64,000 nt of DNA from Negaprion brevirostris (lineage: Eukaryota). A program made the position numbers and the translations under genes. Location: assembly GCA_030324005.1 (NCBI GenBank), contig JARDVH010000132.1:78977973-79041972 (forward strand), written 5' to 3'. The notes under the pieces are model-generated. The model ran no database searches. It saw nothing but the letters and a program-made list of their open reading frames with translations, and had not been told where the DNA came from. Shown here piece by piece: positions 1 through 64,000 of this stretch. Each line of letters opens with the position of its first letter. The stretch's first letter is position 1.

Positions 1-421
1 ATGCATTTACTGATTAAATATTTATCATTTGTCTGGCTTGATCTCACTCATAGATTACAATATATTATACACTGGAAACAATGCTTAAATGTGATTTTTA
101 AAATAATATTAAGATACATTAATTTATATATATACACAAATTTATTCCAGATTTTGTTGTCTCAGTAGCAGAGGCACTAGGTTGTGGTTCTTTTGGACTT
201 TGCTGATCACCTTGGGTTTGTGAATCCTTATCTGGTTCTGGAGTAAAGTAACTGTCAACTTTTGGTAATTCTTTGAGTTGCTCTTCAAGCTGGTGCTTTC
301 TTTTTCTTTTCTGGTATCTGCTCTTAAATGTTCTCTTCATTGTAAACCTTCTGAAATTTTGTGAGGCCCCTGCAGATTGTGAGACCCTAAGCTGTTTAGC
401 TTATGCCTAAATCTGGCACTG
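1..421 (-). mobile_element. Left end of a hAT (Tip100-like) DNA transposon with transposase N-terminus
   Basis: Minus strand begins CAGTGCCAGATTTAGGCATAAG...GCTTAGGG, resembling CAGGGCCGGATT-type hAT termini. ORF 340..119 (MKRTFKSRYQKRKRK...LPKVDSYF) resembles the basic N-termini of hAT/ZMYM-type transposases. Confidence 0.6.
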
Positions 422-3400
422 TCCCTGTGGATGGCAGATGAGTTACTATAAGAAAAAATGCCTTAATTTCTGCGCTGCTGCAATCTAGGAAAATGATGCT
501 GAAAGTTATGCTGGTTTCTGCCTTGTACTGAGGGTGACTATTGCCAGATGTTACCAATTCCAGGAATCTGTGTGACACATGCTGGGTGATCTCCATAATA
601 CACTTGTGACATCATCATGTACAAGCATATCTCCATTCCATTTTTGAGATTCCACACAGTTGCAAGAGACGATGGTTGTGGGGGAGGGATGGAGGGGGGT
701 GAGAGGTTGGGATATGAAAGACGTATAAAACATATCTGATTCTAGGGCCCCATCTCATTGCATCTGCTGCAGGTGGGGAAAGGAAAGAATGAGGCCTCTG
801 CTGGTGTCTCACTAAGCTAAGTAGACTAGCTGTATTGCCAGTGGAAACTGATGTTTCCTGCAGTGCTCATTTGTCGTTGGCAGAACTTAATAAACAACAT
901 AAAATACATACTAATAGAACACCATTAATAAGAGTCAGAGCAGATGGGTTGCTGTTGGATGTAATGGCATTTTACTTTAAGGGCCAGTTTTTGCAGAGTT
1001 AGACTGAATTCAGAGGGCCTTAAAATGATGGGTGGGATCCAGTTCTGGGATGCCTGCCCATTACAATCCCCCCCACTCCATTTCCCAGTCCTGGCTGACA
1101 ATTTTCATCATTCATAATAAGGCCATTTGAAGAAACAGATATCCGTCCTCTCTTTCTGTTGATCTACTTCACAGATTGCCTCATTGTGAATGTTTGGTTA
1201 AGTTCTAAGACTTATTAATGGATTGGTTAAAGAGAGACCTGTATTCAAGGGGGAAATGGAGTGTCTGGTTTTTCAATCGGCATTTTTGTGAGGTTATAAT
1301 AAGTTATTATTTGCTTTAATTTTTTGTTTCAATGCCTGGATATTTATTTGGACAAGGTGAAGAGGTAAAGAATCTGTTTTGTAATGGCTCTGATACATTT
1401 ATAGAGTTGTAAAAACAGCACTTTTTTAAAACAAGATTTGAATGGGCGCTTAAGTAAATTTCAAGACTTGCCATTGTTATATCATTCATTGATGCAACAG
1501 TGTATACTGGGTGAGTGAGCATGGAGAGTATGGGTGACCACCATGTAAAAGATATGGAGCCTGAAGGGCATGGAAGAGATATGGGAGGAAACTGAGTGCT
1601 ATAAAAAGATATGGGAAGTTCTGATGGGGGGTTAGGGGGAGGGGGGTGTGGGGCGCTGCTGAGAGAGTGGGGGATGAAGGCTGGAGAGCCTAACAGCCTT
1701 TACTGCAACTGGGCTGAAATCCTGGAGAACCGAGGTAAACTTTCTAACCATCCTGCCTTGGCACTCACCTACGCCTGTGGCTGAATCCGAGCTATTTCCA
1801 TGGCCGGTGGACCCAACTTAGTACCTTCCCCACTTCCCTGAACAAAAGTAGTGTGTGCGGAGGCGACTTACATTGAGACAGTTCTGCTAAGTCAGGAAAG
1901 TCCCTGATTCGTGCTTCTTGCCTTGATGGTGAAAACTGGCCCTAAGTTTCTGGCCTGTGCTGCTGCTTCTCCTCCTCACACTATTATGCACATCCCAGTC
2001 CAACGCTGGCACCTCCACATCAGAGCAGGAATATGCCCATTGGGAAGGGCTTTCCTGTTGAATACACTGAGGGTTTCCAACAAATTTCAGATATATGGTA
2101 CTGTATTGTAGCTCTTTCTAAGAAAATTTCAAACAATCTCACAAAGATCGACATCAAACTCCTAAAAATGCTGTTGTACTGATGTCACATGACGATGGAC
2201 TGTGCTATATGTAGATTTCCGGGTGTACCCTACCACACTATTTTCTTAAATTTGGGAAAGCTGTTCTTTCATTTGGTGCAGAGCTATATAAATAAACAGC
2301 AAGGGTTAAATAAATATGTCCAGGACGCAATGCAAATGATGGAGGGAATTTGTGCAGCAACATTTCAGCGTGCAACCATTCAAATCGGTTATGTGTGTAT
2401 TTGCTCTGATTAAACAGGGAAATGCCACTCATGCCAGAATTATTCTGAACCCTTCCAGGAAATTCCAGATCAATGATTCAGCATGTAGGTTTTTACTTCA
2501 GATTGTTTAATTTAGCTCTTGAGTTGTCCTATACAAATATAGACACAATTTATAAACATTCAATGACAATTTGGATACGAATAGAAACCAAAGGACTGAC
2601 TATCACCATTTAACTCAGCTCACCTTATAAGGAGTGCAGATTTTGTGTGTTGTTATTATTAACAGGTATTTTATTAACTACCCCAACAAAGTCATGGATA
2701 ACTGAATATATGCCATAACTCAAATATGAATTTCCAACAGAGAGCTGCTGTTGATTTTAATTGGATATTGTACCACATTTTATTCAAGAGACTACACTGG
2801 GGTAGGTTTTCATTTTAATCGCAGGCAGAAAAGAGCCACCTTTTATCAACCCTGCCTAATTTTCCTCTCCAAAGGGAGGTCAGATGGATTGTGTCACTGG
2901 CAGTAAGCCTGCTGCCCCCAGGTTACCTTTTAAAGTTTAAACTTTAAAATTTAAAATTCCCTCCATCACTTTCTTGCTGTTCTATAATACTGGATCAGAA
3001 AGAAAAATTATCTTTTTAAAACTACATTTTAATTGGTGTTGATTCACATGGTATGAATGATTATCTGACACATTAACTGTTGCATCATAACAGTTTGGTC
3101 TTTGGTAAAAGTGTGCACAATTTTTTTCAAAAAATTATTTTTAGTCGCCTTGGTTCTTCAGGGTAGTCATTTTTTCCTAACCATCAGTGTGTAATCTTGA
3201 AATGCACCAGATAATAATAACTGTACATCTGTTCCTGGTTAGCTATTAAGCTTACAGCATAAATTGCTACAACAACTGTTCAAATACTCTGGTAGGCAAA
3301 CTTTATGAATAGTTCTCATTGAATTGTCAGCTGCTCGATTCCATATTCCTCTGGCCTATACACTGAGATGTTAGATCATCCTGTGCCCCTTTGTTATGAC

Positions 3401-4589
3401 AATTTGAAATGTGTTATAATGCATATAAAGTGCAATAATATTCACATTTTCCCCAGAGATCAAGATATACTCTAAGGTGCTTCAATTCAGTATTGAGAAC
3501 ATTACAAATATTTCAATATTTTTGTTACAGAGAGTTAAGTTGAACAAAAATTTTTAAAAAAGCCTCCATTCTTAAAGTTACAAAGCTAATGTCCAGAGTG
3601 GACAGGGCAAGCCCTCAATTCAACTCCTTGCATGCTCCAAAAACCAATTCAAATTCAAATTGAATCCAATTCATAGTCCCCGCAAGAGATACATACAGGA
3701 TCCAAGCTGACAAGGTAAGGTGTTGTGCCCCATCTTGTGCTTGAATTTTTCCTTTGCAAAAATGTACTTTATTCATANNNNNNNNNNATGTTTGCAATAA
3801 CAGTAAGGTGCAATGATATTTAGATTTTCTCCAGCGATCAGGATGGACTCTGATGTGCTTCAGTTCAGTAATAAGAGCATTGCCTCTGTAAGCATCACTC
3901 CTTGCCAGGAACACAAGTGAGTTAGCACTTTCGAGTTATAGCTGCCAAGACTGCATTGAGAATTTGCTCAAAACAAAAGTGCAAGATGACCAGTTGGGCA
4001 ATCTGCAACATAAAAGATAGTAATCTAGATTATGGCGTGATTAAAAAGCCTACAAGTTTTATTAAATTCTGAGTGTATTTGAATACATAGTCCTTAGTGA
4101 GCTTTCTCAGTTGTTTTGCTTGGCTAATTTGTTGGGAGTGGTAATGTACCCAGTGACATTGAGTTGCATGGTCTGTGCAGTATGAATTACAGCATGGTTA
4201 CTTATGTAGTTTCAGTAATGGGGAACTGAAAAACACTTCTTATCTTTAAAAGCAGGAAAAAGTGCAGGAAGAATATGTTCCACTGAAAGAAAAAGGCAAG
4301 TAAACATTAGTGGGACTTTCCATAGATAAATAAAGGTTTAAAGCGAGATTTGAACATCAGGAATGAGGCATCTTATGTAGCAGGGGCATGCATGATAAAA
4401 CAAAATACAATGAGACTAGGAGAAAAGTCAACAGAATAATTCTGAAGACTGCAAAGAAACTGTAAAATTAAATTGTCAGGGAACATAAAATGTGAAGTTA
4501 TAGGTACATAATTAATAATGAAAGACTATGAGGAGAAGTAGAGGCAGGATAATACCACAGGTAATGATAAAGAAATGACAGAAATATGA

Positions 4590-4820
4590 GTTAGTACATT
4601 CTCCCTGTGTCTGCATGGCTTTCTTCCAGGTGTAGTGGTTTCCTCTCACAATCCAAACATGTGTGGGTTAGGTTGATTGGCCATGATAAATTGTCCCTGA
4701 GCATCAGGAAGATTAGCAGGGTAAATATGTGGGGTTATGGGGATAGGGTCTGGGTGGGATTATTGTTGGTGCAGACTTGATTGGCCAAGTGGCTTCCAAT
4801 TGCACTGTAGGGATTCTGAG
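4590..4820 (+). mobile_element. HE1-like V-SINE, 5'-truncated
   Basis: ttctccctgtgtctgc...ggttaggttgattggccatg...gcactgtagggattct. Confidence 0.8.
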
Positions 4821-5621
4821 GTAATTATTTCACTTTGTTTATTACTAGGGAGATATAACTAGTAGACATGACTATGAATAATGAGTTGAGCAATAAGGTA
4901 AGTGTATTTGAAATATAAAGATGTATAGAATAAACTAAACAAATTCAAAGATGTTAAGTATCCTGATCTAGATGGATTATGCAATTTGAAAGAATCTAGG
5001 GAAGAAATAGCAGAGACATTGCTACTCATAACGCAAGGTGTACTTATCTTCACTCTTCAGAGGAATGATTAAAAATAACTGTGGAAAATGATCCAACAGT
5101 AATATATTGCTGAGAATTAGATTGCTTTCTTTCACCGAGCTAGGATAGGGAAGACTAGCTATGTCATATTCCTATAATACCTTTTCATTTTTGGTGTTGT
5201 ATGATAGACCTTCCAACATTATTAGATGTAACACCGTCAACAAATTCTTGTAAAATTGAGATTTTGTTAGGTAGTATACTGTAAAATGTGATGTAATTAT
5301 GTGTGTGGATCCCTTTATATTGTTGCTCACAGGGTTAAGGAGCAGGTCAAGCTCTGTATCAGATCAGACTGCGTGTGTGAAGTAATTGGATTTTGTTCAA
5401 GTCTAGAGTTGAGGCAAAATGTGGGGGTGTGTTTGTACTGGACTGAGATTTGGTTGAATTAATGGGGATTAGGTGCAGGGGAAGACAGCAGATTAGGAAA
5501 AGAGAGAAAAAAAGTTAAATCTAGGGATGCAGCTGAAGCCGTCTTCTTCATAGCTTACTTTCCCACTTAGCTTTGTTTTGTCAGCATTCTTGAATAAATT
5601 GATCCTGGTCCCTTCATCTGA

Positions 5622-5841
5622 TGTGGAGATGCCAGTGTTGGACTGGGATAAACAGTAAGAAGTCTCACAACATTAGGTTAAAGTCCAACAGGTTTATTTG
5701 GTAGCAAAAAGCCACTAGCTTTCGGTGCACTGCTCCTTCGTCAAGATTCACCTGACGAAGGGGCAGCACTCTGAAAGCTAGCAGCTTTTGCTACCAAATA
5801 AACCTGTTGGACTTTAACTTGATGTTGTGAAACTTCTTACT
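5622..5841. mobile_element. Palindromic Penelope-like pseudo-LTR remnant with hammerhead cores
   Basis: About 90-bp inverted arms (5654-5745 / 5751-5841). CTGACGA..GAAAGCTA core. Flanking 13-bp direct repeat TCCCyTCATCTGA (5609, 5841). Confidence 0.8.
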
Positions 5842-6419
5842 CCCCTCATCTGAGTCATGGCATATACACTAACTCTTGCCTCTGACTGGAAAGGCATTGG
5901 GCAATGAATTGGGGCTCTTAATTACAGGGTCAATGTGTCAAGCCCCACGTCAGGTGATAATTTTTTAATTTAATATTTTAAAATTAATTAATTTATTTTT
6001 CACTGAAAAAAGAAATATGAAACACTGAACCATTGTGGACAAGTGCCACACTTATAACAAGTAACCAAGGGCTTCGTGGGAGACCACGGCTACCGAAGAA
6101 TACATTCATTTTTAGAAAAGTTATTTTGTTAACATTGGCAAAAGATCTAATAAAAAATAAGATACTAATGTATTTCTGATGAGAATTTTAATAATAACTG
6201 GCAAATGGATAGAACATTTTGGGTTTAAATTTACACCATCATATCAGGGTGCAGTTTGCATCTCCAATCTTAATTTAGGATATCCATCTAGTAGCAAATG
6301 ATAAAATGAGTTATGAAACATCAACTGCACTTAAAAGCGTCTCATTTTCTGCAGCTGGCACTGCCTCTGCACATGTGCAGGAACCGCTCCCCCTAGTGTT
6401 GCAGCACAAATAAATTCAG

Positions 6420-6940
6420 CCTAACAAATTAATTGTCCATCGGTTCGCCTTCATCTACACTGCTAATTATATCCTGCAAGCATTTGATTAGATTGGTCCA
6501 ACATGATTCCCCTTAGATAAAACCAGGTTGATTCTGCATAATCATATTATAGCTTTGTAAATGCATTTTTATCACTTCTATAATATTGGATTGACTGATA
6601 ACTGTCTAAATAGCCTGTAGTTCCCTGTTTTCTTACTGCTGTTTTTGAAAACAGTGTCACATTTGCTAACATTTGGTCCAATAGGACCATTCCAGAATTG
6701 AGGGGATTTTGGAAAATAACAAACAATGCATCCATTATCTCTAAAGTCACTTCTTTTAGAACCTGGATGTAAGCCATCAAGTCTCAGAGGTTTGTTGGCT
6801 TTCAATCCCTTTAATTTCTTTCATTCTATAAATATTCATTGTATTAAGTTCCTCATTCTCATTAGCCAGTCGACCACCCATTATTTCTGGTCATTTTTTT
6901 TGTTGTGGCTTCTACTGTGAAGGCAGAAAATACAAAATCT
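6420..6940 (-). mobile_element. Degenerate CR1 LINE RT fragment
   Basis: Minus-strand peptides ANVTLF..K / GNYR..S / DGLHP typical of CR1 ORF2. Confidence 0.75.
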
Positions 6941-7979
6941 TGTGCAATGTAAAATATAATCACAGGTCGGAAACATTTCAATCCCTCATTGGCTGCCAGG
7001 TTACTTTCCTGGCAGAACTTGCATCCAGTTATGGGCTGCATACAGATTGATAGGTTGGTGAGGTGGGACAAGTGTTCCTGAGATAGTAGACCACATCAGA
7101 GTGCTTGCCCCTTTGAGGGGACAGCAGCCTGATTGGCAGAAGTGGGTGTTGGTGCTGCAGAAGGGCATAATCAGGAGTTGTGCACTATCTGAAAAGGGAT
7201 CTACTTTAATAAAATAAACGTGGAAATTCCTCCACAGGATGATCCGTGAACCACTGGGGTGAGTGTAGGAGGCTTCAAAGGCCGACCCCAGGCCAGCCAA
7301 CAACATACCAGCTCCATGAACAGGCCAGGCTTGNNNNNNNNNNNNNNNNNNNNNNCCAGTCAGGCCACAAGAAGGCAGTTAGTTGTGTGCATTGAATACT
7401 TGCCGCTTGGTAAACTACCACCACCTCCCCCCGCCCCCAGCACCAGGACGATCACCCTGAGGAGGCTTCGTGCAAGCTGGCTGATCCAGCGCCAAGCTTT
7501 CAGAATTTCTTCCCAGTCCTGCCTTCAAGCCTACTCCAACATGATCAGAAATATTCCAACCAAATTACTTGGTTATCATGGCTGTCACTTCCTTATTCCT
7601 TATTCCCATTATCATTTCTCCTGCCTCAATCTTGAAGGGTTAGGATTTCCATGCTCGTTGTACAGTACTGTTTTGCTATATTTGTGGTTTCAAAAAAGGG
7701 TGTGGTGTAGTATATGCAAATATGTGGTTTATTGATAGGTTTTACAGAGAAGTTGAAATTGCATTATTGGACATAAAAAAAACAGCACATTACTTTCTCT
7801 AGATTAGATATAAAAGGGACCATCATTATAGTTTTGATTAGTCTCTGCTGTTGAATATCAGCCGAATGAGTTATTTGAACTTAATCTTCAGCATTGAATT
7901 AAATTGGCTTAGAACAGTGGTCTGTGGTATTTGGTAGTCTTCCCATTGATTATATCACCTCTATAACAGCAGTGCTTAA

Positions 7980-8128
7980 ATAAAGTTAAAGTTTAAAATT
8001 TATTTATTAGTCACAAATAGGCTTACATTCACACTGTAATGAAGTTACTGTGAAAATCCCCCCCTCCGGTGCCTGTTCAAGTACACCGAGGGAGAATTTA
8101 GCATGACCAATGCACCTAATGTGCACAT
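7980..8128 (-). mobile_element. V-SINE alternative-tail subfamily, 3' end (runs into gap)
   Basis: Reverse complement of the tail seen at 35330-35425 and 51610-51715. Confidence 0.75.
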
Positions 8129-8826
8129 NNNNNNNNNNNNNNNNNNNNNNNNNNNNNNNNNNNNNNNNNNNNNNNNNNNNNNNNNNNNNNNNNNNNNNNN
8201 NNNNNNNNNNNNNNNNNNNNNNNNNNNNNNNNNNNNNNNNNNNNNNNNNNAGTGGAGGACATTTTGTTTATCTGTTTTCTTTTCCATCCTGACCATGTTA
8301 ATTTCTTGCTGGGGTTGTTCCACAGGTATTTATTGTTGTCTAAAATCTTGTTCAGGTGGATCCACATCATGCATAATGCTGGTTATTTGACACTGGGAAT
8401 AAATCTTGTCCTATCCTACATCAGCACCTATCTACTCCCAAACCAACCTTTCAACTGTTTTCCTTCCCCAACCAAGCAGTGCAGAGAGCAGTTGTCATTC
8501 CTCCTGCAGCATTGGTAACTCTGCACAGACCAAGGATCAGGTGATCACCTGTCATGTCTTTGTGGCTCAATATTTATTGATAATCTTATAGAATCACTGG
8601 GTTTCAAATGTTTCTTGTTTTATAGTCAGAACCAAACTTCATTTATATTGGTGTAAAACTACCACAAAGGTCAGAAAGCCATTTTGTTTTATGTATAGAG
8701 TCAGCCTTGAATAGCCTCGGCACAGCAATGATGCCCCTACATTCATTAGCAGACGCTACATTTGGGAACATGCCTGCAGTACCAACAACTCTAGCCATAT
8801 GATAATGCAAACCTGGGTGTATCAAT

Positions 8827-9167
8827 AGAATCACTGAACCCCTATAGTACAGAAGAGGCCATTCAGCCCATTGAGTCTGCACTAACTCTGAGTATCTTAC
8901 CCAGATCCTCTCCCCCATTGTACCCATGTAAACTCACATATTTACCTGGTTAATCCATCTTACATGCACATCTTGGGACACTAAGAGGCAATTTAGCATG
9001 GCCCATCCACCTGTCTTTTATATCTTTGAACTGTGGGAGTAAACCTGGACGAAACCCATGCAGACAGAGGGAGAACATGCAAACTCCACATACAAGGTCA
9101 CCCAAGATTGGAATTGAACCCTGGTCTCTGGAGAGGTAAGGTAGCAGTGCTAGCCACTGTGCCACCG
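8827..9167 (-). mobile_element. Full-length HE1-like V-SINE
   Basis: tRNA-like head (GGTGGCACAGTGGCTAGCAC; B-box-like GGTTCAATTCC), V domain and CR1-like tail. Confidence 0.85.
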
Positions 9168-10473
9168 TAGGGATTTCTCTTAGAACTGGACACCATGCCT
9201 TTTGAAAGTGATGCTATGTGCATTTCTTCAATATTTTTCCCGTTTTGCTGAGATGAGGAGGGTTTGCAGACTTTCTTTCTTGTCTCATTGTTTTCCAGTT
9301 CTGTATTTTATTTCCTGAAATGCTCGTTCCCCTGGATTCAATCAGGATCACTATTTCTAACCTCCACTAAAATAGACAGCAATGTATTTAGCTCCTTGTG
9401 TTTCAATTTTCCTTTCTTCCTATAACTTTCTACGGGTTAGATTCTGTTCAATGTCACAACACTTAACTCACTTAACTTTCTTACTGTCTTGGCAGCCATT
9501 TATAATCCCATTAATTAGGCTTTGTTTCTTAAATACTTCCCTTCTTTGTACATTATCTTTTTAAAGTTTCAGTAAAATTTTCTGTTTTGACTTCAAGTTT
9601 ATTCTTTTTGCACTATTTCAAAAGTAAAATAAAGCAACACACAAAAATTAAATTGCAACACGGTGAATAAAACCTTTATCTTGCAATGCATATGAACCCA
9701 CATCCTGTTGGAAGGTGCTACATTGTAACGTTCGGGGCTGCAGTCTTTGGCTGCAGACCAGAAATGGGGGTCCTGGAAGTTGGAGTCAACAACATACATG
9801 TGTTGAAGTGGAAATTTCCCTGCTCCTTGACTGTGATAGAAAGACTCAACAAAGTCCATTCTGACAAAGTAACTTGTCTTTATTTCTGAAAGACTGCATG
9901 CAGTATTGGCAAAAACAAGCTAACTAAGGGTGACATGATTTTTTTTTAGGTAACACCTGACAATTATTTGCTGTAGATCACATTACCATAATTGAACTTA
10001 ACTTTCTAGATCTCCTGTTGCTGCATCATCTTATAACCTTGTATTACAACTTCATATCCCCTTCAATTGTATTAAGCCATACCCATTCCAGAACCGTGAC
10101 ACACAGTACTAGTTTATGTCAATCTCTATCTACAAGCAACAGGCTTCTGAACAAATCTGATGTTTGTGTTGTCACAGGGTAGTAAAAACTGCTAGTGTTT
10201 AGAATTTAGTGGGTGATAAAATGCATTCATAACTCCACTATAAATGATTGGGGGTCTCTAAGTGTCTGATGAGTGCTGAGAAAGTGTAGGAATAAGTGTA
10301 ATAGTGGTTGGGTTCACCTTGATGGGGCCGCTTGTGGCCTCTGTGCAGATTGCACTGTCAAGAAAGTTCACAGATTTTTAACTTTTGGCTTTAGCACAAA
10401 ATTGGATTTCTTATTTGCAAAATGGCTTCTTTAGTTGCTATTGATAGATCCCTTAACAATTTCCTCCATACAC

Positions 10474-10608
10474 GCTGGGATTCTCTATGTTGTTCACCCC
10501 GCCACCGCTGCCAGTGAGGACGAAGAATTTGGCGCTTAGCCAAATCTCCATTCCCAGCAGCGGGATCGGAGAATCCCACCTGTGGGTGGGATCGGAGAAT
10601 TCTGGCCC
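10474..10608. repeat. Short hairpin MITE-like repeat (reverse-oriented relative at 18604-18734)
   Basis: gctgggattctc...gagaattctggccc termini; internal segment shared in reverse with 18604-18734. Confidence 0.6.
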
Positions 10609-11849
10609 AAATCTTGCATAAGATATTTCTTGCGCTGACACCAAATCTACAGTATTACTGCTTTTGATGTTGCACAAAAGTTAATTCCCAGACTGGATAC
10701 CCTGAGTGTGAGGCAGGGATTTCAGGTCAGGATATTGGAGTCCACTGTATCCTGTTCATTTAAATGAATAGACGGAAAAATCACAGAGGTCAGTTTTAGC
10801 CGACGGGCTGGTGAACAGTTAGATATGGAAGGGATTTCTTCCCCTGATCATATCATGACACTATCCTGGGCTGTGCAGCCGTATGAGGTGCTCAGCTAAA
10901 GCAGGTTTATAGAACTCTGAATCTCTGGGTCCTACATGAAAAGGATTTTGATTGCATTTTAATTAGGGTCTGATTTGGGAAGACACTGTGGTTTTCTTGC
11001 GAGGCTGAAGCAACGTTCCCAATGATCTGCTAATAGAAGAGACCATCCAAGGGTAAATATATAACTTTCCATTGTGGATGGGTCCCACAAGAAATGTCAT
11101 AACCTCCTATGCCCTAGACTCTCACAATGCACTCCCTGTCCCTTCCACAAAATCTTTCTAAAAATCCCTACAACTTTTTGGCAAGTGGCTTCTGGCTGCA
11201 CGGACATTCTTTTTTAATCTCCTTGTGGGCAGGCAACTTACTGGCCACATGTACATGAAACACTAATATACTTAGGGCCTCAAACTCATGCACTCGCCTG
11301 GCCCAAAACATACTTGAGATTAAAAATCAACTGTGTTTCTGCAAATTATCAATCTGAACTGCCTGTTAATGGAGATTTAGGAGTCAGCCCTATATCTCTG
11401 TTATATTAAGATGTTATTGTACCAGTTTTTAATCATGCCAGTATTATGGCAGCAGGAATAATGAACATACATGCATTCATCTGTTTGATAATGTTGGCTG
11501 GAATTCTCTTTCAATTTTCTCTGTCCTCCTACATCAGCTGGTGCACTTACCTAGCTTGCAATAGGTCCTTGGATTTTGCAGCTCTCTAGATTTCACTCAT
11601 ACAGGTCTAAACAGCAGTCACTGCTGCAGCTCAAAAAGATCAGCGACAAATTGTTGTGTTCACCCTTCCAGATACTTACTCATCAAATAATGTCTATTTG
11701 TAAAATGAGATGGATGTAGAACTAATGTTAAACATACAAATTGTTTACTGAATTTTCCAAGACATTCTTACTGTTACGTGAATAATTCTGAATGCCCCCC
11801 TCCCCTCTGTGGTGTAATGTGTGTATGCTTATGTCCTGACTTCTAACAG

Positions 11850-11945
11850 GAACATCCATCTGTGGGTCTGCTGGTGGATAAGCTGCTGGAAAATAGCATC
11901 CATGTCATTTTTGCAGTTCAGGGATCATGCATCAGCTGGTACAGG
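11850..11945 (+). CDS. ITGB8: ITGB8 exon (approx. human exon 7), betaI domain: EHPSVGLLVDKLLENSIHVIFAVQGSCISWYR
   Basis: ttctaacag acceptor, gtaag donor, 96 nt, phase 0/0. Similar to human EHPSLGQLSEKLIDNNINVIFAVQGKQFHWYK (recalled). Missed by the ORF track. Confidence 0.95.
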
Positions 11946-12420
11946 GTAAGATCTATGCTGTTAATATCAGACTGAATAAGACACAGTGTTGGGCTTCTTG
12001 TGAAAAATGAATTTGGGTGCATGTGTTTAATTTATATTTAATCACCTCTCTGAAATATTATTAAAATCTAATCATGTTTCAACTAACAATAATTGAAAGT
12101 AAATTCCAGTACTCAATAAAATGGTTGCATTTTGCTGTGTGTTATCTTTGACCAATCAGATTATTTATGAGATAACATTTGAATGTTACCGTTGCTTTCA
12201 AAATATCCGTAGTGCTTTAAGTATGCTCAAGCAAACAATAAGTTTCACTTGGATAGATTGGATTTCAACCAATGCATCAGTTGATGTTAGTGCTTCCAAG
12301 GCATAAACTTACAGTTTGAGAAGCTTTCTTTTAAGATTTATTTTCATAATAATTGCCCTTTCTAAGAAAACTTGTTTAAAAACAAAATTTAATTGAAACA
12401 TCTCTTTTATTTTCTTAAAG

Positions 12421-12510
12421 GATCTTCTTCCATTGATGCCAGGTGCAGCTGCAAGGCAGTTAAATGCAGAATTATCCAATCTCTCTGAACTAGTGGAAGG
12501 TGCCTACAAG
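12421..12510 (+). CDS. ITGB8: ITGB8 exon (approx. exon 8), betaI beta6-alpha7: DLLPLMPGAAARQLNAELSNLSELVEGAYK
   Basis: tttcttaaag acceptor, gtatag donor, 90 nt, phase 0/0. Confidence 0.95.
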
Positions 12511-14170
12511 GTATAGTGCTATTTTTATTATCCCTTTATTAAGTTTTTACATTTCATCGTTCATCCATTCAATGAATGGTTAAACCTTTCATCTGTTATA
12601 TTCCGAGTCAGAGGTTGATACAGCTAAGTAAATAATTGTGCTTTACTTTTGTCTGATTCGTATATAATAATCATTTTAACTTTTTCTAATCAAACCATCG
12701 GTAAACATGGCATCCTCTTCAGCAAAATATTCTTGCAAATTACTATTTGATTTTGTTCATGGCTATTTATATTGACATAAAATGTATGCTGCATGTTACA
12801 TTTCCGTTCTGTTATAAAGATCATACTTCAATATCTGAATAGTTCTGAATACTCATCAGTTTAGCCCTTACATTGATACTATTTTTGTGATGTTGATATT
12901 CATTGTACCAAAGTATTAACATAATAGCAAAGAACATTGGTACAGTTGTCATGCGTCAAAGTTCTGGCATATGTGGTGTTGGCTAACTCTCAGACTGAAA
13001 TAAGCACTGTATCAAAACTGAAACTGATTTTTATGTTGACGTTAAAAACAGGATGAAGCATGTTTGGGTTGACTTGACATTAATTGAAGAGTAACAGCGT
13101 ATTCAATAAAAAGGCACATATATATGAAATGGAATTGCTTTGTATTCAGAATGATCCAGATAATTTGCCCCTTTTCCCGTGTACATAAAATTATAATTTA
13201 TCTTGTGTACTATATCTCATTGAGCATGCAAAAATCATTTGTTTGAAATGTATCTTCAAATTGGCAAAACTAGCTATTGTACAATGGAGTTAGCCTCTAA
13301 CTCTGTTTCATCAACTCTTTCAACTTTGTGACTGACTTTTGATAGCTTTCTGACGAAAGAGAGAGAGTTGTTGGATAAGCAAAAGCTTTCTTATAACTGC
13401 AGTTTATGAAAAAAGTGTGCTGCTCCTCTTGAATGAATAGATTTTGAAAGTGTTTTTGATCTGTCACATGAACTGCTGGATTTGGAAAATCAGTGATTTA
13501 AGTGTGACTAACTTGAGATTTTCAAATGGTACATGCAAAGAACAAAATGTCGTTTTATGACTGTTAATATAACTGAAATACTTCTGCACATCATGATTAT
13601 TTGACTATCAGGGTCAGGTTACCTGTCGGCTGCTCAGAATTCTCCCCCTGACATTTATAGGGAATGAGCAGGGGCACATGTTTACTGAATAGAAGAATAC
13701 CAGAAATGCTGGGATCATGGACCTCATTATCATATCTTTACTCATTGTTTCACCCAGCAGCTGGCCATATTAACTGGCTATGGGAGGGAAAGCTGGAGGG
13801 AGAAAGCTGCAGTCAGGGACCACTGGATGTTGGAGATAGTACCCCGAAACATCATGGGTTGGCGGGAGGATAGAAGTTCAACAGGCAATCAGGGATCGCA
13901 GGTTTGGGGGAATGCAAGCCGATTGCGGCAGAAGATATGCTTGCACGACTGTGAGAATGCACTCGTCCTCCTCTTGGCCAGCAAATTGTGCTTTGTTATA
14001 GCACTTAACTGCTGGATGCATCTGCAAAATTAGCTGTGTTTGTGTGCTTACAGCAGATTGGGGTAAGCTTTCAGTTTAACAAGCAGCTCATTGACAAAGG
14101 ATACGGATCAAATGTCCCCTCAATAAAGTTACTGTTATAAAACCAAATTTATTTCTAAGTATCTATTCTT

Positions 14171-14297
14171 TGGGGTGAGATTGGCCTGCCCTTATAGCAT
14201 GGAAGGAGGGATTGTTGCAGCCGTTTCCCATGAATAAAACTGGGCTACTGATTTACCACCCATTTCCATGCTATAGGCACAGACTAATCTCTCTCCC
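14171..14297. repeat. Palindromic MITE-like element
   Basis: ggggtgagattggcctgcccttatagcatggaa / ttccatgctataggcacagactaatctctctccc arms. Confidence 0.65.
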
Positions 14298-15163
14298 TTT
14301 GTCACCTGAAAGCACTGACCCTTATTGGATCCAGTAGAGCCACAGGCTTCCTTTTGACCTTCCGTGGCATGAGTGGATGTTCGTTCGAACTTTTGGCCAC
14401 GTTATACTAGGCATTTTTGTGCCATAATGTTGCTGTTCTATTTGTCATTTGGGCAGAATTTCTGACTGTCCAGTATTAATTAATTTCTGGTGTATGGTCG
14501 GTTCATGGCAATCTAGATATACTGGCAGTTAAATCACCACCCTTTTATCCTAAATGGGAAGAGGAGGCATTTAGTTTTCCAGTAAACCGTCCAATTACAT
14601 CATAACCCCGAGGACAACCCCGAACACGAGAAATATTTAGCTATAATTTCAGTGGTGAGCTAAGCAATCCCAAATTCTCTGGATTCCAGTGGGGCTGGGT
14701 CGTTTACATATTTAACATATGCTCATTGCATATTTTCCACAAGCACAGGGACCTCCTAACTAGCTGTTTGGCAGGGCATTCAGAGTGCAACAATTGTTAA
14801 AAGCTTATTACATTTAGTGTGTTTTTGAGTGTTGTACTGCTGTTATGTTCGCTAAAGCCATATGTTACAGTTATGTTGACTTATGTCCCTTTGTAACTTC
14901 CTACTCTGCACTATACAACTTGGCATGTCTCAATTACTTAGTATCATATGCAAATTCGGATGTGCTATTCTCTATCCCCTCATCCAAGTCATTAATATGC
15001 ATGGTAATAGTTAAGGCCAAGTACAGATTCCCTGAGAATTTGTCTCACCAAGGTGAGCATATTCCTGTTATCCTTATACTTATTACTTACTGTCCAGCTG
15101 GCGAGCAACAAGGTTACATATAATTCTGCACACTGTCATACTTCAGTAATATATGGAAACTAT

Positions 15164-15458
15164 GGGGAGGAAGTAGCATTCTGGCATTGTTGCTGGACTA
15201 GAAATCCAGAGATCCAGGGTAATGCTCTGGGGACCAGGGTTCATGTCCCACCGTTGCAGATTTAAAATTTTAAAAATCTGGAATCAAAAGTTTAACAATG
15301 ACCATGAAAGCATTGTCAAAAAATCCATCTGGGGTTCACTAATGTCCTTTAAGGAAGGAAATCTGTCGGCCTACATGTGATTTTGGATCCACAGCAAGTG
15401 GTTGACCATTCAGTGTCCTTGGGGATGGGCAATAATTCTCACTCCCCATGAACGAATT
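15164..15458 (+). mobile_element. tRNA-derived SINE family B (copy 1)
   Basis: Aligns with 16606-17155, 19304-19687 and 61667-62020 (ctggactag.aatccagaga...gggttc.aatcccacc...gaaggaaatctg...gggcaataa). Confidence 0.75.
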
Positions 15459-16605
15459 ACAAAATCAGGGAAAGGTTTTCTGGATTGACAAAGAGCAGTA
15501 GACTAGGGGTAATGAAAGCAGCCTGTCCCAGATAGTGTTGAGGACCAGCAGCATGTCTTTGTCTTTTGAAAAGCAAATATCCTGAAGTTCAAAGTTAGTC
15601 CCTATTTCTTCAACATGGTGTTTGCTGTGCATCCATTCCTCCACTTTCTCCTAGCTTGTCCAAAGCCCAGTTGCCTGTATCATGACATTTAATATTCTCC
15701 ATGGCCTGCCCTTGTCCTTTCTCTGCAACTTTACTTTCAATCCCTTACTCTCCAGTACACCATCTGTGACCTTTTACCATCTTGTCTTGTCTTTGCCATT
15801 ACCACCACCAAACTGGACCAGCGTTTAGCTGTCTTTGTTCCACTCTGTGGAAATGCTTTCCATAGATTACTCTGTATTGCCATTTACTCTCTTTTCAAAA
15901 CAAAACTTTCAATGCCGTGTTTTTTTCAGTCCCTTTTATTTTTGAAGCCTTAGTTTCTGTCACTTCTTTCAGAGCTCATTGTTCAGTAATTTCCATTTCA
16001 GCTCCTCTTCTTCCTCATTTCTCTGCCTGAAGGCAGGTCAGACCCACCACGGATAGGTTTGGAAGGGACAATATTAGTTGGGACTAAACTCAACTATGTG
16101 CAGATGGTTACTGACTTTTAACTGGGCACTGCAGAACATTGGGTNNNNNNNNNNGTCACTGATTAGATAACTTCCATTTAGCGACAGCAAATCTCTTTGT
16201 CACATTCTCTAATCAATCCCAGCGCCACTTCAGAAGAGAATGACTGTGACAGTTACTATTTTCCAAGACAGGTAGCTATCACAAATTCAGGAGTTCTGTA
16301 TGTGGAAGGTCACTTGAGGCAGCTTAGTGTAGTTATGTAGAATAAGCCTGCAGTGGCCTCATCACAACACCCAGCTACAACTTAAATCACCACAATTTCT
16401 TTACCTGCCGTACCCATAAACTCATTCTAAGTAGCAAGCAATCTTTGCATGAAGGAGAATTTATTGATAGCCCTAAAATTGCCTCTTGCCAGTTTGAATA
16501 TTGTTCTCTTGATCTGTTGTCATGTGTCAGTTATGTTCTGTCCTGCAAAAAAAAAATCAAATTATACTAATTAAATTTGTGTTATTTGCATTAGTAATGG
16601 AAACA

Positions 16606-17155
16606 GAGGAACAGTGGTATTGTCACTGGACTAGTAAGCCAGAGATCCAGGTCAAGACCTGGGGATCTGGGTTCAAATCCCACCATAGCAGATGATGAAA
16701 TGTGAATTCAATTAAAAAAAGCAAGTGTGAGGTTATCCACTTTGGCAGGAATAATAGTAGGAAGGACTACTACTTANNNNNNNNNNNNNNNNNNNNNNNN
16801 NNNNNNNNNNNNNNNNNNNNNNNNNNNNNNNNNNNNNNNNNNNNNNNNNNNNNNNNNNNNNNNNNNNNNNNNNNNNATTGAATGGCGGGGCAGGCTCGAA
16901 GGGCTAGATGGCCTACTCCTGCTCCTATTTCTTATGTTCTTATGTTCTTATTGTCATAATATCCCAACTGGCTCACTAATGTCCTTTTAGGGAAGGCAAT
17001 CTGCCATCCTTAACTGATCTGGCTTACGTATGACTCCAGATCCACAGCAATGTGGTTGATTCACCAGTGTCCTCTGAAATGGAGAGCAGTTAGAGATGAG
17101 CAATAAATGCTGGCCCAGCTAGCAAAGCCCAAGCCCCATAAATGAATTTAAAAAA
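16606..17155 (+). mobile_element. SINE family B copy interrupted by a young 5'-truncated CR1 (approx. 16721-16950, with gap)
   Basis: SINE head, then KCEVIHFGRNN-coding CR1 piece and CR1 3' tail (..ttatgttct repeats), then SINE body resumes. Confidence 0.8.
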
Positions 17156-19303
17156 ACTATATTTTGCAGAATTGCATTTCCTACAGTAAGTCTTATTAGG
17201 AATTCAGGTATGAGGATGATTACGGAATGTGCATACTCAAATGTTGAGTAGCTGAGGCTTCAGGCCAAGTTTGCAACTTCATACAGTTGGCCTTTATAAC
17301 ATGCACAATTTCTCTGCAGCCATGAGCCATGTACATTAGTGTGTGGGTGGAATGTTTGCATATCATAACAGATTATACTGTGCATTTTTTGTATTGTAAG
17401 GGCCTTGAATAATTCTGCTGTGCTATTTATAACAAACTGGTTTACTGTGTAAATTTTCAATAAAACCACTGTCTATTTAATAAATTGCAGTATATGGATA
17501 GGAAAACATTCAAAACTGCTTCAGAGACATGGGGCTAGATTTTACGCTGAAGGTGGGCTCCCTGCACCTTAGCATAAATTGGGATCTCTGCTTAGCTTTC
17601 TCATCATGCTTTAATGTTTCGAATGATGGCACTTTAATTACTGTGAAGCAGGACTTCCCTCTACCTCCAGGAGGAAGGCTCCCTTTTAGAGCTGCTGTTA
17701 GCTCTACAGTCCCACGGAGCCAAACATGGGCGGAGGCCCTGCTGCAAGGAGGGCAGGAAGTGGTGTCCAATGATGGACCCGGACACCTGAGGTAAGTCCA
17801 AGATGTCTCCAGGGACAGGCTGTCAGGTCCAAAGAGGAGGGGTGAGTGCTTGTTGGATTTGGACGGGGGGGGGGGGGGGGGGGNNNNNNNNNNGTAAAAG
17901 CTTGGGCAGTGAGGAAGGAAGTGGATCTAGGAAGATTACTTTCAGAGCTTGTAGCTCAGTAAGCTGAAGGCACAGTTACCAGTGATGAGACCAAAGTGGG
18001 ATGATGCACAAGAGGCTGCAGTCACAGAAATAATGAATGAAGAGACAGACTCGTGAGAGGTGCACATTTTGTGCAATGTGGAGGAAACTGAGGTCTTGGG
18101 CAAGTTTTGATTTGTTGGAAGGGGGAAGCAGCTGAATGGATGGTGATGAAGAATTCTATGAATTCATTGTGCTTGTTGGAAATTTAGGAGATAATGGGTA
18201 GTGTACATATAAGCAGAGAATTCTGTGCTTTCTAATGTAATGGATAATTTTGGCAAAGGGGTTTGAGGCCTAATAGAACTCTGGTGGCACTTGGGCAGCT
18301 AAGCATGTTATGTACCACAGAGAGGATGTTGACCTCTCTATTTCTAGAATTTGCTTAACAGAAGGTAACTCAGATTCTTGGTGATGGTTTGTTTATTTTC
18401 AGTACTGTTACCTCATTGTAGGAACTTCCTACCTCAGTAATTGGAAGATTTGTAAATTAGTTACCTGGTTGACATCAGAAAATAAAATGTTAGGGATAAT
18501 GCCATTTGGGTTATCAGAGTTGCTCATTTCTTATTTCAGTCTAAATAATTTTGGAAATAAAGTACCTGGGTTTAACAACAGATTTCTAATTTCATGAACA
18601 ATGTCCGGAATCTTAACACCGTTTTCGTGGATTTTCCCATCCCGCTGCAGTGAACGGCAATTTCGCTGGCCGCCAAATTCTCCGACTTTGCCGCAGTGGG
18701 AGTGTGGCGTTAATGGCCGGTAAGATCACACCCATTGTCTTTTCTATTCCAACTACTTCATAAACACTCTAACTTTAAAAAGAAACCCTGCTCCTCAGTC
18801 CAGAAAGAATCACAAACCTATTATTTTCAGAGCTGAAAATCGGATGTTGCACACAACAAAATACTTCTCATACCAAGTGTCTAGCTTATTGAGCAAACTG
18901 AATAGCAAGTCTTTATGACTGTTATAAAATTGTAGAAGCAAATGAAGAAAACAACATGGCTGATGTTTACAGTGATGGGATCTTTCCAATTACACAGGAA
19001 TGAAATAATTGGCAGTAGATTCATCTGCAAGTTTACTGGTGGAAAAGAAAAGTGCCTTCCAAAACTTTGAAAATCTGGTTCCTGTCTCCTCTATCAGTAA
19101 GATCTATAGTCTAAATCCTGTTTCCTGGAACATTTGAAAACTAAAAGGCGAACAACAAATGGAGGAAATTTATCAAAAACAATTTGAATTTGTCCCTTTC
19201 ACCTTGATTTATTTGGCAATAGTCTCACTTTTAACCTGGAATATTGAGGGTTCAAACTCTACACTGGAATTGACTTAAATTGGTTAGTGTAGTTATCATG
19301 CGC

Positions 19304-19687
19304 GAGGAGGTATTGGCCTAGTGGTATTATTGCTACATTATTAATCCAGAAACTCAGCTAATACTCTAGAGACCTGAGCTCGAATCCCACAACAGCTGAT
19401 GATGGAATTGTAATCAATTTAAAAAATCAAATTAAGAACCTACTGATCATGAAGCTATTGTAAATTGTTGGAAAAACCCATCTGGATCACTAATGCACGT
19501 TAGGGAAGGAAATCTGTTGTCCTTATCTGGTCTGGCCTACATGTGACTCCAGGGCCACAGCAACATGGTTGACTCTCAACTGCCCTCTGAAATGGCCTAG
19601 CAAGCCACTCAATCCAAGGGCAACTAGCAATGGGCAATAAATGCTGGCCCTGCCAGCGATGCCCATATCCCACAAATGAATAAAAAA
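19304..19687 (+). mobile_element. SINE family B, near full length
   Basis: tRNA-like head; tail gggcaataaatgctggcc..gcccatatcccacaaatgaataaaaaa. Confidence 0.8.
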
Positions 19688-21008
19688 GACAGAGATGTAG
19701 GTTCAGCTTGGAATCTGTCCTGGTGAAGATGCTATCAGTCTGGTTGATATCCTAGGTAGGGACATCTAATCACATGGTAAGAGGCAATCAAACAGGTAAG
19801 ATTTTGGGGTGGGAAATGATAGAGGTGTGCAGGGGAAAGCACTCCTGCTTCTCCAAGCCCACAAAGATACTGCTGAATCCAGCCTGCTGCTCCCTTCTCA
19901 GCTGAGTCTCCTGATCTTGAGAAAACCAGACCCTCAGCCATTAAACCTAAATTCTGAGGCATTCGGCTAAATTAACTTGTTTAAATTACTGTAATTGTTG
20001 ACCTGTCTCTTGAGAGCAGGCTGCCCTGGAACCCATTCCGATTAAACAAAGCTTGCAGTGGGTTTGGGTTGAATTTCCAGACTTTAAGCATAAATGGCAG
20101 CTCAGTTCAAGGTTAGGGTGTGTTGTTCAAGTTTCCCAATCGACTTGCATACGCATTTTGACTTATTTGCTGGTGACCTGAAGGAGCTTAGTTAATTGCA
20201 ATTTTCCTTTTCCATGTAACATCTTGTGTTTTTCTTTCTGAACTATTGAGTTAGATTTGATGCAGTCTGTTGCAGCAGGAAACGTTGTGGCCTTGCCCAC
20301 TCATTTGAGGAGATATCCCACTTCAATCTCTCAATGGCAGCTAAATGCTCCCACATTAAGTCAGAGCGCGGAAGGGGTTGATAGGGTTCATAGCTACTAT
20401 CTGTGAGATGTCAGTTAAGTTCATTGATGAAGCAATTGATTCCCATTATCCCTGAGCCTGCTGCAATTTAGTGATTTGTAGATTAAATCGAGTCTGCACA
20501 CCTTTCCTGCTCCCTTGGAAGGCCGGTTTGCCAGTGGCCTCCCAGGAGGTCCATCATATTCAAACACTCTGCTCCCGATTGAGGGACTCAGCAACGGAAA
20601 GGCAATGTCCTCTGAAAGCCACTTGCCTCCAACCCCCTGTCCTAAGCCTCTCCTGGGACCCCCACCCCAAGGTCCCCCATCCTGCTTTCACTCAACTTTG
20701 GTCTGGAGTCCTTGATGACCCTGACCTCTGATGGGTCCATTCCCTTAGCAGCCACTCCTCCTGCTAACACCAGCAGCTTGGATACAAGTGGAATGGAACA
20801 GCCATGAAAATTCTAATCTCCATTCCTTTACAAAAATCAATGAAACTGTGAATGTATTCATTGAAGATTCATTGTCTCATGGTCTGTTTTTGAACATTTT
20901 CATTGTCTTATTTACCTATAGATCAATGATTTATCTTGAAAAGTAATCAGTTAGTTGCACAGTACTAAATGATGTTTTGGGAGGCTGATAATAAACAATA
21001 TAAATGTG

Positions 21009-21355
21009 GGAACCAAATGATAAAATGCTGGAAAATCTCAGCAGGTCTGGCATCTTCGGAAAGTAGAAAAGAGAACTGATGATTTGATTACAGATGACAG
21101 TTTGTCAAAGTTTTCTATCCTTACAGACANNNNNNNNNNNNNNNNNNNNNNNNNNNNNNNNNNNNNNNNNNNNNNNNNNNNNNNNNNNNNNNNNNNNNNN
21201 NNNNNNNNNNNNNNNNNNNNNNNNNNNNNGAAGGCTCATCTGGATTCAAAACGCCAACTCTTTTCTCTACGGATGCTGCCAGATCTGCTGAGATTTTCCA
21301 GCATTTGCTCTTTTGGTTTCAGATTCCAGCATCTGCAGTAATTTGCTTTTATCCA
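21009..21355. mobile_element. Second palindromic Penelope-like remnant family (spans gap)
   Basis: aaatgctggaaaatctcagcaggtctggca inverted against tgccagatctgctgagattttccagcattt; degenerate gaagg.tcatctgga.tc.aaacg hammerhead-like segment. Confidence 0.65.
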
Positions 21356-23586
21356 ATATGAATACAGGTGCCAGAACTCTCCAAAAAAAAATTCGAAGTG
21401 TGGAATTTGCAGGACAACTGGAGTAATTCATACTGGCTTTTTTAGTGGGACTTCAAACTAGAATCTCCCGCAATCTGTGAACTGCAGAGGCCACCATTAG
21501 ATTTCAGAGGACGGGGCCTATTTCCACCTGGGAGACTGAAACCAGTGGGCATCTGCGCACGCGCAGTGGCCCTGAACTGTCAGCTTCCCATTTGCTGGCC
21601 ACCTCATTCGCAGCCTGTCAGCCTTGATTCAGCCCCATCCCAATTTTCCAGCTCTTCTGCAGCCCACCCCCTCCCCAGGCAGTGCTGACAACCCAGCAGA
21701 CAGACCCCACGCCAATCTCCAGCCAAACCCCACTCCCTGCATTGCCGACCCTCCCGACAGGCTGACACCCTCACTCACACTGATTGCTGGCCTCCCTCTT
21801 GGCCCAACTAATCCCAAATGCATACTGGCAGTGGGACTCCCCACCCACACCGATCACCCCCTTGGCGTTGCCCCATGCATGGTGGACAGTGCCAAGGTGC
21901 TACCTGGGCATGGGCACTTTGCCCCTTGGGCAGTACCATGGGCACAGGGTGGCACTGCTAAGGTGCCCATGCCCAGGGGGCACGATTCCCGGAGGTCCTG
22001 ATTTTCTTCCCACCTTTCACTCCATCTCCTGTGAGACGAGCTCACGGTGGCCAGGCATGCGTGAATCCCAAGCATGCCTGGCCGCAAGATTTCCCTCAGC
22101 TCATTGTGGTAGAAAATTAGGAAGAATAATTGCTGCTGATATTTTTCAGAAGCTTAATCTACTGATACCAGATTCCCCTCTGCATAATATTAGCACAGAT
22201 CTTAATCCATTTGTTATACCCAGGTTAGCAACTGCATTTTAACAGCAGCAAGATAAAATTGGTGCAAGAGTATTAAAGTGATGCAAAAACAGTGCCACTC
22301 CTTGTATTTATTTTGCAATCAGGAGAAATATCACTTTCTGAATGGGCTGTAAATTCAATATATTTGCACCCAATCTTTGAGTATAAAACAGGCCCACTGA
22401 TGGCAAGTTTAGCATTGAGTCAGCCTGGGCCAGGTTTGTATGTGTCCAATTCAGCAAGGACTTTTTATTCAGGTGATTCTGAAGCCCATTTGATGAGAGG
22501 CTCCTGTTCCCATTACTGATCCCATTCCAGAAATTGTTGGGAAGTAGCAAAAGTTTGTGCTTCCATAAGCTGCAACTACTTTACCCATTTTAGGCCTTCA
22601 AAGCAGCCAAAATGTAAGTTGTTTTTAGCAAGTATAGCTGTAGCTGAAAGCTGTGTTTAATTAACCAACCCCAGCTGATTGGCTCCCCAATACCTGGATA
22701 GGGCTGTGTGCCCAGCCAGATCCAGACAGACATGAATACGATTGCACACTGCTTGTTGTACTAATTTGATGATGAGGTCTGACAACAAATTTAGTGGATG
22801 GTCTTTGGGTCTTTCTGTTCTTGTGTGACTTGAACGAGGGTGAAACAGGTCATAGCTGTTTTAGCAGGTAATTAATCTGTGTTCTATTTTTAACACGGTT
22901 TTCTCCACACCTGAGACTATTTATATCCCATCAATTATTCACCTGTTTTAACAGAATATTTTATTGAAACTTGGCAGCAAAGTATGCTGCTTTCTCTATT
23001 TGTGTGTATCAATGCAAAATTCTTCATTTAATCACATGCCAGTCATTATGACAGTGAACACTAGGAATATAATGGGGAAAATTCTGAAAAACTTGCATGT
23101 GTATGGTTCTGATATTTAGATAAATTGGAGAAATATTTATTTTAGCAGAGTGCCAAATGAGGCCCACACCTTCCCATCCAATTGAAAAGTCTGCGAAATT
23201 TCATAAAGACACTTCTTCCTTTTCTTGGTAGAGTGCTTCTTTAAATGCTAGAATAACACAGCGCAGAAGATTATCATGCAGCCCATTGTTCCTCTTTAAA
23301 AGGGCAATTCAGTTAGTTCCATAAAGGCCTGGAAAATGTCAGGCCACTATCTAAAGATGTGGAAACGAAAGTGATGCAATAGCTTGATGCTTTGCTGAGT
23401 TCCGATTAATTGAAATGGGACATGAAGGGGTGAAGTTGACACCACTTCTAAGGACAGATCCTTTCGGGTTGGAGAGTGGAAAGTCAGAAGGTATCATGAA
23501 TACACAGCAAAGTGCAAGATTACCAAGTAGGAATGGGGTGAGAGAGAAGTGACGAGGAAGGAAGATCTGGAGGGGTTTAAGGGACC

Positions 23587-24065
23587 ATGTCGGCTGTGGC
23601 TCAGTTGATAACACACTCGTCTCTGAACTACATAGAGCAGGATTTATCGAGCATCCCACTGTGAGGTGGTCCACCATCTTACGGTCCTGTCATTGTCAAT
23701 ACAGTTTCCTGTTGAATGGATCCCTTACATCCAGGAGATCTTTGGTGGGGTGCGTTGTTGATGGGACTGGAAGATCCTGCTGCCATGAGGTGGCAGGAAA
23801 GTTCTGGCCAAAGTTTTAGGTTCAAGTCTTACCCAAGATTGAGCAGATAAAATCAGGGCTGACACTCCAATATAGTACTGAGGGAGCACTGTGCTGTTGA
23901 ATGTGTTGACTTTCAGGCAAGGTGTTAAATGGAGGTCCCTTTGGCTGCTCAAGTGCATGTAAAAGATCCCATGGTACTATTCTGAAGAAGAACAGGGGAT
24001 ATCCTAAACAATATCTATCTCAATCAGTGTTGCAATAAGATAGATTACCTGGTCATTGATACATT
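23587..24065 (+). mobile_element. Deu-domain SINE (SacSINE1/AmnSINE-like) split by a MITE-like insert at 23635-23809
   Basis: tRNA head plus Deu-like core gtaaaagatcccatggtactatt.gaagaaga.caggg...agatta.ctggtcatt. Confidence 0.75.
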
Positions 24066-24777
24066 CTTTAAAAAAATGTTTATGGAATATAGATGTTAGT
24101 CTGTGTTGCTGACATAACCAAAGCAGAAACACAAAGGGCTGTTGCAAGTGCCCACCTGAAAGTGTTAAAGGAATTTCTTCATGATTTTTCCTTAATTGGC
24201 CACAAGCATTTTTTTTTTTTGCTTCTTTGGAAGCTGTGAGAAGACGGGCCTCATGCTAGTTTTCCTCATGTATGATTTTGTTTCTTTCATTCATTGGCTT
24301 TGTCTATGATTTAGATTGTTAATTTTTTATCTGTGGTGAGTTGTGCATTGCCTGCTGGGCATTAAGATATCTGCCTTATTTCTGATGTGTATCACCAGTC
24401 TGTGATGTTCCCTGCCATCAGTGATAAGAACTAAAATTTATCCCTGAGTTCCACTTGGAACTTATCTGAACTGTTTTTGAAAAAACACTAACGAAATATT
24501 CCTTCCACTTCCTGTTTTGAACACAAAAAGCCATTGAAGGTTTATACTGAGAATGAAGTTCCAAAAAGTGTTGAGCAATTAGTACAAATGTTGCGCATCA
24601 TTCATCTTTTGTGCTGATTCCTGTTAAATACAACAGTATTGCATTTTAAGAAGGATTTATTTGTGCCATGAAGCTTTTGCTCGCTGAGTCATTGGGTTTG
24701 TTTTACAGTGATAAAACCGCAGAATTACAGTTAGTGGGTAATTGAGTGATTTTTCTTTTGTTTTTTTTTTAATACAG

Positions 24778-24912
24778 ACGCTGCTTTCTGAAGTAGAACT
24801 GCAGGTGGACAATCTTATCAATGGGGTCTATGTGAACATTACTGCAGTCTGTCCTGATGGGGCTGAACATCCAGGCCACAATAAATGCAAAAATGTGAAA
24901 GCCAGTGATACA
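24778..24912 (+). CDS. ITGB8: ITGB8 exon (approx. exon 9), hybrid domain: TLLSEVELQVDNLINGVYVNITAVCPDG...KCKNVKASDT
   Basis: Poly-T tract plus aatacag acceptor, gtaag donor, 135 nt, phase 0/0. Confidence 0.96.
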
Positions 24913-26639
24913 GTAAGAATTGTATTCAACATGAAACTCCACACAATGCTGCATACTGTTAATTTAGATTTATATTCCTTTGGGTTACACAATACATGCC
25001 ATACTTTCCAGAGTGATATTGCATGCTTTGTCAACGAGTGATTTAATATTCATTGTCTCGGGTTAATATTAATCCCCTCTCCCATTTGTAGCAGCTATTC
25101 ACATTTAAATTGCAGGACATCAGGAAGATTAAGGCAAATTTATTATTACTGCTCTGTACAGGCCTTGATTTATATATAATTGGTAAGAAACCATGGGCAG
25201 AATTTTGCCACCACGGGAATCTTAACAGGTGGGAAGGAAAATCTAGCAGACCGCTTAAAGGTCTGTTGACCTAGGATGGTGGTGGTGTGGATTGGGGGCG
25301 TGGTACTTGGGACACGCTTGGCTGAAAAATACCACCCCAGGTATACGTATTTTCTTGTAATTTATAGATATTTATGCTCACGCAATTGCTTACATTAGGC
25401 GGAAAAAAACACTGTCCAGAGGAACTAAACATTTCTACATTTTTATTTTGCACCCATTGTCAGCAGAGTTAATTAGGGTTTGCTTATTTCTCAGAGTTGT
25501 CCCTCGACATTCCAGTACTAATTTCTGGCTCTAAATTTAAGGATAATTTCATTATCTTGCCCACTGGAAATGGTATTTGCCGATAAGTGTATTTCAGGGA
25601 ATTGTGTGTTTGTAGCTTGTGATTTTGTCAGTTCATTTTAATGTGATGAAAAATATCACAAACCACGTAGTCACAGCTCTTGAGGTGAGGTTGTAGAATA
25701 TTACTTCCATTAATAAAGAAAGTCGCACTTGTGTGGCACCAACCAAAACCTCAAGATGTGCAATCGCTTTGTGTGGGAATAAAGCACCCAACCTCTGAAC
25801 TACAAGGTCTGAGAAAGAGCAATTGGGGTGGAACTTATCATGGAAAATGATAAACTCCCCCCAGAAACACAGCCAGGTTTTCATCCCAGATCTTCTGATG
25901 TTTTGTCAAAAAAAAGGGGTTCGTGTTTTGCACCATTGTTGTGGTGCAGGCCTGATAAAGGCAGTAAGGCAGTATCCACAGAGATAGGACACTCTGATCT
26001 CAAAGTAAAGTTAATGGCCCTGTAACAACCCCAGATGGAAAAGAACACCCCCACCCCTGGAGCACAGAGGTCAGTCTGCCCCCCGCCATCCCCAGAACAC
26101 AGAGGCCAATCTGCCCCCACCACTCAATGGGAGGGCCCAGGAACATGAAGCTCAGAAGTCCCGTTTTGAACCTCTCGCAGGATCTAACAGCCATTCCACA
26201 ATTTATTCACAAAGTGAACAGGTGCAGATAATCGTGCCTTAGGTTATNNNNNNNNNNNNNNNNNNNNNNNNNNNNNNNNNNNNNNNNNNNNNNNNNNNNN
26301 NNNNNNNNNNNNNNNNNNNNNNNNNNNNNNNNNNNNNNNNNNNNNNNNNNNNNNNNNNNNNNNNNNNNNNNNNNNNNNNNNNNNNNNNNNNNNNNNNNNN
26401 NNNNNNNNNNNNNNNNNNNNNNNNNNNNNNNNNNNNNNNNNNNNNNNNNNNNNNNNNNNNNNNNNNNNNNNNNNNNNNNNNNNNNNNNNNNNNNNNNNNN
26501 NNNNNNNNATATATCTCACCTTTGCACTCCTTCAGCACCACGTTGTGTTTAAGTTAACTTGACTGGAATTTGAACCTGTGCTCTTCTAGTTTGTGTGCAA
26601 GAGGCCCGCTTGCTTCCTAAGCTACATTGCTCCTATCTA

Positions 26640-27020
26640 AGCAACACCTCAATTTGAAAAGTCTCATCTGTGCTTTCAAATTCCCCTCATTCCCTTGATA
26701 ATCTCCTCCAGCTCTACAACCTCTAACTATCTGCACTCCTCCAATTCTATCCTCTTGCGCAACTTTAATTTTGATCGATTTGTCCTTTGTGACCACACCT
26801 TCAGCTGCTTGGCTTCTGGAGTTCCTTCCCCAAATCTCTTGTCTGTCTTTTTTTTTCTCCCTAGTCCTTAAAACCTACCATTTTGACCAAGCTTTTGGTC
26901 ACTTGCCATAATATGTTCTTATGTGGCTCGCTGTCAAATTTTATTTGATGCTGCTGCTGCAATGTGCCTTGTGACATTTTATTGCATTAAAGGCATTATG
27001 TAAGTACAAGTTGTTGTTGA
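26640..27020 (+). mobile_element. Probable L2-type LINE 3' end
   Basis: ccttcagctg...ttaaaacctaccattttgaccaagcttttgg...ttaaaggcattatgtaagtacaagttgttgttg tail. Confidence 0.55.
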
Positions 27021-27562
27021 AATATCCAAATGGTTGTGTATGGCCTTTCATCCCTCAAGGATATGAGCAGTGCACACTGCCTGCTGCTGACCACCTGCTG
27101 AAAACACATTGGATTCAAATCGGGCATTGAGGTGCCTGTGGCTCACCTCAAAGTAATCCATTCCTACTGGCAAAAAAAGACACATTGCCGGTTATCACCC
27201 AGCCATAATCAGGTAGCAGTTCTGCCTATAGTCATCAGTTACTACCTTAAGTGCAGTTTGATTGCTGAAGATGATTCTGTTAAATTTTATTTAGGATTTA
27301 CCTTGAGTCCAGTTGCTCCATTTAAATGCATTAGTCTTTGGAGACAATAATGTTGTTTCCTTTAAGGATTTCCTTTCACTTTTGAAAAGGAAGAAGAAGG
27401 GAATTTGGAAGAACCCTACAGGGATTCCATCAGGCCTTTACCAACAGTTACCCACACATCTGCATTTACTACCCAAAGCACTCCTAACCTAAACATTCAG
27501 CATTGTGTGAGAAGCCGACATTTGCCTTAGCAAGTAGCATTTGCGATGGACTAAGTGCTTGC

Positions 27563-27767
27563 ACAGAAAACAGTCTGACAACACTAGGTTTATGTCCAAC
27601 CGATTTATTAGATAGTAAACTCCACTCGCTTTCGGGGTTAGTCCCTTCGTCAGGTGAAAAGGACTAACCCCGAAATCTAGTGAGTTTACTATCAAATAAA
27701 TCGGTTGGACATAAACCTGGTGTTGTCAGACTTTTTACTGTGTCCAACGCCGGCATATCCACATCAT
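27563..27767. mobile_element. Palindromic Penelope-like remnant, opposite orientation to the 5622 copy
   Basis: Inverted arms approx. 27572-27645 / 27659-27732. Minus-strand CACCTGACGAAGGGACTAACCCCGAAAGCGAGTG. Perfect 14-bp direct repeat GACTAAGTGCTTGC (27549, 27768). Confidence 0.82.
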
Positions 27768-29571
27768 GACTAAGTGCTTGCCTCAGACTTGGAGAATCGC
27801 CGTCAGAGCAATGTATTGGGCAAAGCAGTGACTAACCACAGACTTAAATGTTTAGGCTTTATTTGTACCCTCGAATTGTGTCGGGGATATCTGTCATTTG
27901 CTATCAATGAGCTGTACATAACTGAACCAAACTAACCACTTCCATTGTTTTCTTAAACCAGGTGGTTCATTTCCTTATAACTATTGTTCTTCAAGAGAGA
28001 GTTGTCCAATTTTACCATGTGGCAGGATTCCACATGTGTAACTGATCATTGATACTTAATGTACTGAATATGTCCCCAAAATATTATCACCTTCCTGATC
28101 ACAAAGACTATGCCCTTTAAGATGCTGCGACCAATACAATGCTGTAACAACACTGGATTGTCCTCCCTCAGAAGTTTGCACCCAGTAAAGTGTGTAGATA
28201 TCTCTGGAGCCTACTACCATGATGTTGAACCAAGGAATAGGACAAGTGAGACCACGCCTGTGGGAAGAACTGCAACCTAAATGCACTCCCAGAAATTGAA
28301 CACTATGGTGGCATATTCTGAGTTATGCAAGTTCCTGTTTGACAAATACATATTTATTGTTGCAAATTTAGTATTTCGTTAATTGGAATAATTGAGTTTC
28401 TTAAATTTGTTTGACATCCGCTAGTATGAAATCCAATTACTCCATTTTATAAAAAATGACAAAATCCCGTGGAGATAAAAAGGTGTGTGTGACCTGAATG
28501 GGATTAACATTGTTTGTATCTAGGATTGGTCCCCAATTTACACAAGGGTCTTGTTACATTCAGATTCAGAGTCCTAGAAAATTTAAGGCCAATTAAAGAT
28601 TATCTTTTGCTAAGCTACCAACAGTGCTTCAGGATGTGTTTTTGAAGAGTTAGTTTTTATCAGTGGCAAATGACTTACAGTGACACCTTTTTAGCCGATT
28701 TCCACCAGCAACCAGATTACCAATTTTGGCAGGTTGAAATGAAATGACACCCCAGGCTTTCACCAGAGCCTTGCAAGTAATTCTCATTAGCCAGTACAGA
28801 TAAGGATGTGTGATGAAAATGGACTGTCCTTGCAGTTTGGATGAACAAACTTGTGGAGTGTGTGCCACACAGGCAGTTGTTCCTTGGCATAGGTTGGCTT
28901 TCCCACAAGTCTCTAATGCTCTTCTTGACACCCCTAAAGTCAACCCTTCAAATGTGACATTTTCTGCAGGCTTCTCGATTGCTTTCTCCTGGTCCTCCAA
29001 CATGTATGGACTGGCACAGATTTGCCTTCTTTTCTGATTGGTGAGCGGCTCCAAATGCACAAGTTGTTCACTGATGCTATTCACATGAGGCCTGAAAATG
29101 AAGATTGCTCAGGCTCAGTAAGATTATGCACTTGTTCCAGAAATCGCCTTTAGTATAAACCCCAAAATTGCAGAATCCAATTGTGTTGCAATTACTGGAG
29201 GTTATTGAGATTTTTATTTATTTATTTGTGAATAGTTGCAGAAATCAGCACAGAATGTTTAAATCCCCAGTTGAGTTCAAATCAAAGCAAATTTAGCATT
29301 AAGCAGCTTGTAGAAAGATTTCCCATATAAATTTTCCATAACAATGTGTGTGATGAATTAATCATGTGACCCTTGATTTTTTGTGGAAGCTTAACAATTA
29401 ATAATGGTGGCATTGTAAAAATTATTGATATTTTGTTACTTCAATTATTGACAAAGTGGATTTATATTCTCCAATGTATTGTGGAATATTATGTCCCCGA
29501 GTTATTATTGCAAGTTTCAAACCTGCTTTAGATATTCTGCCAGGTNNNNNNNNNNTATTTAATTCTGTTAT

Positions 29572-30790
29572 GTGTCAGTCTTGGTTCAATGGCAACTCTC
29601 TTGACTTTGGGAGGTTGCGGATTCACCCCCATTTCAAGCACTTGAATATGTAATCTAGGCTGACACTTTAGTGAAGTACTGGATGAGTGCTAGAATGTTG
29701 AAGATGCTGGCCTAGAAAGTATAATTTGTACCTCCTAATGATTGAGAGATGAGGGCTCTGGCTTTCCAGCTCATGGACCGCAGGCTTCTTTGCAGTGTTC
29801 TTGTCAACAGGTGAAATGGAAGCCTTGGCCAGGAATTGAGATTGGTGCTTGGATTGTGGATAAGCAGGGGAGGGATTAGGATTAGATGGGACCTGGTTTG
29901 GGGATCAGGAAGGACTGATTTTGTATTGGGGCCAGGGTCCTGAGTTGGGAGGGAAGACATGGATGGTGCATCGGCAGAGGTATCTTGATCAAGATGGAGC
30001 TTAGGTTGTAGATCCCAGGATTGGATATCAGGCAGTGTTAATCATTGTCTGTGATCAGATAATTCTGTGTTGGGAGCAGAGAATGAAGACTAGTGATGGG
30101 CGGGGTCAGGACTGCTGACCATGGGATGGGAAATCAAAATTAACAATTGGCCTCTTTTATATAAGATCAGTAGGAGCCCTGTAGCTCCAGGATCCTATTT
30201 CAAGTAGTTGCATCCTTTGTTGTAGTTGATCCCTTGGGCTGATTAACCTGATTGCAGCTGGTGGTGTCGTGGCCAGTCTCAGGGCAGGGCAGTCTTGGAG
30301 AGGGGACTTCAAAAACTGGTGTTGGCCCCTCCACCTGATGCCTGCTTTAGGTGTGGGTAAAGGATGCCTCGGTCTGTGTGAAATATGGTGGATGTGTGGC
30401 ACACTTCAATCTAGGAATGCACACATGCTTCTTACTTGCCATATTAGAGCTTGAATAGATGTAAGGAAAAATAAGTCTTGAATAAACCAACTTCTAGGAT
30501 GCTGGCTTTCACAGTAGATAATTAACTATCTAATGAGGATAATACTCCAATAACATTACTTAATGAAGAGTAGGGAATTCTTCTGAAGCCCTAGCCAACA
30601 TTTATTCCTTAGCCAACACCAGTAAAAGAGATTATTTTACCATTTATTTCTTTTGGACCTTGCTGTGCCAAAAATGGCAGCTGCTTTTGCTTACAAGAGT
30701 GACTACGCATTTAAAAAGTGCTTCTTGATTTGTGAAACGTTTTAGATTGTTCTGTGTTTATAAAAGGCCGTGTACAGTTGCAAACTTGTA
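29572..30790 (+). mobile_element. Deu-domain SINE split by an approx. 850-bp insertion (head 29572-29710, tail approx. 30560-30790)
   Basis: Head matches the 23587 copy (ggctgacact..ag..agtactg). Tail has gccaacatttattcc...ttgctgtgc.aaaatggcagctg...gtgactac. Confidence 0.6.
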
Positions 30791-31926
30791 ATTTTTCCAT
30801 ATGAGACATAACCCAGTGTGTGATAGATGCCCTGTTGCACAAGCACTTCTCAAACATTTTGACGTGAGACGGAGACATTTGATAAGATGAGGCAGATACA
30901 AAATGGTGATAAGCTGCTTTATTTCACAAGGAGCAAGGCAACATGTATAGCAACGTCCAAAGCAAATTTCTCTTACTTGAGAAGTAATTTCCACAGGGAG
31001 TGGNNNNGCAAATAGCAGAAATTCATTTAAGACGAAGCTAGCTAAACATATGGAGGGTGGAAGGGTAAAGCAATTTATGGTTATGCTGATATGACCAGAA
31101 GAAGAGTGGGTGGGAGGAATTCATGCAGAATGTGAACAACCGGCATGAACCATTTAGATTGAATAGCCTGTTCCTATGCTGTGCATTTTATGTAATGTCC
31201 ACATGCAATTCAATCACATCCCTTAGAAAGGGGGTGTGAAAAATAAACCCCTAAATGGAGCCATGGCATGACTTCCCCAAGACGTGCCAAATCATTGTGC
31301 GGATCTCTGGCTATTCCTACTGGCCGGAATCTCTGGACCTGCTTCCAGCATATCCCCGTTCATCGGTTTCCCAGCAGCGTGGGATGGCTTCAATGGGAAA
31401 TCCCATTGGCAGTAGTGGAACCTGAAGATTCTGCTGCCAGCAAACAGTGCACTACCTCCCCCTGCCGAAAAACACCTGGCTGGAGAACCCTGCCTATATT
31501 ATCTTTTATTTCCTAATTATTAACTTTTAATTATCGTCTGCCATTTTACCATGCCATACCTTGAATTAATCAAAGATTGAATCACAGAATACTGACTTCC
31601 TTATCTATTTTATTGCTGTAATAAAATGGATGCTAATATTTATTTTTGAGAATCGTTTCAGGGGGCAGTGGGGAGGTAGTTTTCCTGTTCCTGCTGGCCA
31701 CAGGAATCGGAGAGAGTGGGGGGGTGCATTGACCTCAGGAGTGATTTTCCAGTTTTGAGGCGAGTACGAGTGCTGGAAAATCCCACCTGCTGTTTCACCT
31801 GCAACCCTAGAAACAAAGTGCTACATGCAAAGAACAAAAAGCATGACTAATATGAATTTATAATATGTATTTACAAATTAATCTGCTCCTTCACCAGCAC
31901 TAATTTTCCCATTTTTCTTGGTTTAG

Positions 31927-32335
31927 GTTTCTTTTAATATAACAGTTGGAATGACAGATTGTTATGAGGGAGACAAGCACATCATTTTAAAACCCGTTGG
32001 GTATAATGAAACAATTGTTGTTTCTGTAAGCAGCACTTGTGCTTGTCAGTGCAAAGGACCTAAAGGTTATACTGCTGGAAGATGCTTCAATAAAGAGCTT
32101 GACCCAGATTGTAGACTTTGCCAGTGTGAAGACAGAGTTACTAATTCTTCCTGCAAAGAACAATGTCTCATTGAAAGCTGTCGGCAGTACAAAGAACAGC
32201 CTCTATGCAGTAATCGAGGGATCTGCAACTGTGGGAAATGCTTATGCTACCAGACCAAGCTAGGTAGAGTGTTTGGAAAATATTGCGAGCTGGATAACTT
32301 TTCTTGTCCTTATCACCAAGGCCATCTATGTGCTG
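31927..32335 (+). CDS. ITGB8: ITGB8 exon (approx. exon 10), hybrid end and I-EGF1/2: VSFNITVGMTDC...FSCPYHQGHLCA(G)
   Basis: gtttag acceptor, gtaag donor, 409 nt, phase 0/1. Contains Cys-rich integrin EGF repeats (ORF 31951..32355). Confidence 0.97.
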
Positions 32336-33699
32336 GTAAGATGACAAATTCATGAAAATCATTGACTTCTGTAGAGCTAGCTGTTTACTGTTTGTTACAC
32401 TTTTTGATTATTGGTAACTCCAACAATAATGTGAAAGTTTTGATGTTTTACCTACGTGTATAGTATCTTTCAAATAATGTATTTTTCAAGTATGGGGACT
32501 TGGCCTAGCAACTGTGCACAGCAACTTATTAACAGATACGTATACTTAAACAACCCTTTGTATATTATCTATGTTCTGAGAAATACCAAAGGCAATACTG
32601 TAAATCTGAGCAGAAAGCCTGCCAACAAACTAACCGACCTTTATATCAGTCTTCCCTCACACCAATTTTATATCTCCCAGCATCTTTGTCTATACTGGGG
32701 GGGAACTATTATATGCTAATTAACTGTACTTATCTGCTTCTTAAGTTTGCCATTTAGCTATCAATAAAAATCANNNNNNNNNNGACTGTAGCTTGTGTCA
32801 TTGTTATGACAGAAATTTTAGCAAATTATGGAGTAATAACTTTTGGCATTGGCATGCTACAACTTGCTTGGAATTTGCCACTCAAGCAGTACCCTTCATT
32901 GAAATTATAATTACAAATCAGTGGCAATTGTGAATTTGCTGCTGTAAAGCTTTTGAAAAATAGTTTCACTGGAAATCTGCAAGTGGCAGGATTCACAAAT
33001 TTGCTTTTGCATTTCCCTAGGTTTGGGGGTCTTTGTGGGATTCAGTACAGGACACATGAACTCTTGCCTATTGACTTATATTGCCAGACAGTAAACCTTA
33101 TTGGAAAATGATCTAACTTTGAAATTAGCCTGATATATTCACATTTTCTGACTGTGAATCCAGCGAGGTTCAACTCTTTGATGTTCGTATTAATGCTAGC
33201 ATACCATTAAAGCATTGCACTAGTTAAAAAGCTTGATTTGTCATATGATGCAGTATGTGACAGAAATACCTGAAATTGAACCATATTTATAAATAAATGT
33301 TTGTCTTAAATAGAAATTGCGATACTAGTCCATCCAGGATTCTCCAAAAATAGGAAAATGATTTTAATGTTATTATAACAATTTCCTGGGTTGGGAGGTT
33401 GCCAGATTTCAGTGTTACACTTTGAAGATAAATTGTTCCCATTTTCCCCAGTAATTGAAATTTTAAATAAAGTTTTGAAAACTTTTTTTAAAAAATCAAA
33501 ATGTAATTATTTTACAGTAACATCTTCAAACAAATCAGTTGAATTGTTTTGTAACTTCTTTTGTATCATTAAAGCTTGTACTTGAAGACTTCAGTAGACT
33601 CTCCCAAAAAATATAGAAATTGAATTAATATTTTGTTTCCTGAGCAGTTACTTCACTGTCTATGAGTGTGAAAAGTGTATGATTCGTCATTTATATAAA

Positions 33700-34800
33700 T
33701 GACATTGACTGCGTGGGGGTAGAATAAGTAAGTTTGCAAATGACAGAATGATTGGACGAGTGGTTAACAGTGAGGCGGAGTGTCTTGGGCTACAAGAAGA
33801 TATAGACGGGATTGGGCAGCTAAGTGGCAGATAGAATTTAATCTTGAAAAGTGTAAGGTGATACGTTCTGGAAGGGACAATTTGACAAAAATGTACTCAA
33901 TGAATGGTAGGACACGAGGAAGTACTGTGAAACAAAGGGACCATGGCGTGTTTGTCCACAGATCTTTGAAAGTGGAAGGGTATATTAGTAGGGTGTTGAA
34001 AGAGGCATATGGGACACTTCCCTTTATCAATCAAGGCATAGACTACAAAAACAGGGAAGTCACGTTGGAGTTGTATAGAACTTTGAGGCCACAGCTGGAG
34101 TGGTGTACAGTTCTGGTCACCAGATTATCAGAAGGATGTGATTGTACTGAGGAGGGTGCAAAGGCGATTCACCAGGATGCTTCTTGGAGTGGAACATTTA
34201 AGTTATGAATAGAGATTGCATAAGCTTGGATTGTTCTCGTTGGAACAGAGAGGACTGAGGACGCGACCTGATCGAGATGTACAAGATTGTGAGACGTGGA
34301 CAGAGTGGATAAGGAGCAGCTGTTCCCCTTAGCTGAAGGGTTGCTCACGAGAGAACTTAGGTTCAAGTGAGGGGCAGAAGGTTTAAAAGGATGAGGAAAA
34401 TCCTTTTTACCCAGAGGGTGGTGATACTCTGAAATACACTTCCTGGGAGGGTGATAGAGGCAGGTTGCCTCACATCCTTTAAAATGAACACTTGGCACAT
34501 CATTAACACTTAGGGCTATGGGCCAAACACTGGCAGATGGGATTAGATGAGAGTTCAGATGTTCCTAATCCTTGAATCTATGGCACAGAGACAGGCCCTT
34601 TGGCCCAAACTGGTCCATGCCACCCAAAAGCCCGTCTACAATAACCCCATTTGCCTGCATTTGGCCCATATCCCTCTAAATCTTTCCTGTCCATGTATCT
34701 GTCCAAATACCTTTTAAATGCTGTCAATGTCCCTAGTGTGTCAGTGTGGACTCAGTGGGCCGCAAGGCCTGTTCTATGCTCTATGGTTCTATGATTTCCT
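33700..34800 (+). mobile_element. CR1 LINE 3' portion (RT C-terminus and 3'UTR) with an inverted CR1 tail inserted at approx. 34575-34735
   Basis: WAAKWQIEFNLEKCKVI, LYRTLRPQLE motifs; frameshifted; ttctatg-type tail. Confidence 0.9.
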
Positions 34801-35139
34801 GGGATGATTAATAGCATTGAATCTATCCAAATGATGGAATTCTCTAACAAAATATATTGAATTACCTTTCAATGCTTATGAATAAATGTTGAAAAAATTT
34901 CAAAAGCTTTATTAGGTAAAAGTTGTATTGATGATTTCCTTAAAACGAAGAGGCATTATGGTCTGAAGGAGATTAAGAAAGAAAGTTTTAAAAATACAGT
35001 CCGTACTAATTATGTATCATTTGCAGCTTTAGTTTGTGTTTGAATTATACATCGGACTTCAGAAACATATTAAGCTGTGATGAAAGGACATGAAAAGAGG
35101 CATGAAAATTCTAGTGTAGATCATGGGATGTGGGGAAAT

Positions 35140-35427
35140 CAGTGCTCAGTGGTGCAGTGGTTAGCACAGTTGCCTCAGCGCCAGGGATCTGGATTCAGTT
35201 CCAACTTGGATTACTGTCTCTATGGAGTCTGCGCATTCTCCCTGTGTCTGCGTGGATTTCCTCCAGGTACTCCAGTTTCCTCCCACACTCCAAAGATATG
35301 CGGGTTAGGTGCATTGGCCATGCTAACTTGTTCCCTCTGTGTATCCGAAACAGGCCCCAGAATGTGGCAACTGCATTGCAGTGTTAATGCAAGCCTACTC
35401 GTGACATTAATAAACTTTAAAACTTAA
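35140..35427 (+). mobile_element. V-SINE, alternative-tail subfamily
   Basis: gtggtgcagtggttagcac head, V domain, tail ttgcagtgttaatgcaagcctact.gtgaca.taataaa. Confidence 0.8.
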
Positions 35428-38103
35428 GGCACATTTTCCTTTGATTCTGATTTTTTTCTGAAATGTTACTGCCTGATCAGGGGACAGTTTAAACATCATA
35501 CAGTTGGTCTTAATTTTTGAATTTCCTTGATTGAATTCCTGTGTCTCCAATTGTAATGAAAATTAGCTCTGTAAACTTGTTATGCTTTAATTATGTTCCC
35601 CTGCCAATTGTGGCATTTGTTGTATTCAGTCATGGTAAACTGGTGGTCTAGATATAATTCCCTACACTTTAGAAATATCAAGTAAAGAGGATAAAGCTAC
35701 TGATGAAAGTCTTGACTGACCAGAATTCCTGACATTTAATTACTTGGTTAGAGAGAAAACGGAAGGCAAAGCAAGATAGCAATTAGATCCCATTGTATAG
35801 CAAGTCAAGACATAATACAAATGTGCAGTGAAGACCAGTGAGAAAGGTAGAAATTAAACCGATATAAACAGGTGAAGAATGACACAAGATAATGATTTTG
35901 TTTTAAATGTTGGCAAAATTTTGAAGTAGGCTTACCAAAAGATAAGGACAAAAATAAAACCTTGAGTGCCTCATGACAGTGGAATTTTTTTTTGTTAACT
36001 GTTCCAAGGCACCAAGAGATCCTCTCCAGAAAGGTCTGAACATTAAAGATAACCCTCTTGACTTCCACTGAATATCGCAAAACTACATGTGAAATCTTGT
36101 TTGTTTAAATTCTGGAAAGCTCTGGTGTAACCATTTTCCCCTTTAAGCTTGGGAATGAGCCCCCAATTTGTTATAATCCCCATAGTGACTGATTAACTTT
36201 TAAAAGAAAGGAATCCTCATGAAACCAACATTTTAAAAAGCACAATCTTGTCCAGCAGTTTTCTTCCTGTTGTCTTTATGGGGATTCCATTCTTTTAAAA
36301 GTTGTCAGTTTCCTTAGTGATTTTCTGTCCTCACTGGCATCTCAGGTTGGATGCCATCAACAGCTTGCTTGGCAACTTCAAAGGGTAGTTAAAAGTCAGC
36401 CATATTTGATCTTGAAATTAAAATAGTATCTCCCAGACTGGTTAAGGATAGCATGTTTCCGTCCTTAAAGGGCCTTGGTGAACCAATTGCATTTTTAAAG
36501 TAACTATTTGGTCATTTCTACAGGTACAGGTTTTTGGATTTTTGAAGTAAGTTCAAATTCCCAAATATAGGAAGATTTGCACTTACAGGTCTAGAAATTT
36601 GCTCACGCAGTGCTGGTTTCTTGGGCACTAAATGATCTGCCAGCACTCCAATATTACATCAAAAGCACATGAGGTGGAAAAGTAGATGTATTCAAGGTGC
36701 TTCTTGCGTTACACCACCACTCAACCATAATATAATGCATCGAAATAGAAGTACCTTTTAAGAATTGCTGGTACCTTAATCCCCAACCAATTTCAGCTAA
36801 AGAGCTCCTTGTGTTGCAAAAAACATGTGGGGACCATATGAATCCAGCGAGCTCACATTTGAAACAACATACTTCCTGTACCATGTTTGTGCTTTTGTAG
36901 AATAGCTTATGATTTCTTGATGTGAAATGCTTTCTTCATGAACTAGACATTTGCAGAATCGGAGGAGGATATCAGATTCATTATACATGGCTATATTTTG
37001 GGTTTTGCTGGAGGAAATGTTCTGTTTGTCTGTTTCAATGATAACAGACTGACTTGTTATTTTATATGATGTGACAATCAGTCTTAAAATCCACTATAAA
37101 GTACAAGATACTCAGCATTGAGTGACAATGTAGGAAAATGCTGAGATGGTGTGGGAAACCCTTTTTTTAGGCAATTCTGAGATGAAGCCGAATTCTTACT
37201 GCATCATAAATGTGTCACAACATTCTTTCAAATCTTAAGGCCAGACCCATTTGAATTCTGTTTGCTGTCTCCCATGTCATTTTATGCATAACTGGAGTGC
37301 TTAATTGACTCACATGGGATGGGGAAATGTGCGAAGTATTTTGCCACAGAATAAGTGGACCATGGCTTTCGGAGAACAAAATGTAATCATTAGATTAATC
37401 CCTTTATTAGTGGGTAAAGGCTTGCCAAAATGGTGATTGTTATTTTCACATTTGACGTGGGTGGCTGCAGATTGTTTGCTTTCCTTTCAGTTGAAGTGAA
37501 TAGACATTAACATCTCACAGTCAGTATATGACAGGCAGCAGATCCAGAACTGGTGATTTTCTGTCCAAACTGAAAGTGAAAATCAGCCTCACTGTCTCTG
37601 CTGGATGGAATGAGCACGTAATTAGAATAGGCATATCAGTCTTTAGTACCATTCGGATCACTGGAACTCAGACGCCCCTTGAACTGTGTTGCTTGAGTGT
37701 AGTTGGAAGGAAATGTATCATCTGATTATTGTCCTTATTTCCAACCCATCAGAACATATTTTGCATAACTCCCAAGGAAATGCTAACAGCAAAAAAGAGG
37801 ACATGGACTTACTCTGAATGTGTCCCACCCTAATTTCTGCATTCCGTGACTCAAATTAAAGTTTTTGTTCTGCCACATTTTTGTGCCGAAATGTGTTCAC
37901 AGAATTGCTCCACGTGGTGAGTTGGATCCTACTTTTTAGAAGACGGTTTGAAAATGGCACATAATGCATGCTCTTGCCACTGTCTTCCTCTTGCTGATCT
38001 CCTGCATGTCACTGTACATAATACTGGTGTCCTGCTCTATCTTCCACAACCTTGCCTCCTTCTTACCATTATTCCGGACTCCTCTGTTCCATACTTGGTT
38101 GGT

Positions 38104-38425
38104 TAGAACTTAAGAAATAGGAGCAGGAGTAGGCCATCTAGCCCTTCGAGCCTGCCCCGCCATTCAATAAGATCATGGCTGNNNNNNNNNNNNNNNNNNN
38201 NNNNNNNNNNNNNNNNNNNNNNNNNNNNNNNNNNNNNNNNNNNNNNNNNNNNNNNNNNNNNNNNNNNNNNNNNNNNNNNNNCCATTTGCCAGTTCCTGGC
38301 CCATTCGCCCAGCCTATCTAGATCCTCCTGCAGACTCTCCACACCCTCCGCGCAATTTACCGTTCCACCAATCTTGGTGTCATCTGCAAATTTCGACACC
38401 ATACACTCGGTTCCCTCCTCCAGAT
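38104..38425 (-). mobile_element. Young CR1 LINE 3' fragment collapsed around a gap
   Basis: [11 protein letters not shown]...[17 protein letters not shown] motif; 3' tail nearly identical to those at 16877 and 50697. Confidence 0.9.
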
Positions 38426-40884
38426 CATGGTTAGGACATCAATATTATGCAGAATGATATACAAAAGCTCAGCACAGTAGAGACTGGGGCACAATAGTCT
38501 GCTGCAGCATTTCCTACTGCCTTGATGTTCCACTCTGCTTTCTGTTTTACTATTACTTTTTTTAGCTCAGGTCACTGTATGATAGGACAAAATTAGTTGG
38601 AGTGAGGCATCTCTCTACATGTGTAAACCATTCAACTAGTCTGGATATTTGCAACTTATTTCATATCTCTTTATTCTCTGAACTGGCGGGAGAATGTATG
38701 CATCAAATCACACTACTTTACAAATTGTATGTGGAATTAGACCATGGATCTGTCACGATCACATTGAATAGCCAAACAGGTTCAGGGAGCTAAATGGCCT
38801 ACCAGGGCCTCGTGTATCTGCCATTGTGCCATTAGATAACATTTTCAGGAAGGCTAAATCCACTGGCATGATTTTCCCACCCCGCTGTGCTGGTTGAGTA
38901 GTGTAGCTAAGCGGGAAACGTAAATGGGAAAATAAAAATCCTAATTGCGACCAGCATTTTGTGGTGTGATCAGCCTTGCGCCGACGATCCGAGAGAAGGG
39001 AAGGGGGGAGCTCTGCATCAATGGGAATGGGGACTGATGTGGGGCCTGTGATCAGGGCCAGCCAGCAGGGGTTGGTGCTGGCAGTTGGGGCCAGGAAGGC
39101 AGGTGCATCGATTTCCCAGTATACTGGGTATTTGGAGTGGTCCCCTATGCACTCTGCTGCCAGTTTCTCCAGTGGGATTAAGCTCTGCCCCCGCAGCGTG
39201 AATTTCCTGACTCTGCAAAACAGGGGCAGAGTGCCGTAAATGATCAAAAGTCAGCTCAGCTAAAAAGATGACAGGAAAACCTCCCATTTTCCCGCCTGTT
39301 AGGCACTTGGATTTAGATTAGGAAAATCTCACCCAATATATTTTAACATTGTAATTACCAAAGTTGGCTGTTACAGCCTTTAAGTTTTCTTGCACCTTAA
39401 ATGGTTTTCTTTTGAAGGAAAAAAATCACTGCGGTCAACTTAAAGTCCACAGTAATATTATAAAACTTCCCACTTTTTCTTCTCAAAACCTTTGAAAAGA
39501 ACAAAGTTTTAACAAAGGGAAAATCATATTGTGCACATGCCTAAGATTCTGATCTTCATGACTTCCAGGCGGTGCACTACATAGCAATGGATAAAATGAT
39601 CCCTGCATTATGAATGTGTGTATGGTCTGTATCAAAAAGTTAATTCAGTACTGTTTACATCTGTACTGTATTATAATAAGTGGCTTCCCCTGGTGGTTAG
39701 AAAATGTAATTTGCTGATAACCCAGAATCCTGTACAGGAAAACAACACATGATTTCTAAAGCAAATCAGTTTGTGAGTAATTGCATAACTGAAAGTTGAC
39801 TGATATGAGCAGGTTACAGTACCTATTTGTACAAACTGAGACTAAATAATAAAAAGCGAAAAACATGTTAATATATACAATTAACAAAAAAAATTAATTT
39901 ATTTCTAAAACCGGGCATATTTCTATGGTCACCATCCTTCACCTCAGTTCCTGCAACTAAGAAGTGAGAACAGTATTCCTGGTGCTGGAGTCGGTTGGGT
40001 CTTCTGTTTTTAGCTGCTAGTTCCAAATTTGAGTCTGTAAGTGAATTGCAGATCCTCATAGTTCTATAAAGTAAGTAACGGTAATTTATGTTCATGACAT
40101 TTCAGAAAGTTTATGGGAAATATTGTTGCTTAATGTAATACAATATCTGTGCGAGAATCTTGTCCAATAGAAGCTAGCAAGCCTATTCCATTCATGACTG
40201 GTTAAGTGGTTTTAAAGGATACTTTGGCTTTGAGTTGGTCTTTATCATACATGCTTTATTCATAAAATATAATTTGTGCCACATATGTAACAGGATTCCT
40301 GCAGCACCACCAACTGATTTGGGATGGTAGTGAAGCAATGAGGCTCAATAAATGAGCTACCAATGCAAGAAGTGCTGCCCAATATTATTCCCATGATTAA
40401 CACCTTTAGCATCATTAGTTAATGCTGGACATCAGGAAAAATATTGCTTTCCTCTTGCTTAGTGATGTTAAGGACGTTGGAAAGAGGCCTTTAAATGATT
40501 GAAAAAGGGTTTGAAACCATTAGGTGATATGTCTTTTTTGGATATTAAAAGTTATATTTTACAAGGAACTATTTAAAGAAAAATCCTTGTCTCGACCTCA
40601 TCCCAAAAGTTTTATTGGGATCAATACTCAAGCGTTGTTCTCCAGAATTTAAAAAAATCTCGATCATAACTTCTTTCTATCTATTGCTTTGATGTTTATG
40701 TCTAGGTAATATTTTTGTATTTCCCGCTTGCTGATTCCCCCCAAATTGATATCAATCTCTTGCACCCTACCATCCCTGGAGTTGGAAGGGGAGGTGCATA
40801 ACACTACAGGCTGATCAAATCACACTGAAATAGATTAGAACGAACATTTGTGTATTCCAATTAAATAAATCAACAGCAGGCTAT

Positions 40885-41398
40885 CACAGAATCCCTTCAG
40901 TGCAGAAAGAGGCTATTTGGCTGTTTTGAGCCTGCACTGACAATAATGCCACCCAGGCTGAATCCCATAACCCTACATCTTTGTCCTGCCAATGCCCCTG
41001 ACACTAAGGGGCAATTTAGCATGGCCAATCAACTTAACTTGCAAGTATTTAGACTGTGGGAGGAAGCCCATGCAGACATGTGGAGACCTCACAAACTGCA
41101 TACAGACAATCACCCGAGNNNNNNNNNNNNNNNNNNNNNNNNNNNNNNNNNNNNNNNNNNNNNNNNNNNNNNNNNNNNNNNNNNNNNNNNNNNNNNNNNN
41201 NNNNNNNNNNNNNNNNNNTTTACCCTGCTAATCCCCTGACACTAAGGGGCAATTTGCTTTGGCCAATCAACCTAACTTGCAAGTATTTAGACTGTGGGAG
41301 GAAGCCCATGCAGACATGGGGAGACCTCACAAACTGCATACAGACAATCACCCGAGGCCAGAATTGAACATGAGACAGCAGTGCTAACCATTGTGCCA
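40885..41398 (-). mobile_element. HE1-like V-SINE, partly duplicated across a gap
   Basis: About 140 bp repeated on either side of the 100-N gap. Confidence 0.8.
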
Positions 41399-42056
41399 GA
41401 TAAACCACTATTTAGGAAAGCTCATGCATTTCTGAGAAGATGATAAACTCTGTGAATTTCACTCATGACCTACTTTGTCAAATAGGAATATAACAAAAGG
41501 GCAGATCATGCAATGCAGAGCAGTTTAATGTCCCAGTCTGATGACCAATGGCTACCATTCATTGGGGTATATGCATTTGAAGTCAAGGTATCTCAGCACA
41601 AAATGTGCCACAAACTCTACAATCAGGGCAAGTAGACGAGCTTAAGAGGGAAGGAATACAAATTGTTTACAGTCAATTATTTGACAGAGTGATGAAGATG
41701 TGGAATAGATTGTTCAGGATGATGGACAGATGAGTTACACAAGAATACAAGAAATGAGATTAGGAGGAGACAACACAGTCCATTAAGTCTGCTCTACCAT
41801 CCAATAAGATCATAACATCAACTCTACTGCCCTATCCCTATATTACTTGATTCTCTTCTGACCAAAAACATCAATGTTTCAGTGTTACATATGCTCATCA
41901 ATAGGGCATCCACAGGTGTCAGAGACAGAGAATTCCAAAGATTCACAATTGCTTATCTCAATCCTAAATGGACAATCTTTTATCCTGTTGAAAGATGTAT
42001 GGGATAATCAGATAGATACCAATGGAATGGATTTTGAGGAATGGCTGGATGGTAGG

Positions 42057-42290
42057 TGAAATAACTCCTTAGAGGTCAGGGTTCCTTCACCACATTCCCC
42101 TTATTTACAAACTCAATTCCACTCCTAAGAGTACCTCAGTTACACAGTCAGAATCCAGAGTTTCAGTATCCCTGACACTCCTCAATATATACAGAGGTGA
42201 GACGCCCTGATTGAGATAATTATTGCCTGCCCAACCAGGAAGCTGCTACTCTGAAAGGCCAACCTCATAGGCCTTATTGAGGTCATTGCA
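42057..42290 (-). mobile_element. Putative solo LTR
   Basis: TG...CA ends with imperfect inverted termini (TGAAATAAC / TGCAATGAC), minus-strand TATA-like and AATAA-like motifs. No convincing TSD. Confidence 0.4.
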
Positions 42291-43002
42291 ATTGGTCTTC
42301 TCTGTTTCTTTACTTTCCAATAACAATTCTCCCATACTTGTCCCAAATTAATGCAATGTCATACATTTGGTCTCATGCATGTATGCACACAAAGATTGAA
42401 TACAGATAAAAATAATACACTTATACAGATTACTGTTCATTCAGTCTTTGATTTATGACTTCTAGTCTCCCATGTGGCTGGCCTGTGGTTTCCAAAATAG
42501 GTTTGATGATTTGAAGTTAACGTAAGCATCTTGTAAAACAAAAACGGTTCAAGGCAGGTTGCAAGGTTTCTTTTGTCAAGTGGCTCAACGCTTAGTTCTC
42601 AAGTGAAATTTGAAACTGTAAATACTTTGAAACTAGCTGTATGTCAGAGTCTGGTTCTCTGACTGGATAACAAATAATGGTTCTTCAAAAGCAAAATGAC
42701 CTTGCCTTTTTTGCTGTTGCTATCTCTTTGGTGTTTTTTTTTCTGCAGGTGACCCTGGTTTCTCTGAGCCTTTAGATAAAATTCACTATCACGAGCTGGT
42801 TTTGATCACATGATCAACACTGGCATTATCCAACCAGAGTGGCTTGAAAGTCCAAAGTCACCACTACATGATTGGATGTAGATGGTGATCTTTCACATTT
42901 AACTAGTGGATAACTGATGTTTTCTTTTGTTAAATTTCAAACCTGGGGACACAAAATCTAGGAGTGTACTGCCCCTTTGTTTTCAATGATCTCTGAACAG
43001 TT

Positions 43003-43314
43003 GGGCAGCATGGTGGTACATCGATTAGCATTGCTGCCTCACTGCTCCAGGGACCTGGTTTCAATTCTGGCCTTGGGTAACTGTGTGGAGTTTGCATGTT
43101 TTCCCTGTGTCTGCATAGGTTTCCTTTGGGTGGTCCCGTTTCCTCCTGCAGAACAAAGTGGATTGGCCATGCTAAATTGGCCCTTAGTGTCCCAAGATAA
43201 ATACATTAGGGGAATAGCAGGATAAATATATGGGGTTACGGAATAAGCCTGGGTAAGAGTTGGTGCAGACTTGATGGACCACATGGCTTCCTTCTGCACT
43301 GTAGGAATTCTATG
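43003..43314 (+). mobile_element. Full-length HE1-like V-SINE
   Basis: gggcagcatggtgg head through ctgcactgtaggaattctatga tail. Confidence 0.85.
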
Positions 43315-44844
43315 AAATGGTTGGCTTGAATTCCACAGAGGGGTGCTGTTTTAATATGTTCATCCCAGTTAGAGATCCCCCACCCAGGGTGATTTGGTGA
43401 GAACTTTCCGGAAGCTTGGTAGTCTGTGTTGAATAAACAAAAGTCATCTGACCCTTTGTCAGCCATCTTAACAGCTCATTCGTGTCCATTTTAAACAATT
43501 AATANNNNNNNNNNNNNNNNNNNNNNNNNNNNNNNNNNNNNNNNNNNNNNNNNNNNNNNNNNNNNNNNNNNNNNNNNNNNNNNNNNNNNNNNNNNNNNNN
43601 NNNNCCAGAATCTTCCATATGATTACTGTCCATGTTCAAAGTTATGCAAATGGCATACCTTTACTGGGCCTGACACTGTTTGGAAATATTTCCAGAAGCA
43701 TTTCCTCCTTCACAATGAACAGGCATTTGTGCTTAAGTGATCTGTGGATTGACGTTTAGTTTTGTGATAAAATGTGGTTGATAGAACCTTGGCTTACTTT
43801 TTTATTTTCTCAAATAAACACGAGTGGGAAAAAGTCCACTCAGTCGCCAAAACTTAGTGGAAAATCACAGAGTGGCACCTGTCATTTTCTTTATATTTTG
43901 GCAGTAGGTGAGATTTGTCGCTGGTAAGAAAAATTCTGGAATTTTAAGAAAAACCTGCTTTTTCATGACTGACTTAGAGTTTTGCTTTTGTTTCCTCATC
44001 CCACTACAGATATGTTCCTTGTGCCCAAACTATGCAGGGAGCACGGTGCTAATATAGCTATGTGGATCTCAGTGTATGCTGAGGTCACTCTTGTGTATGG
44101 CAATGCCCGCTCTTACCGTTGTTATTACAGTCCCACTGCTACTATGACACTACAGTATTTACCCTGAGCTTCCCAATGGGAGTTTTTCACTGCTTGCACT
44201 GCTTCCAACAGTTCTAAGGTCCAAGTCTGGAAAAAATTAAATTTCAAGTGTTCTTGCCAGTTTCTTACATCACAGCTTTGAATGATAACAAACATTTGCC
44301 AGAAAATTAAACATGTGAAATAGGATTTTGAATTTTACTGTACAGATTCATCAGCAACAAAGAGTTACCAGTAATTAGTACACTTGCATAACATATTGTG
44401 AGTGCAACTCTCAAAAGTTATGCGGGGAATTTTGTGTTCAATCTCAGTAACACAGGACTAAAAACCTGAAAATCCTGACTGGCTGGAACAACAATGACAG
44501 GGCAATAAATTCATTGTCGATGGATGGTATCGAGCCCATGAAAATTTCTGGCATCAGGCAGAATGAAATGGAGAGGTATCCTTGCCAGTATTGATGCAGA
44601 TGGGATATCTGGAATGGGCAAGCAGAGAAACTGTTGGAGAACAAAGCAGGCAGAAGAGGAAATGAACTAACATTGACCCTTTCCATAAGGTTCGCTTTCT
44701 TTACAGGAACTAATTATTTTGTAACTGGCTACTATAAGAATAACAGCCTTTAGAGTCTGGTGGGTGCCTCTTCTGTCTCCCTGAGGGAAAAGGATGCTTG
44801 CTTCATGTACATTTAATGGGGGTATTCATCAGATGAAGTGCAAA

Positions 44845-46440
44845 GGGGCCCTTCGGCCCATTGGGTCTACATTGACACATTAGAAACATCTGAACTCGCA
44901 GCTAATCCAATCTGCCAATACTTGGCCCATAGCCCTGAATGTTAAGTGCCAAGTGCTCATCCAGAGACATTTTAAAGTATGTGAGGCAACTGTCTCCACG
45001 ACTCTCCAGGCTGCGCACTTCAGACCATCACCACCACCTGGGTAAAAAGATTTTTCCTCGCATCCCCCTTAAACCTCCTCTCCCTCACCCTGAATCTACG
45101 TCCCCTCATAACTGATCCTTCAACTAAGGAGAACAGCTGTTCCTTATCCACTCTGCCCATCTCTCTCATAAACTTGTACACCTCGATCAGGTTGCCCCAC
45201 AATCTTCTCTGCCCTGTTGAAAATGATCCAAGCCAATGCAATCTCTCTTCATAACTTAAATGTTCCACCACAGGCAGCATCCTAGTGAATCTCCACTGCA
45301 CCCACTCCAGTGCAATCACATCTTTCCAATAATATGGTGACCAGAACTACACACAGTGCTCCAGCTGTGGCCTCACCAAAGATCTATACAACTCCAATAT
45401 AATTTCCCTGTTTTTGTAATCTGTGCCTCAACTGATAAAGGCAAGTGTCTTGCACGCCATTTTCACCACCCTACTAACATGCCCTTCCACTTTCAGGGAT
45501 CCATGGACAAACATGCCAAGGTCCCTTTTGTTCCACAGAACTTCCTCCTAGTGAGTTACCATTCATTGAATACTTTGTTATTAAATTACTCCTTCTAGAA
45601 TGTATCATCTGTCTTTTCAGGGTTAAATTCCACCTGCCACTTAACTGCCCATTCGACCATTCCATTTTATATCTTCTTATAGCCCAAGACACTCCGCCTT
45701 ACTGTTAGCCACCCATCCAATGCTTTGTCATCTGCCAACTGACTAATCCTACCCCCCACATATTCATCAATGTCATTTATATAACAATGGCCAATAGGGG
45801 GCCCAACACACATCCCTGTGGCATGACACTGGCTTCCAGTTACTAAAGCATCCTTCTGTCACCACCCTTTGTCTCCTACAACGGAACCAATTTTGAATCC
45901 ATTTTATCAAATTGCCCTGTATCCCATGTGAATTTACCTTCTTTAGAATTACCCCATGTGAGACCTTGTCAAAGGCTTTGCGACAATCCATATAAACTAC
46001 ATCGACTGCACTGCTCCTATCTACACACCTGGTCACCTCCTCAAAAAATTCAATCAAATTTTTTAGGCATGACCTCCCTCTGATGAAGCCTGCTGACTAT
46101 ACCTGATCAAGCTTTGTCTCTTCACATGAGACTCACTGGTCGGTAGTTGTCTGGTTTTTCTCTACAACCCTTCTTAAATAGCAGAACACGTTAGCTGTTC
46201 TCCAGTCGGCTGGCACTTACCCCACGGCCAGAAAAGAATTGAAAATTTGGCTCAGAGCTCCTGCAATCTCCTCCCTTTCCTCCCATAACAACCTAGGGCA
46301 CAATGCATCTGGAGATTTAGCCACTTTTAAGGCTGTCTACAACTCCAATACCTTGTCTTTCCCTGTGTCAATTTGCTCAAGAACCTTACAGAATCTTTAC
46401 CTGAATTCCGTACCATTGTTCTCATTCTTTTGAGTGAAGA
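44845..46440 (-). mobile_element. CR1 LINE ORF2 (RT) 3' 1.6 kb, pseudogenised
   Basis: IEFFEEVT...VDVVYMD..KAFDKV.H...WIQNW...RQRVV and LEWVQWRFTRMLP...LSYEERL motifs. Confidence 0.92.
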
Positions 46441-46664
46441 TTGATTTGGCTGGTTGGAATTTCCACTGAGAACCTCATCCTCCCAGTCTTGCTTTCAACT
46501 GGAATGACAATTTCAAAGGACAACTGCAGGAACTCAAACAACAACAACTTGTTTGTTTAGAATCTTTATTTAGAGTAATAACACGTCCCAAAGCGATTCA
46601 CAGGAGCATTACAAATGAACAATATATTTATCTGCTGAAACCATATTTGATAAGTTGGGTAACA

Positions 46665-47082
46665 TTAAGTTTATTCATTTGTGTCAGAAGTGGGCTTACA
46701 TTAATACTGCAATGAAGTTACTGTGAAAATCCCCCTGTAGCCAGACTCCAGCATCTGTTTGGGTATACTGAGGGAGAATTTAGCATGGCTAATGCACCTA
46801 TGGCCATTCACTTGACGAAGGTGCAAACCCCGAAAGCTAGTGGGTTTACTATCAAATAAACTTTTTGGACTTTAACCTGGTGTTATGAGACTTCTTACTG
46901 TAATGCATTTCAACCAGCACATCTTTCGGACTGTGGGTGGAAACTGGAGCACCCGGAGGAAACCCACACAGACGCTGGGAGAACATGTAGACTCCACAGA
47001 CAGTGACCCAAGTTAAGTTGGGAATCAAACCCAGGCCCCTGGCTCCTGCAAGGCAGCAGTACTAACCCCTGTGCCACTGTGC
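46665..47082 (-). mobile_element. V-SINE (alternative tail) carrying a Penelope-like insert at approx. 46801-46900
   Basis: SINE sequence interrupted by ttcacttgacgaagg...cgaaagctagtgg...cttcttactg, flanked by repeated TAATGCA (46790, 46901). Confidence 0.8.
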
Positions 47083-47416
47083 ATATCCACAGTGATGATT
47101 ACAAATGAAAATAGTTGCTTCTGTTAATGCTTCATATAAGAACAACACGATTTTACCATAACTCCAATAAATAAAACTCCCAAGTGTCTATTTTGCAAGA
47201 CTTGTTTTCATAGTGTTTTCATACAGTCTGCTGAGAAATGTAACCACATCTGAAACCTGACATTCTCATTAAATCAGACAAAGTCTGTGAGGTGACTTGT
47301 GAAATAAACTAATTCCGATGAATTGGTGTTTTTGATCACAGCCAACAAGCTAAGCTGTGGCATGCCTATTTAAGTAGTGTTCTGGAACTTTAATATATGT
47401 CTCTTAACTGTTTCAG

Positions 47417-47639
47417 GCAATGGTGAGTGTAAAGGAGGAGAATGTCAATGCTTCCCTGGCTGGGAAGGTGAAAACTGTAACTGTTCATCGTCCCACATGT
47501 CCTGCAAGACAGGGCATGGCCAAATCTGCAGTGGAAGAGGGGCATGTATCTGTGGTAGATGTCATTGCGCTGAATCCAGAGCGTCTGGTCGTTTGTGTGA
47601 GGTTTGCCCTACATGTGAAAACTCATGTGAAAACAGTTG
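47417..47639 (+). CDS. ITGB8: ITGB8 exon (approx. exon 11), I-EGF3/4: (G)NGECKGGECQCFPGWEGENC...CEVCPTCENSCENS(W)
   Basis: tttcag acceptor, gtatgc donor, 223 nt, phase 1/2. Confidence 0.97.
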
Positions 47640-47811
47640 GTATGCTTGTATAATTCTTACACACACACCATTTATTGTTTCTACACTTAACAGTTGCTAA
47701 ATGAATGGCTTACTTTTCAGAGAAACAAAAGTGATCCAAATCTAATCTGTCATAATGAACTATACATTTAAAATGGTTATAATATACAAATATATAGTAC
47801 TAACACTCTAA

Positions 47812-48140
47812 GCAGTACAGTGGTTAGCACTGCTGTCCCTCAGCAACAGAGATGGGGGTTTGATTCAGGCCTTGGGTGACTGTGTGAAGTTTGCAAATTC
47901 TCCAAGCAACTGAATGGGTTTCCTTCCACAATCCAAAGATGTGAAGGTTAGGTGGATTGGCAATGCTAAATTGCCCCTTAGTTTCCAAAGACATGTAGGT
48001 TAAATGGATTAGTCATGGTAAATGGGTGGAGTAAGGGGGATAGGGCAGGGGGGATTGGGTCTGGATAAGATGGTCTTTCGGAAAGTCGATGCAGACATAC
48101 TGAGCCAAATGGCCTCCTTCTGCACTGTAAGGATTCTAAG
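47812..48140 (+). mobile_element. HE1-like V-SINE
   Basis: cagtggttagcactgctg head through tgcactgtaaggattcta tail. Confidence 0.82.
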
Positions 48141-48803
48141 GCTCTAGGAATAGTAAGATCCTAATCTTTTATCTCTAAAATATTAAAAAGGATGTTTTTT
48201 AATTTTACTTTTCACTTCAGTACCTAAGTAATGAGTGCCACTAAAAAGGAACTTTTTTATTTATTTATGGAGTTTAGGCTAGTGCTGCATTTATTGCCCA
48301 TCCCTAATTGGACTTTAGAAATGTTGTGCAATGTTTTATGGAATACTTATCTAACTATTTACACAATAATGTGAATGTCAAAACAGAGGATCCTCTGACA
48401 CACCATTAGCACTGTGTGTGTTTGTACTATTGCCAGGAATTTCCGCTGAACTACTTTTCCACAACTGTAACTTCTACCACATCACAGCTCCCACTCACAT
48501 TGTTGTTATTGTTTTTTTTCGCAGTTCTGCAGAAAATGTTGGTCCTCAAACGAATGCCAACCTCAAACTCCCCCTTTCCCAATGGCATAGTCCTTCTTGT
48601 CAACTTTTCCAAATCTATTTTCTTTCTTCCCCTACCCATCCACCCACCTTGTGATGTTTTCTACCTTAAAGGCGCTTTATGAATTTAATTTGTTGTACAT
48701 ATTGAACTTCATTGACTAACAAAAGGTTTGTACAGTATATATCAACAATACTATTGTGGACCTGGGCACAATCAATCCATGATACAAATGTAGGCAAGAA
48801 CAT

Positions 48804-49017
48804 AGCCTGAAATTTTCTGGCCCTTCCCACTGGTGGAATCCTTAAGTCCTGCCAATGGCACGTTCCCCGGCGGCAGACGATGCAGGGCATTCGAAATCCC
48901 GTTGACATCAACAGGATCTTCTGATCCTGCCACTGGCCAATAGAGGGACACATCTGCCACCAGAAAATACACCGCAGGGGTTGTGGGGGACAGGGGGTGT
49001 CTGGAAAATCCTGCCAT
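48804..49017. repeat. Hairpin MITE-like repeat (relatives at 23635, approx. 31290, 25195, 58888)
   Basis: gcctgaaattttc...ggaaaatcctgcc termini; shared internal ggatc..gatcctgcc core. Confidence 0.6.
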
Positions 49018-49706
49018 TGGAACAGGAGTAAACAGCTCTTGAAGTTAACTGAACTGTGCTTCAACTTCTATTATTCCATATTCCTTTAAACCTAACACCG
49101 ATGTATAAAGCTCGGTTTTGAAAATTTCAATTAACCACCGTCCAGAGGTTTTTGGGGATACACTTCCAGATTTCCATTACCTTTTACGTGAAAAATTACT
49201 CCCTGACTTCATTGCTAAATGGCATAGCCACTTTTATGGAAGACTCCCAAACATTGCAACCTCAATCAAAACCAATTTCTATAAGGTGTTGGAAAATTGA
49301 TGTTAGGCCTTTTCTTTACATGTGTGAACAGCCTCTTTAAGCAGTTGCCCAGGACAACTGAAAAATTACCATTTACCAATATGGCGCATCTGTAACACGG
49401 GTACAATTTAAACGTGAGATATTACGTCCTGAAATTGGTCCTTTTTGTCCTTGGTTTCCATTTGTAAATGAGGGTCAAATGTACAATTTAACTTGTTTAA
49501 GTTTATTAAAAGCTGTTCCCTTTATGCCCTCGATGTAATTGGTGAACTTGATTTTTGGTGTAGTGACACAAATAATGGTCAAGGATCTCAAACAAACAAA
49601 ACTATGTACAAATTTGCACCTTTTAGCTCTGAATACCTGAATTCACTGAAGTGAATGTGTACACCTTCGCTAACATTACTGAACGTTTATGTGACTTCAT
49701 TTCTAG

Positions 49707-49804
49707 GAAGTGTGTGCAGTGCCATGTGTTAAACTACGGGGCAGTGTCTCCTGCCAATTGCACCATTCCATGTTCACAAATGGTGCTAGTGGACAAGCTT
49801 TCAG
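49707..49804 (+). CDS. ITGB8: ITGB8 exon (approx. exon 12), beta-tail first half: (W)KCVQCHVLNYGAVSPANCTIPCSQMVLVDKLS(E)
   Basis: ttctag acceptor, gtacct donor, 98 nt, phase 2/1. CxxC...CxxxC pattern of the beta-tail domain. Confidence 0.92.
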
Positions 49805-50484
49805 GTACCTATTTCTTTTAGGATTCTGCGGCTATGTATTCAGCACTGATTTGATGCGGTGGGGGGGGGGTGGTTTACTTGTTGATTTAAGCTTGTTAGA
49901 GTAATGTTCCAAAATCTGATATAACAAGTACATTACAGCCCTGGAGATCCCTGCATCAATCTAATATTCCCTACCTCTCAGTTTCTACTACTACTGTCAG
50001 TCCTGTCTGTTAAGAGTTTTCCCACTTAATTGTTGATACCAGATTCAGATTTGGCTTTTGCAGTAATATTCTCTGTAACACTAAAGGAGTAATAATCCAT
50101 AATGCATGAAAAGTATCACCATGGAATAATAATTCAAGTAATTCAGCATGTAAATATGTGTGCACTATAGACACACTAAATAAACAGGGTGTTTATTCAC
50201 TCAGCTTTGCCATGTCACCATGGTTGCAAAAAAATGTGGTGGAAAAACTTCCTTATCAAAAGCCCAATGCACTGCCTAGAATCTGTAGAACATTGAAAAG
50301 AGGTGAAGGTTGAAAGGCAGAAGTCACTTTTGGCATTATTGAGAAACAAGAAATATTGGATTCTGCCCTCCCTTCCATCATACACCTGTCCACTTGCCCT
50401 TCCATGTTATTTTCCTTTTATTCTATTGAATTCAGTGTAATGTAAATTGGCTGGCTGATCCAATATTTTCCAGGTTTACAGCAT

Positions 50485-50778
50485 TGTTTACTAGGCTGAT
50501 ACCGGAGTACCGGAGTTGTGGGGGTTGAGCTATGAGGAGAGGCTGAATAAACTAGGCTTGTACTCGTTAGAGTTTAGAAGAATGAGGGGAGATCTCNNNN
50601 NNNNNNNNNNNNNNNNNNNNNNNNNNNNNNNNNNNNNNNNNNNNNNNNNNNNNNNNNNNNNNNNNNNNNNNNNNNNNNNNNNNNNNNNNNNNNNNNTCAG
50701 CCATGATCTTATTGAATGGTGGGGCAGGCTCGAGGGGCTAGATGGCCTACTCCTGCTCCTACTTCTTATGTTCTTATG
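50485..50778 (+). mobile_element. Young CR1 LINE 3' fragment around a gap
   Basis: GLSYEERLNKLGLYSLEFRRMRGDL plus CR1 tail. Confidence 0.9.
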
Positions 50779-51454
50779 GCTGATATTGAAACTTCTGACA
50801 CACGTTTAAATGCATTATTTGCATAGGAAGAAAATATCAGTCATAAAATTACTCTTGAAGGCTATGTAATTATCGAATTGGCACATCTAAATGTTTTCCT
50901 TTTAAAATGGACAAAATGCCCGACTAACTTTGGACAATTACTGGTCAGTTCTTGAAGCTCCCAGAATTGGAACTTTTTTGTTTTGTTTGAAAAAGTTGCA
51001 CATTTCTAACACCGAATTCTATAAAATGAAAGTTGAGAAATGTACAGAATTATATTTAGAATTCTTTTAGTAAAGCAGATGTCAATAATGAAAAAAATAG
51101 GATTGTCCCAGTGAATGAATTAGATTGTTAACAAGGAGGTTATTTGGTTTTAGGTAGAAAACTTTAACTGCCTATGTTCCCAGATGATTTTATTTAGATA
51201 TTTTGATTGCTGTTGAATTTCCTTGAATTTTTTTGCTTTAATAACAGCGGAAATGTGACAGTGCAGCATCTAGTCCCCAAAGAAATGGCTGATTTATGTT
51301 GGTTTGGTACTGAAACCTCTATCTGCAAATTTCACCAACCGTTTCTCAGCTTATGTGTTATGTTTGCGAAAACCCCTCCATTCATCCTCTGTTCGTTTTC
51401 ATAGCCCACCTCGCACAAAGAACAGCTTGTGTCTTTTCTGAATTTACACCGATA

Positions 51455-51715
51455 GCCTTACAGCGTTAGGGACTCTGGTTCGATTCCTGGCTTGGGTCAC
51501 TCTTTGTATGGAGCTGGCGTGTTCTCTCTCTGTTTGCATGAGTTTCCTCCAGGCGCACTGGTTTCCTCCCAGAATCCGAAAGATGTGCTGGTGAGGTGCA
51601 TTGGCCATGCTAAATTCTCCCTCGGTGTACTCGAACAGGGCTGTGGTGACTCAGGGATTTTCACAGCAACTTTATTGCAGTGTTAATGTAAGCCTACTTG
51701 TGACACTAATAAATA
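51455..51715 (+). mobile_element. V-SINE, alternative-tail subfamily
   Basis: V domain plus tail ...aagcctacttgtgacactaataaataa. Confidence 0.8.
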
Positions 51716-52411
51716 AGTCACAGATTAATTGAAGCTTACAGCATGGAAATAGGCCCTTCAGCCCAAATTGTCCATGCCGCCCTTTTTCTAAAACCCCTAA
51801 GCTAATCCCAATTGCCCGCATTTGGCCCATATCCCTTTCTACCTATCTTACTCATGTAATTGTCTAAATGCTTTTTAAAAGACAAAATTGTACCCGCCTC
51901 TACTACTACCTCTGGCAACTTGTTCCAGACACTCACCNNNNNNNNNNNNNNNNNNNNNNNNNNNNNNNNNNNNNNNNNNNNNNNNNNNNNNNNNNNNNNN
52001 NNNNNNNNNNNNNNNNNNNNNNNNNNNNNNNNNNNNNTTCAGTGCACACACAAGCTTTGTGCTTCTCCTCTTCCAAACTGCTCTGAAAGACTAAGGAACT
52101 TGAATGGCCAAAAGCAGCAATCATGCACTATTATCGAATTGAGAAGGCCACATTTGTGCTTGTTTCGTCTTTTTTTAAATACATATTTACCATAGGCAAA
52201 TAAGCTGCTCAAGAATTTGAGTGCAAATTCCTTTTGAGAATAGATGCAACTTTCAGTATAATTTCTTTGTAAATGTGATCCAGGAAAATGTTACATTGTT
52301 GATTTCATTAGTTTTATCTTTAATTAAAACTGGTGGGAATTCTTCAAAGGTGGGATAGCATTGAAATATTTGTTTTGTTGAACATGTCATTAGTTTATAT
52401 TTTGTTATCAG

Positions 52412-52531
52412 AATCCGATGAAGAAAAAGCACAATCCTGTGTCTTTCAAGCACAAAATAAATGCTTATATAAATTCAAGATGGTAGCAACTGAGACTGAA
52501 AAAGAATCTCTTTATATATTGAGAAACTCAG
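52412..52531 (+). CDS. ITGB8: Additional ITGB8 exon, beta-tail second half: (E)SDEEKAQSCVFQAQNKCLYKFKMVATETEKESLYILRNS(E)
   Basis: tttgttatcag acceptor, consensus CAG|gtaagt donor, 120 nt, phase 1/1, open in the required frame. C-x7-C-x3-F pattern as in beta1/3/6 tail domains. Confidence 0.88.
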
Positions 52532-53034
52532 GTAAGTGTTTTATGTAACTACATAAAAACAGAAGAAATGTTAGGACAGAAATAATATCAATTAGCTCAT
52601 TAAAGTTCATCCTTTTATTATGGTAGCTATATTTAATAGTAATCCCAATGTACTTTGATTGCTTTGCTTCATAGTTTATTTCAAATATTAAACATTCTTT
52701 TGCTAAATAAGTTTTCAGATATCTGTTCTCAATTTATTCTTGAACTTCAATGTGCCCTTACCTTCAAAGAACCTTATCCACATCATAATGAACAGACCTG
52801 AATTTTCACACCCTCAGAGTTGGGCAATTCCTGGCTCCGCAAACCTGACCCAGGAGAAAATGCCCTGGGTGTTCCAATTTTCGGTCTGGAGTGGGAGGGG
52901 GAATGAGTGAAAATGGGAGTTGTGTCAGCGACCCCAGAAAGAGTTCGGAGGTGGCCTCATTACTCTGGCATTTTTGTTTCATTTGAAGATATGAAACGAA
53001 TGAAGAAAACAAGAGAAACAGTTCTCCAGCCTTC

Positions 53035-54545
53035 ACCCATCACACACAATCCCTGTGTGGTATCAGTGTCAACCTATGCCAGTTCATGCCCAGTAGAAGC
53101 TAGTGTTGTAGCTCTACTGGAACAGATTGGCTGGGGGCATGGCATGTTCTGGAACACAAATCTTCAGCATTATTGCCAGAATACTGTCAAGGCCCATGAC
53201 CTTTGCAATTTCTAGTGCCTTCAGCTGTTTTTTAATGTAACATTGAGTGCATCAAATTGAGTGAAGATTGGAATTTGCTGGAAACCATTGGGGGGTCTGA
53301 GATGCGCCATCTATTTGGCCCTTCTGGCTAAAGATTATTGCGAATGCTTCAGCCATATCTTTTACACTAATGTGCTGAGCTTCTCCGTCATTGAGGATGG
53401 GGATATTTGGGAATATTTGTGGAGGCTCCTCCTCCAGTGAGTAGTTTTATTGTCTACCACCATCCACAGCTGGAAGTGGCAAGACTGCAGAGTTTAGATC
53501 TAATCTATAAATTGTGGAATTGCTTAGCTCTTCTTATCACTCACTGTTTATGCTCATTGACATGCAAGTAATCCTGTTTTATAACTTCATCAGGCTGACA
53601 CCTTATTTTAAGGTGTGACTAGTGCTGCTCCTGGCATGCCGTCCTGTATTCTTCATTGTATCTGAGTTGGTTCCCTGGCTTGGTGATAATAGTAGAATGT
53701 GTATATGCTGGGCCATGAGGTTACAAGTTGTGGCCAAGTATAATGCTGTTGGTGTTGATGGCCTCAGCACCTCATGGATGCCCAGCCTTGAGTTGCTATA
53801 TCTGTTTGAAATCTATCCTATTTAGCATAGTGGTAGTGTGTCACATCACAATGGAGGTTATCCTCAATGTGAACATGGGGCTTAGTCTTCCAAAGGACTG
53901 TGCAGTGGTCATTCCTACCAATACTGTAAAATACAGATGCATCTGTGGCAGGCAGGTTGGTGAGGATAAGGTTAAGCATGTTTTTTCCTCTTGTTAGTTC
54001 CCACACTGCCTGCCACAGGTTCAGTCTAGCAGCTATGTCTTTTAGGACTTGGCCAGTTCATCTATGATGTTACTGAACCACCCTAGGTGGGAAAATTAAG
54101 TGTCCACTAACAAGAGTACATTTTGTGCCTTTGTGCAAAAATGATGTTCCACGAGAAGAAGTAACAGCTGAAGGAGTGGCTGGTGCATGGTAATTAGCAG
54201 GGGGTTTCCTAGCTCACATTTAACCAAGTGCCATGAAACTTCATGGAGTCCAGAGATAAAGTTGACGATTCCCAGGGCAACTCCATCCAGACTGTATACC
54301 GGTGTGTTGCCACCTTCACTGGATCTGTCTTGCCTGTGGAACAGGACATACCCAGAATATGGTGGTGGTGTCTAGGACATTATCTGTAAGGTATGATTCC
54401 ATGAGTATGACTATGTTAGGCTGTTGCTTGACTACCCTGTGAGACAGTTCTCTTAATCTTGGCACAAGGCCCCAGGTGTTAGTGAGGAGGACTTTGCATG
54501 GCTGTCAGGGCTAGGATTGCCACTCTCATTTCCAGGGCCTGGGTG
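53035..54545 (-). mobile_element. Degenerate LINE (CR1/L2 group), AP-endonuclease region
   Basis: TRGKNMLNLILTN...SIGRNDH resembles the APE C-terminal TR...LDL..TN / SDH motifs. Confidence 0.75.
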
Positions 54546-55363
54546 GTCATTCTGTTTTATTCCTTTTTATATAACTGAATGCCTTGCTAGGCTGTTTCAG
54601 GGAACATTTAAGAGTCAGCAACATTGCTGTAAATCTGGAATCAAACATGGGGAAGGATGGCAGATTTTGTTCTCTAAAGCACATTATAGCCCAATGGAGC
54701 CATTCTGCAAACATGTTTGCAAAGGAGTGAGGTTCCTATCTAACACTCAAAACTCAGATTCTGATCATGCTTGGTGACAACCTTACCAGGGACACGCAGA
54801 ATTCAGGGTCAGCAGAGGTCCTTCTCTGACTTTGGTGTCAGTTTTTGAGTTGAGTTGCATTTCCTGAAAAAATGAAATTCATGAACTGAATATGATTTTC
54901 TAAAAGCTTAACATAATTTTCCCACCAGTAGCTTGCATCACCAAAGTTTCCTATGGACACAGTTTTGTTTGCAAAACAAAGGAATGCCTTAAGCCACAGG
55001 AATTGAGAAATTTTAGTAAAAAATTGAGTACTTCTTGAACTGTATTAATTTGTATTAGCCAATAACTTTTGAATGTAGGTGTGTAGACTATTAAAGCAAA
55101 TAGTCGAAGAAGAGTCGTCTGAACTGATAATTCTGCAAAAGTTTGTTTGAAGTTAGAGTAAATCTGCAGACTGTTTGCTTTAAAAATCTAATGTATTCTA
55201 ATTTGAAATTTCATATACATTAACTATTATATTGAATGTTGAATTTTTTGAGCATTTCTTTAATTACAATAATGTACAATGTATAGCCTCACATTATAGT
55301 GAATTTTTAAATATGAAAGACATATAATATTTTTAGACTATTATTTTTATAATTATTTTGCAG

Positions 55364-55530
55364 AATACAATTCTATCCACAATACCCTTGCAATGTTTCT
55401 TGTCTTCTCTGCTGGTACGGTTATTACTGGATTAATCGTTGTGATGGTCATCAGGCAAATAATGATGCACTGGAATTCAAATGAACCAAGTCATCCTGGA
55501 AGCAATTGCAAAATATCTCCTCCACAAAAG
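55364..55530 (+). CDS. ITGB8: ITGB8 TM and proximal cytoplasmic exon: (E)YNSIHNTLAMFLVFSAGTVITGLIVVMVIRQIMMHWNSN...PPQK
   Basis: ttttgcag acceptor, gtagaa donor, 167 nt, phase 1/0. Hydrophobic helix followed by beta8-specific IRQ...WNSN. Confidence 0.94.
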
Positions 55531-55663
55531 GTAGAACTAATAGGTTATAGATTTACAAGTGACCAGAAAGTTTAAGAATGTTTAGGTTATTTATGGTAAT
55601 TCATCATGAGGGAAGTATATTGGGAAAAACTACTGAAGGTACAAATTTCTTTTCTTTTTCAAG

Positions 55664-55780
55664 GGAAAAACATCCTTACCTATAGTTAGTTCAAAAACTA
55701 TAGCACACAGGCGTGACAAACCGGAGGAGCATCATGTGTACATCAACAAAATGCAAGTAATTCAGAAGCTTGACTTGTAA
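55664..55780 (+). CDS. ITGB8: ITGB8 last coding exon: GKTSLPIVSSKTIAHRRDKPEEHHVYINKMQVIQKLDL*
   Basis: Pyrimidine tract plus aag acceptor after a 133-nt intron. RRDKPEE matches human RREKPEE. TAA at 55778-55780. Confidence 0.93.
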   Translation, partial: GKTSLPIVSSKTIAHRRDKPEEHHVYINKMQVIQKLDL

Positions 55781-55995
55781 CAGAACCATTACAAAAAATA
55801 TTACAGGATCCCAAGCTTCTTAATGGGCTCCAGATCAAATGACCAGCTCACAGAATAGACGTGGATGAGGGAGGCATGTTCAATCCATCCAACCTCACCC
55901 ATTCAGAAAAGCCAACAGTGCTCACATTTCCCAATTGTTTCTTAAATGGTTTGAAATTTGTTATCTCCATTTTTTCACCAGGAAGACTATCCCAT

Positions 55996-56113
55996 GAGGG
56001 TGAAATTGGCCTTAAGTGGTAGCACAATGCAGGTAGCAGAATTGGAAAAGAAAATCAGGCTGCCACTTCACAACTCTGTTTTATGTTGCTTCTTGAAGGC
56101 CTATTTCACCCCC
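55996..56113. repeat. Short inverted-repeat element in the 3'UTR
   Basis: gggtgaaattggcctt / aaggcctatttcaccc termini. Confidence 0.6.
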
Positions 56114-57754
56114 GTTTGGTGACTACTTTACATGAAGTAGACTTTGGGACATCAGCCTTAAGTTAGTCTTTCACTATTTTAAGCTTGGATTCATTGTCCT
56201 ATTGTCATCACTTAACTGCAAGTAATATTTTTCATTTACCCTTTCTATGCCATTTCTTATTATGCAAATCTATGAGGCCTTGCTTCAATCACCTCCAAGG
56301 CTGAAGAACTCCACTTCCTCCGGTGTCTCTGCACAATTCAGTGACACCAAGTATATTCTTAAGAAAGCCATTTCCACAATGAAGCCTGTTTCCTTTTCTG
56401 TTTCCCAATTGATGGCATTTCCTTAAACCCAAAAAGCTTGTGAAAAATGTTATCTGACAGGCAGCTAAATACAAGGTTTAACATTTTGCTGCAACTTAAG
56501 AGCTGCAGTAAGAAAGTCATAAAGATCTAACGTAGTGTGACGAGCATTGATACTGTTTTGTTATGGTAATGATGGTTTAAAAACATTTCTGGTTCCGACT
56601 AATTGAAATTCAATGCGAGTTAAATCTAAGTAACTTCAGAAATAATGACCTCTGTAGAGCTATCCTCTAATTCTATGAATGTTTAGTTTTATAACAATGT
56701 TTTACAACAAAAAGTTTTATTTGTTACATGCTGAACTTATGTGAATCACCAGTCTTGGAACTGAAGAGATAGATGTGAGATAGACCAGCAGTAAGTGACT
56801 CGCTGTGCAATAACACGTGTAAACAAACCACTGGAAATAATTGCAGTATTGTTATGATTTGAGTTATCACTACGGGGGAATTAAGTTTAACAGATTACAA
56901 AATCATTAGCAAACTGCATAGGTACTAAAATCTGTGAAACTATTTTTTTCCAAGAAAGAAAATACTGTGATAGTCCAAAGACTGCTTAAACTCTTTCTTC
57001 CCTATTTACCAAAGTTATTTTGAATAAATGCCTGGCCGGTAAGATCGGTATTTACATTTTGGTTCCTATTTTAATGATTATTTATTTTGAAGTTGATTTA
57101 AAAATAAACTAATAAATAGAATTCAATCTGAAACACCAGTGATTAAACCATTCGGGGGGTGAACTTCCACTCAGTTTCCTGCTTGTCAGGTGTAACTTTG
57201 CACAAACAACTGCCTAAATCGCCCAAACAATGGTGTAGATGCTGTTTCTCTCAGATTTCCTTGGCTCTTCCACCAAAGTTACAGCAAACAATTGGAAAAC
57301 CTCCCTGGAGATTCACCATGAGTTTTTAAATGTGGATCAGAATTTTTGACAGGATCAGAGTCCGGATCTGGCGCGCAGTTTGGTACTGCTGACCTATCTA
57401 CTAGTGCTTTGCCGTAGTTTCAGCACCAAGACATTTTGAATGAGAGCAAATCGAGGACGGATCAGCCAACAGCCAAAAAGCTAATTAAGGTCACTTATTG
57501 TAAATTGTGGAGCCTATTAAGGCCATGTCCTTGTGAAATTGGAATTTCCAGTCGGCAGTATGGCCAGTCCATATAGATTTGGACCAGTTCCAGGCCAACA
57601 TGGAGGGGTCAAGTGAAGAACCTCATCCATCCTCCAATGACCACTGAGATGCTGGAGCCCATTGCCTGGTCTTTAATTGGCTGATGCCAATTGAAGATTG
57701 CAGTTGGTATCTAGGTTTGTCCTAAAAATATATATTGCTGTTCCTTCACTTCCA

Positions 57755-58095
57755 AAGGGTGGAAATCCTGGAACTTTCTCCTTATCAGCACTCTGTGTGT
57801 ACTCATATCACATGGATTTCAGCAGTTCAAGAAGGTGACACACTGCCACCTTCTCAGGTGATTAGGGATGGGTAGTAAATGCTGGCCTTGATGTGATGCC
57901 CATATCACTTGAACTAAAAATCTTCAAAAATTCTCTCTGTCCATCTGTTTGTTAAACAATAGGATAGACTTTAACTTTCAGTAAAGTCAAAATCAAGAAG
58001 GCAGCTCACTGCCACCTTCTCAAGGACAACTAGAGCTGGGCAATAACTATTGGCCAACCAGCAACACCCATGTCCCACGAATGAAGAAAAAAAAT
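57755..58095 (+). mobile_element. Two tandem LINE 3' ends sharing the SINE family B tail
   Basis: tcaagaagg...cactgccaccttctca.g...tagggatggg...aaatgctggcc appears twice (to approx. 57915 and 57993-58095). Confidence 0.65.
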
Positions 58096-61000
58096 AGTGG
58101 CAGAAAACAATTGGTAATGAATTAACTGCTCTTTCTGCACTTCATCCAATTTCCTTTCTTGTTTTACTCGAAAAGAACGCTCAGATACCATTTCGAGTGA
58201 ATAAAATCTTTAGAAACTTTCATCTCCCACCATAGAAATATGCCAGATGAGTTTTGAGCCTTATGATACATTAATTAAATAGCATATAGAAACTCCCATT
58301 GTCATGATTTACCTTCCCTTGTGTGCAAGAATATAAATGTTCACGTTTGTCGGTGTAGTTTTCCTTTCCTGTAAAACTGAGAATAATTTTATGATGCATT
58401 GACGGCAGTCTAGCAATAAAATAAGTATGAAACTAACTTCAACTACATAGCTTATCATAAATGAGAGCTCTATCAAGACAGGGGAATCTTCTTTGTGAGA
58501 AGTTTCAAAGAATCACTTGATCAAGTATGTTCATTGTTATGTGGAAAGGTTCCCCCCACTCAGCAGATTGTTCCAGTTACTGTTCATTTCCAGCATTATT
58601 GAACTTGCCGTGATGCATTACTTCCATTTCATAGATTTGTACATACAAACATAGTAATTATGGTCATGCAAATGAACATTTAACCCTCAAATTATTCTCC
58701 TCCAAGAGCCATTTTAGCCCAGGTAGTTGCCTACTTAAAATATTCAAGGCATTACTTGAATTGAAATGATGTTCAGCGGAATGTCAGTTGATGCATTGCG
58801 TGTTTGTTCACTAATACTGCGAAGAGTTGTTTCTGGGTGTATGTCCTCATATATGTAGTATTTTCTTGCAATTAGCTAGGAGAGATACAGGCTGGAATTT
58901 TCTTGTTCCATCCATCATGGGAATTAGAGCAGGCAAGGAGCGGACTGTGGAAAGGTCCATTGATCTCAGGCAGGATTTTATGGTTTCAGGAGGACGAGCG
59001 AGGATGTAAAATCCCACCCATAGTTTGCTTTTGTAAAGTAGTGCCCCTTGAAAGTGTTTATTCAAGTGACATTGCAATCATTTTTAACATGAATACTCAA
59101 TCGGCAACAAAAATTGGAAAATATTAGAATCATCAAAGTTATGTTCTTGTATCTCTTCAGTTTGCAAGATGTCATATTAAGACTGTTTTCTCCCCAGAGA
59201 AACAAAATCTCAATTTGTTTCCTATCTGTATCATTATTTTTCATATTTCTAAAAAGTGCATTGATACTACTGATGTAACTGTGTAAGGTACAAATGTAAG
59301 GTAAATGAAGCATATCTAGTATGGTTGTTGAGAATAATTGTAGGTAAATCTTGTTTTGCAATAATATTTAATGTTCGGTTAATGACAATTCCCCTATTAT
59401 GAATTTTTTGGTTAACACTGTGCACTTTAGAAAGCAATATAATTAGCAATTGATGATTTAACTGGTACAATTTCGTACATTAATTATACAAATAGGCAAA
59501 TTGTTGTCAGTCCCCTTTCTAAGACTCTAAACTTGCACTAACAATTAATAAAGTTTTGATATTTATTATGAATTCTGACTTTAGTAGGATAAATCATTTA
59601 ATAAATCATCTTTATTCATTCTGTTAATTTATTTTGGGTTATTTGTATCAGAGACTATTTTTCTTGGTTTTCTGATGGTCCCTGTATAAAGCTATATGTT
59701 GCTACTGTTTAATAAAACCATGTTAATAATTAATATTTCTTAAGATGTTGTTTAAGCAAACTCTTATCAAATGGCTTATTCTTTAAGTTTGACATATTGA
59801 GGATATATTTATCTTTTTGTAATTGCTGCTAATTAATCATTACATGCAGTTAACCTGAGAAATGCTGTAAACAGACTGTTAATCTGTTTGCTGTAATACT
59901 TTGCACATGCAGAATAGATGAATGTTAATCTCTTAACAAGGGCTCATGTTAACAACAGAAAAACATGCTAAAATAATTTAAGCATATGTAAAAACAATTG
60001 TCTTAAATTAATTGTTGGTAAAAGAAAACAGGTGATGCAGCCCAATTTCAGTGCCAGAGTGCCAAAGTAAAATTCCTTTCCACCTTCTTTAACTAATTTT
60101 CCAGAACTTTTGATATTGACACTACACCAGTTGAATCTCAGATATGGAAGCTGGAATGCTTCAGTTTGCACTGTAAGCCTGAGAAGGAGACACCCCCACC
60201 TCCAGGCCTCTTTTGCCACTTCTTAAATAAGAAGGTAGCAGGATGAAACCCTTAATTGGAGTTTAATTGCCCAGTTTAAGGCCTCAATTGGGCCGCAGGT
60301 GGATGGCCTGCCCAAAGCCTCCCATACAGCCTATAAAGTTGTGGTGGAAGCCCAAAGACATGGCAACTAAATTTATTGTCCACCAACCTGTTGCCCTGCC
60401 CACAGGCTGCCTGCTAAATTGAGCCCATGTACATGTTAGATACCAGGGCTGGGAAATTAGAATCCTAAAGCATTTATTAAATATTACTGAATTGTACTAA
60501 ATTGGGCTGTCCTTACAATTTGTTGACTTTGAATAAACCAATTTGATTGCTTAAACAATGTAACTAGCACTGAATGTGTACATTTTTGTAGCACTGTTGT
60601 TTTATATCATTTGAGTAGCATTGTTACAACATGTCACAGTATGACAGTTGTAAATATTTTTAGAAAAATAAAAAAAAAGTTGTTTGTGTGAATTAGTTTT
60701 TCTTTCCAAGTGTGACCTTGTAAGTATTCTTGCCAAAATTATGGATTGTGTAAACAAATGTAAAGTTTTTAAAAGGTTCTGTTGCATAAATTTTTAATTT
60801 ATACATTGCTCTCCCTATCTATTGAATTAGTAGCAATCAGGTAAGTGAGATTTGCCTAGCTCGCTCATGAGGAGAGCCACTTGAAGAGATATTAGACAAG
60901 ATGACCAAAAGTTTGGTCATGAAGCTTAAGTGTTGAGGAATGTCTTATTGGGCAACCTGTGGCACACATGCAGTCCATCAGGGTTCCATATGTGGCCCAC

Positions 61001-61404
61001 AAGACATTTTTTTGAGCACTGTGCATGGACGGAGTCCCCAGACTCTTCTGCTTTCCATCTGCATAGTTTTTTTCCTACTTGAATGATATGCATGTGAAGT
61101 GAGGTGTAATCTGATTTTGCACACTGACCTAGAACCTTGTGCTCTCTCTGCATACAATCAAAGCTCTCTTAGTTCATTTGGCATGCCCTGAAAATTCTAG
61201 ATACACAAACGCAGTTAACGGAATTATCCTATCCTGGGACACTGTCTTGGTTATGACACCAGTATTCATGGGAGCTTGTGGTTTTTGTTACTCTTGTTCT
61301 TTAAGTAAGGTAAGAGTAAGTATTTTGTTTTTACCTTTTGAATTTGATAACAAATTTGATGGGTTAATCATATAGAAAATGATTAAGCATATTCGGTGTG
61401 TATT

Positions 61405-62235
61405 CATAGAATTCGGAATAGCTATGCCACAGAAGGAGACCATTTGGCCCATTGTGTTGCACCAGCTCTCCAAATGAACACCATGACTTATTGCCATTCC
61501 CTTTTCCCCGTAACATGCGCATTTTCTATTTAAGTAATCATCTAATGCCTTCTTAAATACCTCAATTGAAATTGCTTCCACTATGCTACCAGATAGCAAG
61601 TGTTTGGGTCTGGAATGCACTATGTGAAAAGGTTTTTTTGACATATCATATTTGCTTCTTTTGCAAAGCAATAAGATAGTGGTATTATCACTGGACTAAT
61701 AATCCAGAGACCCAAGGTAATGCTCTGGGGACCCAAATTCAAATCCCACCACAACAGATGGTAAAATTTGAATTCAATAAAAATCTGGAATTAAAAATTT
61801 AATGGTGACCATGAAACTGTTGTCATTTGTCGTTTAAAAAGAAAACATCCAGAAGGAAATCTGCCTTCCTTACCTGGTCTGGCCTATATGTTGTTCAGAT
61901 CCACAACATTGTGGTTGATACCCAAATGCCTTAAATGCCCTCTGAAATGGAGGCAAATTAAGGTTGGAAAATAAATGTGGGCCCAACCAGTGATGCCCAC
62001 ATCCTGTAAAATTTAAAACAAAATCAATTTAAATCTGCGTCCTCATTCTTTATCCTTTTAGGAGTGGGAATAATTTCTCCCTGTCTACCCTGCCCAGCCC
62101 CCTCAGGATTTTGAACCTCTCTAATAAATCTCCTCTTAGCCATCTTCTCTCCAAGGAGAACAGTCCCAACCTCTCCAATCTATTTTCATCACTGAAGTTT
62201 ATCATTCCTGAAACCGTTCTTGTAATCCTCTTCTG
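61405..62235 (-). mobile_element. CR1 3' fragment interrupted by a + strand SINE family B copy (approx. 61667-62020)
   Basis: VEAISIEVFKKALDDYL peptide on the minus strand; the SINE lies between two CR1 pieces. Confidence 0.75.
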
Positions 62236-64000
62236 TGTTAAACATAATCAATCTTATTCATGGGGTCATGTTAGTGCACATGCCCAATTTCAACACTGTG
62301 GCCCACTGAGAAGAAGGGCCACTTATGTAGACCACTCACTAGCCTGGATTGCTTATTTTGATCTTAGAGGAAAGTGAGGTGAAGAGATATAGGCAGGGAA
62401 TTCCACTGCTTGGGCCAAGACAACTGAAAGACCTTATAGCTGGGCTACCAATGTAATTCTCAATTTTATCTTAAGTTAAAAGAAATACTTTATAACTTGT
62501 AAAGTCTAATGTTTGTTACAATGTGAAAACTAATATTATGCTGTAGGATGATGTCACCAAGGTGTAGTTGTATAAAGATGAGAAATATGAAAGAACCAAG
62601 TATAGATACCTGTGGGTACCTCTTGGGTAATGGTGTGGAGCATGAAGAGAAGCCATGGCAAGTGATTCTGTGTCTACGATTAAATGGGTAAGAATGGAAC
62701 CACATGAGAGCAGTATTACCCAGCTGGACAGCAGTGGAGAGATGTGGAAGAGGATGCTGTGGTCAACCCTGTCAAAGCTGAAAAGCGTGAGGAGAAAAGT
62801 TTACCTTTGTCGCAATCACATACGATCCAATTTGTGACTTCAGTAAGAGCCATTAGCAGTACTGTGTAGGGCAGAAACCAGATTGGAGGGTTTCAAGCTT
62901 GGAAGAGATGGAAATCGATTTGCAAGACAACAGGTTCAAGGACTTTGGAATGGAAAGCGAGGTTGGAGATGGGATGGAAATTTATAAAGATGTTGGGGTT
63001 GGTAGTTGTTTTTAAAGGAGAGGGGTGACCACAGAAGATTAAATGGAGAGGCGGAGCCATTAAAAATATTGGCTAACGGAGGAGCTGTGGTGTAATTCGT
63101 TAATTAGGGGTTTAATGAAAATAAGATCAAGAGAACAGAAGGTATGTTTCATGGAGAAGATGAGTTCAGAAGGATATGAGAGAAATTAATATTCAGCTGC
63201 AAATAAAGTCATTATTAAAATAAATACTTTAAAATTGTGTAATGATCCAAAAATCCTGCCCCCATTTCCAGAAGACCCCTTTCTCACCAGGAAGGTCAAG
63301 GAAATGAAGTGCAAAACACGCAGGTATGTACTAAAAATGGGCTGACCCATTTAAACTTGGTGCACAGGACAAGCAGATTTGATTGTTCACTCCAGGAACA
63401 GCCTCAACCTGCAGTGTGTTACAGTGGAAATGTAAATGTTTATAAAGGACAGACAAGATATACAGAACTGTCAAGTTATTTAAATATCCTGCCCTTTACA
63501 TTTTGAAAACAAACTGCTGATGTTTGTGAGAGTGAAGAAGGGTTTGTTCTTGCAGTTTCAATGAATGCTTGTTTACATAACCCTCAGTGTTATCATTATA
63601 ACATTTATTACTTTTCCACAAGCTGTCATGTTGTAATATTAGTTTGGGTGCTAGCGATGCTGAAAGTTCACCGTTTAATTCATAGCTCCAACAGATTGTT
63701 GAAGGATTAACGGTCTTTGTGGGGTTATGAATACAAATGCTTATTTTTTGAGGGATTAGGACTTGAGTGCCTTTTAAATACATTGAATGGGTTTTAATAA
63801 AGTGTTTTTCTATACAGTGATGTCTGTAATAGATAGCTGGAACTTCAGTTTATTTCGGCTCAGGATGGCACCTAAGATCTGCACATGGTGGATACTATGT
63901 GAGTTGGCATGGAGGGTGTAGAAGTGCAAAGGATAGTTGGTAAATAGTCATGAGTTGGCACCTAAGGACTGTGGGGATAGATGTGTGGTCATGAAGTTGC

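Follow-up and report, generated by a model that had tools for sequence, protein, structure and literature searches.

The integrin beta-8 gene (ITGB8) of the shark Negaprion brevirostris carries a 120-nt exon for the second half of the beta-tail domain, and human beta-8 lacks the 40 residues that this exon supplies. We propose that the exon is an ancestral, spliced part of the gene that has been lost whole at least three times, and that these losses likely came about through relaxed constraint on the leg of the receptor. AlphaVbeta8 is an activator of latent TGF-beta and a drug target.

The window, by which we mean the whole stretch of 64,000 nt that was analysed, comes from N. brevirostris assembly GCA_030324005.1 (contig JARDVH010000132.1, positions 78,977,973-79,041,972, forward). 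The 5' part of ITGB8 falls beyond it, and the following features lie within it:

11850..12510, + strand, two upstream ITGB8 exons for the end of betaI (about 11850-11945 and 12421-12510)
24778..24912, + strand, upstream ITGB8 hybrid-domain exon, edges set by eye from splice-site context
31927..32335, + strand, exon for the hybrid end and I-EGF1-3, 409 nt
47417..47639, + strand, I-EGF3/4 exon with the C608 equivalent, 223 nt
49707..49804, + strand, preceding beta-tail exon, 98 nt, phase 2-1, kept in short forms
52412..52531, + strand, ITGB8 exon for the second half of the beta-tail, 120 nt, phase 1-1
55364..55530, + strand, transmembrane exon, 167 nt, phase 1-0
55531..55663, + strand, last intron, 133 nt, which when read through yields a shorter cytoplasmic tail as an alternative
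55664..55780, + strand, last coding exon up to the stop codon, encoding a beta-8-type cytoplasmic tail without NPxY

Exon 52412-52531 sits between a pyrimidine-rich acceptor ending in ttatcag and a gtaagt donor. Its exact coordinates, phase, strong splice sites (AG/GT) and open frame agree with the preliminary description, as do the positions of the exons on either side (49707-49804 and 55364-55530). The six exons from 31927 to 55780 join into a single open frame, free of internal stops, that is 378 codons long when the exon is included and 338 when it is left out. Alignment to beta3 places the exon at residues ~648-686, where it carries the equivalents of C655 and C663 and covers the CD-loop region around S674. 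The preceding exon encodes the helix with the C614/C617/C631/C635 equivalents, and the first full codon of the transmembrane exon, at the beta3 C687 position, is Tyr.

A profile made from 84 non-beta-8 tails and run on the window's 2191 frames returned only two matches, the frame of exon 52412-52531 (E 1.7e-4) and that of the preceding tail exon (E 4.1e-4). At 16.5 bits, the 39-residue exon peptide outscored all 1000 of its shuffles, the best of which reached 10.2. The bare peptide had no match among PDB sequences, and homology required the flanks or a profile; taken whole, the shark tail can be aligned over its full length with beta3 601-698 (E 2.6e-6) and also with beta6, in agreement with the two alignments proposed at first reading. 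Against Pfam Integrin_B_tail (PF07965), the exon matches profile positions 41-81 and the previous exon positions 6-38, each below the curated cut-off; Pfam does not list the tail domain for the whole catshark beta-8 protein, and the gar beta-8 tail scores 32.9 against a cut-off of 33.6. By whole-domain homology, the shark tail is a member of PF07965. A search with the gar tail stretch matched beta-8 entries only, besides one chance match at E 0.56. The exon residues are predicted, on grounds of homology, to form beta-sheet strands of the tail domain, whose fold is a helix with a four-stranded sheet. An AlphaFold model places three strands within them at pLDDT about 40, both structure models (n=2) being of low confidence (mean pLDDT 45 and 50) and the fold search spanning the head only. 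Conservation in other chondrichthyans, which had been anticipated, is evident in 11/11 cartilaginous-fish orthologues compared, with 25-35 of the 39 residues identical.

Judged from its sequence, the gene is ITGB8, as originally assigned. Exon 31927-32335 finds human beta-8 as its best PDB match (E 5e-34 vs 1e-22 for beta-6) and is 93% identical to catshark beta-8, and all exons found in the window map onto catshark and chimaera beta-8. The clade test rests on shark orthologues, the window's own joined protein standing outside the tree, and places them inside the beta-8 clade (0.997 FastTree, 100 SH-aLRT). The ADMIDAS Asp-Asp pair of the betaI MIDAS motif is absent from 13/13 cartilaginous beta-8 proteins, which have AN or TN, and DD is present in 4/4 other beta chains; this result comes from the cartilaginous orthologues, the exon concerned lying outside the window. 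NPxY/F occurs in 0/13 cartilaginous beta-8 proteins, and the window's last exon likewise lacks the talin-binding NPxY. Human beta-8 (PDB 6UJA chain B) is the best PDB match (E 4e-245), falls in one clade with the shark proteins and shares both absences, but it has fewer I-EGF1 cysteines than the shark, and its alignment is split in two by a gap at the exon, where beta-6 and beta-3 align through. The earlier claim that mammalian beta-8 has no such exon is confirmed, and the gap is exon-sized. Shark beta-8 does not have the short mammal-like tail, its C635-C687 spacing being 51 vs 12-14 in mammals; the short tail is a derived trait and no mark of the beta-8 orthology group. In its accessible text, one source describes the human beta-8 tail as smaller and incompletely predicted and notes the missing I-EGF1 disulfide without, in that part, an evolutionary account (PMC10187181); another, likewise in the part accessible, gives human ITGB8 13 introns vs 14 in ITGB3/5/6 (PMC4030831).

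The exon is included in RNA-like contigs of 4/4 runs. These are the runs, of 24 listed, whose contigs we read; they stem from organisms similar to N. brevirostris, and their RNA nature is presumed, none being recorded as RNA. In runs X1 and X4 a contig passes from 52408-52528 directly into the sequence from 55361 on. X5 and X7 each have a contig that links the piece 47416-47638 to 55361 with 216 letters between, which is the spacer predicted with both tail exons, as opposed to 96 with the exon skipped. A number of intron bins have no depth in any of the four runs. It had been suggested that skipping might yield both long and mammal-like isoforms, and the frame is indeed kept without the exon, but no skipping was seen in sharks: 0/28 annotated cartilaginous-fish proteins reaching the region skip the exon, and the skip junction 49804/55364 does not appear among the junctions listed (15 of 377) in the four runs, contigs being prone to lose rare forms. 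In the cyprinids Megalobrama and Chanodichthys the annotation has skip models next to long ones (P0555 and P0558 vs P0559 and P0553), and Sinocyclocheilus has an annotated skip model as well (P0481).

Two other transcript forms came to light. When the last intron is read through, an alternative, short cytoplasmic tail results that ends in VELIGYRFTSDQKV and is almost identical to those annotated in rays and in catshark isoform X2. Contigs of two runs cross this intron unspliced (X5 record 20, X7 record 22), and the form is possibly a conserved retained-intron isoform. Ten skate-like Logan proteins (P0165-P0174) stop just past the exon matching 31927-32335, reading into the intron; this recurrent, truncated form is possibly secreted, or merely unspliced.

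A tail-family search of the N. brevirostris genome gave ten matches. Three shark paralogues, one of them beta-5-like by tblastn, carry at the corresponding site an exon of 120 nt, likewise phase 1-1; the ITGB8 exon is therefore ancestral. With its symmetric phase and its inclusion in RNA-like contigs, this bears out the initial reading of the exon as symmetric, ancestral and spliced. An insertion specific to sharks was rejected, the exon being found also in paralogues and in ray-finned fishes. In two beta-1-like paralogues one phase 2-1 exon holds the whole tail; these two genes (L003 and L004, G000:C132) lie ~250 kb apart on opposite strands of the same contig as ITGB8. The likeness to the beta-3/beta-6 tail thus extends from end-to-end alignment to the two-exon layout of the three paralogues, but cartilaginous beta-8 differs in having Tyr or Phe at the C687 position (13/13) and C663 in only 8/13, so that one disulfide is probably missing there.

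Tail length was gauged by the C635-to-C687 spacing in 209 beta-8 proteins, hand-picked from about 560. Left out before the count were P0484 (a fused model), P0441, P0442, duplicate isoforms, partial proteins and P0462, an aberrant model where other Takifugu models have the exon. Long forms have a spacing of 45-57; in each of the three short groups it drops to 11-14, and mostly to 12, which argues that one and the same piece is gone in every case. The exon is kept in 13/13 cartilaginous and 102/126 ray-finned proteins, the latter comprising 5/5 from bichir, sturgeon, gar and bowfin, 2/2 from soles and 95/97 from other teleosts; Danionella and several carps are long, and zebrafish is absent among the matches. 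The short form is found in 70/70 lobe-finned proteins (coelacanth and lungfish 2/2, amphibians 23/23, reptiles and birds 25/25, mammals 20/20), in 16/16 from atherinomorphs of all three orders (medaka and killifish relatives), in 6/6 from turbot, flounder, dab, plaice and halibut, and in two singletons among the 97 other teleosts. A mammal-specific loss was accordingly rejected. The preliminary description had placed the loss after the split of cartilaginous from bony fishes; mammals do lack the exon, but most ray-finned fishes keep it and the loss is not tied to that split. Among non-beta-8 integrins a short tail occurs in 0/65 measurable representatives (65 measured of 142 tried; P0180, P0181, P0183, P0186 and rows with failed anchors left out). 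The sturgeon beta-6 model P0180, from an unverified contig and outside the 65, is without the same stretch.

In trees built from the sequence upstream of the tail only, the short groups fall at three places among long relatives. The starred branches force at least three changes, and a quick tree, with medaka unresolved, counts 4. A single origin of the short form is rejected (p-AU 5.9e-6, for a group defined by the trait after the first tree). Taken with the long outgroups and the paralogue evidence, the short forms are therefore losses. The annotated proteins, in which deletion and permanent skipping read alike, indicate that the exon was lost at least three times.

Gene models bear on how these losses are to be dated. 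A gar UniRef model (P0126) drops exactly these 40 residues, which the gar RefSeq model (P0070) has, and in Liparis annotation has dropped the exon (P0487) in a species that possesses it. Models can thus omit the exon where it is present, which makes coelacanth (3 models) and lungfish (1 model) the weak link. The tetrapod short form is supported by the human PDB sequence, by Logan protein P0064 and by the intron counts of PMC4030831, and that of atherinomorphs by Logan protein P0548. Atherinomorphs have moreover lost C608 and C687 in 16/16 proteins, as well as C614, and have Cys in place of W612; the loss of C608 and C687 is no product of mis-annotation and points to a real loss of the exon. 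W612G is common to the six flatfish proteins.

Provided that the gene models of coelacanth and lungfish are correct, the loss seen in tetrapods took place on the lobe-finned stem. The loss could instead belong to the tetrapod stem, with coelacanth, lungfish or both still carrying an exon that homology-guided annotation has missed. The gar omission is of just this kind, and the clusters hold no transcript-derived coelacanth or lungfish protein; yet the three coelacanth models (two RefSeq versions among them) agree with the lungfish RefSeq model, and RefSeq did find the exon in gar, bichir and sharks, and we regard a later loss as quite improbable. Only slightly better in our judgement, and still improbable, is the view that the exon was an ancestral cassette, with both isoforms co-existing until lineages fixed one or the other; a silent copy might then persist in short lineages. 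The cyprinid skip models and the preserved frame speak for such a history, but the absence of skipping from cartilaginous-fish proteins and the inclusion in all four runs speak against it, and a shark skip form would be expected to strand C608, the C687 position there being Tyr or Phe. We retain the reading of an ancestral exon that was lost repeatedly.

Cysteines trace the consequences for the leg. We take the beta3 tail disulfides to include 608-655 and 663-687. A 601-604 disulfide in beta3 is given in the accessible part of PMC2733745. All eight tail cysteines (608, 614, 617, 631, 635, 655, 663, 687) are present in 5/5 non-teleost ray-finned proteins and in 95/97 teleosts, and the two within the exon are invariant in 95/95 long teleost proteins, so the exon is not free to drift there, which speaks for real constraint wherever it is retained. 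The shark does not have the full set, with Tyr at C687 in the window. C663 is retained in sharks and replaced in rays and chimaera; that of shark beta-8 is probably unpaired. A further Cys close to the betaI end is present in sharks and absent from rays. Where the exon has gone, C608 is kept in 70/70 and C687 in 67/70 lobe-finned proteins, and both in 6/6 from flatfish, which suggests that these two now pair.

The erosion extends beyond the exon. The hybrid end and I-EGF1 hold 9 cysteines in 12/13 cartilaginous proteins and 10 in one, the set of 9 being that of the beta-6, beta-5 and beta-1 sequences compared; the number is 7 in 19/20 mammals, 5 in 93/97 teleosts, 3 in coelacanth and 5 in lungfish. 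By these counts, the beta-8 knee too decays stepwise in bony vertebrates. In the tail helix that remains, most frogs have lost C617 and C631 (C617 survives in 4/23 amphibians), and in medaka the helix itself is incomplete; these changes are further erosion after exon loss.

We propose that beta-8 of the jawed-vertebrate ancestor was already atypical, without the ADMIDAS Asp-Asp pair and NPxY, and that its lower leg would have mattered less: having left talin-driven switching from the bent state, the receptor would have been under relaxed leg constraint. A phase 1-1 exon whose length is a multiple of three may be skipped or deleted with the frame intact. Holding one cysteine of each of two disulfides, it would on its loss free C608 and C687, which probably bond with each other in lobe-finned vertebrates and flatfish and were both erased in atherinomorphs. 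Low-level skipping, as annotated in cyprinids, may lead to fixation. The ADMIDAS aspartates and NPxY are already absent in the shark, and exon loss is therefore most likely a result of relaxed constraint and not the cause of the atypical behaviour; the shark receptor probably has a head and a cytoplasmic tail of the beta-8 type on a leg of full length. According to the accessible text of PMC6889490, only N9 is invariant at these positions among fish including elephant shark, and the head of alphaVbeta8 does not explain the rarity of its bent state.

The opposite direction of cause deserves weighing. Exon loss could itself keep alphaVbeta8 extended, long-tailed fish beta-8 bending through contacts of the tail with betaI and the hybrid domain, and it could have been favoured for keeping a TGF-beta activator upright; the losses would stand as described and only their cause and effect would differ. 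The exon spans the region of beta3 S674 that touches betaI V332, and disulfides placed there block activation, as reported in the accessible part of PMC2733745. Three convergent losses can signal selection, and sharks retain the full I-EGF1 cysteine set as well. The same text, however, states that this contact adds little or nothing in beta3 integrins and that alphaVbeta3 is affected in a minor way, and alphaIIbbeta3 not at all, when the beta3 CD loop is removed, with R633 lying in the kept exon (PMC2733745). The three losing groups have no obvious ecology in common, and the atypical head and cytoplasmic features are older than every loss. We find an adaptive origin unlikely. In its strongest version, the human tail would be a one-exon half-domain deletion, re-closed by a bond between the orphaned cysteines, arisen at least three times and preventing alphaVbeta8 from bending; we hold this to be doubtful to a like degree. 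Were it true, the TGF-beta-activating integrin of most fish would be able to bend and would be regulated by its conformation, and the human receptor would regain bending once the one exon was put back. Relaxed constraint remains our preferred account.

Lineage-specific loss of symmetric, frame-preserving exons is a well-known general mode of gene evolution. The beta-8 case differs in that a single paralogue lost the same exon three times or more, that half a folded domain went with it, and that the partner cysteines changed to match. The long sequences were already known, and RefSeq lists them as 'integrin beta-8'; what is apparently new is their reading at exon level and the recurrence of the loss. 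A literature search largely confined to freely accessible papers found nothing on the exon or its losses, and a published alignment could already show the fish tail; the accessible parts of PMC8104898, PMC12383024 and PMC11531391 added nothing on the question.

Collectively, our data trace the small tail of alphaVbeta8 to one missing exon and make long-tailed beta-8 the norm in fish. They also counsel caution in comparing medaka or killifish with fish of the carp family, whose beta-8 is structurally different. Sole vs turbot, mullet or cichlid vs medaka, gar vs coelacanth and the cyprinid isoforms form matched natural pairs, and these natural long and short versions allow a direct test of why the human receptor stays unbent.
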